The translations under genes and the position numbers were made by a program. This document shows positions 1 through 64,000 of a stretch of DNA of 64,000 bases, in pieces. Location of the stretch: assembly GCA_040357565.1 (NCBI GenBank), contig JBDODJ010000033.1. One strand, 5' to 3'. The first letter of the stretch is position 1; the number at the start of each line of letters is the position of its first letter. The DNA is from Cercozoa sp. M6MM. Lineage: Eukaryota; Protista; Endomyxa: Ascetosporea. The notes under the pieces were generated by a model. That model saw only the letters and a program-made list of their open reading frames with translations. It was not told where the DNA came from and did no database searches.

Positions 1-38
1 ATATATATATATATGGGTATGCAAGCAAGGCAAGGTAC

Positions 39-2515
<2,477 letters not shown>

Positions 2516-2865
2516 AGGCGTGCTGACACCGCACTAACAACGTACTGAGCACCGATTATTAAAGCGCTAACAGCGCGATCCTGCGGATTAGAGCCAAAAC
2601 TTCGTCATTTTTGGACTGAAAATAATATAGCTGTACCGGAAAATCAGGACAAATAAAGAGACGAGCCGATACTTGTTTGTCAGTTTATTTCAAGCTTAGC
2701 CTGCGCGTGAGTTAGATATACCGTGCGCAAGCATCATCAGATTGTCATTCAACCCACAGAGAGTGAAGGTTGCTGACGTGGAAGAGGTGCAAAATTCTTT
2801 TCGAAGGCCATCTTCGCACTCGGCATGCGCGCATCCATCCATGTTTGGTTTTTGTTGCAACAGCG

Positions 2866-5224
2866 ATGTCGCACTTCAGCGCCGGAATTAAGCTCGATGA
2901 CATCAACGACTACGTACCACTTTTGCTTGGATTCCACGTCGAAGTACTCGAGGCAGAGCTCTACTGATACACTTGCCCCCCACTGTGAGTACAGTTGGAA
3001 GCAGAGGAGACCTGCGTGTTGGAAACCAACCAAAAAAACAAGCAGGAGTTAGACTTCAGCACTGACAGCGGCAGCGTCGAAATAAAGTTCCGTCGCGACG
3101 ACACTGGCCACTTCAAGCAAATCCGAACAGACGAATCGACGCAGACCGCCCGCATCACACTGGATGACTGCCTCGCATGTTCGGTACGCTGGCCTGTCTT
3201 GTGTCTTGTCTAAATTTGAGTCAGAAAAGGACTGCTGCTGTGCGTAGGGTTGTGTGACGTCAGCAGAGACCAAACTGATTGAGCAGCAGTCGCTGGAGCA
3301 AGTGCAACAGTACCGTGACAGTGGTTTCGACACGTGCGTGATCTCGGTGTCATCGCAGACGCGTCTGTCTTTCGCCGCGCGAACTGGACTTTCGGAAGCA
3401 CAAGTAAACGGCGTTTTCTTGACTGACAGCGTAGCTACAACGGGGTGATGACACTACCTTTGCTTGTGACTGTGGTGCACTGTAGGTGTTCGCGCGCCTG
3501 ACAACGCTGTTCAAGAGATACTTTGACGTGCAGTACGTGCTCGACGTGAACGAGGCGCTGCCGCTGGCGCAGAAACTCGCCGCCGAGGAGTTTGTTGAGC
3601 GACTCGAGAAGGTGGGATGAACTACAATTAATGTGATGTGTATTTTACGCTTGTATACAGGGAAAAACACCAGTACTCAGTGGCGAGTGCCCTGGGTATC
3701 CTGACTTTGTGTGGCCTGTGCATGTATGTGTCTGTGTGTGTGTGTGTGTGTTTATGCTTTTGCAGCTGGGTGTGTTTCGCCGAGCGACACAGTTCTGCCT
3801 CTCAGTTGCTCTCACTGTTGAGTCGGTGTGTTGTTACTTCTGCTATTTAATGATGTCTGCCCAACTACCGTTTCGTGCATACAGAGTGCCGTCACCGCAG
3901 CAGCTGCTTGGTGCTGCAGTCAAGCGCACATTGCGTACCTTTAATTTTGTGTTAATCTGCCAAAATTAGGTGTATTGCGTGTGCTTGCGGCAGATAACAG
4001 ACACGTGCAACACACTTGTGTCATGCCGTGCTTCGACAAGAAACTAGAGGCAGCGCGACGCGAGTTCACGGGTAACACCGTGCCCAGTGACAGCAGCAGC
4101 AGCAGCAGCAGCAGGAGACAGCCAGGGTCTGAGCAAGAAGTCGTTCAACATGTCGATTGCGTGGTCACTCCTGTTGAAATTGAGCAAGAGATGGAACGTC
4201 TCAACGTACACACTCTTTCTACCTGTACCGTGTCATGTGATTGGGACGCATCGTATATGCAATAGGTCTCATTTGAGGATTTGGAGGAGACACCTTGGGA
4301 CACCCTTGCGAACCTGGATGATGTAACCTTTCTCTGTCCAATGATGCCCTTAATGTGCCCGTATATACGAGTGTACAGCCGAGTGCGTCGACTGCGCAAG
4401 AGCGTCTCGCAACGGCACGCGATGTCGGTGGCAGTAATGGCTACGCCGACTTTGTCCTGCGATATGCCGAGCGACACTTTGCAAACACTGACAAAGACGC
4501 CGATGAGGGTTTCAACAACGACGTCAGTGCAGTCGAGTGGAAGCGCACCAAGAACAACGACTGGCACGAGGCTTCGGTGCGACTCCCGTCCGGCAAGGTC
4601 AAGTTCGTGCGTGCCTATGGCTTCCGCAACATACAGAACGTTGTGCGCAAACTGGTGCCTCCCAAGGTAGGCACACGGAGGCGCAGACACGTTCCGCCCA
4701 AGTGGCGCTACGTAGAAGTCATGGCCTGTCCCACTGGGTGTCTCAACGGTGGTGCGCAGCTCCGTGCTCAGGTGTGTCGCTTTGCCTGCTGTGCTCTCTG
4801 TTTTAAACGGATTGGTGTACGGCCTTTCAGGCACCCGAGTCAGAGGGACAAGTCCAGCAGGCAGCGTTGGCACATGCGAGACATGCCGCACTTGTGCGGG
4901 TACTATATGTATATCTGAATTTGCGTTCGTTTTTTTAAGCCATATACTACGCATGCACAGAGGTTGCAGACTCTCTTGGAGCAACGACCAGTGGCCTCTC
5001 CGACCCGACAAGAGGAACAGGTGCTCTTGTCTTTGGTGTGACTGGCCGTGACCAAACGCGCTTGTATGCGTGTGTGTGCTCGTGTGTAGTCAAACGAAAT
5101 GCGTGCGCGCTTGCACCCGACACAACTGGCGACGACGTTCCGCAATTTGTCACCGGATGCCACGGAAGTTGCTGCCAACGAAGACGCTGTGGATGCTAGT
5201 GCGGCACTCACTCTCAAGTGGTAG
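2866..5224 (+). CDS. NAR1: Cytosolic Fe-S cluster assembly factor Nar1/NARFL (hydrogenase-like), multi-exon
   Basis: Spliced motifs LDDINDY, ITLDDCLACS|GCVTSAE, SGECPG|WVCFAE, VMPCFDKKLEAAR, GGSNGY, AYGFRNIQN, YVEVMACPTGCLNGGAQ, and C-terminal LKW*. Confidence 0.95.
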
Positions 5225-6238
5225 CCAGCGCAGCGATGCGCCACGAGCAGTAGTTTTTAATTAATGACTGTGGTGTGTGGCGTGGTTACGTCAGCAAACT
5301 TCCCGGACTTTGTGTTCGGTCGTGGACAAAACCGATCCGGCTGGCACGACGTTTCCTCTCCATTTGGGTCCCTGATGATTTGGGTCGTGTGGGAGCGTCG
5401 TCAAAAGGTGAGGTTAGCACAGTCGCGTGTTCGGACGCGGCGCGCCTGCGGTGGACAAAAACCGAAAGTGATCCGGCGCAATTTCTCCGATCGATTGATG
5501 ATGTCAGGGACCGGGCAAAATTTTTAAAAAACGACTCCCAAACCTCAATTTTTTGGAACCCACGAAGCTAAAATACCGCGCCACTCCCCTATCAAGTCAG
5601 CTTACGGTATTTCTGATACAGTGACCGAGTTTATTGGTGCTCAGAGCGCATTCTGTCACATTTTGGTGTTGTTTTTTGTTTTTGACTCCAAGCCAGCGGT
5701 TAGTTGCGATTTTTCGAAGTGCGTTTTCTTCGATCACACTTCTGCTCTCTTCAAAAGCAACGCTGCATTCCCTGTGGGCTATTTGAGTGTGCACACGCCC
5801 TCCCGTTCGGTTTGTGTGTGTCAGTGAAGCTCCCGCCACTCGATTCCGTCATCGACGTTTTTGTTTGTGCAGCTTGTTCGTTTGTGCGAACCACCTTGTT
5901 TCTTCGCGTCTGCCTGCAGCTCCTTGCAACACGTCTTGCATCACGCATTGTGGAATGTCCACGCTTTTCGAAAGCTCGCGTACGTTACACCTCGTTTAAT
6001 GCGTCATTGAATGCGATTCGCACTTTGAAACTGCCTGATCAACACAACCCTGATTCTTTCGCCTCGTGCCTTTGTTTTTACGCCTTACACTTACTGACTT
6101 CGCGTTGAGCAGGACCGGCAAAGTACATTGGGTCGACGACGTTTCTCGTGTAAATTCTTCCACTTTCACACCACAAATGTGATAATCTAATGGAATTCTT
6201 GCGGTCCCAGCGGTTCGCGTTGCGTGCCAATTTCGCGC

Positions 6239-8390
6239 ATGTCATGTGGAAGCAATAGCGAATCGTGCTCGCGTTTTCAACGACTGGTACGAACGACGCC
6301 GCGTGCTGTGTTCGTCGACCTAGACAAGAGCTTTGGTGATGATGCGGATTCTTACACGTGCGACATGGATCCGTCCGAGCTCGAGCTCGGCACGCACCGC
6401 TCGCGTTCACCTTCGCCCATCCCGAAGGTTTGTTTTCTGCAAGCTCTCTCGTTTTGTCAAACTGGACGACCTCTTCTTTATCAGGACTACGAAACTACGT
6501 GGCCAAGCAGTGTCCGCCAGGCGGTACGCGATTTGTCGGGCTCTGGGCGCTTCGATCGTAGCCTTCTTTGGCGTGCCAACTTGCACGAGGTACTGGCCGT
6601 TTTCCATCTACCCATGCGCCCAATGTGTGTGTGTGTGTGTGTGTGCGTGTGCGTGCGTCTCCAGGACGAATTGAGCGTTGCGAGCGACGAACAAGCCGCA
6701 CTGGCGGAGTTTGTGGATTCGGATGACGAGATGCTCGCCGACTTTGGCGCTGCTCTGCGAGCTCGTGGGCAACAGCAGGAGTCGCAAGTTACCTTTGGCC
6801 CTGTGCGGAGGAAAGTTGAGGTTTCGGCGTCGTCAAGTTCGACGCAGTCCGCTTCGGTTCAGTCGGCGACGTCTGGGTCGTCGTCTCTCCACTCACTGTC
6901 GGACACGCTGTCAGAGCTGGTGTCGACGTCGCCGCGACCGCGTTCGGCGCCGTCGTCGTCCAGCTCGCGTCTCGGCGCGCACGTGATGCCACCTTCCCTC
7001 ACTGGTATACCAAAGCTCGCATGCTCTTTTTGTAACCCGTCATGTATTACCTTGGACTATAACGTGACAGGTGGAGGCAATGTGTTGTGCGAGTCTCCAC
7101 CGTATTCTCGTCGCTCTACGCCATGTATGGCGTCACACCAGCCAACACATGCCCCGCTACAGTCCGAGGATGTCATTGCCTACGGTGATGCTACGGAGAC
7201 ACCAACCTTATTTGGCAAGGATGGCATGGAGAATGACCAAGATGACTCGCTTGGTCTCGACCCATTGTCGGTGACAATGCCGCCTATTCCACTACACGAT
7301 GAAGACAACTACTCGTATCCTCTCCCTCTCTCCCTCTCTCCCTTTCTCCCTCCCTCTTCCTTACCTCTCTTTGAATGTTTTTGCTTTAGAGGAGCAAACT
7401 CTGGGTTTCTGGGCGAACGGCAGCGACCAGTGGTGCAGCTGTCAAACGCGCCACCCACGCTTGTATTCAGTCCCGCACTGCGCGCGCAGAGGAACGCGCA
7501 GTCTGTGTCAATTTCGGTGTGTTGCTCTGTGTCCACGGTTTGCCTCGTCCCTGTACGTGTTGTCCCTACCTGTAGGTGTCCAATCCGCAGCCGTCTGTGG
7601 TGCAGCTTCCCCTCCAGCAAGTATCGCAGCCAGTGGCGCGGCACGCGGCCAAGTCTCCGGTTGTGAGCTGCAATTCGCGACTTAAGCTCGCGCAGCGACA
7701 GACACCGGCGTCGACAACCATCCGAAGGGTATTTGATGCGATGTGGCTCCGTTGAGGTTTGCGAATCGATACATGCGCGATTGAATTTGACCTGTGCTTT
7801 CAGGCGCGTAAACGAATGCGTGACGTGCAAGTCTCGCGTGACAGTGCGCACGGCATGGCGCACGACGCTCTGGCACAGTCCGAAATGTACCTTATGAGCG
7901 GTAGCGACGACGACGTTGAGCTCAGGCGCAGTGGTCGCCGTCGAGCTCCCAGCACGTGGCTCCAGGAGCTGTCGGCTGGCAGCGTCGTCGTTGCCAGTGG
8001 CTCTGCACCGAGCACTGACGGCGAGACTGAGGTACCGTCACTGAGTTTTCACTTTGCAACCACTTGTATCGCCTTCTCTCTGTGATTGCAGAGTCGTGGA
8101 AATGATGATGATGACGAGTTCGTTCTCGATCACGAAGAGGACGCGTGTGTGAATGACGTCGCGGCTGCCGCTGCTGCCGCGCGATACGAGCGTCAGATGT
8201 TAAACGAGTCGACATCGTCTGGCAGACGAACCAAACGACGACGTGTTGGCAATCGCAAGGTATCGTGGTTTTTCTGTTCGAGGACGAGCTGTATTGTATG
8301 CGGCTGTTTGAGTAGCGCGCCGGCAATGGCAACAAGGTGTACAAGTGCAGCATTTGCGGCCAGGTCTTCATGCGCAGTCATCTACAGCTA
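6239..8390 (+). CDS. Hypothetical Ser/acidic low-complexity protein, multi-exon
   Basis: Long open stretches with GT-AG introns; no family recognised; 3' end uncertain. Confidence 0.5.
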
Positions 8391-8991
8391 AACGCCCACA
8401 TGAAGGTGCACAAGAAGCAACAACTGGCACAACAGGAGGCCGCCGAGTTTTAAGGTTTATGACGGCCCCGACGTTACAATTGACTTGTCACGTCGGCCGC
8501 GAGCTCGTACCGCACCATAGAGCAGCAAAATTCTCAGACGACTCTGGGTTGAGATCTCGATCAACGAGCGTAATTGTGACTGTTGAACAACCGAACTAAA
8601 CTGTCATGGCCAGCGCAGTGGACCCGATGGGAATCTTACCAATGGATATCAGCGCGATGAAACGGAACTCGAACCACGATACCGTACGTAAGGTAGGATT
8701 CCCGGTAACCGTCTCCCTCGTCATCCCGCGCCACGCGACTTACCTCTTTTGCTAACAGCGTAAATTGTCACAGTTTCGTAGAGTGAGTACCTAATCGACG
8801 ACAGGGTAGTAGAAACGAGTCGTCATTATTCCCAAGTCATGAAAATCAGTTTTTATAATTTTCAAGTTGCTGAGTTTTGCGTCGTAGCCACGTTGTATAA
8901 TGTCTGTTGCTAGTTCGCCCAAGTCTGTCATTCGATTCAAGCCGCTCACTGGCTTTTTGTTTTTAGCGCCTAAAAGTCGACCTGACCGTGC

Positions 8992-10056
8992 TTACACAGC
9001 GGACGAGTTTCGTCGCTGTTGCGTAGCACGCGTGCCTCCTCCCAGCAGGTCCATGTTCCCGGTTTCGTGTGCTGCTGATCATGAATGCCGAATGCACACC
9101 AACTACGAGAACCGCACCTTTCAGGAAAGCGTGGGTACGTTCAAATGCCTGCGGCTGCGTTGCTACCCCAGTTATCGTGCAGCACCTGTCAAGCGTAAGT
9201 TTAGTTGATAGCAAAAATGTTGCTTGAGCAGTTGAAAGTACAGTCGTCGGGCACCGGCATCATGCATGAACTCCCCGAGCCAGATTCCCTGTGTTCCCCA
9301 TCGCAAGAAAATGGAGCTTTACGCAAAGACAGCAACGTGAGGACGAAATCCACCTGCCAGCGTCCTGTGACAAACCTGCCATCGGCTATCGGCAACGTGA
9401 TTGAGGTTCCACAAAGCATCGACTTTATGTGCGCGGGCATGCACTCCTGTTCACGCATTCCGTACGGTATAATCTATGCTGTGCCAGTTACACGGTCAAA
9501 TTCGGTACCGATTTCTTCTCGCAAGACGCGTCGAGACAGCCATGAGCATGATGAAGATACCTGCATGAATGAGGTATAGTTCGACACACTTGGTCTCAAA
9601 CTGTAGTGTACCCATTTGGAGGAGGTCCTCGGCGTGGAACGAGTGTGCTGAGAAACTGGTCCGTGTCCAACAGAGCGTTTGGTTCAAGGCACTAATTTAC
9701 ACATGGCCCACAAGGCAGTCGTCAAGTGCTGCCATTATCTTCAATTTCCAGTACCTCACCAACGGCAACGGACGCAGTAGTGTGCATTATTTGGATATGG
9801 CAGAGACCCACCTGCGACAGTGAGAACTTCTCAACTAAATTTTCAACGCTCAAGCTTGAAGAAACTGTTCCGTACAGTACCACAATATTGGGGAGCATCG
9901 GCAGGGCAAGGAGAATCTCTGGTGTGATGATATGCCATCCTTTGGATATGAGTAAATTGGCGGCGAGCGCAGTTGAAAGTCAAGAAGGCAAAAGCATGGG
10001 AAAATTGTACCTTGTGGTTTAGGTGAAAGCAAAACCTCGCGTTGAAACCACGCCAT
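8992..10056 (-). CDS. YjbQ/UPF0047 family protein, multi-exon
   Basis: Spliced MAWFQREVLLSPKPQG|WHIIT..IMHTTAS..MPAHIKSMLCGTSITLPIADGRFVTGRWQ|GIWLGEF matches YjbQ motifs (HTSAS, PAHIKS, LGTWQGIY-like). Confidence 0.88.
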
Positions 10057-10291
10057 GTCCAGATGCTAGAATCTTCCTCGTACTGTAATGACAGAGTGTG
10101 ACATTAGCGTCTCCTTCTAATCGCCAGTGCATCAATACTATGTCCGAAGGGTACGGAACAGTTTAAATTTAAAACAGCGAATGTTGCACAGTTGTTCCAT
10201 CCGCGCGGACGAAAGCAAAAGTGTCGCATGTGGACAGATACCGCAATTTTGGTACTAAAAGGCGTTCTTCTGAATTAGCGTGACATTCTGC

Positions 10292-11056
10292 ATGAACAGC
10301 AGCGCGGAGCCAGAAGTGCATATCTTCGGTGAGCTGCTAGGAGCAGCTCGACTCGGTGTTGGCGACGCGTTTTGCCGTTTTCGCTTCGTTCAGGAGAATG
10401 ACGGTGCCAGTGAGGCTTGGCGGTGTGCCGAAGGCACTTTGAGTGGACAAACGCAGGTAACTTAAAGCAGTTTATAATTTTCTTCATTCTGCCAGTTTGA
10501 ATTATATTTGTAGGTGGAACAGGGAAGCAGAGGGCACGTTGTGTGGAATCACCCTGTGGATGTGCACTTTTTTGCGCGCTCCGTCGCTGGTTGGCCGCGC
10601 ATTGACGTGTCAGTGTGGAGACTTACCCCTGAGGGGCACCAGGTTCCAGGTATGTTTGCATTTAAGTTTGCACTTCCCCCTCCCTCTCATCTTGTCAGTT
10701 TTGTTTTCTAGTTGGGTACGGAACTTGCGCCGTGCCAACTACAAACGGTCTGCATGGCATCCAGTGTTCTCTCTGGCGGCCTGTCGGATCATTGTCGGAC
10801 GAGCTCTCACGCATTTTTCTGGGCTTCGCACCAAGTTTACGAAAGCCTGCGGCAGTGTCGCAGGACCTCGAGCTGCGACAGCGATTGAAGACAGGTGTGT
10901 TCTATACAGCACCGCTGACTGTTATGTACCAGGCATGTCATGCGTGTGCTTCCAACAGCATCCGCGGGCACAGTGCTACTGCGACTGGAGGTACTCACTA
11001 GGAACTTCCCGCAGCACAATGTGGAAATCGCCGAGAAGCATACGATAATGATGTGA
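10292..11056 (+). CDS. B9D2: B9 domain ciliary transition-zone protein (B9D2-like), 4 exons
   Basis: EVHIFGEL..EGTLSGQTQ|V..VVWNHPVDVHF..GWPRI..|VGYGTCAVPTTNGLHGIQCSLWRPVGS..GTVLLRLEVLTRNF. Confidence 0.88.
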
Positions 11057-11189
11057 TCGGATCGGATCGGATCGAATGGCCTGGGTGCGACGAATATCGA
11101 TACCGTCGGTGCTGCAGCTGTACCGTACATCACTGTAACTTAGTAGTACCCTCATATCCGCTTTCGGCCATCGTCGCGTGACATGATAC

Positions 11190-11575
11190 GATAGTTAGTT
11201 GAGTCTATACGGAACCAACAGCAATGCCAGTTCCCCCAGTCCAGGGTGGGCCGAAAACGGCCATCTACCACCCTTAAGGTAGGAGCGCCCAACTCTGTGG
11301 TCCGTCATTGCAGTGCAAAACGTCATTGACGCTTAAGGTAGGAGGATATGGCCTTCTCGAAGCGTCTCTCTGCCGGCACTTTGGCTGCAACTGCAGCTAC
11401 TAGTGCGTATTCGTTGAGTCGTGGGGCGGACTGTCGTGTCGGGTTTCGCTCAGGCATATGATGTCAGGCCTTTATGCAGCGGAACTTCGTGACCCACCCC
11501 AGGACTGGTACAGGAGAACTAAATTTACATAGTTGGTTTCTCGTGACTGAACTCTGCACATCGCATAACTAACTT
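11190..11575. repeat. Two oppositely oriented remnants of the 3' end of the (TAAC)n-tailed element seen at 39535-40058
   Basis: Reverse complement of 11190-11300 and forward 11485-11575 both align to 39940-40060 (GACCCA..GACTGG..GAACT..GTTGGTT..GACT(C/G)AAC..TAAC). Confidence 0.7.
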
Positions 11576-11578
11576 CTC

Positions 11579-12436
11579 TTACTCGGTCGCCTGTTGTCGG
11601 CAAAAGCTGCAAAACCTCAGCTCAAGAACTGGGGCTCTTAGGCCTAGCGCGCGCGTACCATACGTAGAGTTGGTCATGATCAAACTCATTGGGCGTTGCC
11701 GTGCGTTGGCATAGTGCCTGAATTTGAGTCCAAGTCCTACTGATGTCGCTTGTTCTTCTTGAAAGCGTTTCGCATGCGACGCCTCAGCGGCTATGAAAAA
11801 GAAAGTAAGGTCGGGGACCTTGGTGATGATTTCGCCCAGTGTCAGAGGTTTAGGTGGTACCGCATCTGCCAACTCTCGCTGCTTTTCCATGACAACGGAG
11901 CAGTCCTTTAGAAGCTTGCGCGCGTTTGGCGTCTCTGACCACAAACGAAGTAACGGCACACACAGACACATAGACATAGTGAAAGGCAGAGGTAGCCACA
12001 AATGGAGGCACCATCAAGTTCGGCAGCTTTCTTCGCAGCTTTGAAAGCGGCAGCGGCTTTTCCTTGATTGAGCAAGGCGCAGGCTCGCCATCTCCAGCCC
12101 TTGGAATACGATGGTGCGTACCTGTGTCAACACACACGCACAAACCGAAAGAATAAATCTAGAGGTAAAGCTATAGATATAGCGAAGAAAAAAAGATACA
12201 CTGTGGCCTGCTCGGCATTCTCGCAGGAGTTCTCCCAGTCATTAAGCCGAGAGTAAACGAGCGCGCTGCACAACTCAGCCACCAACAGTATCCTCAACCG
12301 CTCAGGGATACGTCAACGCCATGGAGATGAGTCTACAGGTTGGCGTATGCCTTGGCAACCGCAAGACGCGCTTCTTCAGTGCGAGCATGACGCGGGTTCC
12401 GAAAGGTCTAAGGACGAGGCACCATTCACACAGACG

Positions 12437-12524
<88 letters not shown>

Positions 12525-12632
12525 ATACGACTTAAACCAGCCTACTTCAATCGCCTGTTCGTACTTGTCGATCGCAAGTTGGTAACGCTTGTCCTTGAAG
12601 TGAACATTTCTGCAGAGTCAAAGACACACACA

Positions 12633-12690
<58 letters not shown>

Positions 12691-14185
12691 AATGATAAAT
12701 GAAGGGAAAAGAGGGAGAGAGAAGCACCCAAGTTCGCGACGTTCGTTGACACGAGTGATTCGTTCTTCCACGCTGCGCAACTGGTAGTGCTCGAGGCCAG
12801 GCTGCAAAGAAAGCAGCGTGAACTTGTAGCTGAGCTCGTTGAGACCATTCTCTCTGCGCGTACAGTCCAATGCCGAAGAGTAACAGGCCAAAGGAAGAGG
12901 AAGGTACCTCGCGTACTGAATGACACGCGGGTCGTCAAGCGATTCGGAGTCGGCAGCATCGACACTGACAACCACTTCAGTCTCCTCGTGGAGACGCATC
13001 TCTTGCAGCACGATACGGATCAGCAGAGTACTCACGTCCTACTCACAGACCAAAGTTACAGACCAAGGTTCAAAACAAAGCACATGCCATCGGTACAAAA
13101 TGCGAGTCACCTCGGAATCGCAGATGGGGGCCAGGTTCAGTGTTTTCTACATCAAAGAACAAAACGATATCGTTATTCACGCTCTTTTTTGTGCTGCGAA
13201 CCTACCGTGGCGCGACTGACAGCACCCGACTCGTCGGGAAAGAGTGCCTCCACTCGCACCGACACGGTGGCGTAGCGGTTCGGCTGCAGGCGCCCCTCAC
13301 CGCGCTTGAGAATCTTGCGACGCACCAGAAGAAAGCCAGCGTACTACGCAAAAACCTAGCTGCACACAACAACAGACACACAAGGTACCACATTCACACA
13401 CACACCTGAATCATGTCGGTAAAGTCGACCAGTTCGACCAGGTACTCCACAAACTCTGCCTTGCCTGCGAAAGAGTTGAATTCAAAAGGCACACGACAGG
13501 ACAAGGAGGAGTTAAACACAGCAACGAGTCTACACTGCGTAGGCGTGACACCGGCCAAATGTCGAACAACCTTGACACTGCGACCACACGTACAATGCAA
13601 GTATCTCGAATGGCAACACGGCACAGAATCAACAGTGACAGATACATGGCACGTTCGCCTTTGCGCATACTCTCGAGGGCAGCGAACAGACCGCGGTCTC
13701 GGAAAGGCGCCTTGTCCAACGTGCCACTCCACGGCTCCCCTGCCATGGCCGACTCAGCATCTGATTCCTGAGTGAATGCAACCTAGGGAGAAGAAAGGGG
13801 AGAGGGCAAGCAACACAGCCCACACCCACAACGAGCGGTACCTTCGCGATAGCGGGAGGCGAACGGTCAGGCGGAATCTTCGAAGAACGTCCGAGCCCAG
13901 GTCCTCTGTGCACATGATCACGCGTTTTTTGCTTTTGTGGCTTAAAGAGAAAACAACCATACAGTTCTCTTGCCGTCGCTTCCTTGCGCCTAACACGCGC
14001 ACTGCAAAACACAGTTCGATTCTGTCCCTGAAGCTGCAAAGCAAGGAGTCAAAGTACATAGAAGTGTCGTGCACTTTGCCATCGAGGCGCTCGACGAAAC
14101 GAAAGTTGACTAAAGCGCCAGGGGTCGGGAATTCGCCGGAGCCTTGCTCCACGATTTCCTTGGTGACACCAGGGCACACTTTCAT
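11579..14185 (-). CDS. FKBP-type peptidyl-prolyl isomerase with C-terminal TPR region (FKBP52/ROF1-like), multi-exon
   Basis: GVTKEIVEQGSGEFPTPGALVNFRFVERLDGKVHDTS, GLFAALESMRKGERA, VEYLVELVDF, ERRELG|NEHFKDKRYQLAIDKYEQAIE. Confidence 0.8.
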
Positions 14186-14435
14186 TCTTTGATCCTTGCG
14201 TTATTGGCAGATCTAAGGCTATCAAAGTTGATCTGCGGCACAATTGTACAGTAGGCAGGCAAGCTCACTATAGCGCTGTGGCTGACTACAGTACACCCAG
14301 TACAGTACAGTACAGTAGTAGTAGTTTCTGTACTGAGTTGTACTACTTAAGCGTGCGATTTTTAGTGCTCGTCGACGCTCTCGACCCATGCTGAAGAGTG
14401 TTGGGTGCGTTCCTGTACGTATTACCACACTCGCG

Positions 14436-15478
14436 ATGTCGGTAGGGCGAGCGCCAAGCCCAGGGCGTGACCTGAGCCAGTCACTGGGTGGTGAGTTCCG
14501 CGCGGAGCTGTCCCCGTCGCTCCCGGTACCGCCACTGCCTCTGGATTCTCTTACTGAGCTGGGTAACCAAGAGGATCAACTGCTGCGACAACAACCGCGA
14601 CAAGAGGAGCAGCAGTCACAACTTCAGTATCAGCATCAGCCCGAGCAGCACGAGCGCGAGCGAAGCAGCGAAGCAACTCATCCCGATAGCGATGCCACCA
14701 ACACACAAGGTGAAATGGATTCCACCGAGCAATCACACACAAAACATGACGACGACGACATCGATGGCGAGGAGTATGAATCCCCTGAGGTATCATCTCT
14801 GCGTGTATAACAGTATGTATTGTTTTTCTGTATTTATTGTTTTCTGTGGACAGGAGGACGAGCCACAGTCCCAAAAACAACGCGTGTCTCGACGACGGTG
14901 CTGTTACTTGAAAACTAGATGCTGATATTTTACCCTTGTTTTCTATGCAGACGAAGACCGCCAAAGCGAATCGTACTGCCCGTTTTTGTCTTGTGTTTGT
15001 TTTCAGTTGCCGTTGTTTGAATTCATTTTTTCTGCTTGCTTCGTGTTTCGACAGTATTCACCAGAGCGACGCGGCCTGTACTCGGACAAAAGTGCACGGC
15101 AAAACCGTCTCCGTCGCTTGCGCACGTCGAATCTGATCGGCTCTGTCCAGGGCTTGTACAGATCAGTTGTTACCAGTTCGGAGGGCTGAGTGCCCTGGGG
15201 ATATCTTATTTTGTTTGTGCAGACAACCACCGCCACAGTTGCCACTGCCACAAATGCCGCAAGGCGCCTCCACTCGCATTCGACTGCAGTCGCGCGCCTC
15301 ACGAAAACGCGCAGTTTCGATGCGAACGCGGAGAGGTACTAGTGTTACTCTTGTCTGCCTATTATTGATTATTGTTTGCTGCTTCCCAGTGAAACAACTG
15401 AGCAGACTGCTGCAGAATGAGCACGAGAACGACAGCAGCGAGAGCATGCTCTCATCACACCACAATATCTCCACGTGA
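14436..15478 (+). CDS. Hypothetical low-complexity (Q/D/E-rich) protein
   Basis: ORF plus GT-AG joined exons, divergent from the FKBP gene; no family recognised. Confidence 0.45.
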
Positions 15479-15874
15479 CCTCTGACTGCTGCTGTTCGTT
15501 GTGCGACTCGACTGCCGTATGGATGCAATCATAAGCTGAACTCACTGCCAGTGACGACCGACAAAAACTGAAAACCTTCAAAAATGATCATAAAAATACC
15601 ATTGAATACGGAACACATCACATGGTAAATGACGCGACGGACACCCGACCACTTACGTTGAATGCGGACGCAGCCCAAATTAATGTGGCTTCACCTGTGA
15701 TTTCACCCAAATTAACGTGGCGTGTCGTACTAAACGTATTCTGTGTATCAGTAGTGCTTTGAAGTGACTGAAATCCACTAATAAGCATGCTTGGCTGAAA
15801 ATGCTCAGCGATTACGGAGTAATTGCGTTGCGGACCCTTTGTTCTCGGGCAGCTAGGGGTATATGAATTATTGA

Positions 15875-18183
15875 CTATACCCGACACTCAGCTCTAAGCT
15901 CCAATCGGCTTTCGCGTGGCACCGCATGCTCAAACCGAGTGACAGTACCCGAGAAAAAGAGCACGATGCAACCTACCGGCTTCGAGGCACACCCGTCACC
16001 AACGACTTCTGTCGTGGTAGCAGAAGCACGCAAAACAGCTGCAGCAGCAACAAGTTGAGAACGAGGACAGGACAACAAACTCAGGAAGAATGAAGTAAAG
16101 TACGCAACGGCCGCCAAGAAGATAGCGAAGGGGAGCGGCCATAACGGCAACGTGATGTACCAGATAAACGCCTTGGAGGAACTCTTGACGTCCTCTACAT
16201 CGCATGGTAGTGTAACACCGCCTCGCCAACACAAACAGACAAATTCGAATGGATACCGCCAGGGTAGGTCGGAAGGTGCAGGTTCCTAGGACTCTCGCCG
16301 TAAAGAACCAGGACCTACAACGAAGCATCGAAATGCTGAGCTCTACCGGAGACAAGCATCGTATCAACAAGCTACCTCGCCCGTTTGTCGGAACTGTGGA
16401 AATTCCGAGAAGAACGTGGGAATCACCTGCTCACACAACGCGTATAAATTACATCCACACATGAATGAAAGTTAAACTAAAAACCTCATCGACAAGGCTT
16501 TCCCTCGATTCGGAGTACGGAAACGTCGCCGCATAACTGCCAGCCGCGGGTCCACTCCACATCGCACTACGAACAGATAGAATACAGTTATACACCACAA
16601 GTATCAAAGCGGTGTACCGCTTGGTCGAACACCCACTGCTTGAAAGCGACCCTCCTATGCACAAAGACAAAAGTCGCTGCTCAATCACGTAAAAGCAAAG
16701 CAGAGATGGAAATTGTACCGACAGCCATGACAGTGGCGGTGTCGTTACTGTCTCGCAATCGAAGAGGCCAAACACAGTAGTGTGTGATGTAGCTGCTTCC
16801 GTCCTTCGCGCCAGGCACTGGCTGTGCACAAAGCAACGTTGAAGAATGCAAGAAGCGTGCATTGTGCAGAACGAACCTCGCGCTTCTGCTCGTACAGCAC
16901 CGCCGTGTTATCAACGTTGACGTCAGGACCAAGCTCGAGCAGCATACCGCCAGTGGCCACCTGTATCGAACAAAGAGTATCGTTATCGATATTCCTTGCC
17001 CATACCATATGGATGTACAACAGTGAGCCGTACCATGGCGGGAGGACGAGCAGGGTCACCAATGATTCCGCCTGTCACGGGGCATTAACATACAGTTCTA
17101 TGCTTGCGAAAAGCATCAAAAGTACCCTCAATGTACTTGCCGTACTTGCTTCCACTATCGTCTGAGCATAGCATTGTTGTTGATACACACACACACACAC
17201 ACACTCACACTAAGTACCGAAAGTCGAGTTGGCGACAAGACAGCCATAGGTGGCGGAGACCATGGCCGTCGTGATCAGCGCCAAACCTGCGGCAGCAACC
17301 ATTCATGCAATAAACATGGAAGGCATACAGGGGAAAAGCAACGGCAGCTACCAAAAAGGCCTCGTGCTTCGCCAGTTGGCGTGCGATACTTTGCCCCTGA
17401 AATGAAATGTGAATACAGAAGCACAAATTGACTTGTGCAAAAGCGGATTATACACAGCGCGATGCCAGCAATCACCAAAACAGCACCAAGTCCGCCAGCA
17501 ACTGTACGTGTATCCCAACAAGAGATAATGCAGACATTGAAATAATAAAGGCCTGGGCAGTGGCGAGAGTACGAGCAGCGACGTGCTTCCACATCGTGCT
17601 TGAACTTCCATAACTATCTCGCTGCTTGGCCGCCACGTGAGCGTACACTGGCATCAGAATGAAGCACAGCACGGTAGTGACGACATAGTAGAAAATCCAC
17701 TTGTCTTTGTCCGAGCGAATGAAGGCGCCAAATTGGACATCACCAGACCACTGGACTGCACAGGAAATTCTTGAGGATTCATGACAACATACTGCACAGT
17801 TTGCCGTTGTGTTGAAATGGGCACGGCACCTCGAGAATGGCTTTCCTGCTCGAAGCGAGTCGGACCCTCGCGCACGTAAGCACTGCGCACGACCAGTGTA
17901 TTCACACGCAGAAAAAAAAAACACTGCAGAAAAGTAGAATATCGTACTCAATTCTGTGTGCGGCAGGTGCTGCAATGCTGTTAGTTGGGATCGGCTGCGG
18001 CCTGCTGCTTACGGGGCCACTTCCGGCTGCCTGGTTATAAGAAGGAGGCGCGTCAACCTGAAAGCAGACACATGAGCATAAACGACGGACTCAATTAGAA
18101 AAACGTGGTGATACCTCAACTTCAATGTCGGCCTTGCTTTGGGTGGTCTCAAAATCCGCATCGTTGAAAACAACAGATCCCAT
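15875..18183 (-). CDS. Hypothetical multi-pass membrane protein, multi-exon
   Basis: MGSVVFNDADFE..PPSY..; several hydrophobic segments (WIFYYVVTTVLCFILMPVY; GGLGAVLVIAGIALCII; LWPLPFAIFLAAVAYFTSFFL). Confidence 0.55.
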
Positions 18184-18425
18184 TTCTGGCCCGCGCGTCG
18201 GACTGAGCTCTTGGCAGTAGTGCGCTCCTGCGCGCGCTACTAAATTTGTCCTCGAGCACTCGATCGCTGACCGAGAGCCACAACCAGTGAAAAAGCGATC
18301 GATCGGCACGCAGAACGAGCTGCGATTGTTCCCGGAAGTTCAGCAGAAGGCTTCCGAAAAACTGGCTGTACTCGCCCAGCACCGGATGCAATCAAAGTGA
18401 GAAAGGCGGCAGATGCTGTCCGCGC

Positions 18426-18846
18426 TGTTATTGCAGCCCTCTCAGATAGGGATTAGGCCAGTGATACGAAAAACTAAGGAACATAAGAAAGTCTGTTCCG
18501 AGGGAGAGGCCAAGTGTCAGTTAGAAGAGTGAGTTACCCCAACGGTTCAGTGGCGGCAAAGCACTGGCGGACGGGAAAGTAACCACACTGTGGAGCACCT
18601 GTGTTTGAGTAGGGAAGCCTTGAGCAGCAAGCTATTGCAGCTGAATTCAAAGAAGAACTCTCGACCAGGTAATCTGATCTCTCCTTTCCTCTTCTTACTT
18701 CACGCCAACTCAATGAAAACAAGTTGGACTGAAGCTCTCAGTGGGTCAGGATACCAGCGAACACATCAAATTCTTCCACCTCTCTTGAGGTGTTTTGAAA
18801 GTCTTATAGTGGCTTCCGCGCGGATACAGTAGATAATGCTGTAACA
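18426..18846. mobile_element. Solo LTR, copy A, 4-bp TSD (Ty3/gypsy-like)
   Basis: Begins TGTTA and ends TAACA; flanked by GCGC direct repeat (18422-18425, 18847-18850); homologous to 27021-27565. Confidence 0.85.
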
Positions 18847-18871
18847 GCGCGGATGACCGTGTCGCGTTAAG

Positions 18872-19450
18872 TTACTGCGGCTGACCGTCGAGCTCGATGG
18901 CGCTCTCGCAGAGCAGCTCGGCCTCGAGGAAGTCGCCGCACTGCTGCAGCAGCACGCGCTGACGCAGCGCGAGCAAAAAGTCGCGCACGAGTTCGGCTTC
19001 CTCACCGCCCTCGCTACAGCAATCATCACAGTGGACGGACATTGGACCCAGCAAGGCCTTAATCTAGGTGCAAGGTACGGCAGCGACTCGAGCTCGTCAA
19101 GCGCCAAGGCGAGCACGCCGTTGACCAGGAAGAAACGCGCACGTGCGAGCTTGGCGGCAGCACTGTCACCCGACGGCACCTTGGTCCTGTGCGGCGTATA
19201 GACATACGTACGCATATAGTGCGAGGGGCATGATGACAAGAGTACAAGTCGCTGTCACGCGTGTCGGCCATGAGCGACGACACCAGTTTGGCCACTAGTC
19301 TGTTCATGAAAGTCACCTCGTCGGCCGGGACGCCTGTGCATAAACACTGATGCATCAGCCGTCCAAACACATTGGATTGAGAGCGCTACCAGCATCGGTG
19401 ATGAGAGCAATCTCCTGGATGGCGCGTTCCACACGACGGAAACGGTTCTG

Positions 19451-19502
<52 letters not shown>

Positions 19503-20912
19503 CATGCACGTGCATACACAAACACACATGCATGCACGTGCATACACAAGTAGGGACAGTCAACACGTGGGCCAGACAGTCTCACCTCCAGCATACGCTG
19601 CGTCGGCACGTCATCCAACATCTGCTTACCGTCCTCCTCCTTCAGCACTGGCAAAGCCTGCCCAAGCAACACACGCACACTCATACGCACACGCACACCC
19701 ACAGACATACATATATACAGATAAATACATGCATAACGCAAGGTGTGCAGATACCTGCACAATGGCACGCAGCACGTCGTCGTGCGTCGCCTCAGCGGCC
19801 GAGCAGAGCGCTCGCAGCAGCGACTGGCGCGCCATCGCGTCGTTGTCCTTGAGCCCCGGCGGGGGGGGGGGCGGGGGTAAAGAGCGGATAAAGGTAGACA
19901 ACTTTAATTATGAAGTACCTGCTCAAGCTGTCGCAGTGCATGCAGACAGGCGCGACCCTGCAGACATCTCGTGCATTTCCAGATACAAGAGTAGACCCGA
20001 AACACAAAAGACAAGGCACGATGCGGGCGCGACGACCGTCGTCGGAACGCCACTGCAGCAGCGCCGACTCGAAGGCGGCCAACGTGCGGCGCAGCTGCTC
20101 GATCTCGACGACGCGCTCGGCACGCTCGGACTCACTAGGGTGGGGGGGGGGGGGGTAAAGGGTCACACACTGGGCACAGTGAACCTACCTAACCTTCTCA
20201 AGTTCCTTGGACTTCTCGGCGATCTTGGCTTCGATCTCTTCGTTCATGCTGCACCAAGAATTGATATTTGATATAATATTTCTAGATTTCTATATTTATA
20301 TTCTGGGGGGGGGGATAGGTAGGGTAGGCGAAGGATGAAAACACAGCTACCGCGTGCGCAGAGCGGCCTCGTACTCGCTGAGTTTGGCGTCAAAGGCGCG
20401 CTCCAAATCGGCGTGCTCCTGTACGAGCTTGGCCTTCTCGGCGCGTTCCTGCTCGAGCTGCTCGCGCAGTTCCTCGACGCTCTCGCTCTGCTTGCTCACC
20501 AGGGCCTGGCAAGGGGCACACATCTCAGGGTGCCAAGGTGACTCGGGCAGGAGCAGGGGTTAGGGACAGGGTTAGGGACAGGGTAAGAGTGACAACAACA
20601 AAAAAGAACCTTGAACCACGGCGACAGCGTGTTGAAGACGTCGTCGGGCGACTGGCCGCCGTCGACGCGACGCACGAGATTGAGCTGGTCGAAGTGCTCA
20701 ATGATCGGCATGGTCGACTCGGTGTAGGTACGGAAGCGCTTGCGGATGCTCTCCTTGTTGTCGTCCTTGCGCACGGCCTGGCCTATGTACGTGTGCATGC
20801 GTATGTGCAGAGTATAAGTGTGACACTGACCCCCCCCCCCCCCAGTATATCTAGGTGCCCTACCGTTCTGACGCGCCTTCTCGGCACGGCCCAGCAGTCG
20901 CTGCTCCATGAC
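18872..20912 (-). CDS. MIC60: Mic60/mitofilin (coiled-coil + mitofilin domain) fused to a UMP-CMP/adenylate kinase-like domain; 5' part lost in N-gap
   Basis: Spliced product: ..MEQRLLGRAEKARQNG|QAVRKDDNKESIRKRFRTYTESTMPIIEHF..VDGGQSPDDVF..WFK|ALVSKQSESVEELREQ (coiled coil)..DDVLRAIVQ|ALP..DVPTQRMLE|NRFRRVERAIQEIAL..GDSAAAKLARARFFLVNGVLALALDELESLP|..VRDFLLALRQRVLLQQCGDFLEAE. Confidence 0.8.
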
Positions 20913-21012
20913 NNNNNNNNNNNNNNNNNNNNNNNNNNNNNNNNNNNNNNNNNNNNNNNNNNNNNNNNNNNNNNNNNNNNNNNNNNNNNNNNNNNNNNNN
21001 NNNNNNNNNNNN
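20913..21012. other. 100-N scaffold gap of unknown true size hiding the 5' ends of two divergent genes
   Basis: N run; both flanking genes run into it without a clear start. Confidence 0.9.
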
Positions 21013-21077
<65 letters not shown>

Positions 21078-21139
21078 AGTCCAGTCCAGTCCAGTCCAGT
21101 TTACAGGGCAAGCCTTGTATGTGACCCTGTGTATGACAG

Positions 21140-22903
21140 GTGGCCAGACGCGTTTCGGAGAGCCGCGCGAGCGTCGTCCGGTCGGCTCATCGCAGGACCG
21201 CTTCCAGCGCTCCATGGGTGGTAGCGGTACGAGCTCACCTTGCTTTCTGTAGGTGCAGATGTGGATGTGGATGTGTGTGTGTGTGTGCAGATCGCTTCAG
21301 TCGTCCGGAGGGCATGCTGCGCCGTCCGCAGCCGGTGGGTAGCAGTCGCTTCACTCGTCCTGAGCCGGAGCAGGAAGGTCCGCGTGGCGGCGGTCGCTTC
21401 GGCGGCGGCGGCGGCGGCCGTTTCGGCGGCTACCAGCGCGGCCCTGTGCTGGGTAAGTTCGACTCCCTTCAACCCCTGACCCCTGACCCTGTGTACCCCC
21501 CCCCCCATAACCCTGTAATGTGTGCTGACAGAGGAGCGTATTGGCGTGACGAACCTTGTGTCGCTGGCGCAGGTGCAGGAGCGCGACCGCGTGGAGGCGG
21601 AGCGCGAGCAGGCGCAGCGCGAGGTCGAGCAGCAGAAGGCCGAGGAAGCCGCCGCTGTCGAGGAGGAGGTCTCGCTGTTTGGCGGTGTGAGTGTCGGCAA
21701 GTCCAAGGGCAAGGTTAAGGGCAAGAAGGGCAAGAAGGGCAAGGGCCCCAAGGCCAAGAAGCAGTCGGCGCTGCAGGCCGCGCTGTCGGCGCCAGTCGAG
21801 GTGCCTGTGACGGCGCTGCAGCTCGAGCAGGGCCTCACCACCAAGCTGCTCAGCGTAGCCTGTCTCCTACCCTCCCCCTGTCCCCGACACCCTCCCTGCC
21901 ATACCCTTGTCTTCCCATAGAACCCGCGCAACGCCGAGAAGCTGCTGCCGGTGCTGGTGGTGTCACTCCGCGAGCGCAGCATGGACTTCCTCGAGCTGTG
22001 CCACGTGGCGCAGAGCAAGCTCTCGCTCGGCTTCGAGGACCTCCTGGTCGACGTGCTGCGCGACGCTGTGGCGCAGCTCGGCGAGGAGCGCGTCATCGAG
22101 CTGGTAGCCTGGCCCTTCTATCCCATACACCTTGTGTCTATTGTACCCGAATCGATGCTTGATTGAATGCTTTTGTGCTTGATGCTTTTGATGCTTGATG
22201 CGTGCTTGCCTGCTGTGTGCGGCAACAGGTGCCGTTCGACGTGGTGCAGCAGTCGCCGCTCCAGGAGGATTTCCTCAAGGCCAACAAGCTCGGCTTCCTG
22301 CTCGGTGCCGGCTCGGTGGACATGAAGGCTCTCCGTGCCGCTGTCAAGGCCGACGCCGCCGCCGGTGTCGATGCCTTGGGTGCCGACTTCATCCCGTCCG
22401 AGGAGGTCACGGCCGTCATTGCCGAGGCTCTCGTGCAGAGGTACCTCGTCCCATCCTGCAGCTCAACCTCTACCTATCTACCTATCCTACTTTCTGCCTC
22501 CTTGCCCCGTATCCTTGTACACTCCAGATACCTGGCTGAGCCGTTGGAGACGGTGCTGCAGACGTTCGCGCCGCTGCTGGAGGCGGCGCTGCCGGCGCGC
22601 GAGGACAAGACGACACTGCAGGTGCAGCTGCTCACGGAGGCGCAGAACCAGTGGTACGCCGAGGGCGCCGAGGAGGGCGTGCTCGTCGGCCTCTTCAAGG
22701 CGCTGCACCGACTCGAGCTCGTGCACGCCCAGGCGCTGTGCGACTGGCGCGACTCGGACGCCAACAATGGCAAGAGCAAGATGAAGGCGCTGTTCGAGCC
22801 CGAGCTGTCCGACTGGCTCATCGAGATCGACCCGATGCAGTTCCGCGAGGTTAGCGATGCCGAACCCGAGTCCGACCTCGAGGACGACGATCTCGAGGCC
22901 TAG
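21140..22903 (+). CDS. RGG-rich protein with C-terminal W2 (eIF4G/eIF5/eIF2Be-type) domain and acidic tail; 5' truncated by gap
   Basis: RGGGRFGGGGGGRFGG; coiled coil; KGKKGKKG; C-terminal QVQLLTEAQNQW..LFKALHRLELVHAQALCDW..GKSKMKALF..LSDWL..acidic tail resembles W2 AA-boxes. Confidence 0.7.
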
Positions 22904-23223
22904 ATTGTGCCACACCTGCGCCTGCTGCAGACTATGTGTCCTAGGTCGCCAACTCCGCAGCTAGTCGCCATTTAATTTGATCACACTTTTAATTTCTTCA
23001 CTCCGGTCGGTCCGACTCACTTTTACGTTAGTTTGAACCGGTATCTACGGCTGACCAACGGAGATCCCAGCCGATTTATGACGTTGACATCAGATGAGTT
23101 AACTCTATATAACATACTAGGAGTGCGACTCGTCCAAGTCGCGCGTGTACCTTGCCAATGCGCTGCGACCCTGGGACTATCAGGGGAAGACAGCCAGCCA
23201 GCTTGCTGAATACTAGAATCCAG

Positions 23224-25403
23224 TTAGAAGCCGACAGTGTCGGTGCCGTTGAGGATGCCAGAGTCGAGGATGCTGTTGATGAGCTTGTCGCCCTGATCGC
23301 CCTGCATAAAAAGCGTGATAATCAACCGTACGCACAGATAACATGCCACTATCAGCATATCTATCAACTGTCAACAGTCTGTCTGAAGAGCGTGTACCGA
23401 AATGACGATGCGCTGCGAGCGCGACAGAATTTCGAGCACTTCAGCACGTGCCATGGCGAGCTAGGGAAAGGTGTGTGAAGGCAACAGACAGAGGAGAGCA
23501 CATGAGAACTATACCTTGTGCTCACGGATGGCGCGCAGCGACTGCGAGCCGAGCTTTTCGGCATCGGCCTGAAGGAAGACACACACGGGTATACGGGTAC
23601 AAGCTGACCCTGCGACGAGAGGCTACCTCAGTTCGAAGGGCACGGGCGCGATCTTCGGCAGCCTTAACGCGCATCTCACTCTCTTGAATGCGGGCCTGTA
23701 CACGGGGGGGGGGGTTCTAATGCATGGGCCACAAGGCCAGAGGCAGGAGGTACCTCAGCGTCCTTGTCGGCGCTGATCTTGATGCGCTCAGCACGAGCAC
23801 CAGCGGCGGCCGTCTTCTCGGCGCCTTCCTTCTGACCCGTGAGCTTCACGACGTGCTTCTCGGACAGAGCGTTCTTCTCCTGGACCGCGGCCTGTCCAGA
23901 CACAGACACATACAGATGACATATCTTCCATCACACACGAACGTGGAATCCGACTCATGGTACCGTCTCCTGGGCCTGCGTGACAGCGACATCGAGACGA
24001 CCACGAGCATCCGTGCTGCACAACCCATAGACACACAGCTTACACTCTGCCTGTGCCAGCAGGAGTGAACAAGAGGAGGTACGCAAGCTTCTCACGGTCG
24101 ACGAGAGCGCGATCGCGACGTGCCTCGACCTTGAGGATTCTAAACACAACAAAACGGTTCAGAAGGCAACGACCCTGGGGAGAAGGCTCAATGTACTTGA
24201 GATCAAAGTCCTTCTGCTGCTCCTCGATCTTCTGGGCCGAGTCAAAGTCAATGACCTTGACGTTGTGCTCGTGCTCCTTCTCGCTGTCCTTGATCTTGCT
24301 GTCGAACTCGGTCGTGGCCTGCAGCGTGTGCGCCAGGTCGCCCGGCAGTCGCACGTCCGTGATCACAGCCGACGTGAAGGTCACGCCGAACTTGGAGAAC
24401 TTCTTGTTCAGCTCGTCGATCATGTGGCGCACCAGGTTGCCGCCACGCAGCTCGTACGCTTGCTGCCAAGGGAACGACACATGGGGGGGGGGAACAGAAA
24501 ACAGAAAGCAGCGTACCTGATGCGGCGTCTCACGCACGAGTTGGCGGATACCTTCCTGCCGAGGGGACACACAAGAGCGTACATGTCCAGGTATCGATCC
24601 ATGCAGGAACTGCCTACCTCGGTGGCACTGCTGAGGAACTCGTTGAAGCGCGAGGCACCCAGAGTGTCTGCAGCATGCAACATACCCACACACACACACA
24701 CGCACAGATACTATGTGTATTTGGTGACATACACACAAACTTCTTGACGTCAGCAGGGGTTGGGCCCTGTCAGACACAAACACAGAAGGTAGGCCAGGCG
24801 CAGATGCACACGGCTACACCTCAGAACACTCGCGAACGTACGATGCGGAACACGAGTGCGAGATCGCAGTCGATCATGACATTGTCCTTGGTGGGACACG
24901 CTTTCTGTGCAAGCGCACCGTGGTCTCAAGCCATGTCTCAGTCAGTCAGTCAGCGCTCAGAATGTGCATGTACCACAGGCGCGTTGTAGGTGCAACTCTG
25001 CTGTGACACGACGTAGGCCACCTTGTAGTACGCAGGCAGACAGTGCAAACCAGCAGGCGCTAGCTCGCCGCCTTCAACGCCGGCGTTGGCATCAGCGCCC
25101 CACTTGTGCAGAATGGCTACGGCGCATCGTATGAGCATGCATGCGCATGCATGTGCACAACACAAAAATACACCAGATGTGAAGACATACCGTGCACACC
25201 AGACGGCACCGTGAGCATGCATGAGCAGCAGTTGCGTTCCTCCGGGATCAGTACCTGCGGCAAGCATGGTGCACAAAACACAGACAGAAAAACGGCAGTA
25301 CCAAAGGCAGACGACCGTTGCGAGCTTCGTCATTGAACCGCTCGAGCGCATCAGCCGCTGTGGCCACGCTCTCTTGCGTCAGTGTAGTACTACGAACCAC
25401 CAT
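23224..25403 (-). CDS. SPFH/band-7 domain protein with C-terminal coiled coil, multi-exon
   Basis: VLIP..TVPSG..HKWG..AGLH..YNAPV|KACPTKDNVMIDCDLALVFRI..EGIRQLVR..FGVTFTSAVITDVRLP. Confidence 0.85.
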
Positions 25404-26009
25404 ATCACCTTCAATGTCTACCAGGCAGCCAAAGCCACACACGAAAAAAACGAGAGCAGCGTCTCAAAAGAATCTGCACGGAGGCCCAGTTTGAACAAAA
25501 CGACACCGCATGGCTATTTGCAACACTGATCAGGCCTCAGCAATCTGATGTTTTCTTGTTTGACCAACTGGGTTTCGTTGGTTACACGAAAAAAAAAACA
25601 AAAACAATGGGAAGAAAATGTCCAAAAAATCTCTGATTGCAGAAAACAACAAGAAGCTGCCAGCCAAAGCCTGTTTTGTAGTTCTTTAGGGTTAGTGGGC
25701 AAAAAATGCTACACAAAAAGGCATGAAATAGCATGAGCTACCGCTGATACATTGAGCGAGATTGTTCTCACAGAAATCTGATGTGACGGCCTTGCAGCGG
25801 GAACCCTGTCTGTCGAACAAGTCTTAGTGTTCCACGAAACGACGGGGATGCGAGGTTTGAGGACTGGTCGAGGAGAGCGCGGCTCTCGCTTTCTTTGTTT
25901 AAAAAAATAACAATCGTCGTCGTCCCATTGTACGGAACTTGGACCGGGGGACTCTCAGACACGGATGTTGTCGTGCCGTGATTCAGGATTCACTCAGCAC
26001 CTGCCATAG

Positions 26010-26823
26010 ATGAAGGCTTTCTTGACAGCTTTGCTGGCACTAGCAGGCTCTGCGTTTGCTGATGTTGTACTTTAACCCCAAAATTGAAAAACAAAAGACT
26101 GCTTTCGTCTCATTATTGCGCTTGCTGTCCTCATAGGCCTTTGAGAACACTGAGACGACCACGGCTCTGTGGCAGGCGATCAATGCAAACGACGCTGTTG
26201 CCCTTGCCGACATTGTACGCTGTCCGCAGTGCTTTGGCATCCCGAGATGCATTTTGTTGGTGGCCTGTCGTAGGTCCGCGTGCAGCCGGACGCTTTGTCT
26301 GCCCGAAGTGAGGACGGGCGCGGTGCCCTCTTTTGGGCCTACGAATACGGCCGCTCTGACATTGTAAGCTGAGCTTGGATGCTTCACAGTGAATTTAATC
26401 CCCGTTCCGGTGTATCAATTGTGAGTGTGTTGGCACGCTGCAGATCAACCTCCTGTTGAACGAGGGCGTCGAGACTGACGTCACTGACCTCGAGGGAAAC
26501 ACACCGGCTGACTTGGTGCGTGTTTGGCACTGCTTTGTGGTGGGGCATCTCCCAGTGAGTACGTTCGCTTGCGTGACAGGCGTCCGAGGGTTTCGAACTT
26601 AAGCGCGACGAAGAGCAGACTTTCGAAAAGGTGCTACGGGTCGCTGGTTGATGTGTTGTCCCGTGTGTTGTCATGTCTTTTGTTGTAGCTGAATGAGGTT
26701 GTTGCGGCGCAGCGCGAGGCCGAGAGAGAGGCGCGCGAGGCGGTAGACCCGTTTGTTTCGTCTGCGGTGGACGTGTGCACTTTTGTTGTTTCTGTGTAGG
26801 CTCAGAAGTCGAGCTCTTCGGAT

Positions 26824-26855
<32 letters not shown>

Positions 26856-26895
26856 TGTCTGGGAGGACTTTGGCGACGATGACAAGGAACTGTAG
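26010..26895 (+). CDS. Secretory-pathway ankyrin-repeat protein with signal peptide, acidic tail and KDEL-like DKEL end
   Basis: MKAFLTALLALAGSAFADV|AFENTETTTALWQAINAND..RSEDGRGALFWAYEYGRSDI|INLLLNEGVETDVTDLEGNTPADL..DDDDVWEDFGDDDKEL*. Confidence 0.8.
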
Positions 26896-27020
26896 GTCGA
26901 CACTAAAGTACGTCTGCGTGCTGCGCGAACGAAAGTCATCTCGGCGTGAGCGGCGGTCTGTTGAGTTCCGGTTTAGAGTTCGCACTCAAGTGATTTCATT
27001 ACTTTCAGTTGGAACAACAA

Positions 27021-27565
27021 TGTTACCGCAGCCCTCTCAGATAGGGATCAGGCCTTGGTAGATTAAGGGTACTTTGCCAGTGATACAAAAAAAAACTAAG
27101 GAACGTAATAAAGTCTTTCTTGGAGGAAGAGTGGCCAGTTGGGCGGCAAAGCACTGGTGGTGGACGGGAAAGGCACCCGTCAGATGGTAACAGTAGAAAG
27201 GACAGTCAGTAAAAAGGGTCCTTGACGGAAAGACGTCGTGAGAACTGAGGTGAGGATTCAGAAGTAGTTGAGTTGGAAGTAAAGAAAAGAAGGGCCCCTG
27301 GAAAGGCAGAGGACAGGTAGAAGCGAAGACAACTGGTCCTGGAGAGATCAGATTACCTGGTCGAGAGAGAGCCCTTCTTTGAGTTCAGCTGCAAAAAGCT
27401 TGCTCAAGGCTTCCCTACTCAAACACAGGTGTTCCACAGTCTGGACTGAAGCTCTCAGTAGGTCAGGATACCAGCGAACACACATCAAAATCTTCACACC
27501 TCTCTTGAGGATTTTTTAAGTTGTAGGGTTGCTTCCGCGCGGATACAGTAGTTCATGCTGTAACA
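27021..27565. mobile_element. Solo LTR, copy B
   Basis: TGTTA...TAACA termini; ACAA direct repeat at 27017-27020 and 27566-27569; homologous to 18426-18846. Confidence 0.85.
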
Positions 27566-27814
27566 ACAAGCTGAGCGCGACGGTGATACTCGGGTTGTTT
27601 AAAGCTTCACGACGTGACACGCCAATTTCAGCTGCTGGTTCACAGTGGCGCTGCGGTGTTCGTTGCGTTGCACCATGCACGTCAGGCCAACTGTGCATGT
27701 TGTTTTTCAATCGCAGAAGTCGCTCCTCGAGCACAAGCACGCGCCTCGATGATCAAGTACTAAACCATTCGATTGAGTTAGCGGAGCTTACTAACGCTGC
27801 CGGGGAACTCGACT

Positions 27815-28180
27815 CTACTTTTGGCTGACCTCTGCCCTGGCCGTCCGGTCGTCGCATGGAACTCTTCGTTCGCCAGCGCTAGAGAAATGGTAGGCTTCGA
27901 CCTGCTGTTGGCGCACAGGGTCTTCCTCGCTGACCTCAGTGGGCACATGGGAACTGTCGTCGCGACTGTGCGACGTTCGGTGCGACTGTAAATGCGCCGG
28001 AACGAAACTGGGCGCCGACGCCGACCACACATACGAGGACGGCGCGTACTCGGACCGCATCGGCGGTGACGAGGGAAGGAGGACGTATCCGACGAGGGTG
28101 GTGTGTACGGTCCCTGCGCGTATAAGTTTACTATATCTGCTGCGACAGGTGCGGTGCACACGCTTGCAGACATAGGGGGT

Positions 28181-28211
<31 letters not shown>

Positions 28212-29463
28212 GTAAAGGGGTATGACCACCAGGTGCGCCAAGTAAGTCGCAAACGAGAGGCCGCAACACTTGCTCGCACTCTCACCTGCGGAGGTAGGGG
28301 TAAGAGGGGGAGGGGGTAAGGGGGCAAAGCGTACACGTGTGTTGGCGCACATGAGATCAAAGAGAGCGCCGGTGACGGTGCTGAGTTGAAGGACCACATG
28401 CGGCACACGTGTCACCCTCACTGTCAGTCAGTGGTATCAGTGTCACCGTCAGTGTCGGTGGGATCAGTCTCAGTCTCAGTGTCGGTGACACCTTCGGTGT
28501 CGTGGAGACACGACTGCTGGAAGCCCTCCGTTCCTGCGACATCAGACCATCTTTCCCCCCCCTCATCTTTACTCCCCTCTTACTACCACCCTGCCCCTCT
28601 TACTCCCACCCTACCTCCCCCTCTTACTCCCACTCTACCCCCATCTTACCCCTCTCCTTTACCCCTATCTTACCCCCGCCTTCCCCCAGGCAGAGTGCGA
28701 GTACCGAAGGAATAGCCGTGCTGCACGCGCACGTAGTCGTCTGTAGCCACTTCAGCAGCTGTAGCCAGTGTAGCCACTGCTGTAGTTGTTGTAGCCAGAC
28801 GACGACCCGGTTCACTGCCTCGCTGACAACGCACTCGCTCCACTGCCGGGGGCGGGGTAAGAGTGGTAAAGAGGCCACACAGAGGGGTAAACTGGGGGAG
28901 GGGGGTAAACTGGGGGGTAAACTGGGAGGTGTGTGCCCAGGCAGTGTTCCCCAGGGTTTGGTGTGTCCAGGCAGTGTTCCCCAGGGTTTGGTTGTGTGTC
29001 CAGGCAGTGTTGCCCAGAGTTTTAACAAGCCTGGTATGCTTGCTCGAGTACATGCAGACCCATGACGTAGCGAGTTGAAGCCACTGCTCAATTCCACAGG
29101 GCCCCACGAGCTCCAGCGTATGGCAGCCGTGCAGTCCCTGGCTCGGCGGTGACCTCTTGAAGGATTTTTACCCCCTAGATCGAACCTCTCTGCAGGTGCC
29201 TGGCGAGGCGTTTGCAACGCTGTCAGAAGTTGGCCTCGCACTAAACAAATAATCAACTTGGGCATGCGGCCTGTCTTGAGCCGGCGTGGTGGATGCGGTA
29301 AAGGACATGATGCGCGGCGTGCACAGCAAGACCCCGGCCGCCGGCAACATGCGCTGCATGTCCAGATGTCACTGGCCGACGCGACACTTGCGCAACCTGT
29401 CCGTTGTGTGCGCCACCTTTTTGCCGTTGCGTATTGCTCGATCGGTAGGTAACTAGTGACCAT
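27815..29463 (-). CDS. Hypothetical protein, multi-exon, model uncertain
   Basis: GC-rich exon-like segments separated by low-complexity G/C-run introns; no family recognised. Confidence 0.3.
28931..29021. repeat. ~30-bp minisatellite, about 3 copies (GTGTGTCCAGGCAGTGTTCCCCAGGGTTTG)
   Basis: Direct observation. Confidence 0.85.
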
Positions 29464-29568
29464 CCGCTTCAGCTCGGGCGTCCTGATTTAATTAAATTGA
29501 CTCATCAAGAAGGAAGCAGGCGATTTCGTCGCGAAGTCGACGTCTGTCCTTCTGACGCCTTTCGCCCG

Positions 29569-31830
29569 TCAAAACGCCACTCTTCCCTGCCACAAACAAA
29601 ACATATTCACACAAAACACATCGAAAAATTCAAGGTGTACCGGTAACAGGTGATAGCAATGCGACCTGCTCAACCACATCGCGCGGCCACAAGCTATCTT
29701 CGCCGCTGCAGAAACAGGAGTACGAACACATTTAGCAAAGGCAGAATGCGAACATACACGATGTTGATAATCTGTATGCAGGCGTCGCAGAGTGCGACCT
29801 TGTCTCTGCAGTGTGCACCCAATTGCGTGCACATACGAGCGCGTGCAAGAAAAGAAAACGTACAGCGCCAGTGACGCGTACATGGCCTGCGAACCAGCCT
29901 TGGGTCCAAGGGCACAAGGTGACACCGTGTCTCGGCACAGACGGCATCGCGAGTATACGAGGGGTTCTACATTGTACCGTGCTACGTCAGGAGACCGTAC
30001 ATACGTGTCAAATAACGATGATACCGCTGTCGTCATTCTGCGAAAAGAGTGCAGGAAACACCTCTCTAACCACACTAGAAAACTCAGTCTCGCTTGCTCT
30101 CTCCTCCTGCAGAACAATGCAAACTTCTCCGAGAAAACAAAGGTAAAAAAGAATCGTCCAACTTACCAGCCAAGCGGGAGGGGCTGCCATAGCCATGCCA
30201 GGCTGCATTCCAGCTGCAACAAACGCCGCTGCATCCGCAGGCGATTGCTTCAAACCACACATGAGTTCACATGAAAGCGCAGTGAACGATACGTGCAGCC
30301 GCTGTACCAACTTGGCGACACAGCGCAGCACATTGGCGGAAGCAGCCGGAAATGCGTGTCGCATTTGCGCCAAGAAGGCTAAAGGGCCACAGAATTTATG
30401 GACAGCAGACACAATTACGTTTAAGCTCACACTCAGCGACGCGGTTGACGCCAGCACGCGCAGCAGGTAGCATAGTACAGAAGGCAGGCGACACAAACTG
30501 TCCGTATTTCAGTGTCACGGGAGACATCGTAGTGCAAGCAATAGCAATGACAGAACGAAACTGCGTACTGTGGAAAGCTGCAGGTGTCGACACAGCAGCG
30601 TGGCATATTTCGTCGAAACGTTGAGCAGAGGACGTGCCACACGCAGCACTCGGTTTTCATGTTCCTCAGCAACAATGTCGGCATGGGCAATGCACTCGAA
30701 CGGACTCCTACATCGACTGGAACTAACTTTATAAAAATAGGTCATGTATCTACTTACACATATTGCGGCGCAGCAAAGCCACGCTTTTTCAGCACTGCTT
30801 GGAGTGCATCACAGGCTGCACGATCGCTGCTAGTGCCCAGAAGCAGCGTTTCGCACTGCATCCTTTGGCACACCAACACAACACACACATTGTCGAAGCA
30901 AACGTCAATCAGGAGAGTCAACGTCGCTGTGTTACCTCAGAGCGAATCGACACAGTGCGCGCATCACAAAGAAACGCAACACGTCGTCTGCGAGCGATGG
31001 GCTGTACAAACAACACGATGCCAGATACACATACAGTTAAAAAAAAACTACCTGGATCGACGGGCATTGTCGAGCAACTGTTGCAGCTGATCGCACTTGC
31101 ACTCGTCCTCAATACTGTCGACAGGGACGTATGTGGCATCCAGTAAACCGGTGCAAACGCAAACAGTGTGCACGCCCAGATCAAAATCCTGCAGTGCGAA
31201 AAAAAGGTGATAAAATAAACTAGCCATAACAAGAGAAAGAACAACCTCACTTGGAAGTGTTTGCGCGAGGGTGCCTTGGTCCAGTGTCGCAACGCGATCC
31301 GAGAAAGGCAGCACATTGCCACAGTTCACATGGCACACTGCTGCCGAGAAAAACATGCGCTTCCTGCGAGAGTAGACAGTTACTAAACGCCCCATCCCGA
31401 AAACAGAGCTACACAAACCTAGCGCGGGTGCTGCGACTCTCTGCCGCCATCGCCGCCATCAACATTGAGTGCGCACCTCCTGTAAACACAAATCACACCC
31501 GATATTTCGAGACAGTTTCTGTCAATGTACCTGACACTGCAAAAAGGCAGCGACGTCCTCGCCTGCAAAACATGGCAAAACAATCGGAGCGAAATCACGC
31601 TGCTGGGGACCTTCGCAAGAGCAACGCACCGCATCTGAGCGGCATTTCGAAGAGCTGTCTTGAAACGACGTTGCACAAACTCGCGCAGGCAATTACCGCA
31701 CGTCTCGTTTCGCGGCGGAAGCTGCACGAGGATTTAACAACGTTGTGAGCAACGCAAAAGCCCAAGGAAACTCACACGCAGAATCACACGCCTTGACGCG
31801 TCCTTGCACTTAGTACACACAAGTGTCATC
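29569..31830 (-). CDS. Hypothetical protein, multi-exon
   Basis: Series of GT-AG bounded open segments on the minus strand, divergent from RRP12; no family recognised. Confidence 0.35.
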
Positions 31831-31993
31831 TTCTGTCCGTTAAAGTTACCCGCGAACAATAGAATGCACCATACACACGCTTTCTCAGAACATGATTCCG
31901 CCGCCTTAGCCAAAATTATAAAAAACGCAGCCTTAGCCAATCATTGTTTTAGTGGTGTCACAGAAATCTGTTGTGCGAGTGAGCGTGTGCACT

Positions 31994-33885
31994 ATGAGCG
32001 ATCCTTTCGCGCATCTGCGACGCGCACAGGGCGACTCTGCCGTCGCCTCTGTAATACATTTGTGTTGATTATGTATTTGTTGATGTACAAGTGCTATTTT
32101 GTGTATCGGTTTTACGTATTGTTTTTATTTGAAGGCGGCGGCGCTGTTGTTGAAATCGATGGACGAGGCGATCAAGCAAAAGGACACGTCGAAGCTGGAC
32201 CCGGTATGCATACTGCTGATTATAGTGTCTCATCAATGTTATATGCTGACACAACATGCAGACGGTGGTGTACTTTGGTCTCCTAATGACCTACCTCGAC
32301 GGTGAGGCAGCCGAGCGACAGGTACACTGACGCATACGCGCGGATGCCTCAGAATGTTATGCTGTGTGACAGGCCAAGAAATTCGGCGCCTGCGTGTATT
32401 TGCTCGGACACCTGCTGCCGCAAGTTCCTGTACCGCGTTTCTTTTGTTTTAACCCCACCGATCTCTTTTTTGGTCGTTTGCTGACTTGGCTCATCGTCGG
32501 TTTTTGCTGTGTGTCTGGTAGTCTGGTCCGGTGCACCGCTTCGTGGACACGATCGCCGAGGCACTGCTGGAGGTGATGCAACAACTTGGCCCGCGCAACA
32601 CGGTAACTCGGCTCCTCTTTGTCCCCTGCTCTACCTTACCCTCCTCTGCCCTGTCTTGCTCTACCTTATTCACCCTATCTACCCCTTCCTGTCTAACCTA
32701 CCATGCCCCGCGCTAACCCTACCCTTATCTTCTCAGGACGTGCTTCGCGCGTGCCTGCTGTGTGGCGCGAGACTGCTGTGCCACCTGACGCCGCGCATGT
32801 GGAAGCAGCGTGAGAATGGTGTGCATCTTTACCCCCCTTACCCCTGCCCTCTTTAGCCTGCTTCCTAACTCCCTACACCCTTTACTTTCTACCCCCATGA
32901 CCCGCCCCCCGATAAACTGATGACACACGAGCAGGCCAGAAGCTGCTGCGTTCGATCCTTTACTTTGCCGTCGACAGTAGACCCAAGGTACATTTGTACT
33001 TTGTGCATGTTCCGTTCATATAGACAGCGGTGAGTGATTAAGGGAGCGCTCGTTTGTAGGTGCGTCAGGACGCGCGCCGCGGCCTCGAACTCGTCCTGTC
33101 AGAGGCGTCGATGCAACTGATCGCGGGTCGCGATCACACCGTCAGTGATGGTGCTGCACGTGTGCCGTCCACCGTGGCAGAAACCGTTGCTGACTACGCT
33201 CTGCGACAGCTGCATGGCACCACGGTAGCTCCTGTCTGTACCCTTTACCCCCTTTACCCCCCCCCCCCCCCCGGTGGTACAGTTGGGCGACGCTGTGTCG
33301 ACACTGACGGCGACACTGACGATGTCGTCCATTTTGGTGCTTCCTTTTTCTACACCCCACTTTGCCCCCTTTACTCCCTCCTTTACCCCCCCCCCCCGAA
33401 TGTAGATGGCGTCGCTGCACTTGCTGTCGGTGGAGTCGCAGCACGCGCTGCTGCAGGCCGTGCTGGCCTTGCTCACGCAGGCGCAACAGGCGCGCAAGGT
33501 GGCGTTTCTTTCTGTCTGTCCATGTGTTACTCAAAGATCAAGCAGATCGATCATGCCGATCAGTCACTGGTTGCAGGCGATCAGTTGGTCATGGTTTGTT
33601 TTGCATTTGATCTGCAGGAACGAACGGCGGACCGATCGCTGCGACTCTCGATCTTCCGACTGCTGAATCGCTTCTTTGACTCCATGTAACTGCCTCAAAA
33701 ATAACTGCACCAAGTGCAGTACAAATGGACCGTCCGTGTACTTATGCATGTGGCTATTCTGGACATTCGGGCAGGACGGGCGAACACGAGCTGGCGCAAC
33801 TCGTGCTGCAGGAGACTCTGACGCGCCGACCGAACCTGCGCGCCGACGCTGAGATCGTACCCTTGTGACCACACACACACACACA

Positions 33886-33950
<65 letters not shown>

Positions 33951-33960
33951 NNNNNNNNNN

Positions 33961-34010
<50 letters not shown>

Positions 34011-35239
34011 GTGATCGGTGTGACGGTGTGATCGCTGAGTGCTGATGATACCGATCATTGTTTGTGTGTGCACGTGTGACCACAGGGCGCCTGGCTCAAT
34101 GCCGTGTCAGCCGGTGCCGCGCGCTGCGAGATCGGCGTGGCGTGCCGTGTGACTCGGTACATCTTGTCTACCCCTTACGTCCTCCCTGCCTTCACCCCTA
34201 TTGGGGACCTGTGCAGTGAGTGCGCCCAAGTGATGCTGAGCGACTACTCGCAGGCCGACGCGGTGCGTGCTGTCACGGTTGCTTGAGTTTTAGATCCCCT
34301 CCCCCTTGTACCTCCTCTGACCCTCCTCCGTCCCCATCGCAGGTGGCGAGCGATGCACTGCGTCACGTGCTGCGCGGCGTCTTCTCGGAGGAGCGCAAGC
34401 GTCTGCTGTTCCCGCTGCTGGTGCGCGCACTTTGGTGTCCGCGCGGACGCGTGCGAATGTCGACTAGTTGTTGCATGTGCAGAAGGAGAGCGGACGCAGC
34501 TGGGCGCACGAGCTCGTCGACATGCTGCGGTATTTCCCGTCTGGTGCCTGTGTATCTGTATGTGTGTCCATATGGACTCTACATATACACGTACACGTGA
34601 ACTGTACACATGGACTGTACTTTGTGCAGGTCGATGATGACACTCAAACACCGCAGCCTGTGGTCGCAGGCGCTGCAGGTGATTGGCGCCACGTGCAGTC
34701 ACCTGGGTCGCAACGAGAGCCTGTACTGCCCTTCTTTATCCTCTTTGCCCCCCCCCCCCATTATCCTCTACCCACGGTGTACACAGCGAGCAAGACGAGC
34801 TGATCGGCAATCTGCTCAAGCCGTTGCTGGATGAGGTGCGCACATTGTCCTTGCTGTGTGTCCGCGCGGATGTCCCACTTGTGTGCTCTGAACTGAAACG
34901 TGTGTGTGTGCAGTTGCTGGCGCTATACGGAAGCGAGCACTGCACGCAGCATGGCGAGATCCGCAAGGCGCTGGCTGGCGTGTGTCGCACGCTCCGACTG
35001 CCGACGGTGCTGCGCGTGCTGCCGCTGCACGTGCGACCTGGTGGGCTACCTTCCTGCACCACGTGTCTCGCTGTGCACGTGTGTGTGTGTGGCATTTGGC
35101 ATGTGTATGTGCATGTACGCAGTGCTGGAGGCACCGGACGCGGCGTCGTTCGCGCAGGCACTCAAGCAGTGCAACGACTGGCTGCTCGACGTGATCGCCG
35201 ACAACCCACGTGCGCGCCAGTCGCTGCTATTCTGGACCG

Positions 35240-35280
<41 letters not shown>

Positions 35281-37251
35281 ATCGTTCACTCACTCAGTGT
35301 CGCTGTGACCACCCTGACTGGTCACGTGGTCCGCGTGTCTGTAGGAACATGCTGCCGCTCGCAACGGGTCTGCAGGAGCTCGCGCAGCGTGTCGACAACC
35401 AGTGTAGGTCGCAGTTATGCCCCCTCCCCCCTATCCCCTACCTGTTACCCCTTACTCCCTACCCAGCGGCTGCTCGCTCTGCGTCGGGTCTGTCGCGCAA
35501 GGTGTGGCGCACGCTGACGGCCGTGGCCGAGGCGCCCGTCGGTATCTCCGAGGCGCTACCGACGCTGCTGCCGGCCTTGACCAGTGTACACGTGGCCACA
35601 CTCCTGTGTGACTGGAGTGATCACGAGTCACTCGAATGATCACTCAAGGCACATGAGTGCAAAAAGTACCTGTTGTATGACTCGGCGTGGACAGGCACTG
35701 GAGGTTCCGAGTGCACGTGGCAGTGTGTGCCAGTTCCTGGCATCGTTCGGTGACCACGCCGTCGCCTACAACTCCATCGGCGAGGGCAGTCTTGAGGGCG
35801 TGCTGCCTGTGGGCAAGGTGCTTTACCCCCCCCCCCCCCGTTACCCTCATCTACCCCCCTGCCCATGTGAAATAGGTGGTCCTTCCGGCGCTGTTTGCTG
35901 TTCTTGGCACTGGTACTTTTTGGCATGTAATCACTGGCATGCGGTCACTGGCGCGTGCTCACTAACTGTGTGGCCACTCACGGTGTGCATGTGCGCAGTC
36001 TCGCAGAACGACGGTGCCGCGCGGCAGCCGCTGCTGCACGCTGTGCAGTACTACGTCCTTTTTGCCCCCCCCCACCCCAGTTACCCCTCGTTACCTCAGG
36101 CAAATGGCACTGGCTTGTCGCAAAGCCGTCGATGCGAGCACAGAGTCGGGTACTGCATTTACCTTTCCCCGTACCCCTATACCCATACCCTATATTCCCT
36201 TTACCCCCCTCCCCCCGATGCAGTGGACGATGTGGTGTCAACGCTGTTTCGCGCTGCCGCCACCAAGCAGCTGCGTGAACAGCGTGACCTGCCGCAGGTA
36301 CTGCTCCCTTATTCAAGTTAAAATATGCCCTCGTAACTGACAGCAGCACCCTTAACTGAGTTCCCTTAATCAATACTCATGATGTAGCAACTGTCAAGTG
36401 CGCGATCGCCGGCCGAGAAGAGCTGGCGTCACAAGCAGGTAGACTAACGTTGCCCATTTACCCACCCTTACCCCTTACCCCTTACCCCTTACCCCTTCCC
36501 CGGACAGCACCTGGCCCGTGTGCACGTGCTGATGGACGTGTGCGCTCACTTGGCGCCTGCGCTGACTGCTGCAGACGCCGATCTGCTCTGGCGTGTGGTA
36601 GCCCTCACTTGCACTTTAGCCCCCTCCTTGCCCCCTTTACCCTCCCCCTCCCCGCATAGGTGGCACCGGCGCTGCAGCGGAGTGAGGACGGCGGCGAGGA
36701 GGTTGAGCTGCGGCACGCGGGCGACGTGTGTCAGAAGAAGGCGCTGGTGACACTGCGCGCACTCTGCATCGCCGGCGACGGCTTTGTGCAGCGACACAAG
36801 AGTACACGCTGCTTCCTCTCCTCCGCCTATATCCTTCCTATCGTTTTTGTCTGTTCTTTTTGTGTTATATGTCTTGTGTGTGCAGCCGAGGTGGCACAGG
36901 CACTCGAGTCCACTGCGGTAGATCACTTTTTCCCCCCCCCCCCCCCCCCTCTCCCCTCCTTCACCTTGTTGCCTCAGGCATCGACTGCGCCGACGGCCAA
37001 GAAACAGCGCTTCCGTGCGCTGCGTGCCTTCTTGGTGAGCGCTGCTTTCGCCCCCACCCTCTCATTTACCCCTTTACCCCCCTCCACACACAACACCACA
37101 CACACACACACACACACAGGCCAGTCTCGACATGAGCGAGATCGCCGACGAGACGTTGTTGCTGCGTTTCTTGGGTACCACGTGTCACCTGACTGATCTA
37201 CACACTAGTGTTCCCACTGAGTGACTGACCGAGCGGTGTGACTGACTGACG

Positions 37252-37299
<48 letters not shown>

Positions 37300-37309
37300 N
37301 NNNNNNNNN

Positions 37310-37357
<48 letters not shown>

Positions 37358-37766
37358 CCACTTAGGCGAGCTGCTGATCGCGCGACGTGAGCAGTCCAAG
37401 GCGACGCGTGCCAACGCCGCCGACGCACTTTTGGTAGTTTCGTCTTCCGCGCGGAGGTGCACATGAACAGGTACGATGTACGTGGGCAGGTCGTGGCTGA
37501 GAATGCGTACAACTCGGGCCGCATCGTGCAGCTTCTGCAGGTAGGCAGGAGTTTCTTCCTTTAGAGAAGGGGCCGTCCGCGCGGACGGTTTAATCTATGT
37601 GTGTGTGCTGTGTGGTGACAGGCCATGTCGGCCGGTCTGGCCGGCGCGTCCACGCTGATGCAGGCTGCCACGGTGGACGCTCTCGGCGACGTTTTCGTCT
37701 CGTGTGACGGCGTCATTGACGCGTACACACTTTCCTCTTAACCCCCTCTGACCCCCCTCCCCCAAC

Positions 37767-37820
<54 letters not shown>

Positions 37821-39315
37821 AGTGAGGTGCAAGTGGCGCTGCTCAAGACGGTGTTTGCCAAGATGCGTCAGACGTCGCGTGATGTAGTCACTTTGTACAG
37901 ATACACCTGTGGAGTGTATATGTCGTGTACATATATCTTGGGGTACAGGTGGTGACGTCGACGATGGACTTTGCCAAGAAGGTGGTGCGACTGGTCGACA
38001 AGACACAGGTGCTGCTGCCGGTGCTGCCGGACCTGCTGCAGGGCATGCTCTTCTGGTGCGACGAGGCCGACAATCCCTTCCGTTTGCCGCTGCGCAATCT
38101 GTACCCTCCCCTTTAGCCCTTGCCCCTACCTTACTCTTACCCCCTTACCTCGACCCGTCAGACTGGCCAAGCTGATGCGCATCGTGGGCGACGAAGAGAT
38201 CGCGCGCACCTGGCCGGAGCGACATTCGCGACTGTAGAATTTCTTGCCCCCATTGGGCCCCCCCCCCCCGCGCGCATCCCCTGTATGATAGACTGCGCTA
38301 CGTGCGCAAGGAAGAGTCACGACGTCGCAAAACTCGCGCCGACGAAGAGGCAGCCAAGAAGTCGTCGTCGAAGGGTACTCACTCTTAATAATACCCCTCC
38401 CCACACCCTTTACTCTCCACCCGCAGAGGCTCAGACTTTTGAGGACATCTTGCATGCCGACTCGGACGACGAGGAGGTACCCCCTCCCGTGTACCTCTTG
38501 TCCCTGTCTCACCTGCCTATCTTTCACAGAACGAAGATATGCGGGTTGTGCTCGATGACGAGGCCGAGGTATCGTGTCGCGCTTATCCTTCCTTTTATTT
38601 CCTCCTCATACTTCTTGATGATACACAGACGGATCTGCAAGACGGCGGTCTCAGAGTGTTCAAGTCGAGCTCTGCCGTGGGTCAGAAGCGTCGGCGACAG
38701 GCGCTACCGACCGTGCAGGGCAAGCTGCTCGTGTCCGAAAGTATCCTGCCCTGTGTTTGTTGTTGTACCCCCCCCCCCCTACCTGTCCCTGTTTGTGTGC
38801 TCAGACACATCTCAGTCAGTGCTGGGACGCCGTTCGCGAGAGGACGAAACGCCTGACCCGGAGCAGAACGTCCGACCGGCGCTCGGTCACGAGGAGGACG
38901 CACTGCGCGCACGCAAGAGAGTACTTGTCCCTATCTTTCTCTATATCTATCTCTCTATCTATCTCTGTCTGTCTGTATATTTTATATACAACCACATGCA
39001 CACCTGTGCTCCCGTAGGCACGCACCACGGCGCGACAGCAGCGTCGCCAGCAGAAGCAGACACCGGGCGATGGCAGCGCCCTGCACATTACGGCCGTGGC
39101 GCCCTCGATTATGAACAAGCGACACCGCCGCGAGGCCAAGTCGCGCTTCGGCGGCCTCGTGCGTGCCGCCCAGAAGGTGCCCTCTTTTTCTGCGCTCTGT
39201 GCCTCCTCCTTTTTCATGCTGCGTCTTGGTACCGTTATTGCACACATACATACACACACAGGGTGCCTTGCAAGGCCGTCGTGCCGGTGTGCGCGATCGC
39301 GTTAAGAGACGGTAG
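31994..39315 (+). CDS. RRP12: RRP12-like ribosome biogenesis HEAT/NUC173 protein, many short exons
   Basis: Spliced VYFGLLM..YLLGHLLPQVP..FAVDSRPK|VRQDAR, VLRVLPL, QKKALVTL, KKQRFRAL, VVTSTMDFAK, C-terminal FGGLVRAAQK|GALQGRR. Confidence 0.85.
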
Positions 39316-39534
39316 TTTCACCTGACCATTCTCAAGCTCCGCTCAAGAAAGCTTGCGTTGACCCGGACGGACGGGAGTTGAGGCATGACCCAAACCATCT
39401 GTTTAGTCGTGCTGTAGCCTCGCCTGAGTTTCTTTCTAGTTGCACATTCAATTCACTTTTTTGCTTCATTTGCATCGAGCTCTGTCCAGTCGTCGCGTTC
39501 GGTTGCATGTCTGCACGTTAAGTCTGTTTGTTTA

Positions 39535-40058
39535 AAATGCACCACCGATTGCTGGAATGCAAAGTAACGGAAGCTATCAGAAACAACACAAATGCGGCTC
39601 AGTGGCGCACAATTGAAGACATACTGGCCAACCCTGAGAACCTAGCAACACTCAACAGAATGCACCAAGGCACCAAGATCTCCTGGGACGAAGAAGCAAC
39701 TGTCGAAGGACAACCAGCCTCCCAGCAGGCAATGGACCGAGAGGTCCCCGACATAGACTAGGCCACCACTCACAGCAGTGGTGGCCCTAAGTCTATGTCT
39801 GATTGCTTGCTTCGTTATCGAGTGGAGAGACGGGAGGAGGACGACGGGACGACCGACACCGCCTGCGACGCCTCTCTACTTGTAGCCCGCTACCTGCACC
39901 AACCATGAAGTCGACTTCGGTGTCTGGGGAACGTCAAAAGGGGAGTTGTATGGTCCTACCCTAAGCGGGCGGTAGACACGGCCATGCTCTTGTGACCCAT
40001 CTCAGACTGGTGCAGGGGAACTACATAGTTGGTTTCCTAGAAGACTCAACTAACTAAC
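39535..40058 (+). mobile_element. 5'-truncated non-LTR (LINE-like) retroelement remnant with 3' hairpin and (TAAC)n tail
   Basis: ORF end HHRLLECKVTEAIR resembles the HxLxxC end of a LINE ORF2 zinc knuckle; hairpin 39750-39799; AACTAACTAAC tail; imperfect ~15-bp TSD (39519-39534 vs 40059-40073). Confidence 0.65.
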
Positions 40059-40086
40059 TAAGTCAGTTGTTTACGGAACTCAGTAT

Positions 40087-42271
40087 CTAACGCGCGCGAC
40101 GACGGAACGAGGTGGTGGTCGAATGAAAGCGCACTCTGCAAGTGTGCAAATGTTTGCACAGGACCGACCGGACACAATAGCCAGCATCCATCCGAAAAAG
40201 TCAAATTACAGAGGTGAATCGCTGCGTGCGATCTGCCAAGGCCGCAGCAGCTGCAGTCGCTCGTCATCCCTGCGACACATGACAGTGACCGTAGCATGCT
40301 TTACACGCCCAGACTCGGTACGATAGAACCATCTCTGGTGAACAAATCAGGGTACACAATGGCAAAGTCGTCAAACGCGTCATCACCGGCGCCAATGCCC
40401 CAGGTGTCCACAGGTGTGCCACTCACGCCATCTGATTGCAAACACTTTTTGTTCCCCACTGGAAAATCAAAAAAAAAAAAAAAATCGTACAGTCCGTCTC
40501 GCCGATGAGAACGTACTCCAGCACAGACGGGAATGCGCGAATGGTGCGGGACAAGTCCAAGCCTGAATATAAGTACGCTCAATTTTATAATACAGTATGA
40601 ATAGACTAAGAGAAAGACCCATCGGCATCCACGAAAGCAGCACGATTTGTGCCGGCACGTGCGTCAGTGCCTCCTGTGCATCCCATGGTTGCACACTGCC
40701 GCTGCTGGATGGCGCCAGATCGGAGGCAACGAATGTCACACTCAACGACAAAGCACACTGCTGCAACTTGACACTCACTGCACGCTCAAGAAAGTGCGTC
40801 AGTCGACCGTCACCGGCTGGGCAAAAAGCAGAGAGTTCGTGTTCTGCACATACATAACCGTGCAGACAAAAGGGTTTACGTACCTGCAATTTCAAGTATT
40901 TGGATTGAGTTTCGCCTGAGTAACACATGCAATACCAGGTCTAAGCTTCACAGCATCAATATAAAGAGCGCAAGCGAGAAACCGTACCTGCACTGTGACA
41001 CAGGAGAGGCGAAGTTCGCATCCACAAAGGGAAGGTTGAGACAGGTGTCTTTGACAAAAGTGTCGTTGTTGTACTCGAGTGCCCTGGTGATTACGTAGTT
41101 CGCTAGTGCGTCGATGTACTCGAGCGTCCAAACTTCACACAGACGCGACTCGCGGTTCGTTGCGTAGTACAGGAACGATTGCGGCTGCACACAGTGAAGC
41201 ACCACAACTTTAAACGAACAAAAGAGTGTTATGAGTCATGTTATACAGTAATGTAGCGCCTCGGCACGTCTGCGAACGAAAGAGCCCGCGCAACTGTGCT
41301 TCTGTCCTCGAGTGGAATGTTGGTGACCAGATACGGCCATCTTGGGTCCAGGAAGGGAAACACCCTTATCAAAGTCATGTGTCTGAAGTATAGAACGTGA
41401 AAGCAACAGATCTGCACATCGATTTAAATAGAACAGAGTACGAAGGCAAGTATGCCGGCTGCATCAGCAAGTGGACTTCGTAGTCAGACGTATCTTTTTC
41501 CAGAGCTGGTGCGAACAAGCTCACTTCATCGACTTCTTCCGTTTCGCCGCTCTGAGTGATAAGAATTACTTAAGGAAATCCAACGCGTTACCCATCCAAA
41601 GGAACACGAGAGGCTCCCTACATAAAGAAGATTTTCTAGCTCGGCCAGCAGTCGGCTTCCGGCGACATAATTGCGCAGGTAGCCTTGCTCTTGTACTCTA
41701 CACGCGCGCATTTCTAGTTGAACCACTCATTCACAAGCGAGCACAGACCTTGATGGGTGCGCTTTGACTTGTTGCTTCCATTCCCGTTTCGTTGATATCC
41801 GCGAGGCTGAATCAAGCCAATGCATGGGTTTATGAAGCGGTTAGTTGTGACCTACATTTTGCTTGTTTCGAGAGCTCTTTGAAGAGATCGACTCGACCGT
41901 CGGCTAAAGTTTCTTGCAACTTTACCTCAGGTGCTGCAACAAGTGCGTACAATGCATCAGCACGGTCTTTCACCTGCAGTTACGTATGTGCTATGTTGAA
42001 AGTCGAAATCGCAGGCCTGCTTTTCTGTTACCTCTCGCTGCGCACGGAGTACGAGCGACTCGCCTTCGTGACTAAACTTGTCTCCTTCGCTGGGAATGAC
42101 AAGCGAAGGTGCGTTGCGTTCTGCGGTTCAGTTACGACAGTGCGGAACAAATGACACACACGAGCGTTGTGACACTGCACCTTTGTTGGCAAAACGAAGA
42201 GCCTCTTCGCGCGATCGCACACTAGCTTGCACGGGCGAAAGCACGCATAACAATAACAACACGAGAGCCAT
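40087..42271 (-). CDS. Class I SAM-dependent methyltransferase-like protein with N-terminal signal-like segment, multi-exon
   Basis: ILEIA|AGDGRLTHFL (motif I), FVASD, IVLLSWMPMG, YVLIGETD..TWG; N-terminus MALVLLLLCVLSPVQA; could be two genes. Confidence 0.6.
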
Positions 42272-42607
42272 CCTGATCTGTGCCAAAAGCCAAGCGAAAT
42301 CACAGGAAGCAGCTTTTATCAAGTATCGAATTCGCATGGCTTTTGGTTTGTTTTCGCAGTGATGCATTTTTGCGTTTTCTACTTGTCGCACCACCTGTAT
42401 GGTCAGCCCACACTCTCGCTCACCCACGTGTGTGCATCGGGGAGCGCGTTTTTAGCGAGCGGATCGAATCGTTTTTTTTTGTCGGGTGGTTGCGATTTTT
42501 TGCTTATGTCTTACATTTGTGTTGTTGATTCGCAGCGAGTGCAATTGTACCAACAGTGTCATTGATATCTAACAAGCTTCTTTTCGATTTATAACAACTC
42601 TCCGACG

Positions 42608-43641
42608 ATGGTCGCACGTGTTTTGGATGGTCGTGCGTTGGCATCAACGCTTCTGGTATGGGCATTTTTACTTTTGGCTTGCAGCTGTGCCGAAGATTTG
42701 AGTTTGACTATAGTCGACGCTCAAACCAAAAGTGAGCTCGTTTGCGCAGCAGTTCGCACGACAGCCCACTCTGTCTGTAAGTCCGGCACTTTTTCATATC
42801 TCGGTCGTGCGCATGGTGTTTCTGTAGGTAATACTGGTGGGCGACGACGCTGCCAGTGCGCGCTACGTGATGCGAAAGGAAGAGGTGCGTTTTATTCTAC
42901 ATGTCTGTGTCTATCGTATCTACCTAACAACCTACTGTTGGCAGGCTGCAGAGTCACTAGGTGTCCGTTCTCGTGTCGTTCGTTTGCATGCCTCTGCCAC
43001 GCAGGTATCACCATGCTTGTCGGTTGGTTTCTGTGCTTTTTTAAGAGTCATTTATATGCAGGAGGAGATCCTATCGGCCATCCACAACGAGAACGAAAAC
43101 AGGGAGGTGGACGCGCTGCTGGTGCAGTGCCCGCTACCTGCGCACGTCGACACGCGCAAGGTCGTGCAGGCGATCGACCCGGAGAAGGATGTGGACGGTT
43201 TCCATCCTTCCAATTTGGGCAAGCTGGCCACACTGCCGCCTGCTACATTCGATAACACGTACGGCATTTGCCTCTTTTGGCTGTTGTTGCAACCTCTGAC
43301 ATGTGTGATGTTTGATGTCTGCAGAGTGGACTTTGTGCACGCGCTGCACCAAACGGCGCAATTACCTTGCGCCGCGCAAGCCGTTTTTCGCATGCTGGTA
43401 CGTTTGACCTTGTTCTACTGATGATGATTTAACTCGGATGTTGGGCTGTACAGGTTGAGGCAGGCCACAAAGACTTGCGCGGCAAGAACGTTGTCGTGCT
43501 CGGCCGCAGTTTTCTTGTTGGAAGTACCGTTGGATCCTTCGCTGCTGTTACTGCTGTGTGTCTGTGTCTGTGTCTGTGTCTGTGTCTGTGTCTGTGTCTG
43601 TGTCTGTGTCTTTGTCTGTGTCTGTGTCTGTGTCTGTGTCT

Positions 43642-43714
<73 letters not shown>

Positions 43715-44404
43715 GAGACTAAAACTTGAACGACAGTGCCGGTGATGATGCTGCTGCTGCGTGCGGGTGCCAGTGTGACCAACCTCTCGCGCTTTGACGA
43801 CATCGAGGTCGCCATACCTACGCTGCTGTGTTTTATCGTACTTTTCTGTACCTTTCTTGATGTGAGCAGACCCAGAAACAAGCAGTTCAAAAGGCGGAAA
43901 TAGTGGTACTGAAGTCATCTGCTGCTACAGTGTTTGTATTATCCATGTCGTGCCCATAGATTTGCGCCATCGGCAAGGCCTGTCACATCGGCGCCGATTG
44001 GATAGATCCCGCCAAGCAATGTACGATCATCGATGTCGGCACCAACGTACTTAAGCCTTTGCTGGTCCATTTATCTGTTTTGTTCATACTCATATGTATT
44101 TGAGAAGGTTAGTGACGAAAGAGACGCCGATGGGCGTCGAGTTCTCGTGGGTGACGTCAACCCTGAAGGTACCTTTCTCACCCCCCCCTCGTAGAATAAA
44201 TATAGGTGCTAATGTACTTAGCCGCGAATAATGCGGCTGCAATGACGCCTGTGCCCGGTGGTGTCGGTCCCTTGACTGGTATGTCATTTATTCTTTTGAT
44301 CGACTGTTGTTCTTTATGTTCCTACATGCGCAGTCGCGTGCCTGTTGCGAAATTGCATTCATATCGCGTGTCATCGCGAGAATGCTTCCTTTCAGGCACT
44401 TTGA
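42608..44404 (+). CDS. folD: Bifunctional methylene-THF dehydrogenase/cyclohydrolase (FolD), multi-exon
   Basis: VLDGRALA, VGDDAASARYVMRK, LVQCPLPAH, IDPEKDVDGFHP, GKNVVVLGRSFLVG, IIDVGTN, LVGDV, TPVPGGVGPLT. Confidence 0.95.
43555..43712. repeat. Compound (TGTGTC)n/(TG)n microsatellite in a FolD intron
   Basis: Direct observation. Confidence 0.95.
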
Positions 44405-44616
44405 CGTTTGTGATTGAAGGTAGTCATGTGCAGTTATTTTCCTGGGCCGGCTAGCCCTAGTCACAAGCATCCGTCATGACCCCAGCCAAGTCGAGCGACC
44501 GCATCCAGTCTCCGCCTTCGCTTCGCTTACTGACTACGTTAGATTGACCAACGTAGTGGACGGGTACAAGTCTGATAGTACTGTATAAGCTAACCGTCCC
44601 GAGCTCGGCCGGCGGG

Positions 44617-45708
44617 TTACAAAAAGGCGAAGACGGCGGAGACGTTGTCGGCCGTGCCGAGTTGCAGTGCTGCCGACACTAGGGAGCGGCAGATTTGCTT
44701 GCCCGAACTACAGCAGCACGTCGGGATAGATAGATACTACATGCGTTGCGTGTAGAGTGCAGAGGGTGGGTGAGCACCTGTGCTGTGCTATACAGAGACG
44801 ACACGTCGCAGAGGCGCGCACGTTGCTCATGACGTCCCAGAGACCGTCGCACGCCACCAGGACACCTAACGGTAGTCCAGTAATAGTACAGAAATACGAA
44901 TGGGAGCGAGGGCAAGAGTGGTACCAATGTCCTCGTCAGGGTCGACATCGTGCACCTCGATCTCGGGATCGGCCGGGATCAACTCGCCAAAGTCGTGGTC
45001 GCCTTTGTAAGTGCAGGTGTATGCGTTGACAGTGTGTATCACCCAGTGTCAGTGAAAAGAAACGCAAAATGTACCGATGGCACGCGAGACAGCGAGCACG
45101 CCGTTTACCCTGCCATCCATTACAGTGCCTGCCAAATGGTGTCCATATGCACGAGTACACAGAGACAGAAAGATCTGGCAGAAGAGCTGGGCACCGTTGA
45201 GACTGCGTATCCGATTTCGTTCGTCTGGTCGCGTGGGTTTATGGTCACGGGACAGCGCGATCGGCGCCTCGTTCTTGCGAATCAGAATGGCGCGACAGTC
45301 GCCCGCATTGGCCTGTAAAAAACCGCGCTGAACTCGCCTGGACAGGGAGAGGAGACAGCCCTAAACGTACAACCCAGAGTCGCCTCAGAGTGTGGTTCAT
45401 AAGGGCGAAGCATGCCTGCACAAGAGGGCATACACCGACATGGTATATACGAGGACACTCAGCGCACCGTTGCTCCGGCTTGTGAGTGTGGAAACTGGCG
45501 TCGGAACTCGCTGTCTACCGTAACGAACGCCTGCGACACCGAACACATCTGATAACAAGGCAAAAGGTGCGCCCAGTGCAAATAAAAAGAGTACCCAGTG
45601 CAGTGCCTCGGCAGGTTCTACATATGCCGTCAACTGTTGACGCAGCAACTCGGGCATCCGCCGTTTGATGAACTACAGGGACAGCAAGGTCAGGGACAAG
45701 AGTCGGCG

Positions 45709-45761
<53 letters not shown>

Positions 45762-47500
45762 AATACCTTGGCAGCCTCGTTGCCGCAGTGTCCGTCGGCG
45801 ACACCAACAAGCGACCAGGCACCGGCGTGGACGCTGCGTTGAGGTGCGCCGGAAGTGTCGTCGCTGGCACTGTCGTTGTTGTTGTTGTTGTTGTTGTTGT
45901 CTCCTAAGTGTGTGTCAGTGGCACCGCCACTGCGTCGTTCATGCTCGCTGCCGTCGCTGTGCTTGTCGGTGTCGTTGTTACAATTCGGGCTGCACGCTTC
46001 TAAGTCGGTCTGACACCACATGCGCACACATAGCAACTGCAGAGACAAGGTTCAAGATACGACAGGTACAATGAAGGGTGACAGAGGCGTGCCAGCGTCG
46101 TCGCTAGTGTCTGACATCTGCTTGCTTACTGCACACAAGACGAACACGGGTGATCTGGGTTCAACTGGGGGTGCAGAGTAAGAGAGGGTACAAACTGGAG
46201 CATGGTTGACACTGTTAGTGTCTTCCGGTTCCGGCGATTCAAGTGGGTTCTATTTCGACACAACCCATACGTTAAAAACAGGCACGGTGCAACAGAGGGG
46301 GAGGAATGGCGGTACATACCACGTAGGGTGGCACCCAGAGCGACAGGTAACGATGACACACGACGACCTCATCCTCCATGTAGGGCCGCTGGCCTTGCTC
46401 CTTGTGGAAACCGCCACGTCGTACTCGTGCCTGACTCAGGTGCAGGAGCCAGGTGGTGTAGGTGCCTCGTGTTGGTGCCAGCACCCTACGGCATGTCCAG
46501 GTGCAACTCCGACAGAAAGGCAGGTAGAGCAGCACAAGAAGTCACCAGACTCGCGACGCGGTTTCCAAAAAGAGCAGACCGACGTCGCTCTGCGCAGGCC
46601 CAGCACAGGAAGCTCGACAGACACAGCACGGAGGGGGGGAAAGCTCGGGTACGCCATCGGGAGGAACGACATGCGGCAGCGCCGGGTGCGAACACTCGCG
46701 AATGCGCCGAACGTCGCATACGTCAATGTGCCCGATCACTTTGGGCTCCAGCTAGACACAAGTGTGCGTGCGTGGCGTGTGTGTGTGCGTGTGTTGTGTC
46801 ACAGGCACCATATGCGCTTCAGAAATCTGGAAGAAAGTACCTTTGACTTGTAGTAGGCGAGTTGACCGTTGGAGTACAAGCGGAAGAAACGACGCTTCCT
46901 GCAACCATGCAAAACACAAACGTGTGCTCGCGCATAAAAATGCCTGTGCCGATGTTGGAGTACCAACTCTTTCGAATCTTGCCTCGTTTTGTCATCCTGT
47001 ACGAATGCACACACACACACAAATACACAGCTTACGTCGACCACAAAAGGACCGAGGAGAACAGAGCACCAGCCATTGAAGATCTCGGTGACGTCGGCAT
47101 CACTTGACATGTTTGTGGCGCGCGTCTTGCGGCTGCTGCCTATCAGATGCCGCGCAGCTGGTCAACACACGCGTTGTTCTGGGTTCGTAGAAACGTATGG
47201 TGTGGCGTGACTTTGAAACACTCCTGCGGTTGAACACAGTCACAAAACAGCGCCCAACAATCTGGATGCAGAGCGCGACTGGGCCTTGCAGCACCGAGCA
47301 GCAGCACACGAGAACAATACTGGGACAGTGCACTCGTGGTCCCAGTGTGAGCTGTTGCCGGCCTAGTGTCCAGAACGTACTTTCCGTCCAGTGCACTTCT
47401 CACGGTGTGTGACAAGTTCACTTGACGGATTTCAACACCTGGACGAGTATGATGTTAGACGTGCCTCATTGTTGCAAGCAACCACGTACATGCTGCTTGT
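44617..47500 (-). CDS. PH domain + PP2C/PPM protein phosphatase, multi-exon; start uncertain
   Basis: PH-like MTKRGKIRKSW..RRFFRLYSNGQLAYYK; PP2C motifs QGQRPYMED, GVADGHCG, ANAGDCRAIL, LSRDHKP, GRVNGVLAVSRAI, VACDGLWDVMSN, GTADNVS. Confidence 0.88.
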
Positions 47501-47628
47501 TTCATGCATGTTGCCCGCCGACCGATGAATCATCTTTTGCAACGGCATCAACTCGTGATTATTATTTGTCTGTTTCGATCGCCTTTTGTCTGCCGCAGGC
47601 GGCTGTCAACACCTATGCTGTATGCGGC

Positions 47629-48357
47629 AGTCAGTGGAAAACCTTTATGAGACCGACGTGCTAAAACACCGTAGGTCGAGTGACGCAGCTCCTGATCGGT
47701 TTTGCAATCAAAGTGGTCCATGCCCCTGCTGATACTGCTGCTTCTATTTCTTGTCGGAGGTACGCTTTATCCTCTTGCCAGTGCTTTAACAACTTAGTTC
47801 TGCTTTCCCGTAGTGTGCGATTCGTTTGCGATGAGCGACTTTGATACCAGGGTGGGTTTCCCGTCACGTCGGTTGACCCCTGGGAGAAAGATGCTTCATT
47901 GTTGTGGCAGGAGAAAGATGCTGTCGAGAGCGAAATTGCGCAAATTGAGGCACTGCAGGGTATTTTACAACAGCGTTTGCAATCCTTGCATGCGTTCAAC
48001 AAGCCGCGGCACCCTGACCGTCCTGCTGAAGAAGGTGTCGACTTGATTCATTTTGCCTTTGATCCTGCGTATTTTCATTGGTTGGAAGGCAGAGGTGGCC
48101 TACTAAATGTTTGTGGGTTCCTTAGCTCTGTCGCAGGTGCTACGACAGAACAGTGTGCGAACTCGCTTGCTTCCTGTTGAATTCTTCCTCGTATGCGCTC
48201 AACATTTTAAGAGGCGCTATGCAGTACCCGGATTGACCCTGATATTTCTAGTCGGCTCACGCGCTCTATGAAGGCCTCTGTGGACTGTTCGGACGACACC
48301 CAAACGTTGCTGCGCAATACGAGGAGTTTCTACGCCGCCTTAAGAGTTCGAAAGTGA
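47629..48357 (+). CDS. Hypothetical protein
   Basis: Coiled-coil-like exon (KDAVESEIAQIEALQGILQQRL) plus putative GT-AG introns. Confidence 0.3.
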
Positions 48358-49423
48358 AGCTGTATCATTACCTTTCAGGATTAGTGTTTGCTTTATAAAT
48401 GATGCTGCAGAACTGCCACCGAGTACCTTCGAATCGCACGACTTGGAAATAAGAGTGGCGTCATTCGAGAAGGCAGAGTCGCTGTCACCGATGAGGTCCG
48501 TTTTTCCAAGGAACTGATGACAATCTAAGTCATCAGTTTGAATCCTGGGCACAGTACGCGGCACTGACCGTTTTGATAGAGAGGAACAAATTTCCGTACC
48601 AAACTGAGGGTACAAAATATTCAAATTGATACCTGAAGATCTGTCGATGATTGAACTGCGAGTACAGGATCACACTACTGGCTACTCATGTCGGAGCAAC
48701 TGGACCGCGGCACCATCGCGCAACTCCTTGATGCCAAGTTTCCGTCTTGTGACTACGCGTAAGCGCACCTTTTACCGACTATACAGGATGTGGACATATT
48801 GGCGAGGAACACAATTTTAGTGTGCGAATAACAATTGAGTGTATTCGTCCAGTATATAAAATTATATAGTATATATTACTAAATAGTATATATAGCTGAT
48901 ACATGTAAGAAATATGTATATACAGTACCATAAATATACATCGACTGTTCTGTTTTTGTTGCAGCTGGTGGCAGAATTTCTACCCAGACAAGTTGTAAGT
49001 CACATTTTAGCATTCGTTCTGGCGGGCTTTGAAAGCCATTTCCATCTTGGGTGCCTATTCAGCAAACCCGACCCAGACGCAGAATACATAAACTGCGCCT
49101 CGATACCGCAGATACCTCATGCACAAATCCTCGTGGCTAACAGGAAGCACTGCGGGGGGCGTGGAACCTTGGCGGTACTTAGCCTGCGGGTCTGAGCGTG
49201 CTGGAGCATAACACCACCAGTCTAATCTAATTACTTTATGCGTTTCGTTTATAGACAACGCGAGTGGAGCTTCCCCTGCTGTTTGGCGAAATTGTAAAAC
49301 ACTTTCCACTTGGGGGGGGGGCATCCTGGCATTGTTCGTTGGTGCTTAGGTCATGTCGCGCGACTGGCGTACCATCGATGCACCTGTAGTTGCAATCTCG
49401 TCGATGCCCGAAACACTGGAGTG

Positions 49424-49462
<39 letters not shown>

Positions 49463-50143
49463 NNNNNNNNNNNNNNNNNNNNNNNNNNNNNNNNNNNNNN
49501 NNNNNNNNNNNNNNNNNNNNNNNNNNNNNNNNNNNNNNNNNNNNNNNNNNNNNNNNNNNNNNCACACACACACACACACACACACAGACACACACACACA
49601 CACACCGCGTTCTTCGGCATAAAAATGTGGCAGGTACACCAAGACGTTGCTACCGCATATTCCTCCAAAAGCAGAGAAAGAGGAAGCCAAGTCAGGCACT
49701 CCGCCGCATGATGTCAGTTTCTTTGATTTGCACTAGGGGATCATTAATTCAATCCAGACTGGCATTACCCCCTGGGCAACTGAGCAGACACTTTCGTCCG
49801 AAGTAGAGCGGCTCGTCAACGCAAATCATGATAGTTAGTATCCGTCGTTACCGTACAGCAAATGCTCAGTTTCGTTGACTGTCGTTTGCGCTCGTTCCGC
49901 TCGCGTCGCCGTGGGGCCAGTCAGGTCTTGGGAACCCAGGTATTGGATGGGATGAAGCCACTCGCCGCCCGCCGCGGGGCAAACGACATGATGAAAGAAA
50001 TCCGAGATCCGCCAACGTTCGATAATGAATATTATAAAATAATACAAATGCAAGACGTTTTTCGTGGACATGTACGCCCAGTAGCGTAGTTCACGTTAGC
50101 TAGTTTCCCGGCGTTCCGTTTGTTTCATGCGTCGGTTGCACGT

Positions 50144-51670
50144 TTACTCAGTCGTAGTTAGCAACAGAGGACCGTCAGGGGTCGCAAGCACCTGTGACGC
50201 AACACAATTCAGCAGATTGTAGTACTTATGGTGTGTCTATATACCATTTCTTCGTGCTGCGCCGACCAGGAGCCATCCTTCGAGATAGCTGCCCAGCCAT
50301 CGGGCCAGGTGTCATACTGAGGGTAGCCTGCGCAAGGTACTGACATGCAAACAGACTGAGTACTCATAATTTCAATGTACCCTCAAGGACAACCGGCTCA
50401 ATGGTGAAACACATGAATGGGAAGATCTTAAAGTGCGTCCAGGAATCGTCTGTTTAATCAAGGTTTGGTCACCAAAGCACAAACAAACCAGAGGCCGCAA
50501 AACAAAAATGAACAAGTACCCTGCCCTTCAAGGCCGCGCAGCGAGTGGTTCACAAACGGCATGCTGTGGAAGGCAGCGCCGACACCATGTCCACAAAAGG
50601 CACTGTCGACACTGTAGCCTACGCACACCACACGGATTACGAGACTTTAACTACGACATCGCAGGCACAGAAACACACGTACCATGCTCTTCGCAAAAGG
50701 GTTCGATGGCACGGGCAATGTCGCCCAGCGGTTGTCCCACCTGCGCCTGGTCGAAACCACGTCGCACCGCCTCTACCCCCAACAGAGAGGTCAGTGATGA
50801 CAGAGGTAACACACGAATCATAAAAGGTACCCTTGGTGACGCGGATGAGTTTGAGCGCATCCTCGTCGACATTGCCGACTGGCACCGTCGTGCAGCAGTC
50901 GCCTGAAAAGGACGGGTGCAACAATGACGTACATGCAAAGCAGACAGAATGCGCGGAGGGTACCGTAGAAACCGTCGATCAGCATGGAGACGTCCAGTGT
51001 GACAATGTCACCGTCGCGCAGCTCGCGCGTGTCCGGAATACCGTGAAGCATCATCTCGTTGAGGCCTGGACAGTAAGCGATATGCCACAGGTTGGTAGCA
51101 CACTCCGCATTTGTGAAAGTACCAACGCCAACCGTTTTGGGAAAGCCGTGGAAATTGCACGGAGCAGGGCACGCGCCATGTCGCACAATGTACTCATGCA
51201 CTTTGCGGTCAATGTCTTCAAGCGACACGCCCGGCTTGGCCAACGAGCCTGCGTACTCGCGCGTCTCTGCTGCAAACTTGCCGGCAACGCGAACACCTTT
51301 GATGTACCGCTTGAGCGACTCCTCGTTCTTAAAGTGATCGTTCAGGATACTGAAAGGCTGCATGCTGCCCTGGCCTATACGGACACAAGACAAATCTACT
51401 GAAGTAGATTGCGGTCGAGTGGCCGATACCCGACACAAACCAAGGCGTCTTTGGCACTTCGTCTGGTACGTTAAAGCCGCGCGAGGTTACGATGCCGTCT
51501 TCACGGCGCAGCGGTGGTGGTCGACCTGAACACAGCGTGCTGGTTTGAAACAACCGCAATACAAGAAGACGGAAACACAAGGCACCAAGAAGCTTGTGTC
51601 GCGCGGCGACTTGCGCACGCCGCTCAACCAGCGTCGCAGCGGCTCGCACTGCATCGTGGCGCCCACTCAT
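50144..51670 (-). CDS. METAP1D: Methionine aminopeptidase type 1 (probably organellar MetAP1D-like), multi-exon
   Basis: FHGFPKTV|CPGLNEMMLHGIPDTRELRDGDIVTLDVS..GFY|GDCCTT, FCGHGVG, FTIEP, WPDGW..SKDGSWSAQHEE; no N-terminal zinc finger. Confidence 0.9.
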
Positions 51671-51836
51671 CTCACTAAAATTGTAGTAGCACCGGTGCTC
51701 GCACAGTATTGCGCGTCGGTGATCTACTCTGATCACTTTTCGGTTTTTGGGATTGCCGTTTGGTGGGTACTTGTCGGTTCCACAAGCGGTATGACTCAAC
51801 TACTAGCACTTGAACAATGTAACAATGTGAGATAAA

Positions 51837-52616
51837 TTAGTAGTCGTCGTCACTGTCGTCATCATCGCTGTCGGAAGCAGCGACGACGTTCTGCGCAGCC
51901 GCATTGGCGAACGCCTGCTTAACCTCATCGTTGCGAGCGACGAGCAGTGCCGTGTTGTGCTCCTTGTTCGGCATGGTGCTGTTGGCGCCGGCTGCCAGCA
52001 GCGCCGCCACGCTGCAAGCACAAGGGATACATGATTAATCGACATATCTCTAAAAGGCAAGGTACGCATCGGGATGACCGCGCCACGAGGCTACGTGCAG
52101 AGGCGTATCGTAGATGTCGTTGTACACGTCAAGCTGGGCGCCATACTGCACCAGCAGATTGATCACATCGACATGACCACCGGCAGCAGCACGGTGGATC
52201 GGCAAGTCGCCCCTGCACCCAGAGTAGATTTTTCAATGGTGGTAACAGGTAAGCAGCAAAGCTACAGATCGCCTTGAACGTTGACCAAGTGAGCAGCCCT
52301 CTGGAGAACCTTGGTGACTCCGTCGTAGTTTCCGACCTCGCAGAAAGCAAGAAGTCGCTACAGCACAAGGTACCTATGTTCACAGAAACAAGCCCCATTG
52401 AGTTAAAGAAAAAACACCTGCATATCAGTAGGTTGCGAAGCGCTGGCTTGCACCGTCTGTAAACAGCAAAAAAGTGCAAGCCAAACTATAGATGACAAAG
52501 AGATCAGCTACTTCTCGGCCGGCCCAGTCATTACTGCTCTGAAACAACAAACAAAGATTATGAATCGCCAACGAACCGACAAGCACTGCAGTCACAGGTA
52601 CCTCAAATGACGCCAT
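51837..52616 (-). CDS. Ankyrin-repeat protein
   Basis: GDLPIHRAAAGGHVDVINLLVQYGAQLDVYNDIYDTPLHVASWRGH..VAALLAAGAN..NTALLVA. Confidence 0.85.
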
Positions 52617-52895
52617 CTGCTCTCACAATACTATAGCACACGTATTGCACGGAGAGATGCACTTGTTTGCTCGGGTTGGGCTTTGGGCACGTGTCGTCTC
52701 AACTTCCTTGCATTCCGATTTTGGTCAATCGATCAACTGGACGTAGCCCGTCGTTCGTAAACAGTAAAATAGTAGCGTGCTACTGCTTTACGTGAGAGCT
52801 AGTAACTGTATATCGTTCAGTTAACCCTTAATGCAACATCAAACACTGCGACCCCGGGTCTCGAGGACATCGCGTGTACTACTAGGACCGTCGTG

Positions 52896-53763
52896 TCACC
52901 GCGCGTACTTCAGTAGGTACTTGACGGCTTTATCAATGTTGGTTCCATTCTTGGCCGACAGAGGGACCACCATCCACGCGTTTTCGCTGATGTAGTCGAG
53001 GTTCAGTGCACGGATGAGCTCGTCCTCAGGAACACACGTCGGTAGGTCAATCTCTGGGCGCAATGTGTATTTGTAACAGTCACAAAGCAGCAATTTTATG
53101 AACAATGGTACTGTTCGCAAGCACGAGCAATGGCATTCCAGCCAGTTCTCTGTCATCAAGAAGCTTGTGCAACTCGTGTCTGCAGATATATGAAGTGTGC
53201 GAGACAGCCGTTGCAAGTGAGTTGATACCTCGCATCGTCTAATCTTTCGACATCAGCAGCGTCGACCAGGAAAATGATGACATCACAGCCTCTAGTGTAT
53301 CTGGGCCATTCCGACCTGTACTGGCGCTGACCACCAATGTCCCACACTTTGAACTGCACGCCTTCTTTCTGCACCCAAACTGATGGTCAAAGGAGCACGC
53401 AGTTACAAAGTGCGCGCGTGTACCTTCATGATCCGGACGTTTAATCCAACTGTTGGCGGCTCTTCTATGTCGTTAGGACCAAACGCCATCTGGTTACAGA
53501 ACGTAGACTTGCCAGCTGTCAACATGCACAGTAAGTACAGGAACAAAAAAACAACTTATGTCTGTGGATTGTACCGTTCTCCAGACCAACGAGACAGACT
53601 TCGATGTGTTTTTCGAAAAACAGCGACATCAACTGCAAAACACAAAGGCATCAAGCATAAGATAGTCTTTCAAGGCTACGCGGTTCCCTGCTAAAGTTCT
53701 ACGACCGGCAGAAGAATAATACTACTCGTATAAAATACACACCTTACTAATCAGGCCGCCCAT
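52896..53763 (-). CDS. ARF-family small GTPase, Arl8-related (Arl18-like), with N-myristoylation-type MG start
   Basis: MGGLISK|LMSLFFEKHIEVCLVGLEN|AGKST..PTVG..WDIGGQRQYRSEWPRY..LLVLANK|IDL..SAK. Confidence 0.9.
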
Positions 53764-54097
53764 GGCTCCTATGCGCAAATATACAGGCTGCGCACACACA
53801 AGTGCACCTTTGCAGATCACAACTACAGCAGTTTCAGAAAAATGAATTGAGCATCGCAGTTGGTTGATCGTTGTTGAACAGCCAAAATCAAGAAAACCGG
53901 TGGCGAAAAATCGACTATTTTCGGGGCTAAATGCGCATTGTCATGCAACTATTGTATTTTAATTGTATTTAAGGGCGGCAGACTGGTACTTCTTTTCCTG
54001 AAATACATGTACTGACCTTATATTCTGCTCAACTTCCAAAGATGTACCAGTCTGCCTATTCTTAGACCCCGCTAAAGCCATCACGTTATATCCAAAG

Positions 54098-54913
54098 ATG
54101 GCCTCGCGTGTTGTGCGCGCCGCCCAGCGTGCGCTGTTCTCGATGACGCCTGCAGTGCAGCGCCAGGCTGTGCTGCGGGTGCCTCGTGTGGCGCTCAACT
54201 CGCGTTTTGCCTCCATCGGTGCGTCTGACGCCATCTCTGCTGATTGGGAGGCCCGTCTTGCTCGCCCCGCCAAGGTTAATTTCCATATTTGTGCCTCGCC
54301 CCGATGCGTGCTCAAGTTTTGTTGTTTGTTGGCAGGATGCGCTCAACGTTGACACGGCCGGTATCAAGTCGCGCACCATCATCAACAAGCACAAGATGCA
54401 GGCACTCGTGCGCTGGTTGAGCAACAAGGTGCGTCGCGTTATTTATATATATATATATATATATGTATATACACATCTATGTGTTGTGTGTATGTGTATG
54501 TGTATGTGTGTGTATGTGTATGTGTGTGTGTGTGTGTGTATGTGTGTGTGCCGCGGTTTGGTGCAGGTCTCAGTGGCGCAGCAGCACGGTCTCCTTCCGG
54601 TGGGCCAGGCGCCTTCAATTGCCGTTCATGTCAACGATGACATCACGGCCGATGACGTGAGCTTTGCGCTCTCCAAGCTGCCATACGATTACGAGGTGAG
54701 GAAATCCATCCTTCTCCTGCAGAGCTGTCATGCTTGCTTATTTGGCTTGAACAGGTCCTTGTGGGTGACGAAGAGGTCGCTTCGGCAAAGACGGACATCT
54801 GCGTCAACTTTGACACGCCGGCTTTTGACGAAATTACCGCCAATGAGGTTATGGCCAAGCGTGCTGACCAAATCGGCAGCGAAGAGCACAAGGTGCACAC
54901 GCTCTGAATAAAA

Positions 54914-54946
<33 letters not shown>

Positions 54947-55922
54947 TTCTCAGTTTTTGATGTTGACAGGGCATCATGCTTTCGCTATTCGAGAGCGGTT
55001 CAATCGTCTCTTTCATGCGCGAGAAGATCGAGAAGGTGCTTGCTGTTCACGTGACGCGAGCCGTTGTCTTTTGTACACTTCCCATGTTGTGAACAGGGCG
55101 ATGAGAAAACAAAGGAAGCCGTCGCTCAGACGCTCAGCACGCTCGGTCTCGAGGTACCGCTTCTCTTATGTGTGTGTCTGTGTGTGTTTGTGTGTGTATT
55201 TTTGGTGTATGTCGCGCAGGACGACCTGTCGAGCATCGACCACGCCGCTGCTATTCGCGCCGAAGCTGCTAGACTCACGCGTGCCGAGGTGTGTTGTACT
55301 CCCTCGGCTGTTCACTCGGCTGTTTATGCCTACTTTGCCCCGCAGGTGTTTGAGCGCCTGCGTGAGCTCGACTTCGGTCCACTCAACGCGCGCGGTGACA
55401 TGCGCCACCCGACTGTCCCGCCGACGGTAAAAACTGATTCTACAAGTGCATATGTCCCCTTACTTCTCTGGCCCTGGCTTATGGCTTCGCGTGTCGACAG
55501 CGCGAGGAGATGAAAAACTCCATGGAAGCATTGATCGATCACTTCAAGTACTACAGTGAGGGTATCCATGTGCCGCCTGGCACTACTTACGCCGCCGTTG
55601 AGGCGCCCAAGGTACCTTTCCTCAGTGTGCTTTTTTTTTTGACTGGGTGCTAATGTACTGATGCACACGTGTGCCAGGGCGAGTTTGGCGTGATGATGAA
55701 CGTGCACCCGGAGCAGCCAACGCGACCGTACCGATGCAAGATCCGTGCTCCCGGTTTCTTCCACTTGGCCGCACTCAAGGATATCGCTCGTGGCACGATG
55801 CTTGCCGATTTCGTTGGTACTGCCGGTGCATAGGCCAAAATGATTGCACGCTCGGATGTTTCTCGCTCTGTGCAGTTCTGATCGGTACGTGCGATCTTGT
55901 GTTCGGTGAGGTCGATCGCTAA
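54098..55922 (+). CDS. NDUFS2: Presequence + unknown domain fused to the C-terminal ~125 aa of complex I 49-kDa subunit (Nad7/NDUFS2/NuoD); 11 exons, ~368 aa
   Basis: Exons 55346-55426, 55501-55611, 55678-55816 and 55876-55922 give VPPT|[37 protein letters not shown]|[23 protein letters not shown]|[15 protein letters not shown]; upstream exons are in frame but not Nad7-like. Confidence 0.88.
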
Positions 55923-56467
55923 TTCGACGGCTTTATCTCAATTTTCGACTCGCAGCGACTGGAAACTTCAGTTTGAATTCCTTTTTAGTATATCTCCACT
56001 GTACCTGCTGTTGTACGGCCACGAACGAACGACGGAACCAACGGACGAGCCTGGATCGAGGTTTCAGCTGCTCGATCCTCGATCGCTTGCTGGCGTGTTC
56101 AGGCTAACTACTACACTTTCCGTTCAGTCGTCGCGTGTTCCGTTGCGGTGCGGCCGTGAGGTCTAACTGTAACAACTTTCAACAGGAATCCATCCCAGAC
56201 GGACACTCTGTGACGTGGCTGTGGCGCTCCAAACTTCCAACATGCAGGAATCCATCCCAGACGACTGACTTTCGTTGCTAGTTTTTAGTGCTGCCGAGCT
56301 CGAGGTTTCCGGACGAGCACAGTACGGCTATAGCTATAGTATGCACCTTTTGTTCGCTCTGTGTGCCGGCGGCCTCACACGCACGGCCGTTGCGGCCGCT
56401 GCGGCGACTCCGGCTAAAGTAAGCGCACCACATAGCTCATCAGAACTGTATTTGATGATGCTGCGAA

Positions 56468-57095
56468 ATGAGTGCAAGTTCAGGCACAGGTGGTGTCGTC
56501 TTCAGCACTCCTAACGGCGATACCTCCCGGTGTTAGTGGGGCTGACAGGTAAAACATGTTAACAGTGTCAAGATCCGACCTGCACTGAACTGAATACGAA
56601 CTGCGTAGCGCTCAGCATCTACTGACGTACAATCTGGGTACGGATTTGCGCTTAGAGCGACTCGAACCGGGTAATATTGGTTTAGCTCGAAAGCATGCAG
56701 GAAAACCGAAACAGGTTTGTGTTTTTGTACCGCGCGGTCGGTGCGCAGGGTTCAGCTTTCATTGGCACTCTCACCCGCACAGCGACGAGGTTTTCGTGGT
56801 GGTGTCGAGTGAACTGGAGTCGCAAAAACCGCGGCTGCAAATCTTGTTGATGCCCGAAGTAAAATTGTTTGCAGTATTTAGTTGCTCTTGACTTAAACTG
56901 TGTATTTAGACAGCGATGGAAAGTGAGAAGTGCACACACGCAGCGTCCCTTCAGTATTGTCTATTTGTTTACCCTTTCTTAATCTAAACTGGATCAACTC
57001 TGCTGAAACAGAGGCGTAAACGTGGAAGTACACAGCCTGCATGCTGGCGACTTGTTCAAGGTGTTTCACCTCGCTTTTTTTCGCGCGCGCGCGCG

Positions 57096-57161
<66 letters not shown>

Positions 57162-57319
57162 GTGTGTGTGTGTGTGTGTCATCTTGTCAAACCACACACA
57201 CACGCACGTTGCAGGTACCGGCTGGCTACTGCCACCGCGCTGTAAGTGACTCGGGCACCGACGTTTTCATTATGATCTCTCGAGAGTACACATCACATCG
57301 TCTGACTGGTCTGTCGTGA
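56468..57319 (+). CDS. Small cupin-domain protein, multi-exon; start uncertain
   Basis: FHWHSHPHSDEVFVVVS..LHAGDLFK|VPAGYCHRA, the two cupin motifs. Confidence 0.75.
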
Positions 57320-57487
57320 TCAACTACTGTGCTGTAGCATTGATTTCGTCACAGTATACTAAATACAGGCAGTAGATTGCAGACTAGTAGTAGTGTAGAC
57401 GGAAGACGCAACTGCAGTAGTACTCCGCATACAGATTAAACCTAGCAAAACAAATCGATATCCGGCCATGCCCTAGATCGCTTGAAA

Positions 57488-58110
57488 CTAGCTGAGACAA
57501 TATAGAACACAGTTTTCAGTGTCATAGATGCCTAGCGCGGCGTAACTCGGCCTGTAGCTCTCAAACACTTTGACTTCTGCTTTACTTCTTTGCATTAAGC
57601 TGAGTTTCACTCTGTTGTTTCGCGCAGCGATGCTGGCCGAATACCGCAGCCTCGCCTGTGAACTGCCGCTCTGCGACCCTGTGACGACCTTGCCGAGGAG
57701 CTCGTGCGCGTGCAACTGGAGCTGCTTAGTCTCAAGCACTGAGACTCCCTCAACTCTCGAACCGGAAAGTACTTCCCCCTGAAAAACGATGTACTAAATC
57801 AGCGGACAGCCTCTGTTTGGCGCTTTTTTGCTTTTGCATTGGCGCTTTTAAATTGAATTAACCAACTGTGTACAGCGTTCTTCTTAGGTTTGACCCGGTG
57901 TTTACGGAAACTGAACCGACTTGAAACCGCAGCTGGACGATGCTCAATTGCAACGTCAATGAGCAAACCGACCGAAGGCGAGGTACGTCGCAGCGCGATA
58001 CCGTACCGTGCGGCGTGACTGTGGTTGCTGAGGACACTCGCTGAGGACTACGTTTAAATCTGGTCTGATGTGCGGTGGATGGGCACCGTATAGATATACG
58101 CTGTGCCATA
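57488..58110 (-). CDS. Hypothetical protein
   Basis: Open terminal exon (~57488-57780) with upstream exon-like segments. Confidence 0.3.
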
Positions 58111-58192
58111 CATGCCACACACACAGTGGATATCGATAAAGATAAAAATCGACGCGAGTGCGGTGGCATGGCCTGCGCTGCAAAGGCGCACG

Positions 58193-58557
58193 CTACGTCT
58201 CATAATGAATGCCGAACACTCGTGTCATATCGGCGGCCACCTCCTATTGTGGAGCGCACATAACTGGAACGAAACAACACAATAGACACAAACACAGTAG
58301 ATCGATACCTTTGACGCCGGAGAAGCGTGCTGTGCCGACACTGCGGCCTGCTGGCGAATCCGCGAGCACAGCGTCTCGTCTTGCAGCATGGCGTCCTTGA
58401 TTCGCGGCGACACAACACCCTGCGCAGATACGAGGTTTGTCTGGTAGCACGTGGGGTGCGTGGACAGAACTACCACGGTGCCGACAGTGACGAGCCAGAA
58501 GAAGCGAGTGCGAGCAGCAAAATGACCACCCTACAGACGCGTTTCTTTCTTGTGTGT

Positions 58558-58611
<54 letters not shown>

Positions 58612-59625
58612 CAGAAAACAGGAAAAACGCACCAGAGCAACCGCAACGTCGCGCAACAGAGTGACGCACGCAGTCCACACGGCATCGTACTGCGCGTCTT
58701 CCTGTACCCGAGGTGGCACACATATACCCTTCCCTCCCCCACTCGCGACACACACACACACACACACAGACACACACACACACACACAGAACAACATACC
58801 GAACGACCCTCTCGCAGCAGACCAAACCACCTTGTGGTGTTGTGCACGGCAGCCACAACCGAGGCGGCAGCAGCGGCATGTCCCTGCGCACCCACCGCAG
58901 TCAGCATCATCTATGCCTACCACCCGCCTCAGACATATGCAGTGTGTGCCTGTACCTTGCCTTGGCAGCGTGGCAGCATAGCACACATGTGCTGTAGGAG
59001 GGTAACGCAGAACTGCAGTAACTCAGCAGGCGGCACGCCCTTCAAATACTTGGTTTATCCATGCAAATATCCGATATGAGAGGAGGTAAGACCTGCTGTC
59101 GCTCCTGTGGCGTACGCTGCCGCTTGGCGAGCAGGTTGGCGAGTGTCTTGGCCACAAGTGACAGGGCAGCGAAAGGCTGCACACCCTGCGCTGTGGACCT
59201 AGTGGTCGCCTCCTGCAGCAAGCTGATCTGTCGAGACAATGACAGGTTGCAGTCGTCGCGGCACAGCATAACTCGCACCTGTTGGCACATACCCTCGTTG
59301 CAAATGCAAGAGACACCGATGCATGCACAGTGTATTGGGAGGTACCATGTCCAGCACAGGCAGCGTGCCAATGGTCAGGACAGGCGCAGCAGCAGCGACG
59401 GCAGCGTCGACAGTCTCGGCATCCTTGCAGACGTGGTAGCTGCCCTACGCAGGGGCAGACCACCGATCGCTCATGTGTATGGCTGTGTTGCCCATCATGA
59501 TGGGTGCTGAGAGAACACACCTGCGCAGCGACGAGCGACAGCAGCGAGGCGATCGCTTGCTGCACCTGCGGCTTGTCTTCGCCCTGGTAGGCATCGGCGA
59601 CGCCAGTGACTGCGCGTTCCATGGC

Positions 59626-59694
<69 letters not shown>

Positions 59695-59951
59695 GTACAA
59701 CAGACACAGACATAGGAGTCATGTGAGTACCGATCCTGGCGGCAGCGAAGATGTCGTAGTTGCCGACCTTCCATGCCGGCAGCTGCAGTGTGAAAGGACT
59801 AGTCTCAAGTCTTCTTGTAAACAGTACGACATTAGAATTAACCCATACACACACACATACCTGTCGCGGCATCTGTGCGCGTTGCAGTTGCTGCTGCTGC
59901 AGGTGCTGCTGTCGTGCCGCTGGGTCGGCGAACTGCGACAGGTGCGCCGCA

Positions 59952-60002
<51 letters not shown>

Positions 60003-60012
60003 NNNNNNNNNN

Positions 60013-60111
<99 letters not shown>

Positions 60112-62239
60112 TACACAATGGACATAGTTAGTCAACGAATCACCTCGCCAACAGAGCCGACGTCGATGTGCGGATGTTGTGCCACAAAGGCACGTGCCAC
60201 GGCGAGAGGATCCTCGTGTTTGTTGAACCCAAGGGGAACCTGCTTGTCACCCAGCTGGACTTGCACCACGTGGTCGTACTGTAGCACCACTTAGTGCGTC
60301 GATACCTCCAATACACTCAAAAACTAACAACGGTACCTCCATGCCGTCGAGCACATTGCCAGCGTTGCCACGTGACTTCCCCAAGGCACTGCCCAGGTGC
60401 TGCCACTGACCTTGCGACCATTGGTACACCTGGAGACCGCCCTGTGACGGGTCGTTGATGACACGTGTCTCACCCTCCTTCGTTCCGGCTTGTGACAGTG
60501 CTTCCACACCCGGAAATTCCGAGGCGTCGAGTGCTTCCATGCCGCCTTGTTCTGCAATTCAACAACAGGTTGGAACTAAGTCGTACTGGTCGTACACGAG
60601 GAGATTGGCACCTTTGCCAGCGTGACACGCGTCGACGATTTCGTTGAATGCAGCGATTTCCTCTGCACTGGCTGCGCACAAAATGTGGCAAGAAGGGTGT
60701 ACGGGATGGGATAGACTGTTGGAAGGGAAGCGAGATACCAGCATCAGCAGTGCGGCGAGTGAAGACGCGACAGACGCCGTCAGTACAGGCCGTGACCAAG
60801 TCACCGTTGGGCAGCGTGCACATGTTGCGAACAGCGCCGGGGTGCTTGATCTCCTGCACGCACTGCCACGAGGTCGTGTCCCACACGCGCACCGTGCTGT
60901 CCTCGCCGGCACTGGCCACTGTCAACACATCCAAGTTGCAACAGGGCAAAAGGGCACAAGGGAAAAAGAAACCGAGATAAAGAGCAGGCACACATACCCA
61001 GCTGATCCGATAGGAAGACAGCGGCGTAGACGAATGGCGGTGTGTCACCGACTGCGGCATGAGCCACGGTTTCGCCCTTGAGTTGACACGTGCGCGTGGC
61101 TGGGTTGACTTGCCACTGCACAAAGAAACGCGTGCACGGACAAGTGCGGACCGACGCAATGTTAAGCGTGAACCAGTTTAAGCGCGCCGTCGTTGGCACA
61201 TGAGACGAAACAATGTGCGTCCTGCGGGTGCACCGCGATGGCACGGATCACGTGCGCGTGCGCGTTTTTTTCCGTGTGCACGCACTTGCCTTGCTGACTG
61301 CCCACAAACACACGGAGATGTGGTACAGACACAGATGGGTATATGCAGGCACGTACTCCCACAGGTGCAGGTGCTTCTCGGAGGCAGTGACGATGAGCGC
61401 AGAGTCACCGCTGCCGACAAGGGCGACTTCGACGCCGTACCGGTGGCCGCCCAGTGTAGCAGCAACGCGAGTGCCCGCAAACACGCGTGCCTGCAAGTTC
61501 GTTCAAGTGCAATAAAGAGAGCATACGCACGCTGAGTGAACGTACCGATCCGTCAAAGGAACCAGTCACCACGTGTTCGGAATCGATCGGAAACACTGCA
61601 CATGGTTTGGCATGATATATGTATATATAGGTACTACAAGGGACGAAGGTCACCTGAGTTGACAGCACCACCGTGCCCTTGCAGCAGGCCAAGTGACTGT
61701 GCTGTCATGGCCTTCCACACTCGCGCGTACTGGTCAGTGCCTCCTACACAAATACACACACACACACACACACACACGGCAGTACAAGAACAGGTAGATG
61801 TGTTTGTTGTTCATGTCCTACCGCTGATGAAGGTGTCTTCAGTGCCTGGCACGGCACGCAACGACAACAGCAGTTTCTGGGCACTGCAGTTTGTGCAATG
61901 ATGCTTCAGATAGAAACGTAGGCGTGCAGAGCTGTACCCATGCAGACACGCCGGGAAAATGCGCTGTGCGACCCACTTGCCTTCGTCCGACTGCAAAATG
62001 GGCCTCGCTTATGCACCCTTACAGTGCTACCAGAACAAGTACCTGGATGGCACGGTAGAGATGGCCGTGCTGTTCACCGAATACAATTATCTTCCCCTCT
62101 GGATTGGCCGCCACCACACGAAGCTGCAAACACACACACGCACACCATGCCTGCCGACCAACTGCCAGAAAGATCGACGTACGGGACCCTCTGTAGCGAG
62201 TTGTGCGGAAAGCACAAACTCCTGAGACTGCTGAGACAT
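58193..62239 (-). CDS. PLAA: Phospholipase A2-activating protein / Doa1 (WD40 + PFU + PUL), multi-exon
   Basis: WD repeats (VVTGSFDG, FVSCANDGALKL, ASAGEDSTVRVWD, LPNGDLVTACTDGVCRVF), GTKEGETRVI..YQWS..W, YDHVVQVQL..LGFNKHEDPLAVARAFV (PFU). Confidence 0.9.
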
Positions 62240-62433
62240 TAAGCACACCTCTGCACACTGTTATTAGCAAAAAATGTCAATCTGAACAAAGCCAGTGCAG
62301 AGTGCCTTCCGTGAAAGCGAAAAACGCTACTTTCGTGATCGCGCGCGTGTGGTTGGGGTCGAGCCCCGAGCTGTGCGCTTCTAGCGTGCGGCAAAAGTTC
62401 CTCTTTTGGTTTAGGAACGAATTTTAGGCGATA

Positions 62434-63933
62434 ATGTTGGGCGAAAGCGCCCCCAACCCAGCGAAAACGACAGAAATCGCTGATGCCAAGGAGACGACCT
62501 TCACTGACTCAGAAGTAAGCTTTTTCGCTGGATGCTTGTTGATCTTCACTGCATCGACCTTATCTCAAAAATTTGGCACTTAGAACACGACCGCCGAGAA
62601 GGGTAATCTCAGCAACGATGGTCGGCCCGACGCGACTATAAAAGCTGACTCTGAGAAAGAAGAGGAAGTCACTGTAGCGCCTCTCATCCCAGCTGAATCC
62701 CTCACTCCGGTCGCTCTCGAACGAAACTCAGGGTTAGTCTTCATGAAACTTCACGACGTGCTTGATTTCGTTTTTCCTTGCAATGAAATACATCCGCGCA
62801 CTGCTGCGCGTCTTTTCTTGTTTGGTACAGTGCTGATCTGAGTTATTTGACTATCACTCTGCAACAAGCAACGTGTGATGTTCTTGTCCAAACAGCTGAG
62901 TATGGCCCAGTCAAGAGATCGCACTGCATTTCTTCGGGTTGTTTCTGTCGGGCATGCTCTGACAAAATTCGACGTTGCAGAACAGCTTCCCTGATCGCAC
63001 GACAGCTTGCCGACGAGGTGCATGTGACGTCGGGTACCACTATTTTAAGTAGTGCGCTTGGTTTGTTATGCTCTTAAAATGGAACAGGTTCCTCTGGCTT
63101 TAGCGGTGGAGAAAGTGCCGATATCGATACCTCGTCAGCAGTATCTATATCCGACGCGAAAGAAGTTCTGTGTAGTCGATGCGTTCAGCACTGCCAAGAG
63201 GTAACTTTTCCCGGATCTTTTTCGTTGTCTTGGTGCCCCTACTACTTTACCAACTGAAAGGTCACACATATCTTTGGCGGTATTCGTGGATCGAACGTTG
63301 TGGCACGACATGAACTCTCAATGCTTATCTCTTCGTTCTACAAAGATGAACTGACGACGGCGTACGGCGTGCCCATAAGCACCTCCATCGCAGAGCGAGA
63401 AGCTTTTTTCTCGAAACTGCCTCAAAAGGCACGTATTCCGCAGGACTACAATCGCGTCGAAGTGTGCAAGCTTCTGCTCCCGAAAGAGCGACGTGCGTGG
63501 CTTGACACCCTCACAGCAATTCGGAGTGGCACTCACGCGCAATCGACAACAATGTCACGCGTCGATCTGGAGAACACCTTTTGTAAACTCACATGCTACG
63601 TTGATCATGCTTGCAGTTTGGGCGCAGATGAAAACTGCTACGGTAGGGGAAGAATTAGAACGAAACACGACGCTGGAGTTCCATGAAGTCAGTCGTCGTC
63701 TGCGCAAACATTTTGCTGCTCGCGTTCGACGACTCAAACAACTGATCGACTCCGAGTTTGGCGTAATTTTGCACATCAACTCATGTGCTCGGGCCAAAGA
63801 GCTTTTTGTGCACAGAGTAAAACGACAAAGTATGGCCCTCGCCTGCCTATCGTCCAGCAAACGCGCGCACAACGACTTCGGGCACTTCAAGGAGTCACGC
63901 ACTTCATGGAAACGCGTCGCACAATGTCCTTGA
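62434..63933 (+). CDS. Hypothetical protein, multi-exon; may continue beyond the window
   Basis: Starts divergently from PLAA; GT-AG joined open segments; no family recognised. Confidence 0.35.
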
Positions 63934-64000
63934 TGCATGCACATGCCTTTCAGCTGGCACGAGGTATCGATAGCACCGGCGTCTACATGCTCCGAGAATG

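Follow-up and report, generated by a model that had tools for sequence, protein, structure and literature searches.

The question raised by this locus is whether the end of a nucleoside-monophosphate (NMP) kinase and the greater part of a Mic60 protein, which follow one another in one reading frame, belong to a single gene. The frame has twelve exons and lies on the minus strand at 20912-18872 of the window (the whole 64,000-nucleotide stretch of Cercozoa sp. M6MM contig JBDODJ010000033.1 that was analyzed; Table 1). Two exons (E1 and E2) supply the last ~73 residues of a UMP-CMP-family kinase, and the other ten (E3-E12, 20505-18872) supply a Mic60-type coiled coil and mitofilin domain. The crista-shaping machinery has Mic60 as its ancient core, and the protein's anchor-coil-mitofilin architecture is conserved from the alphaproteobacteria to animals; to our knowledge, the Euglenozoa are the only lineage so far known to have abandoned it. 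Judged from the DNA sequence, the kinase-Mic60 join is probably a true fusion, that is, one gene (MHM6MM_001905) with a predicted single mRNA. Both protein families are well known, and their combination, of which the preliminary description of this DNA knew no published example, is not described in the literature searched; no paper found mentions a kinase-Mic60 protein, and the gene does not appear in the supplementary files of either genome paper.

Cercozoa sp. M6MM is now called Lemnamoeba sinaloensis, a marine amoeba (Apofilosa, Rhizaria), and its draft genome is a short-read assembly that is broken at AC/GT microsatellites (PMC11069148, PMC13746701); gene prediction was by funannotate, with RNA-seq as training data (PMC11069148). 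The amoeba's cristae are tubular, and its compact genome is 84% genic, with a median intergenic distance of 162 bp and on average 13 introns per gene with a mean length of 82 bp (PMC13746701). The microsatellite-bounded contigs reported in the genome paper are exemplified by C1029 (4880 bp), the ends of which are (AC)n runs and which carries a complete AK6/Fap7-type kinase gene near 2300-2990 on its minus strand.

Table 1. Features of the kinase-Mic60 reading frame and the adjoining scaffold gap (positions in the window)
Feature	Position	Strand	Remarks
Scaffold gap, 100 N	20913-21012		Conceals P-loop and NMP-binding domain of the kinase, with any anchor or presequence
Exon E1, cut by the gap at its 5' side	20864-20912	-	Reads VMEQRLLGRAEKARQN(G); start of the kinase LID region
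Intron 1, 81 nt	20783-20863	-	GTAGGG...AG
Exon E2, C-terminal part of UMP-CMP-family NMP kinase	20610-20782	-	R-K-D-D-N, KRF, last helix
Proposed fusion intron, 104 nt	20506-20609	-	Donor AAG|GTTCTT, acceptor ..CCCTTGCCAG|G, 70% pyrimidine
Exon E3, start of coiled coil	20351-20505	-	ALVSKQSESVEELREQLEQERAEK...
Exon E4, coiled coil	20248-20189	-	
Exon E5, coiled coil	20134-20020	-	
Exon E6, coiled coil	19957-19919	-	
Exon E7, mitofilin domain	19847-19755	-	
Exon E8, mitofilin domain	19657-19586	-	
Exon E9, mitofilin domain	19447-19390	-	
Exon E10, mitofilin domain	19333-19246	-	
Exon E11, mitofilin domain	19186-19079	-	
Exon E12, mitofilin domain	19013-18872	-	TAA stop at 18874-18872

The fused reading is already public in GenBank as an unnamed protein, MES1909103.1 ("MAG: hypothetical protein MHM6MM_001905 [Cercozoa sp. 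M6MM]", 382 aa; P0001 in this analysis), which was the sole real match when E3 alone was searched against 1.84 billion representative proteins. The exon model used here translates to this protein letter for letter. The queries of all database searches were single exons or MES1909103.1, and the joined exons were used only for the identity check. The public model begins at the first Met after the N gap and is thus 5'-truncated. All coordinates given in the preliminary description proved correct, and the in-frame, phase-0 GT-AG join without a stop codon that it reported is present in the sequence and is identical in MES1909103.1. There is no N within 18872-20912, so the kinase and Mic60 halves lie on uninterrupted sequence. 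On the other side of the gap a divergent gene on the plus strand (21140-22903) begins near 21140, and the missing 5' end of the kinase-Mic60 gene must therefore fall in the gap.

E1 and E2 together read VMEQRLLGRAEKARQN-GQAVRKDDNKESIRKRFRTYTESTMPIIEHFDQLNLVRRVDGGQSPDDVFNTLSPWFK, in which GQAVRKDDNKESIRKRFRTYTESTMPIIEHFDQLNLVRRVDGGQSPDDVFNTLSPWFK is the translation of E2. Residues 15-72 of MES1909103.1 match positions 127-184 of the 185-position profile of the UMP-CMP kinase family (TIGR01359; 51.6 bits, E 1.1e-13), and human UMP-CMP kinase (PDB 1TEV) matches the kinase part with E 3.2e-9, in agreement with the earlier assignment of exon 20782-20610 to the C-terminal part of an NMP kinase. The kinase part has the LID arginines (R..R), RKDDN, KR, and the C-terminal helix. 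Profile position 184 maps to 20613, so that the kinase profile ends at the splice donor. It had been expected that a profile search would return ADK and then Mitofilin; Mitofilin was indeed found, and so was ADK by way of TIGR01359, while PF00406 stayed under its cut-off (21-26 versus 26.8 bits). That the kinase part scores below whole-protein cut-offs (for TIGR01359, 51.6 versus 207.6 bits) is expected, since only a one-third fragment is visible; this is the last third of the kinase, and the P-loop and the substrate-setting NMP-binding domain would fall in the gap. GC3 is 0.81 in E1 and 0.93 in E2, and this full coding bias, together with the intact LID residues, argues against decay of the kinase exons into a remnant.

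Most closely related to the kinase part are two environmental proteins, P0003 (46% identity; 324 aa, ENA) and P0004 (44% identity; 376 aa, JGI/Logan), each of which has two tandem UMP-CMP kinase domains with little or no linker; E1 matches their EEVMEQRLLKRGETSGR stretch. In both, a further domain lies directly behind the kinase C-terminal helix, as it does here, although theirs is a second kinase and not Mic60. The helix can thus accommodate a domain fused behind it. No orphan N-terminal kinase fragment was found elsewhere in the draft when the ADK-family loci of the genome were checked; the others (C259, C40, C761, C452, C801, and the AK6 gene on C1029) are complete and different genes. Three of them were considered as the missing N-terminus and rejected, C801 as a complete adenylate kinase gene, C1029 as AK6/Fap7, and C40 as a complete long-LID adenylate kinase.

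The coiled coil and the mitofilin-like domain ending at 18872, both named in the preliminary description, are borne out by the Pfam Mitofilin family (PF09731), which matches residues 73-368 of MES1909103.1 with 58.1 bits (E 1.1e-15; cut-off 27.4). The match spans profile positions 328-612 of 614, and positions 1-327 are unmatched. Residues 174-382 of the ESM Atlas model of the protein have a structural match in MIC60 clusters (cluster-side TM 0.62), so that 18872-19850 has a mitofilin match in profile and in structure alike. In the coiled-coil region (residues 74-190) 69% of the residues are E, K, Q, R, L, or A, and a long helix is predicted with low confidence over residues 61-196 by a single-sequence AlphaFold model (pLDDT 50.5), which is too poor for a fold search. 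The 382 known residues contain no segment of transmembrane strength (the maximum 19-residue Kyte-Doolittle mean is 1.33); an anchor may lie ahead of the kinase, in the gap.

Searches of Pfam and PDB with the Mic60 exons one at a time gave no matches. When proteins related to the Mic60 part or to the fusion were sought, the protein databases returned only MES1909103.1 itself and a metagenome scan returned none, but rhizarian data are sparse and these blanks say little. A six-frame Pfam Mitofilin search of the 23.6 Mb draft found no second Mic60, and it also missed the present locus because the exons are too short. Weak Mitofilin matches on C111 and C1356 were rejected as low-complexity K/Q-rich ORFs. 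Mic10 was not securely found in the draft by exon-wise search; the sole PF04418 match (C459:9580-9717) is weak, with E 0.18, and does not translate convincingly.

Whether the two parts make one protein turns on the 104 nt between E2 and E3. This spacer has GT (20609-20608) and AG (20507-20506) at its ends and joins the two exons phase 0 to phase 0, with E3 opening at 20505 with ALVSKQSESVEELREQ... (ALVSKQSES...). Its length, its pyrimidine content, and its CAG|G acceptor resemble those of the gene's other ten introns. Among the 11 donors of the gene, only that of the spacer, GTTCTT, has T at +3 (eight of the others have A and two have G), a feature that the preliminary description overlooked. 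The spacer is not coding-like in any frame (GC3 0.53-0.62). It contains a T6 run at 20605-20600 and a tandem duplication of CCCTGTCCCTAA (20540-20575, minus strand). No other copy of it was found in the genome; it is not a dispersed repeat, and a repeat-mediated misjoin is therefore unlikely. If it were not spliced, the kinase frame would continue through 37 stop-free codons (VLFCCCHSYPVPNPV...) to a TGA at 20498-20496, inside E3. GC3 in this tail is 21/37, or 0.57, as against 0.74-0.93 in 10 of the 12 exons, and lies under the overall coding GC3 of 0.83 with P 1.7e-4. With a tail so far under the coding level, the spacer is non-coding and the kinase lacks a credible terminus. These statistics favor splicing over two separate genes. 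Also in favor of the join are the intron-like length, pyrimidine content, and acceptor of the spacer, the lack of a membrane-anchor segment in the Mic60 part, and the failure to find a second Mic60 in the draft even though this amoeba has tubular cristae.

A rather unlikely reading, but one that deserves serious weight, is that gene prediction merged two neighboring genes on the same strand, so that the kinase ends at the TGA just mentioned and a Mic60 fragment starts at an in-frame ATG (20523-20521, minus strand) that lies 18 nt before the acceptor and has an in-frame stop upstream of it. The earlier statement that there is no room between the two parts for a separate transmembrane segment holds; this ATG was overlooked in it. 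In so compact a genome (84% genic, with intergenic distances of 162 bp at the median; PMC13746701) both predictors and human readers can merge neighbors, and 104 nt suits an intron or a gene boundary equally, given the means and medians cited above. The weak donor, with its T at +3, points the same way, and mitofilin proteins that have no anchor do occur in Euglenozoa, namely Mic34 and Mic40 (PMC12631773). That databases poor in rhizarian data yielded no homologue of like architecture also counts against the join. On the other hand, two separate genes would leave the kinase with the 37-codon tail devoid of coding bias and with a stop codon 28 nt inside the coding sequence of the next gene, and the promoter and 5' UTR of that next gene would be squeezed into less than 90 nt inside the end of the first. 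Its product would be a stand-alone Mic60 fragment with neither anchor nor presequence and with an acidic N-terminus; translation from the ATG would give MCAPCQALVSK..., which has seven acidic and four basic residues among its first 30 and is unlike a presequence. Even if the join were false, the locus would still imply a Mic60 that lacks anchor and presequence, which is also unusual and so far known only for Mic34 and Mic40 of Euglenozoa.

It is far less probable that both forms exist, with spliced transcripts encoding the fusion and transcripts that retain the spacer encoding a free kinase that ends at the same TGA, so that the cell would have tethered and soluble enzyme side by side. The weak donor is compatible with partial retention, and the retained form would stop soon after the kinase fold, but its tail resembles junk. 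About as improbable is an artefact, either a contig that is chimeric within the spacer or an indel in the T6 run that masks a kinase stop (a one-base shift there would meet a stop within 12 to 28 codons), for although the draft was assembled from short reads and has many SSR-related breaks (PMC13746701) and the spacer holds both a short tandem duplication and that run, the region has no N, the spacer is single-copy in the genome, an Illumina consensus is seldom wrong in a run of six, and Mic60 would in any case still be without its N-terminal part.

If the kinase and Mic60 are indeed fused, the mRNA would join a UMP-CMP-type kinase domain to the Mic60 coiled coil and mitofilin domain with neither a linker nor a stop in between, and the product would be the sole Mic60 of the organism. 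As elsewhere in the Mic60 family, the coiled coil would oligomerize and the mitofilin domain would bind to the inner membrane where crista junctions form (these family properties are summarized in PMC12631773). With one kinase domain per subunit, several kinase domains would come to lie at a crista junction, where they could convert NMP and ATP to NDP and ADP locally. Its role would be analogous to that of the soluble phosphotransfer enzymes of the intermembrane space. A presequence and an anchor ahead of the kinase would place the enzyme in that compartment, with the membrane on one side and the coil on the other, and the protein might then be regarded as a covalent version of soluble AK2, with which it would share the proposed role of nucleotide phosphotransfer beside the inner membrane. 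Mitochondrial creatine kinase and NDPK-D are further phosphotransfer enzymes of this compartment; like AK2, they are separate soluble or lipid-bound proteins and not covalent parts of MICOS.

In its fullest form this proposal would make the sole Mic60 of L. sinaloensis a chain of presequence and anchor, UMP-CMP (or adenylate) kinase, coiled coil, and mitofilin domain. The MICOS core would then include an active enzyme, each crista junction would display several copies of it on the intermembrane-space side, and nucleotide exchange or CMP/UMP recycling would be hard-wired to crista architecture. The proposal in this form is put forward tentatively, as possible but on balance doubtful. The preliminary description had likewise suggested that the fusion may tether a nucleotide-recycling kinase to crista junctions; its domains and their in-frame join stand, and because the N-terminal half of the kinase falls in the gap, we infer rather than observe the location, the substrate, and the tether. 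Should the fusion be real, it would be a second, independent departure from the Mic60 architecture, after that of the Euglenozoa and this time in a rhizarian amoeba, and the first metabolic enzyme built into MICOS; it would also open a direct way to examine the old idea that phosphotransfer between matrix and cytosol is organized by crista junctions.

Comparison with known systems shows how the predicted protein would differ from each. Canonical Mic60 proteins (yeast Fcj1, human IMMT, and Chaetomium Mic60) likewise have a coiled coil in the center and a mitofilin domain at the C-terminus, but where they carry a presequence and a transmembrane helix before the coil, the present protein has a kinase domain. 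The Euglenozoa proteins Mic34 and Mic40, which replace Mic60 as the MICOS core, are also mitofilin-domain proteins without the N-terminal anchor of Mic60; they are, however, soluble paralogues in which the mitofilin domain is cryptic, they are linked to MIA import, and they have no enzyme domain (PMC12631773), whereas the mitofilin domain found here is recognizable by Pfam and lies behind a kinase. The UMP-CMP and short-LID adenylate kinases (TIGR01359; for example, human CMPK1, 1TEV, and the Dictyostelium enzyme, 1QF9) align with the last third of the kinase over about 58-66 residues that include the LID arginines, RxDDN, KR, and the C-terminal helix; the LID of the present protein is ~6 residues longer than theirs, and a coiled coil continues after the last helix.

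The only enzyme-mitofilin precedent met is a bacterial cluster in the ESM Atlas (779 aa representative, Pseudomonadota) in which HEM4 (uroporphyrinogen-III synthase) and Mitofilin are combined in one polypeptide. The enzyme is a different one and both the name and the Pfam content of the cluster are automatic, but as a combination of an enzyme with a mitofilin domain it provides a precedent for enzyme-Mic60 fusions.
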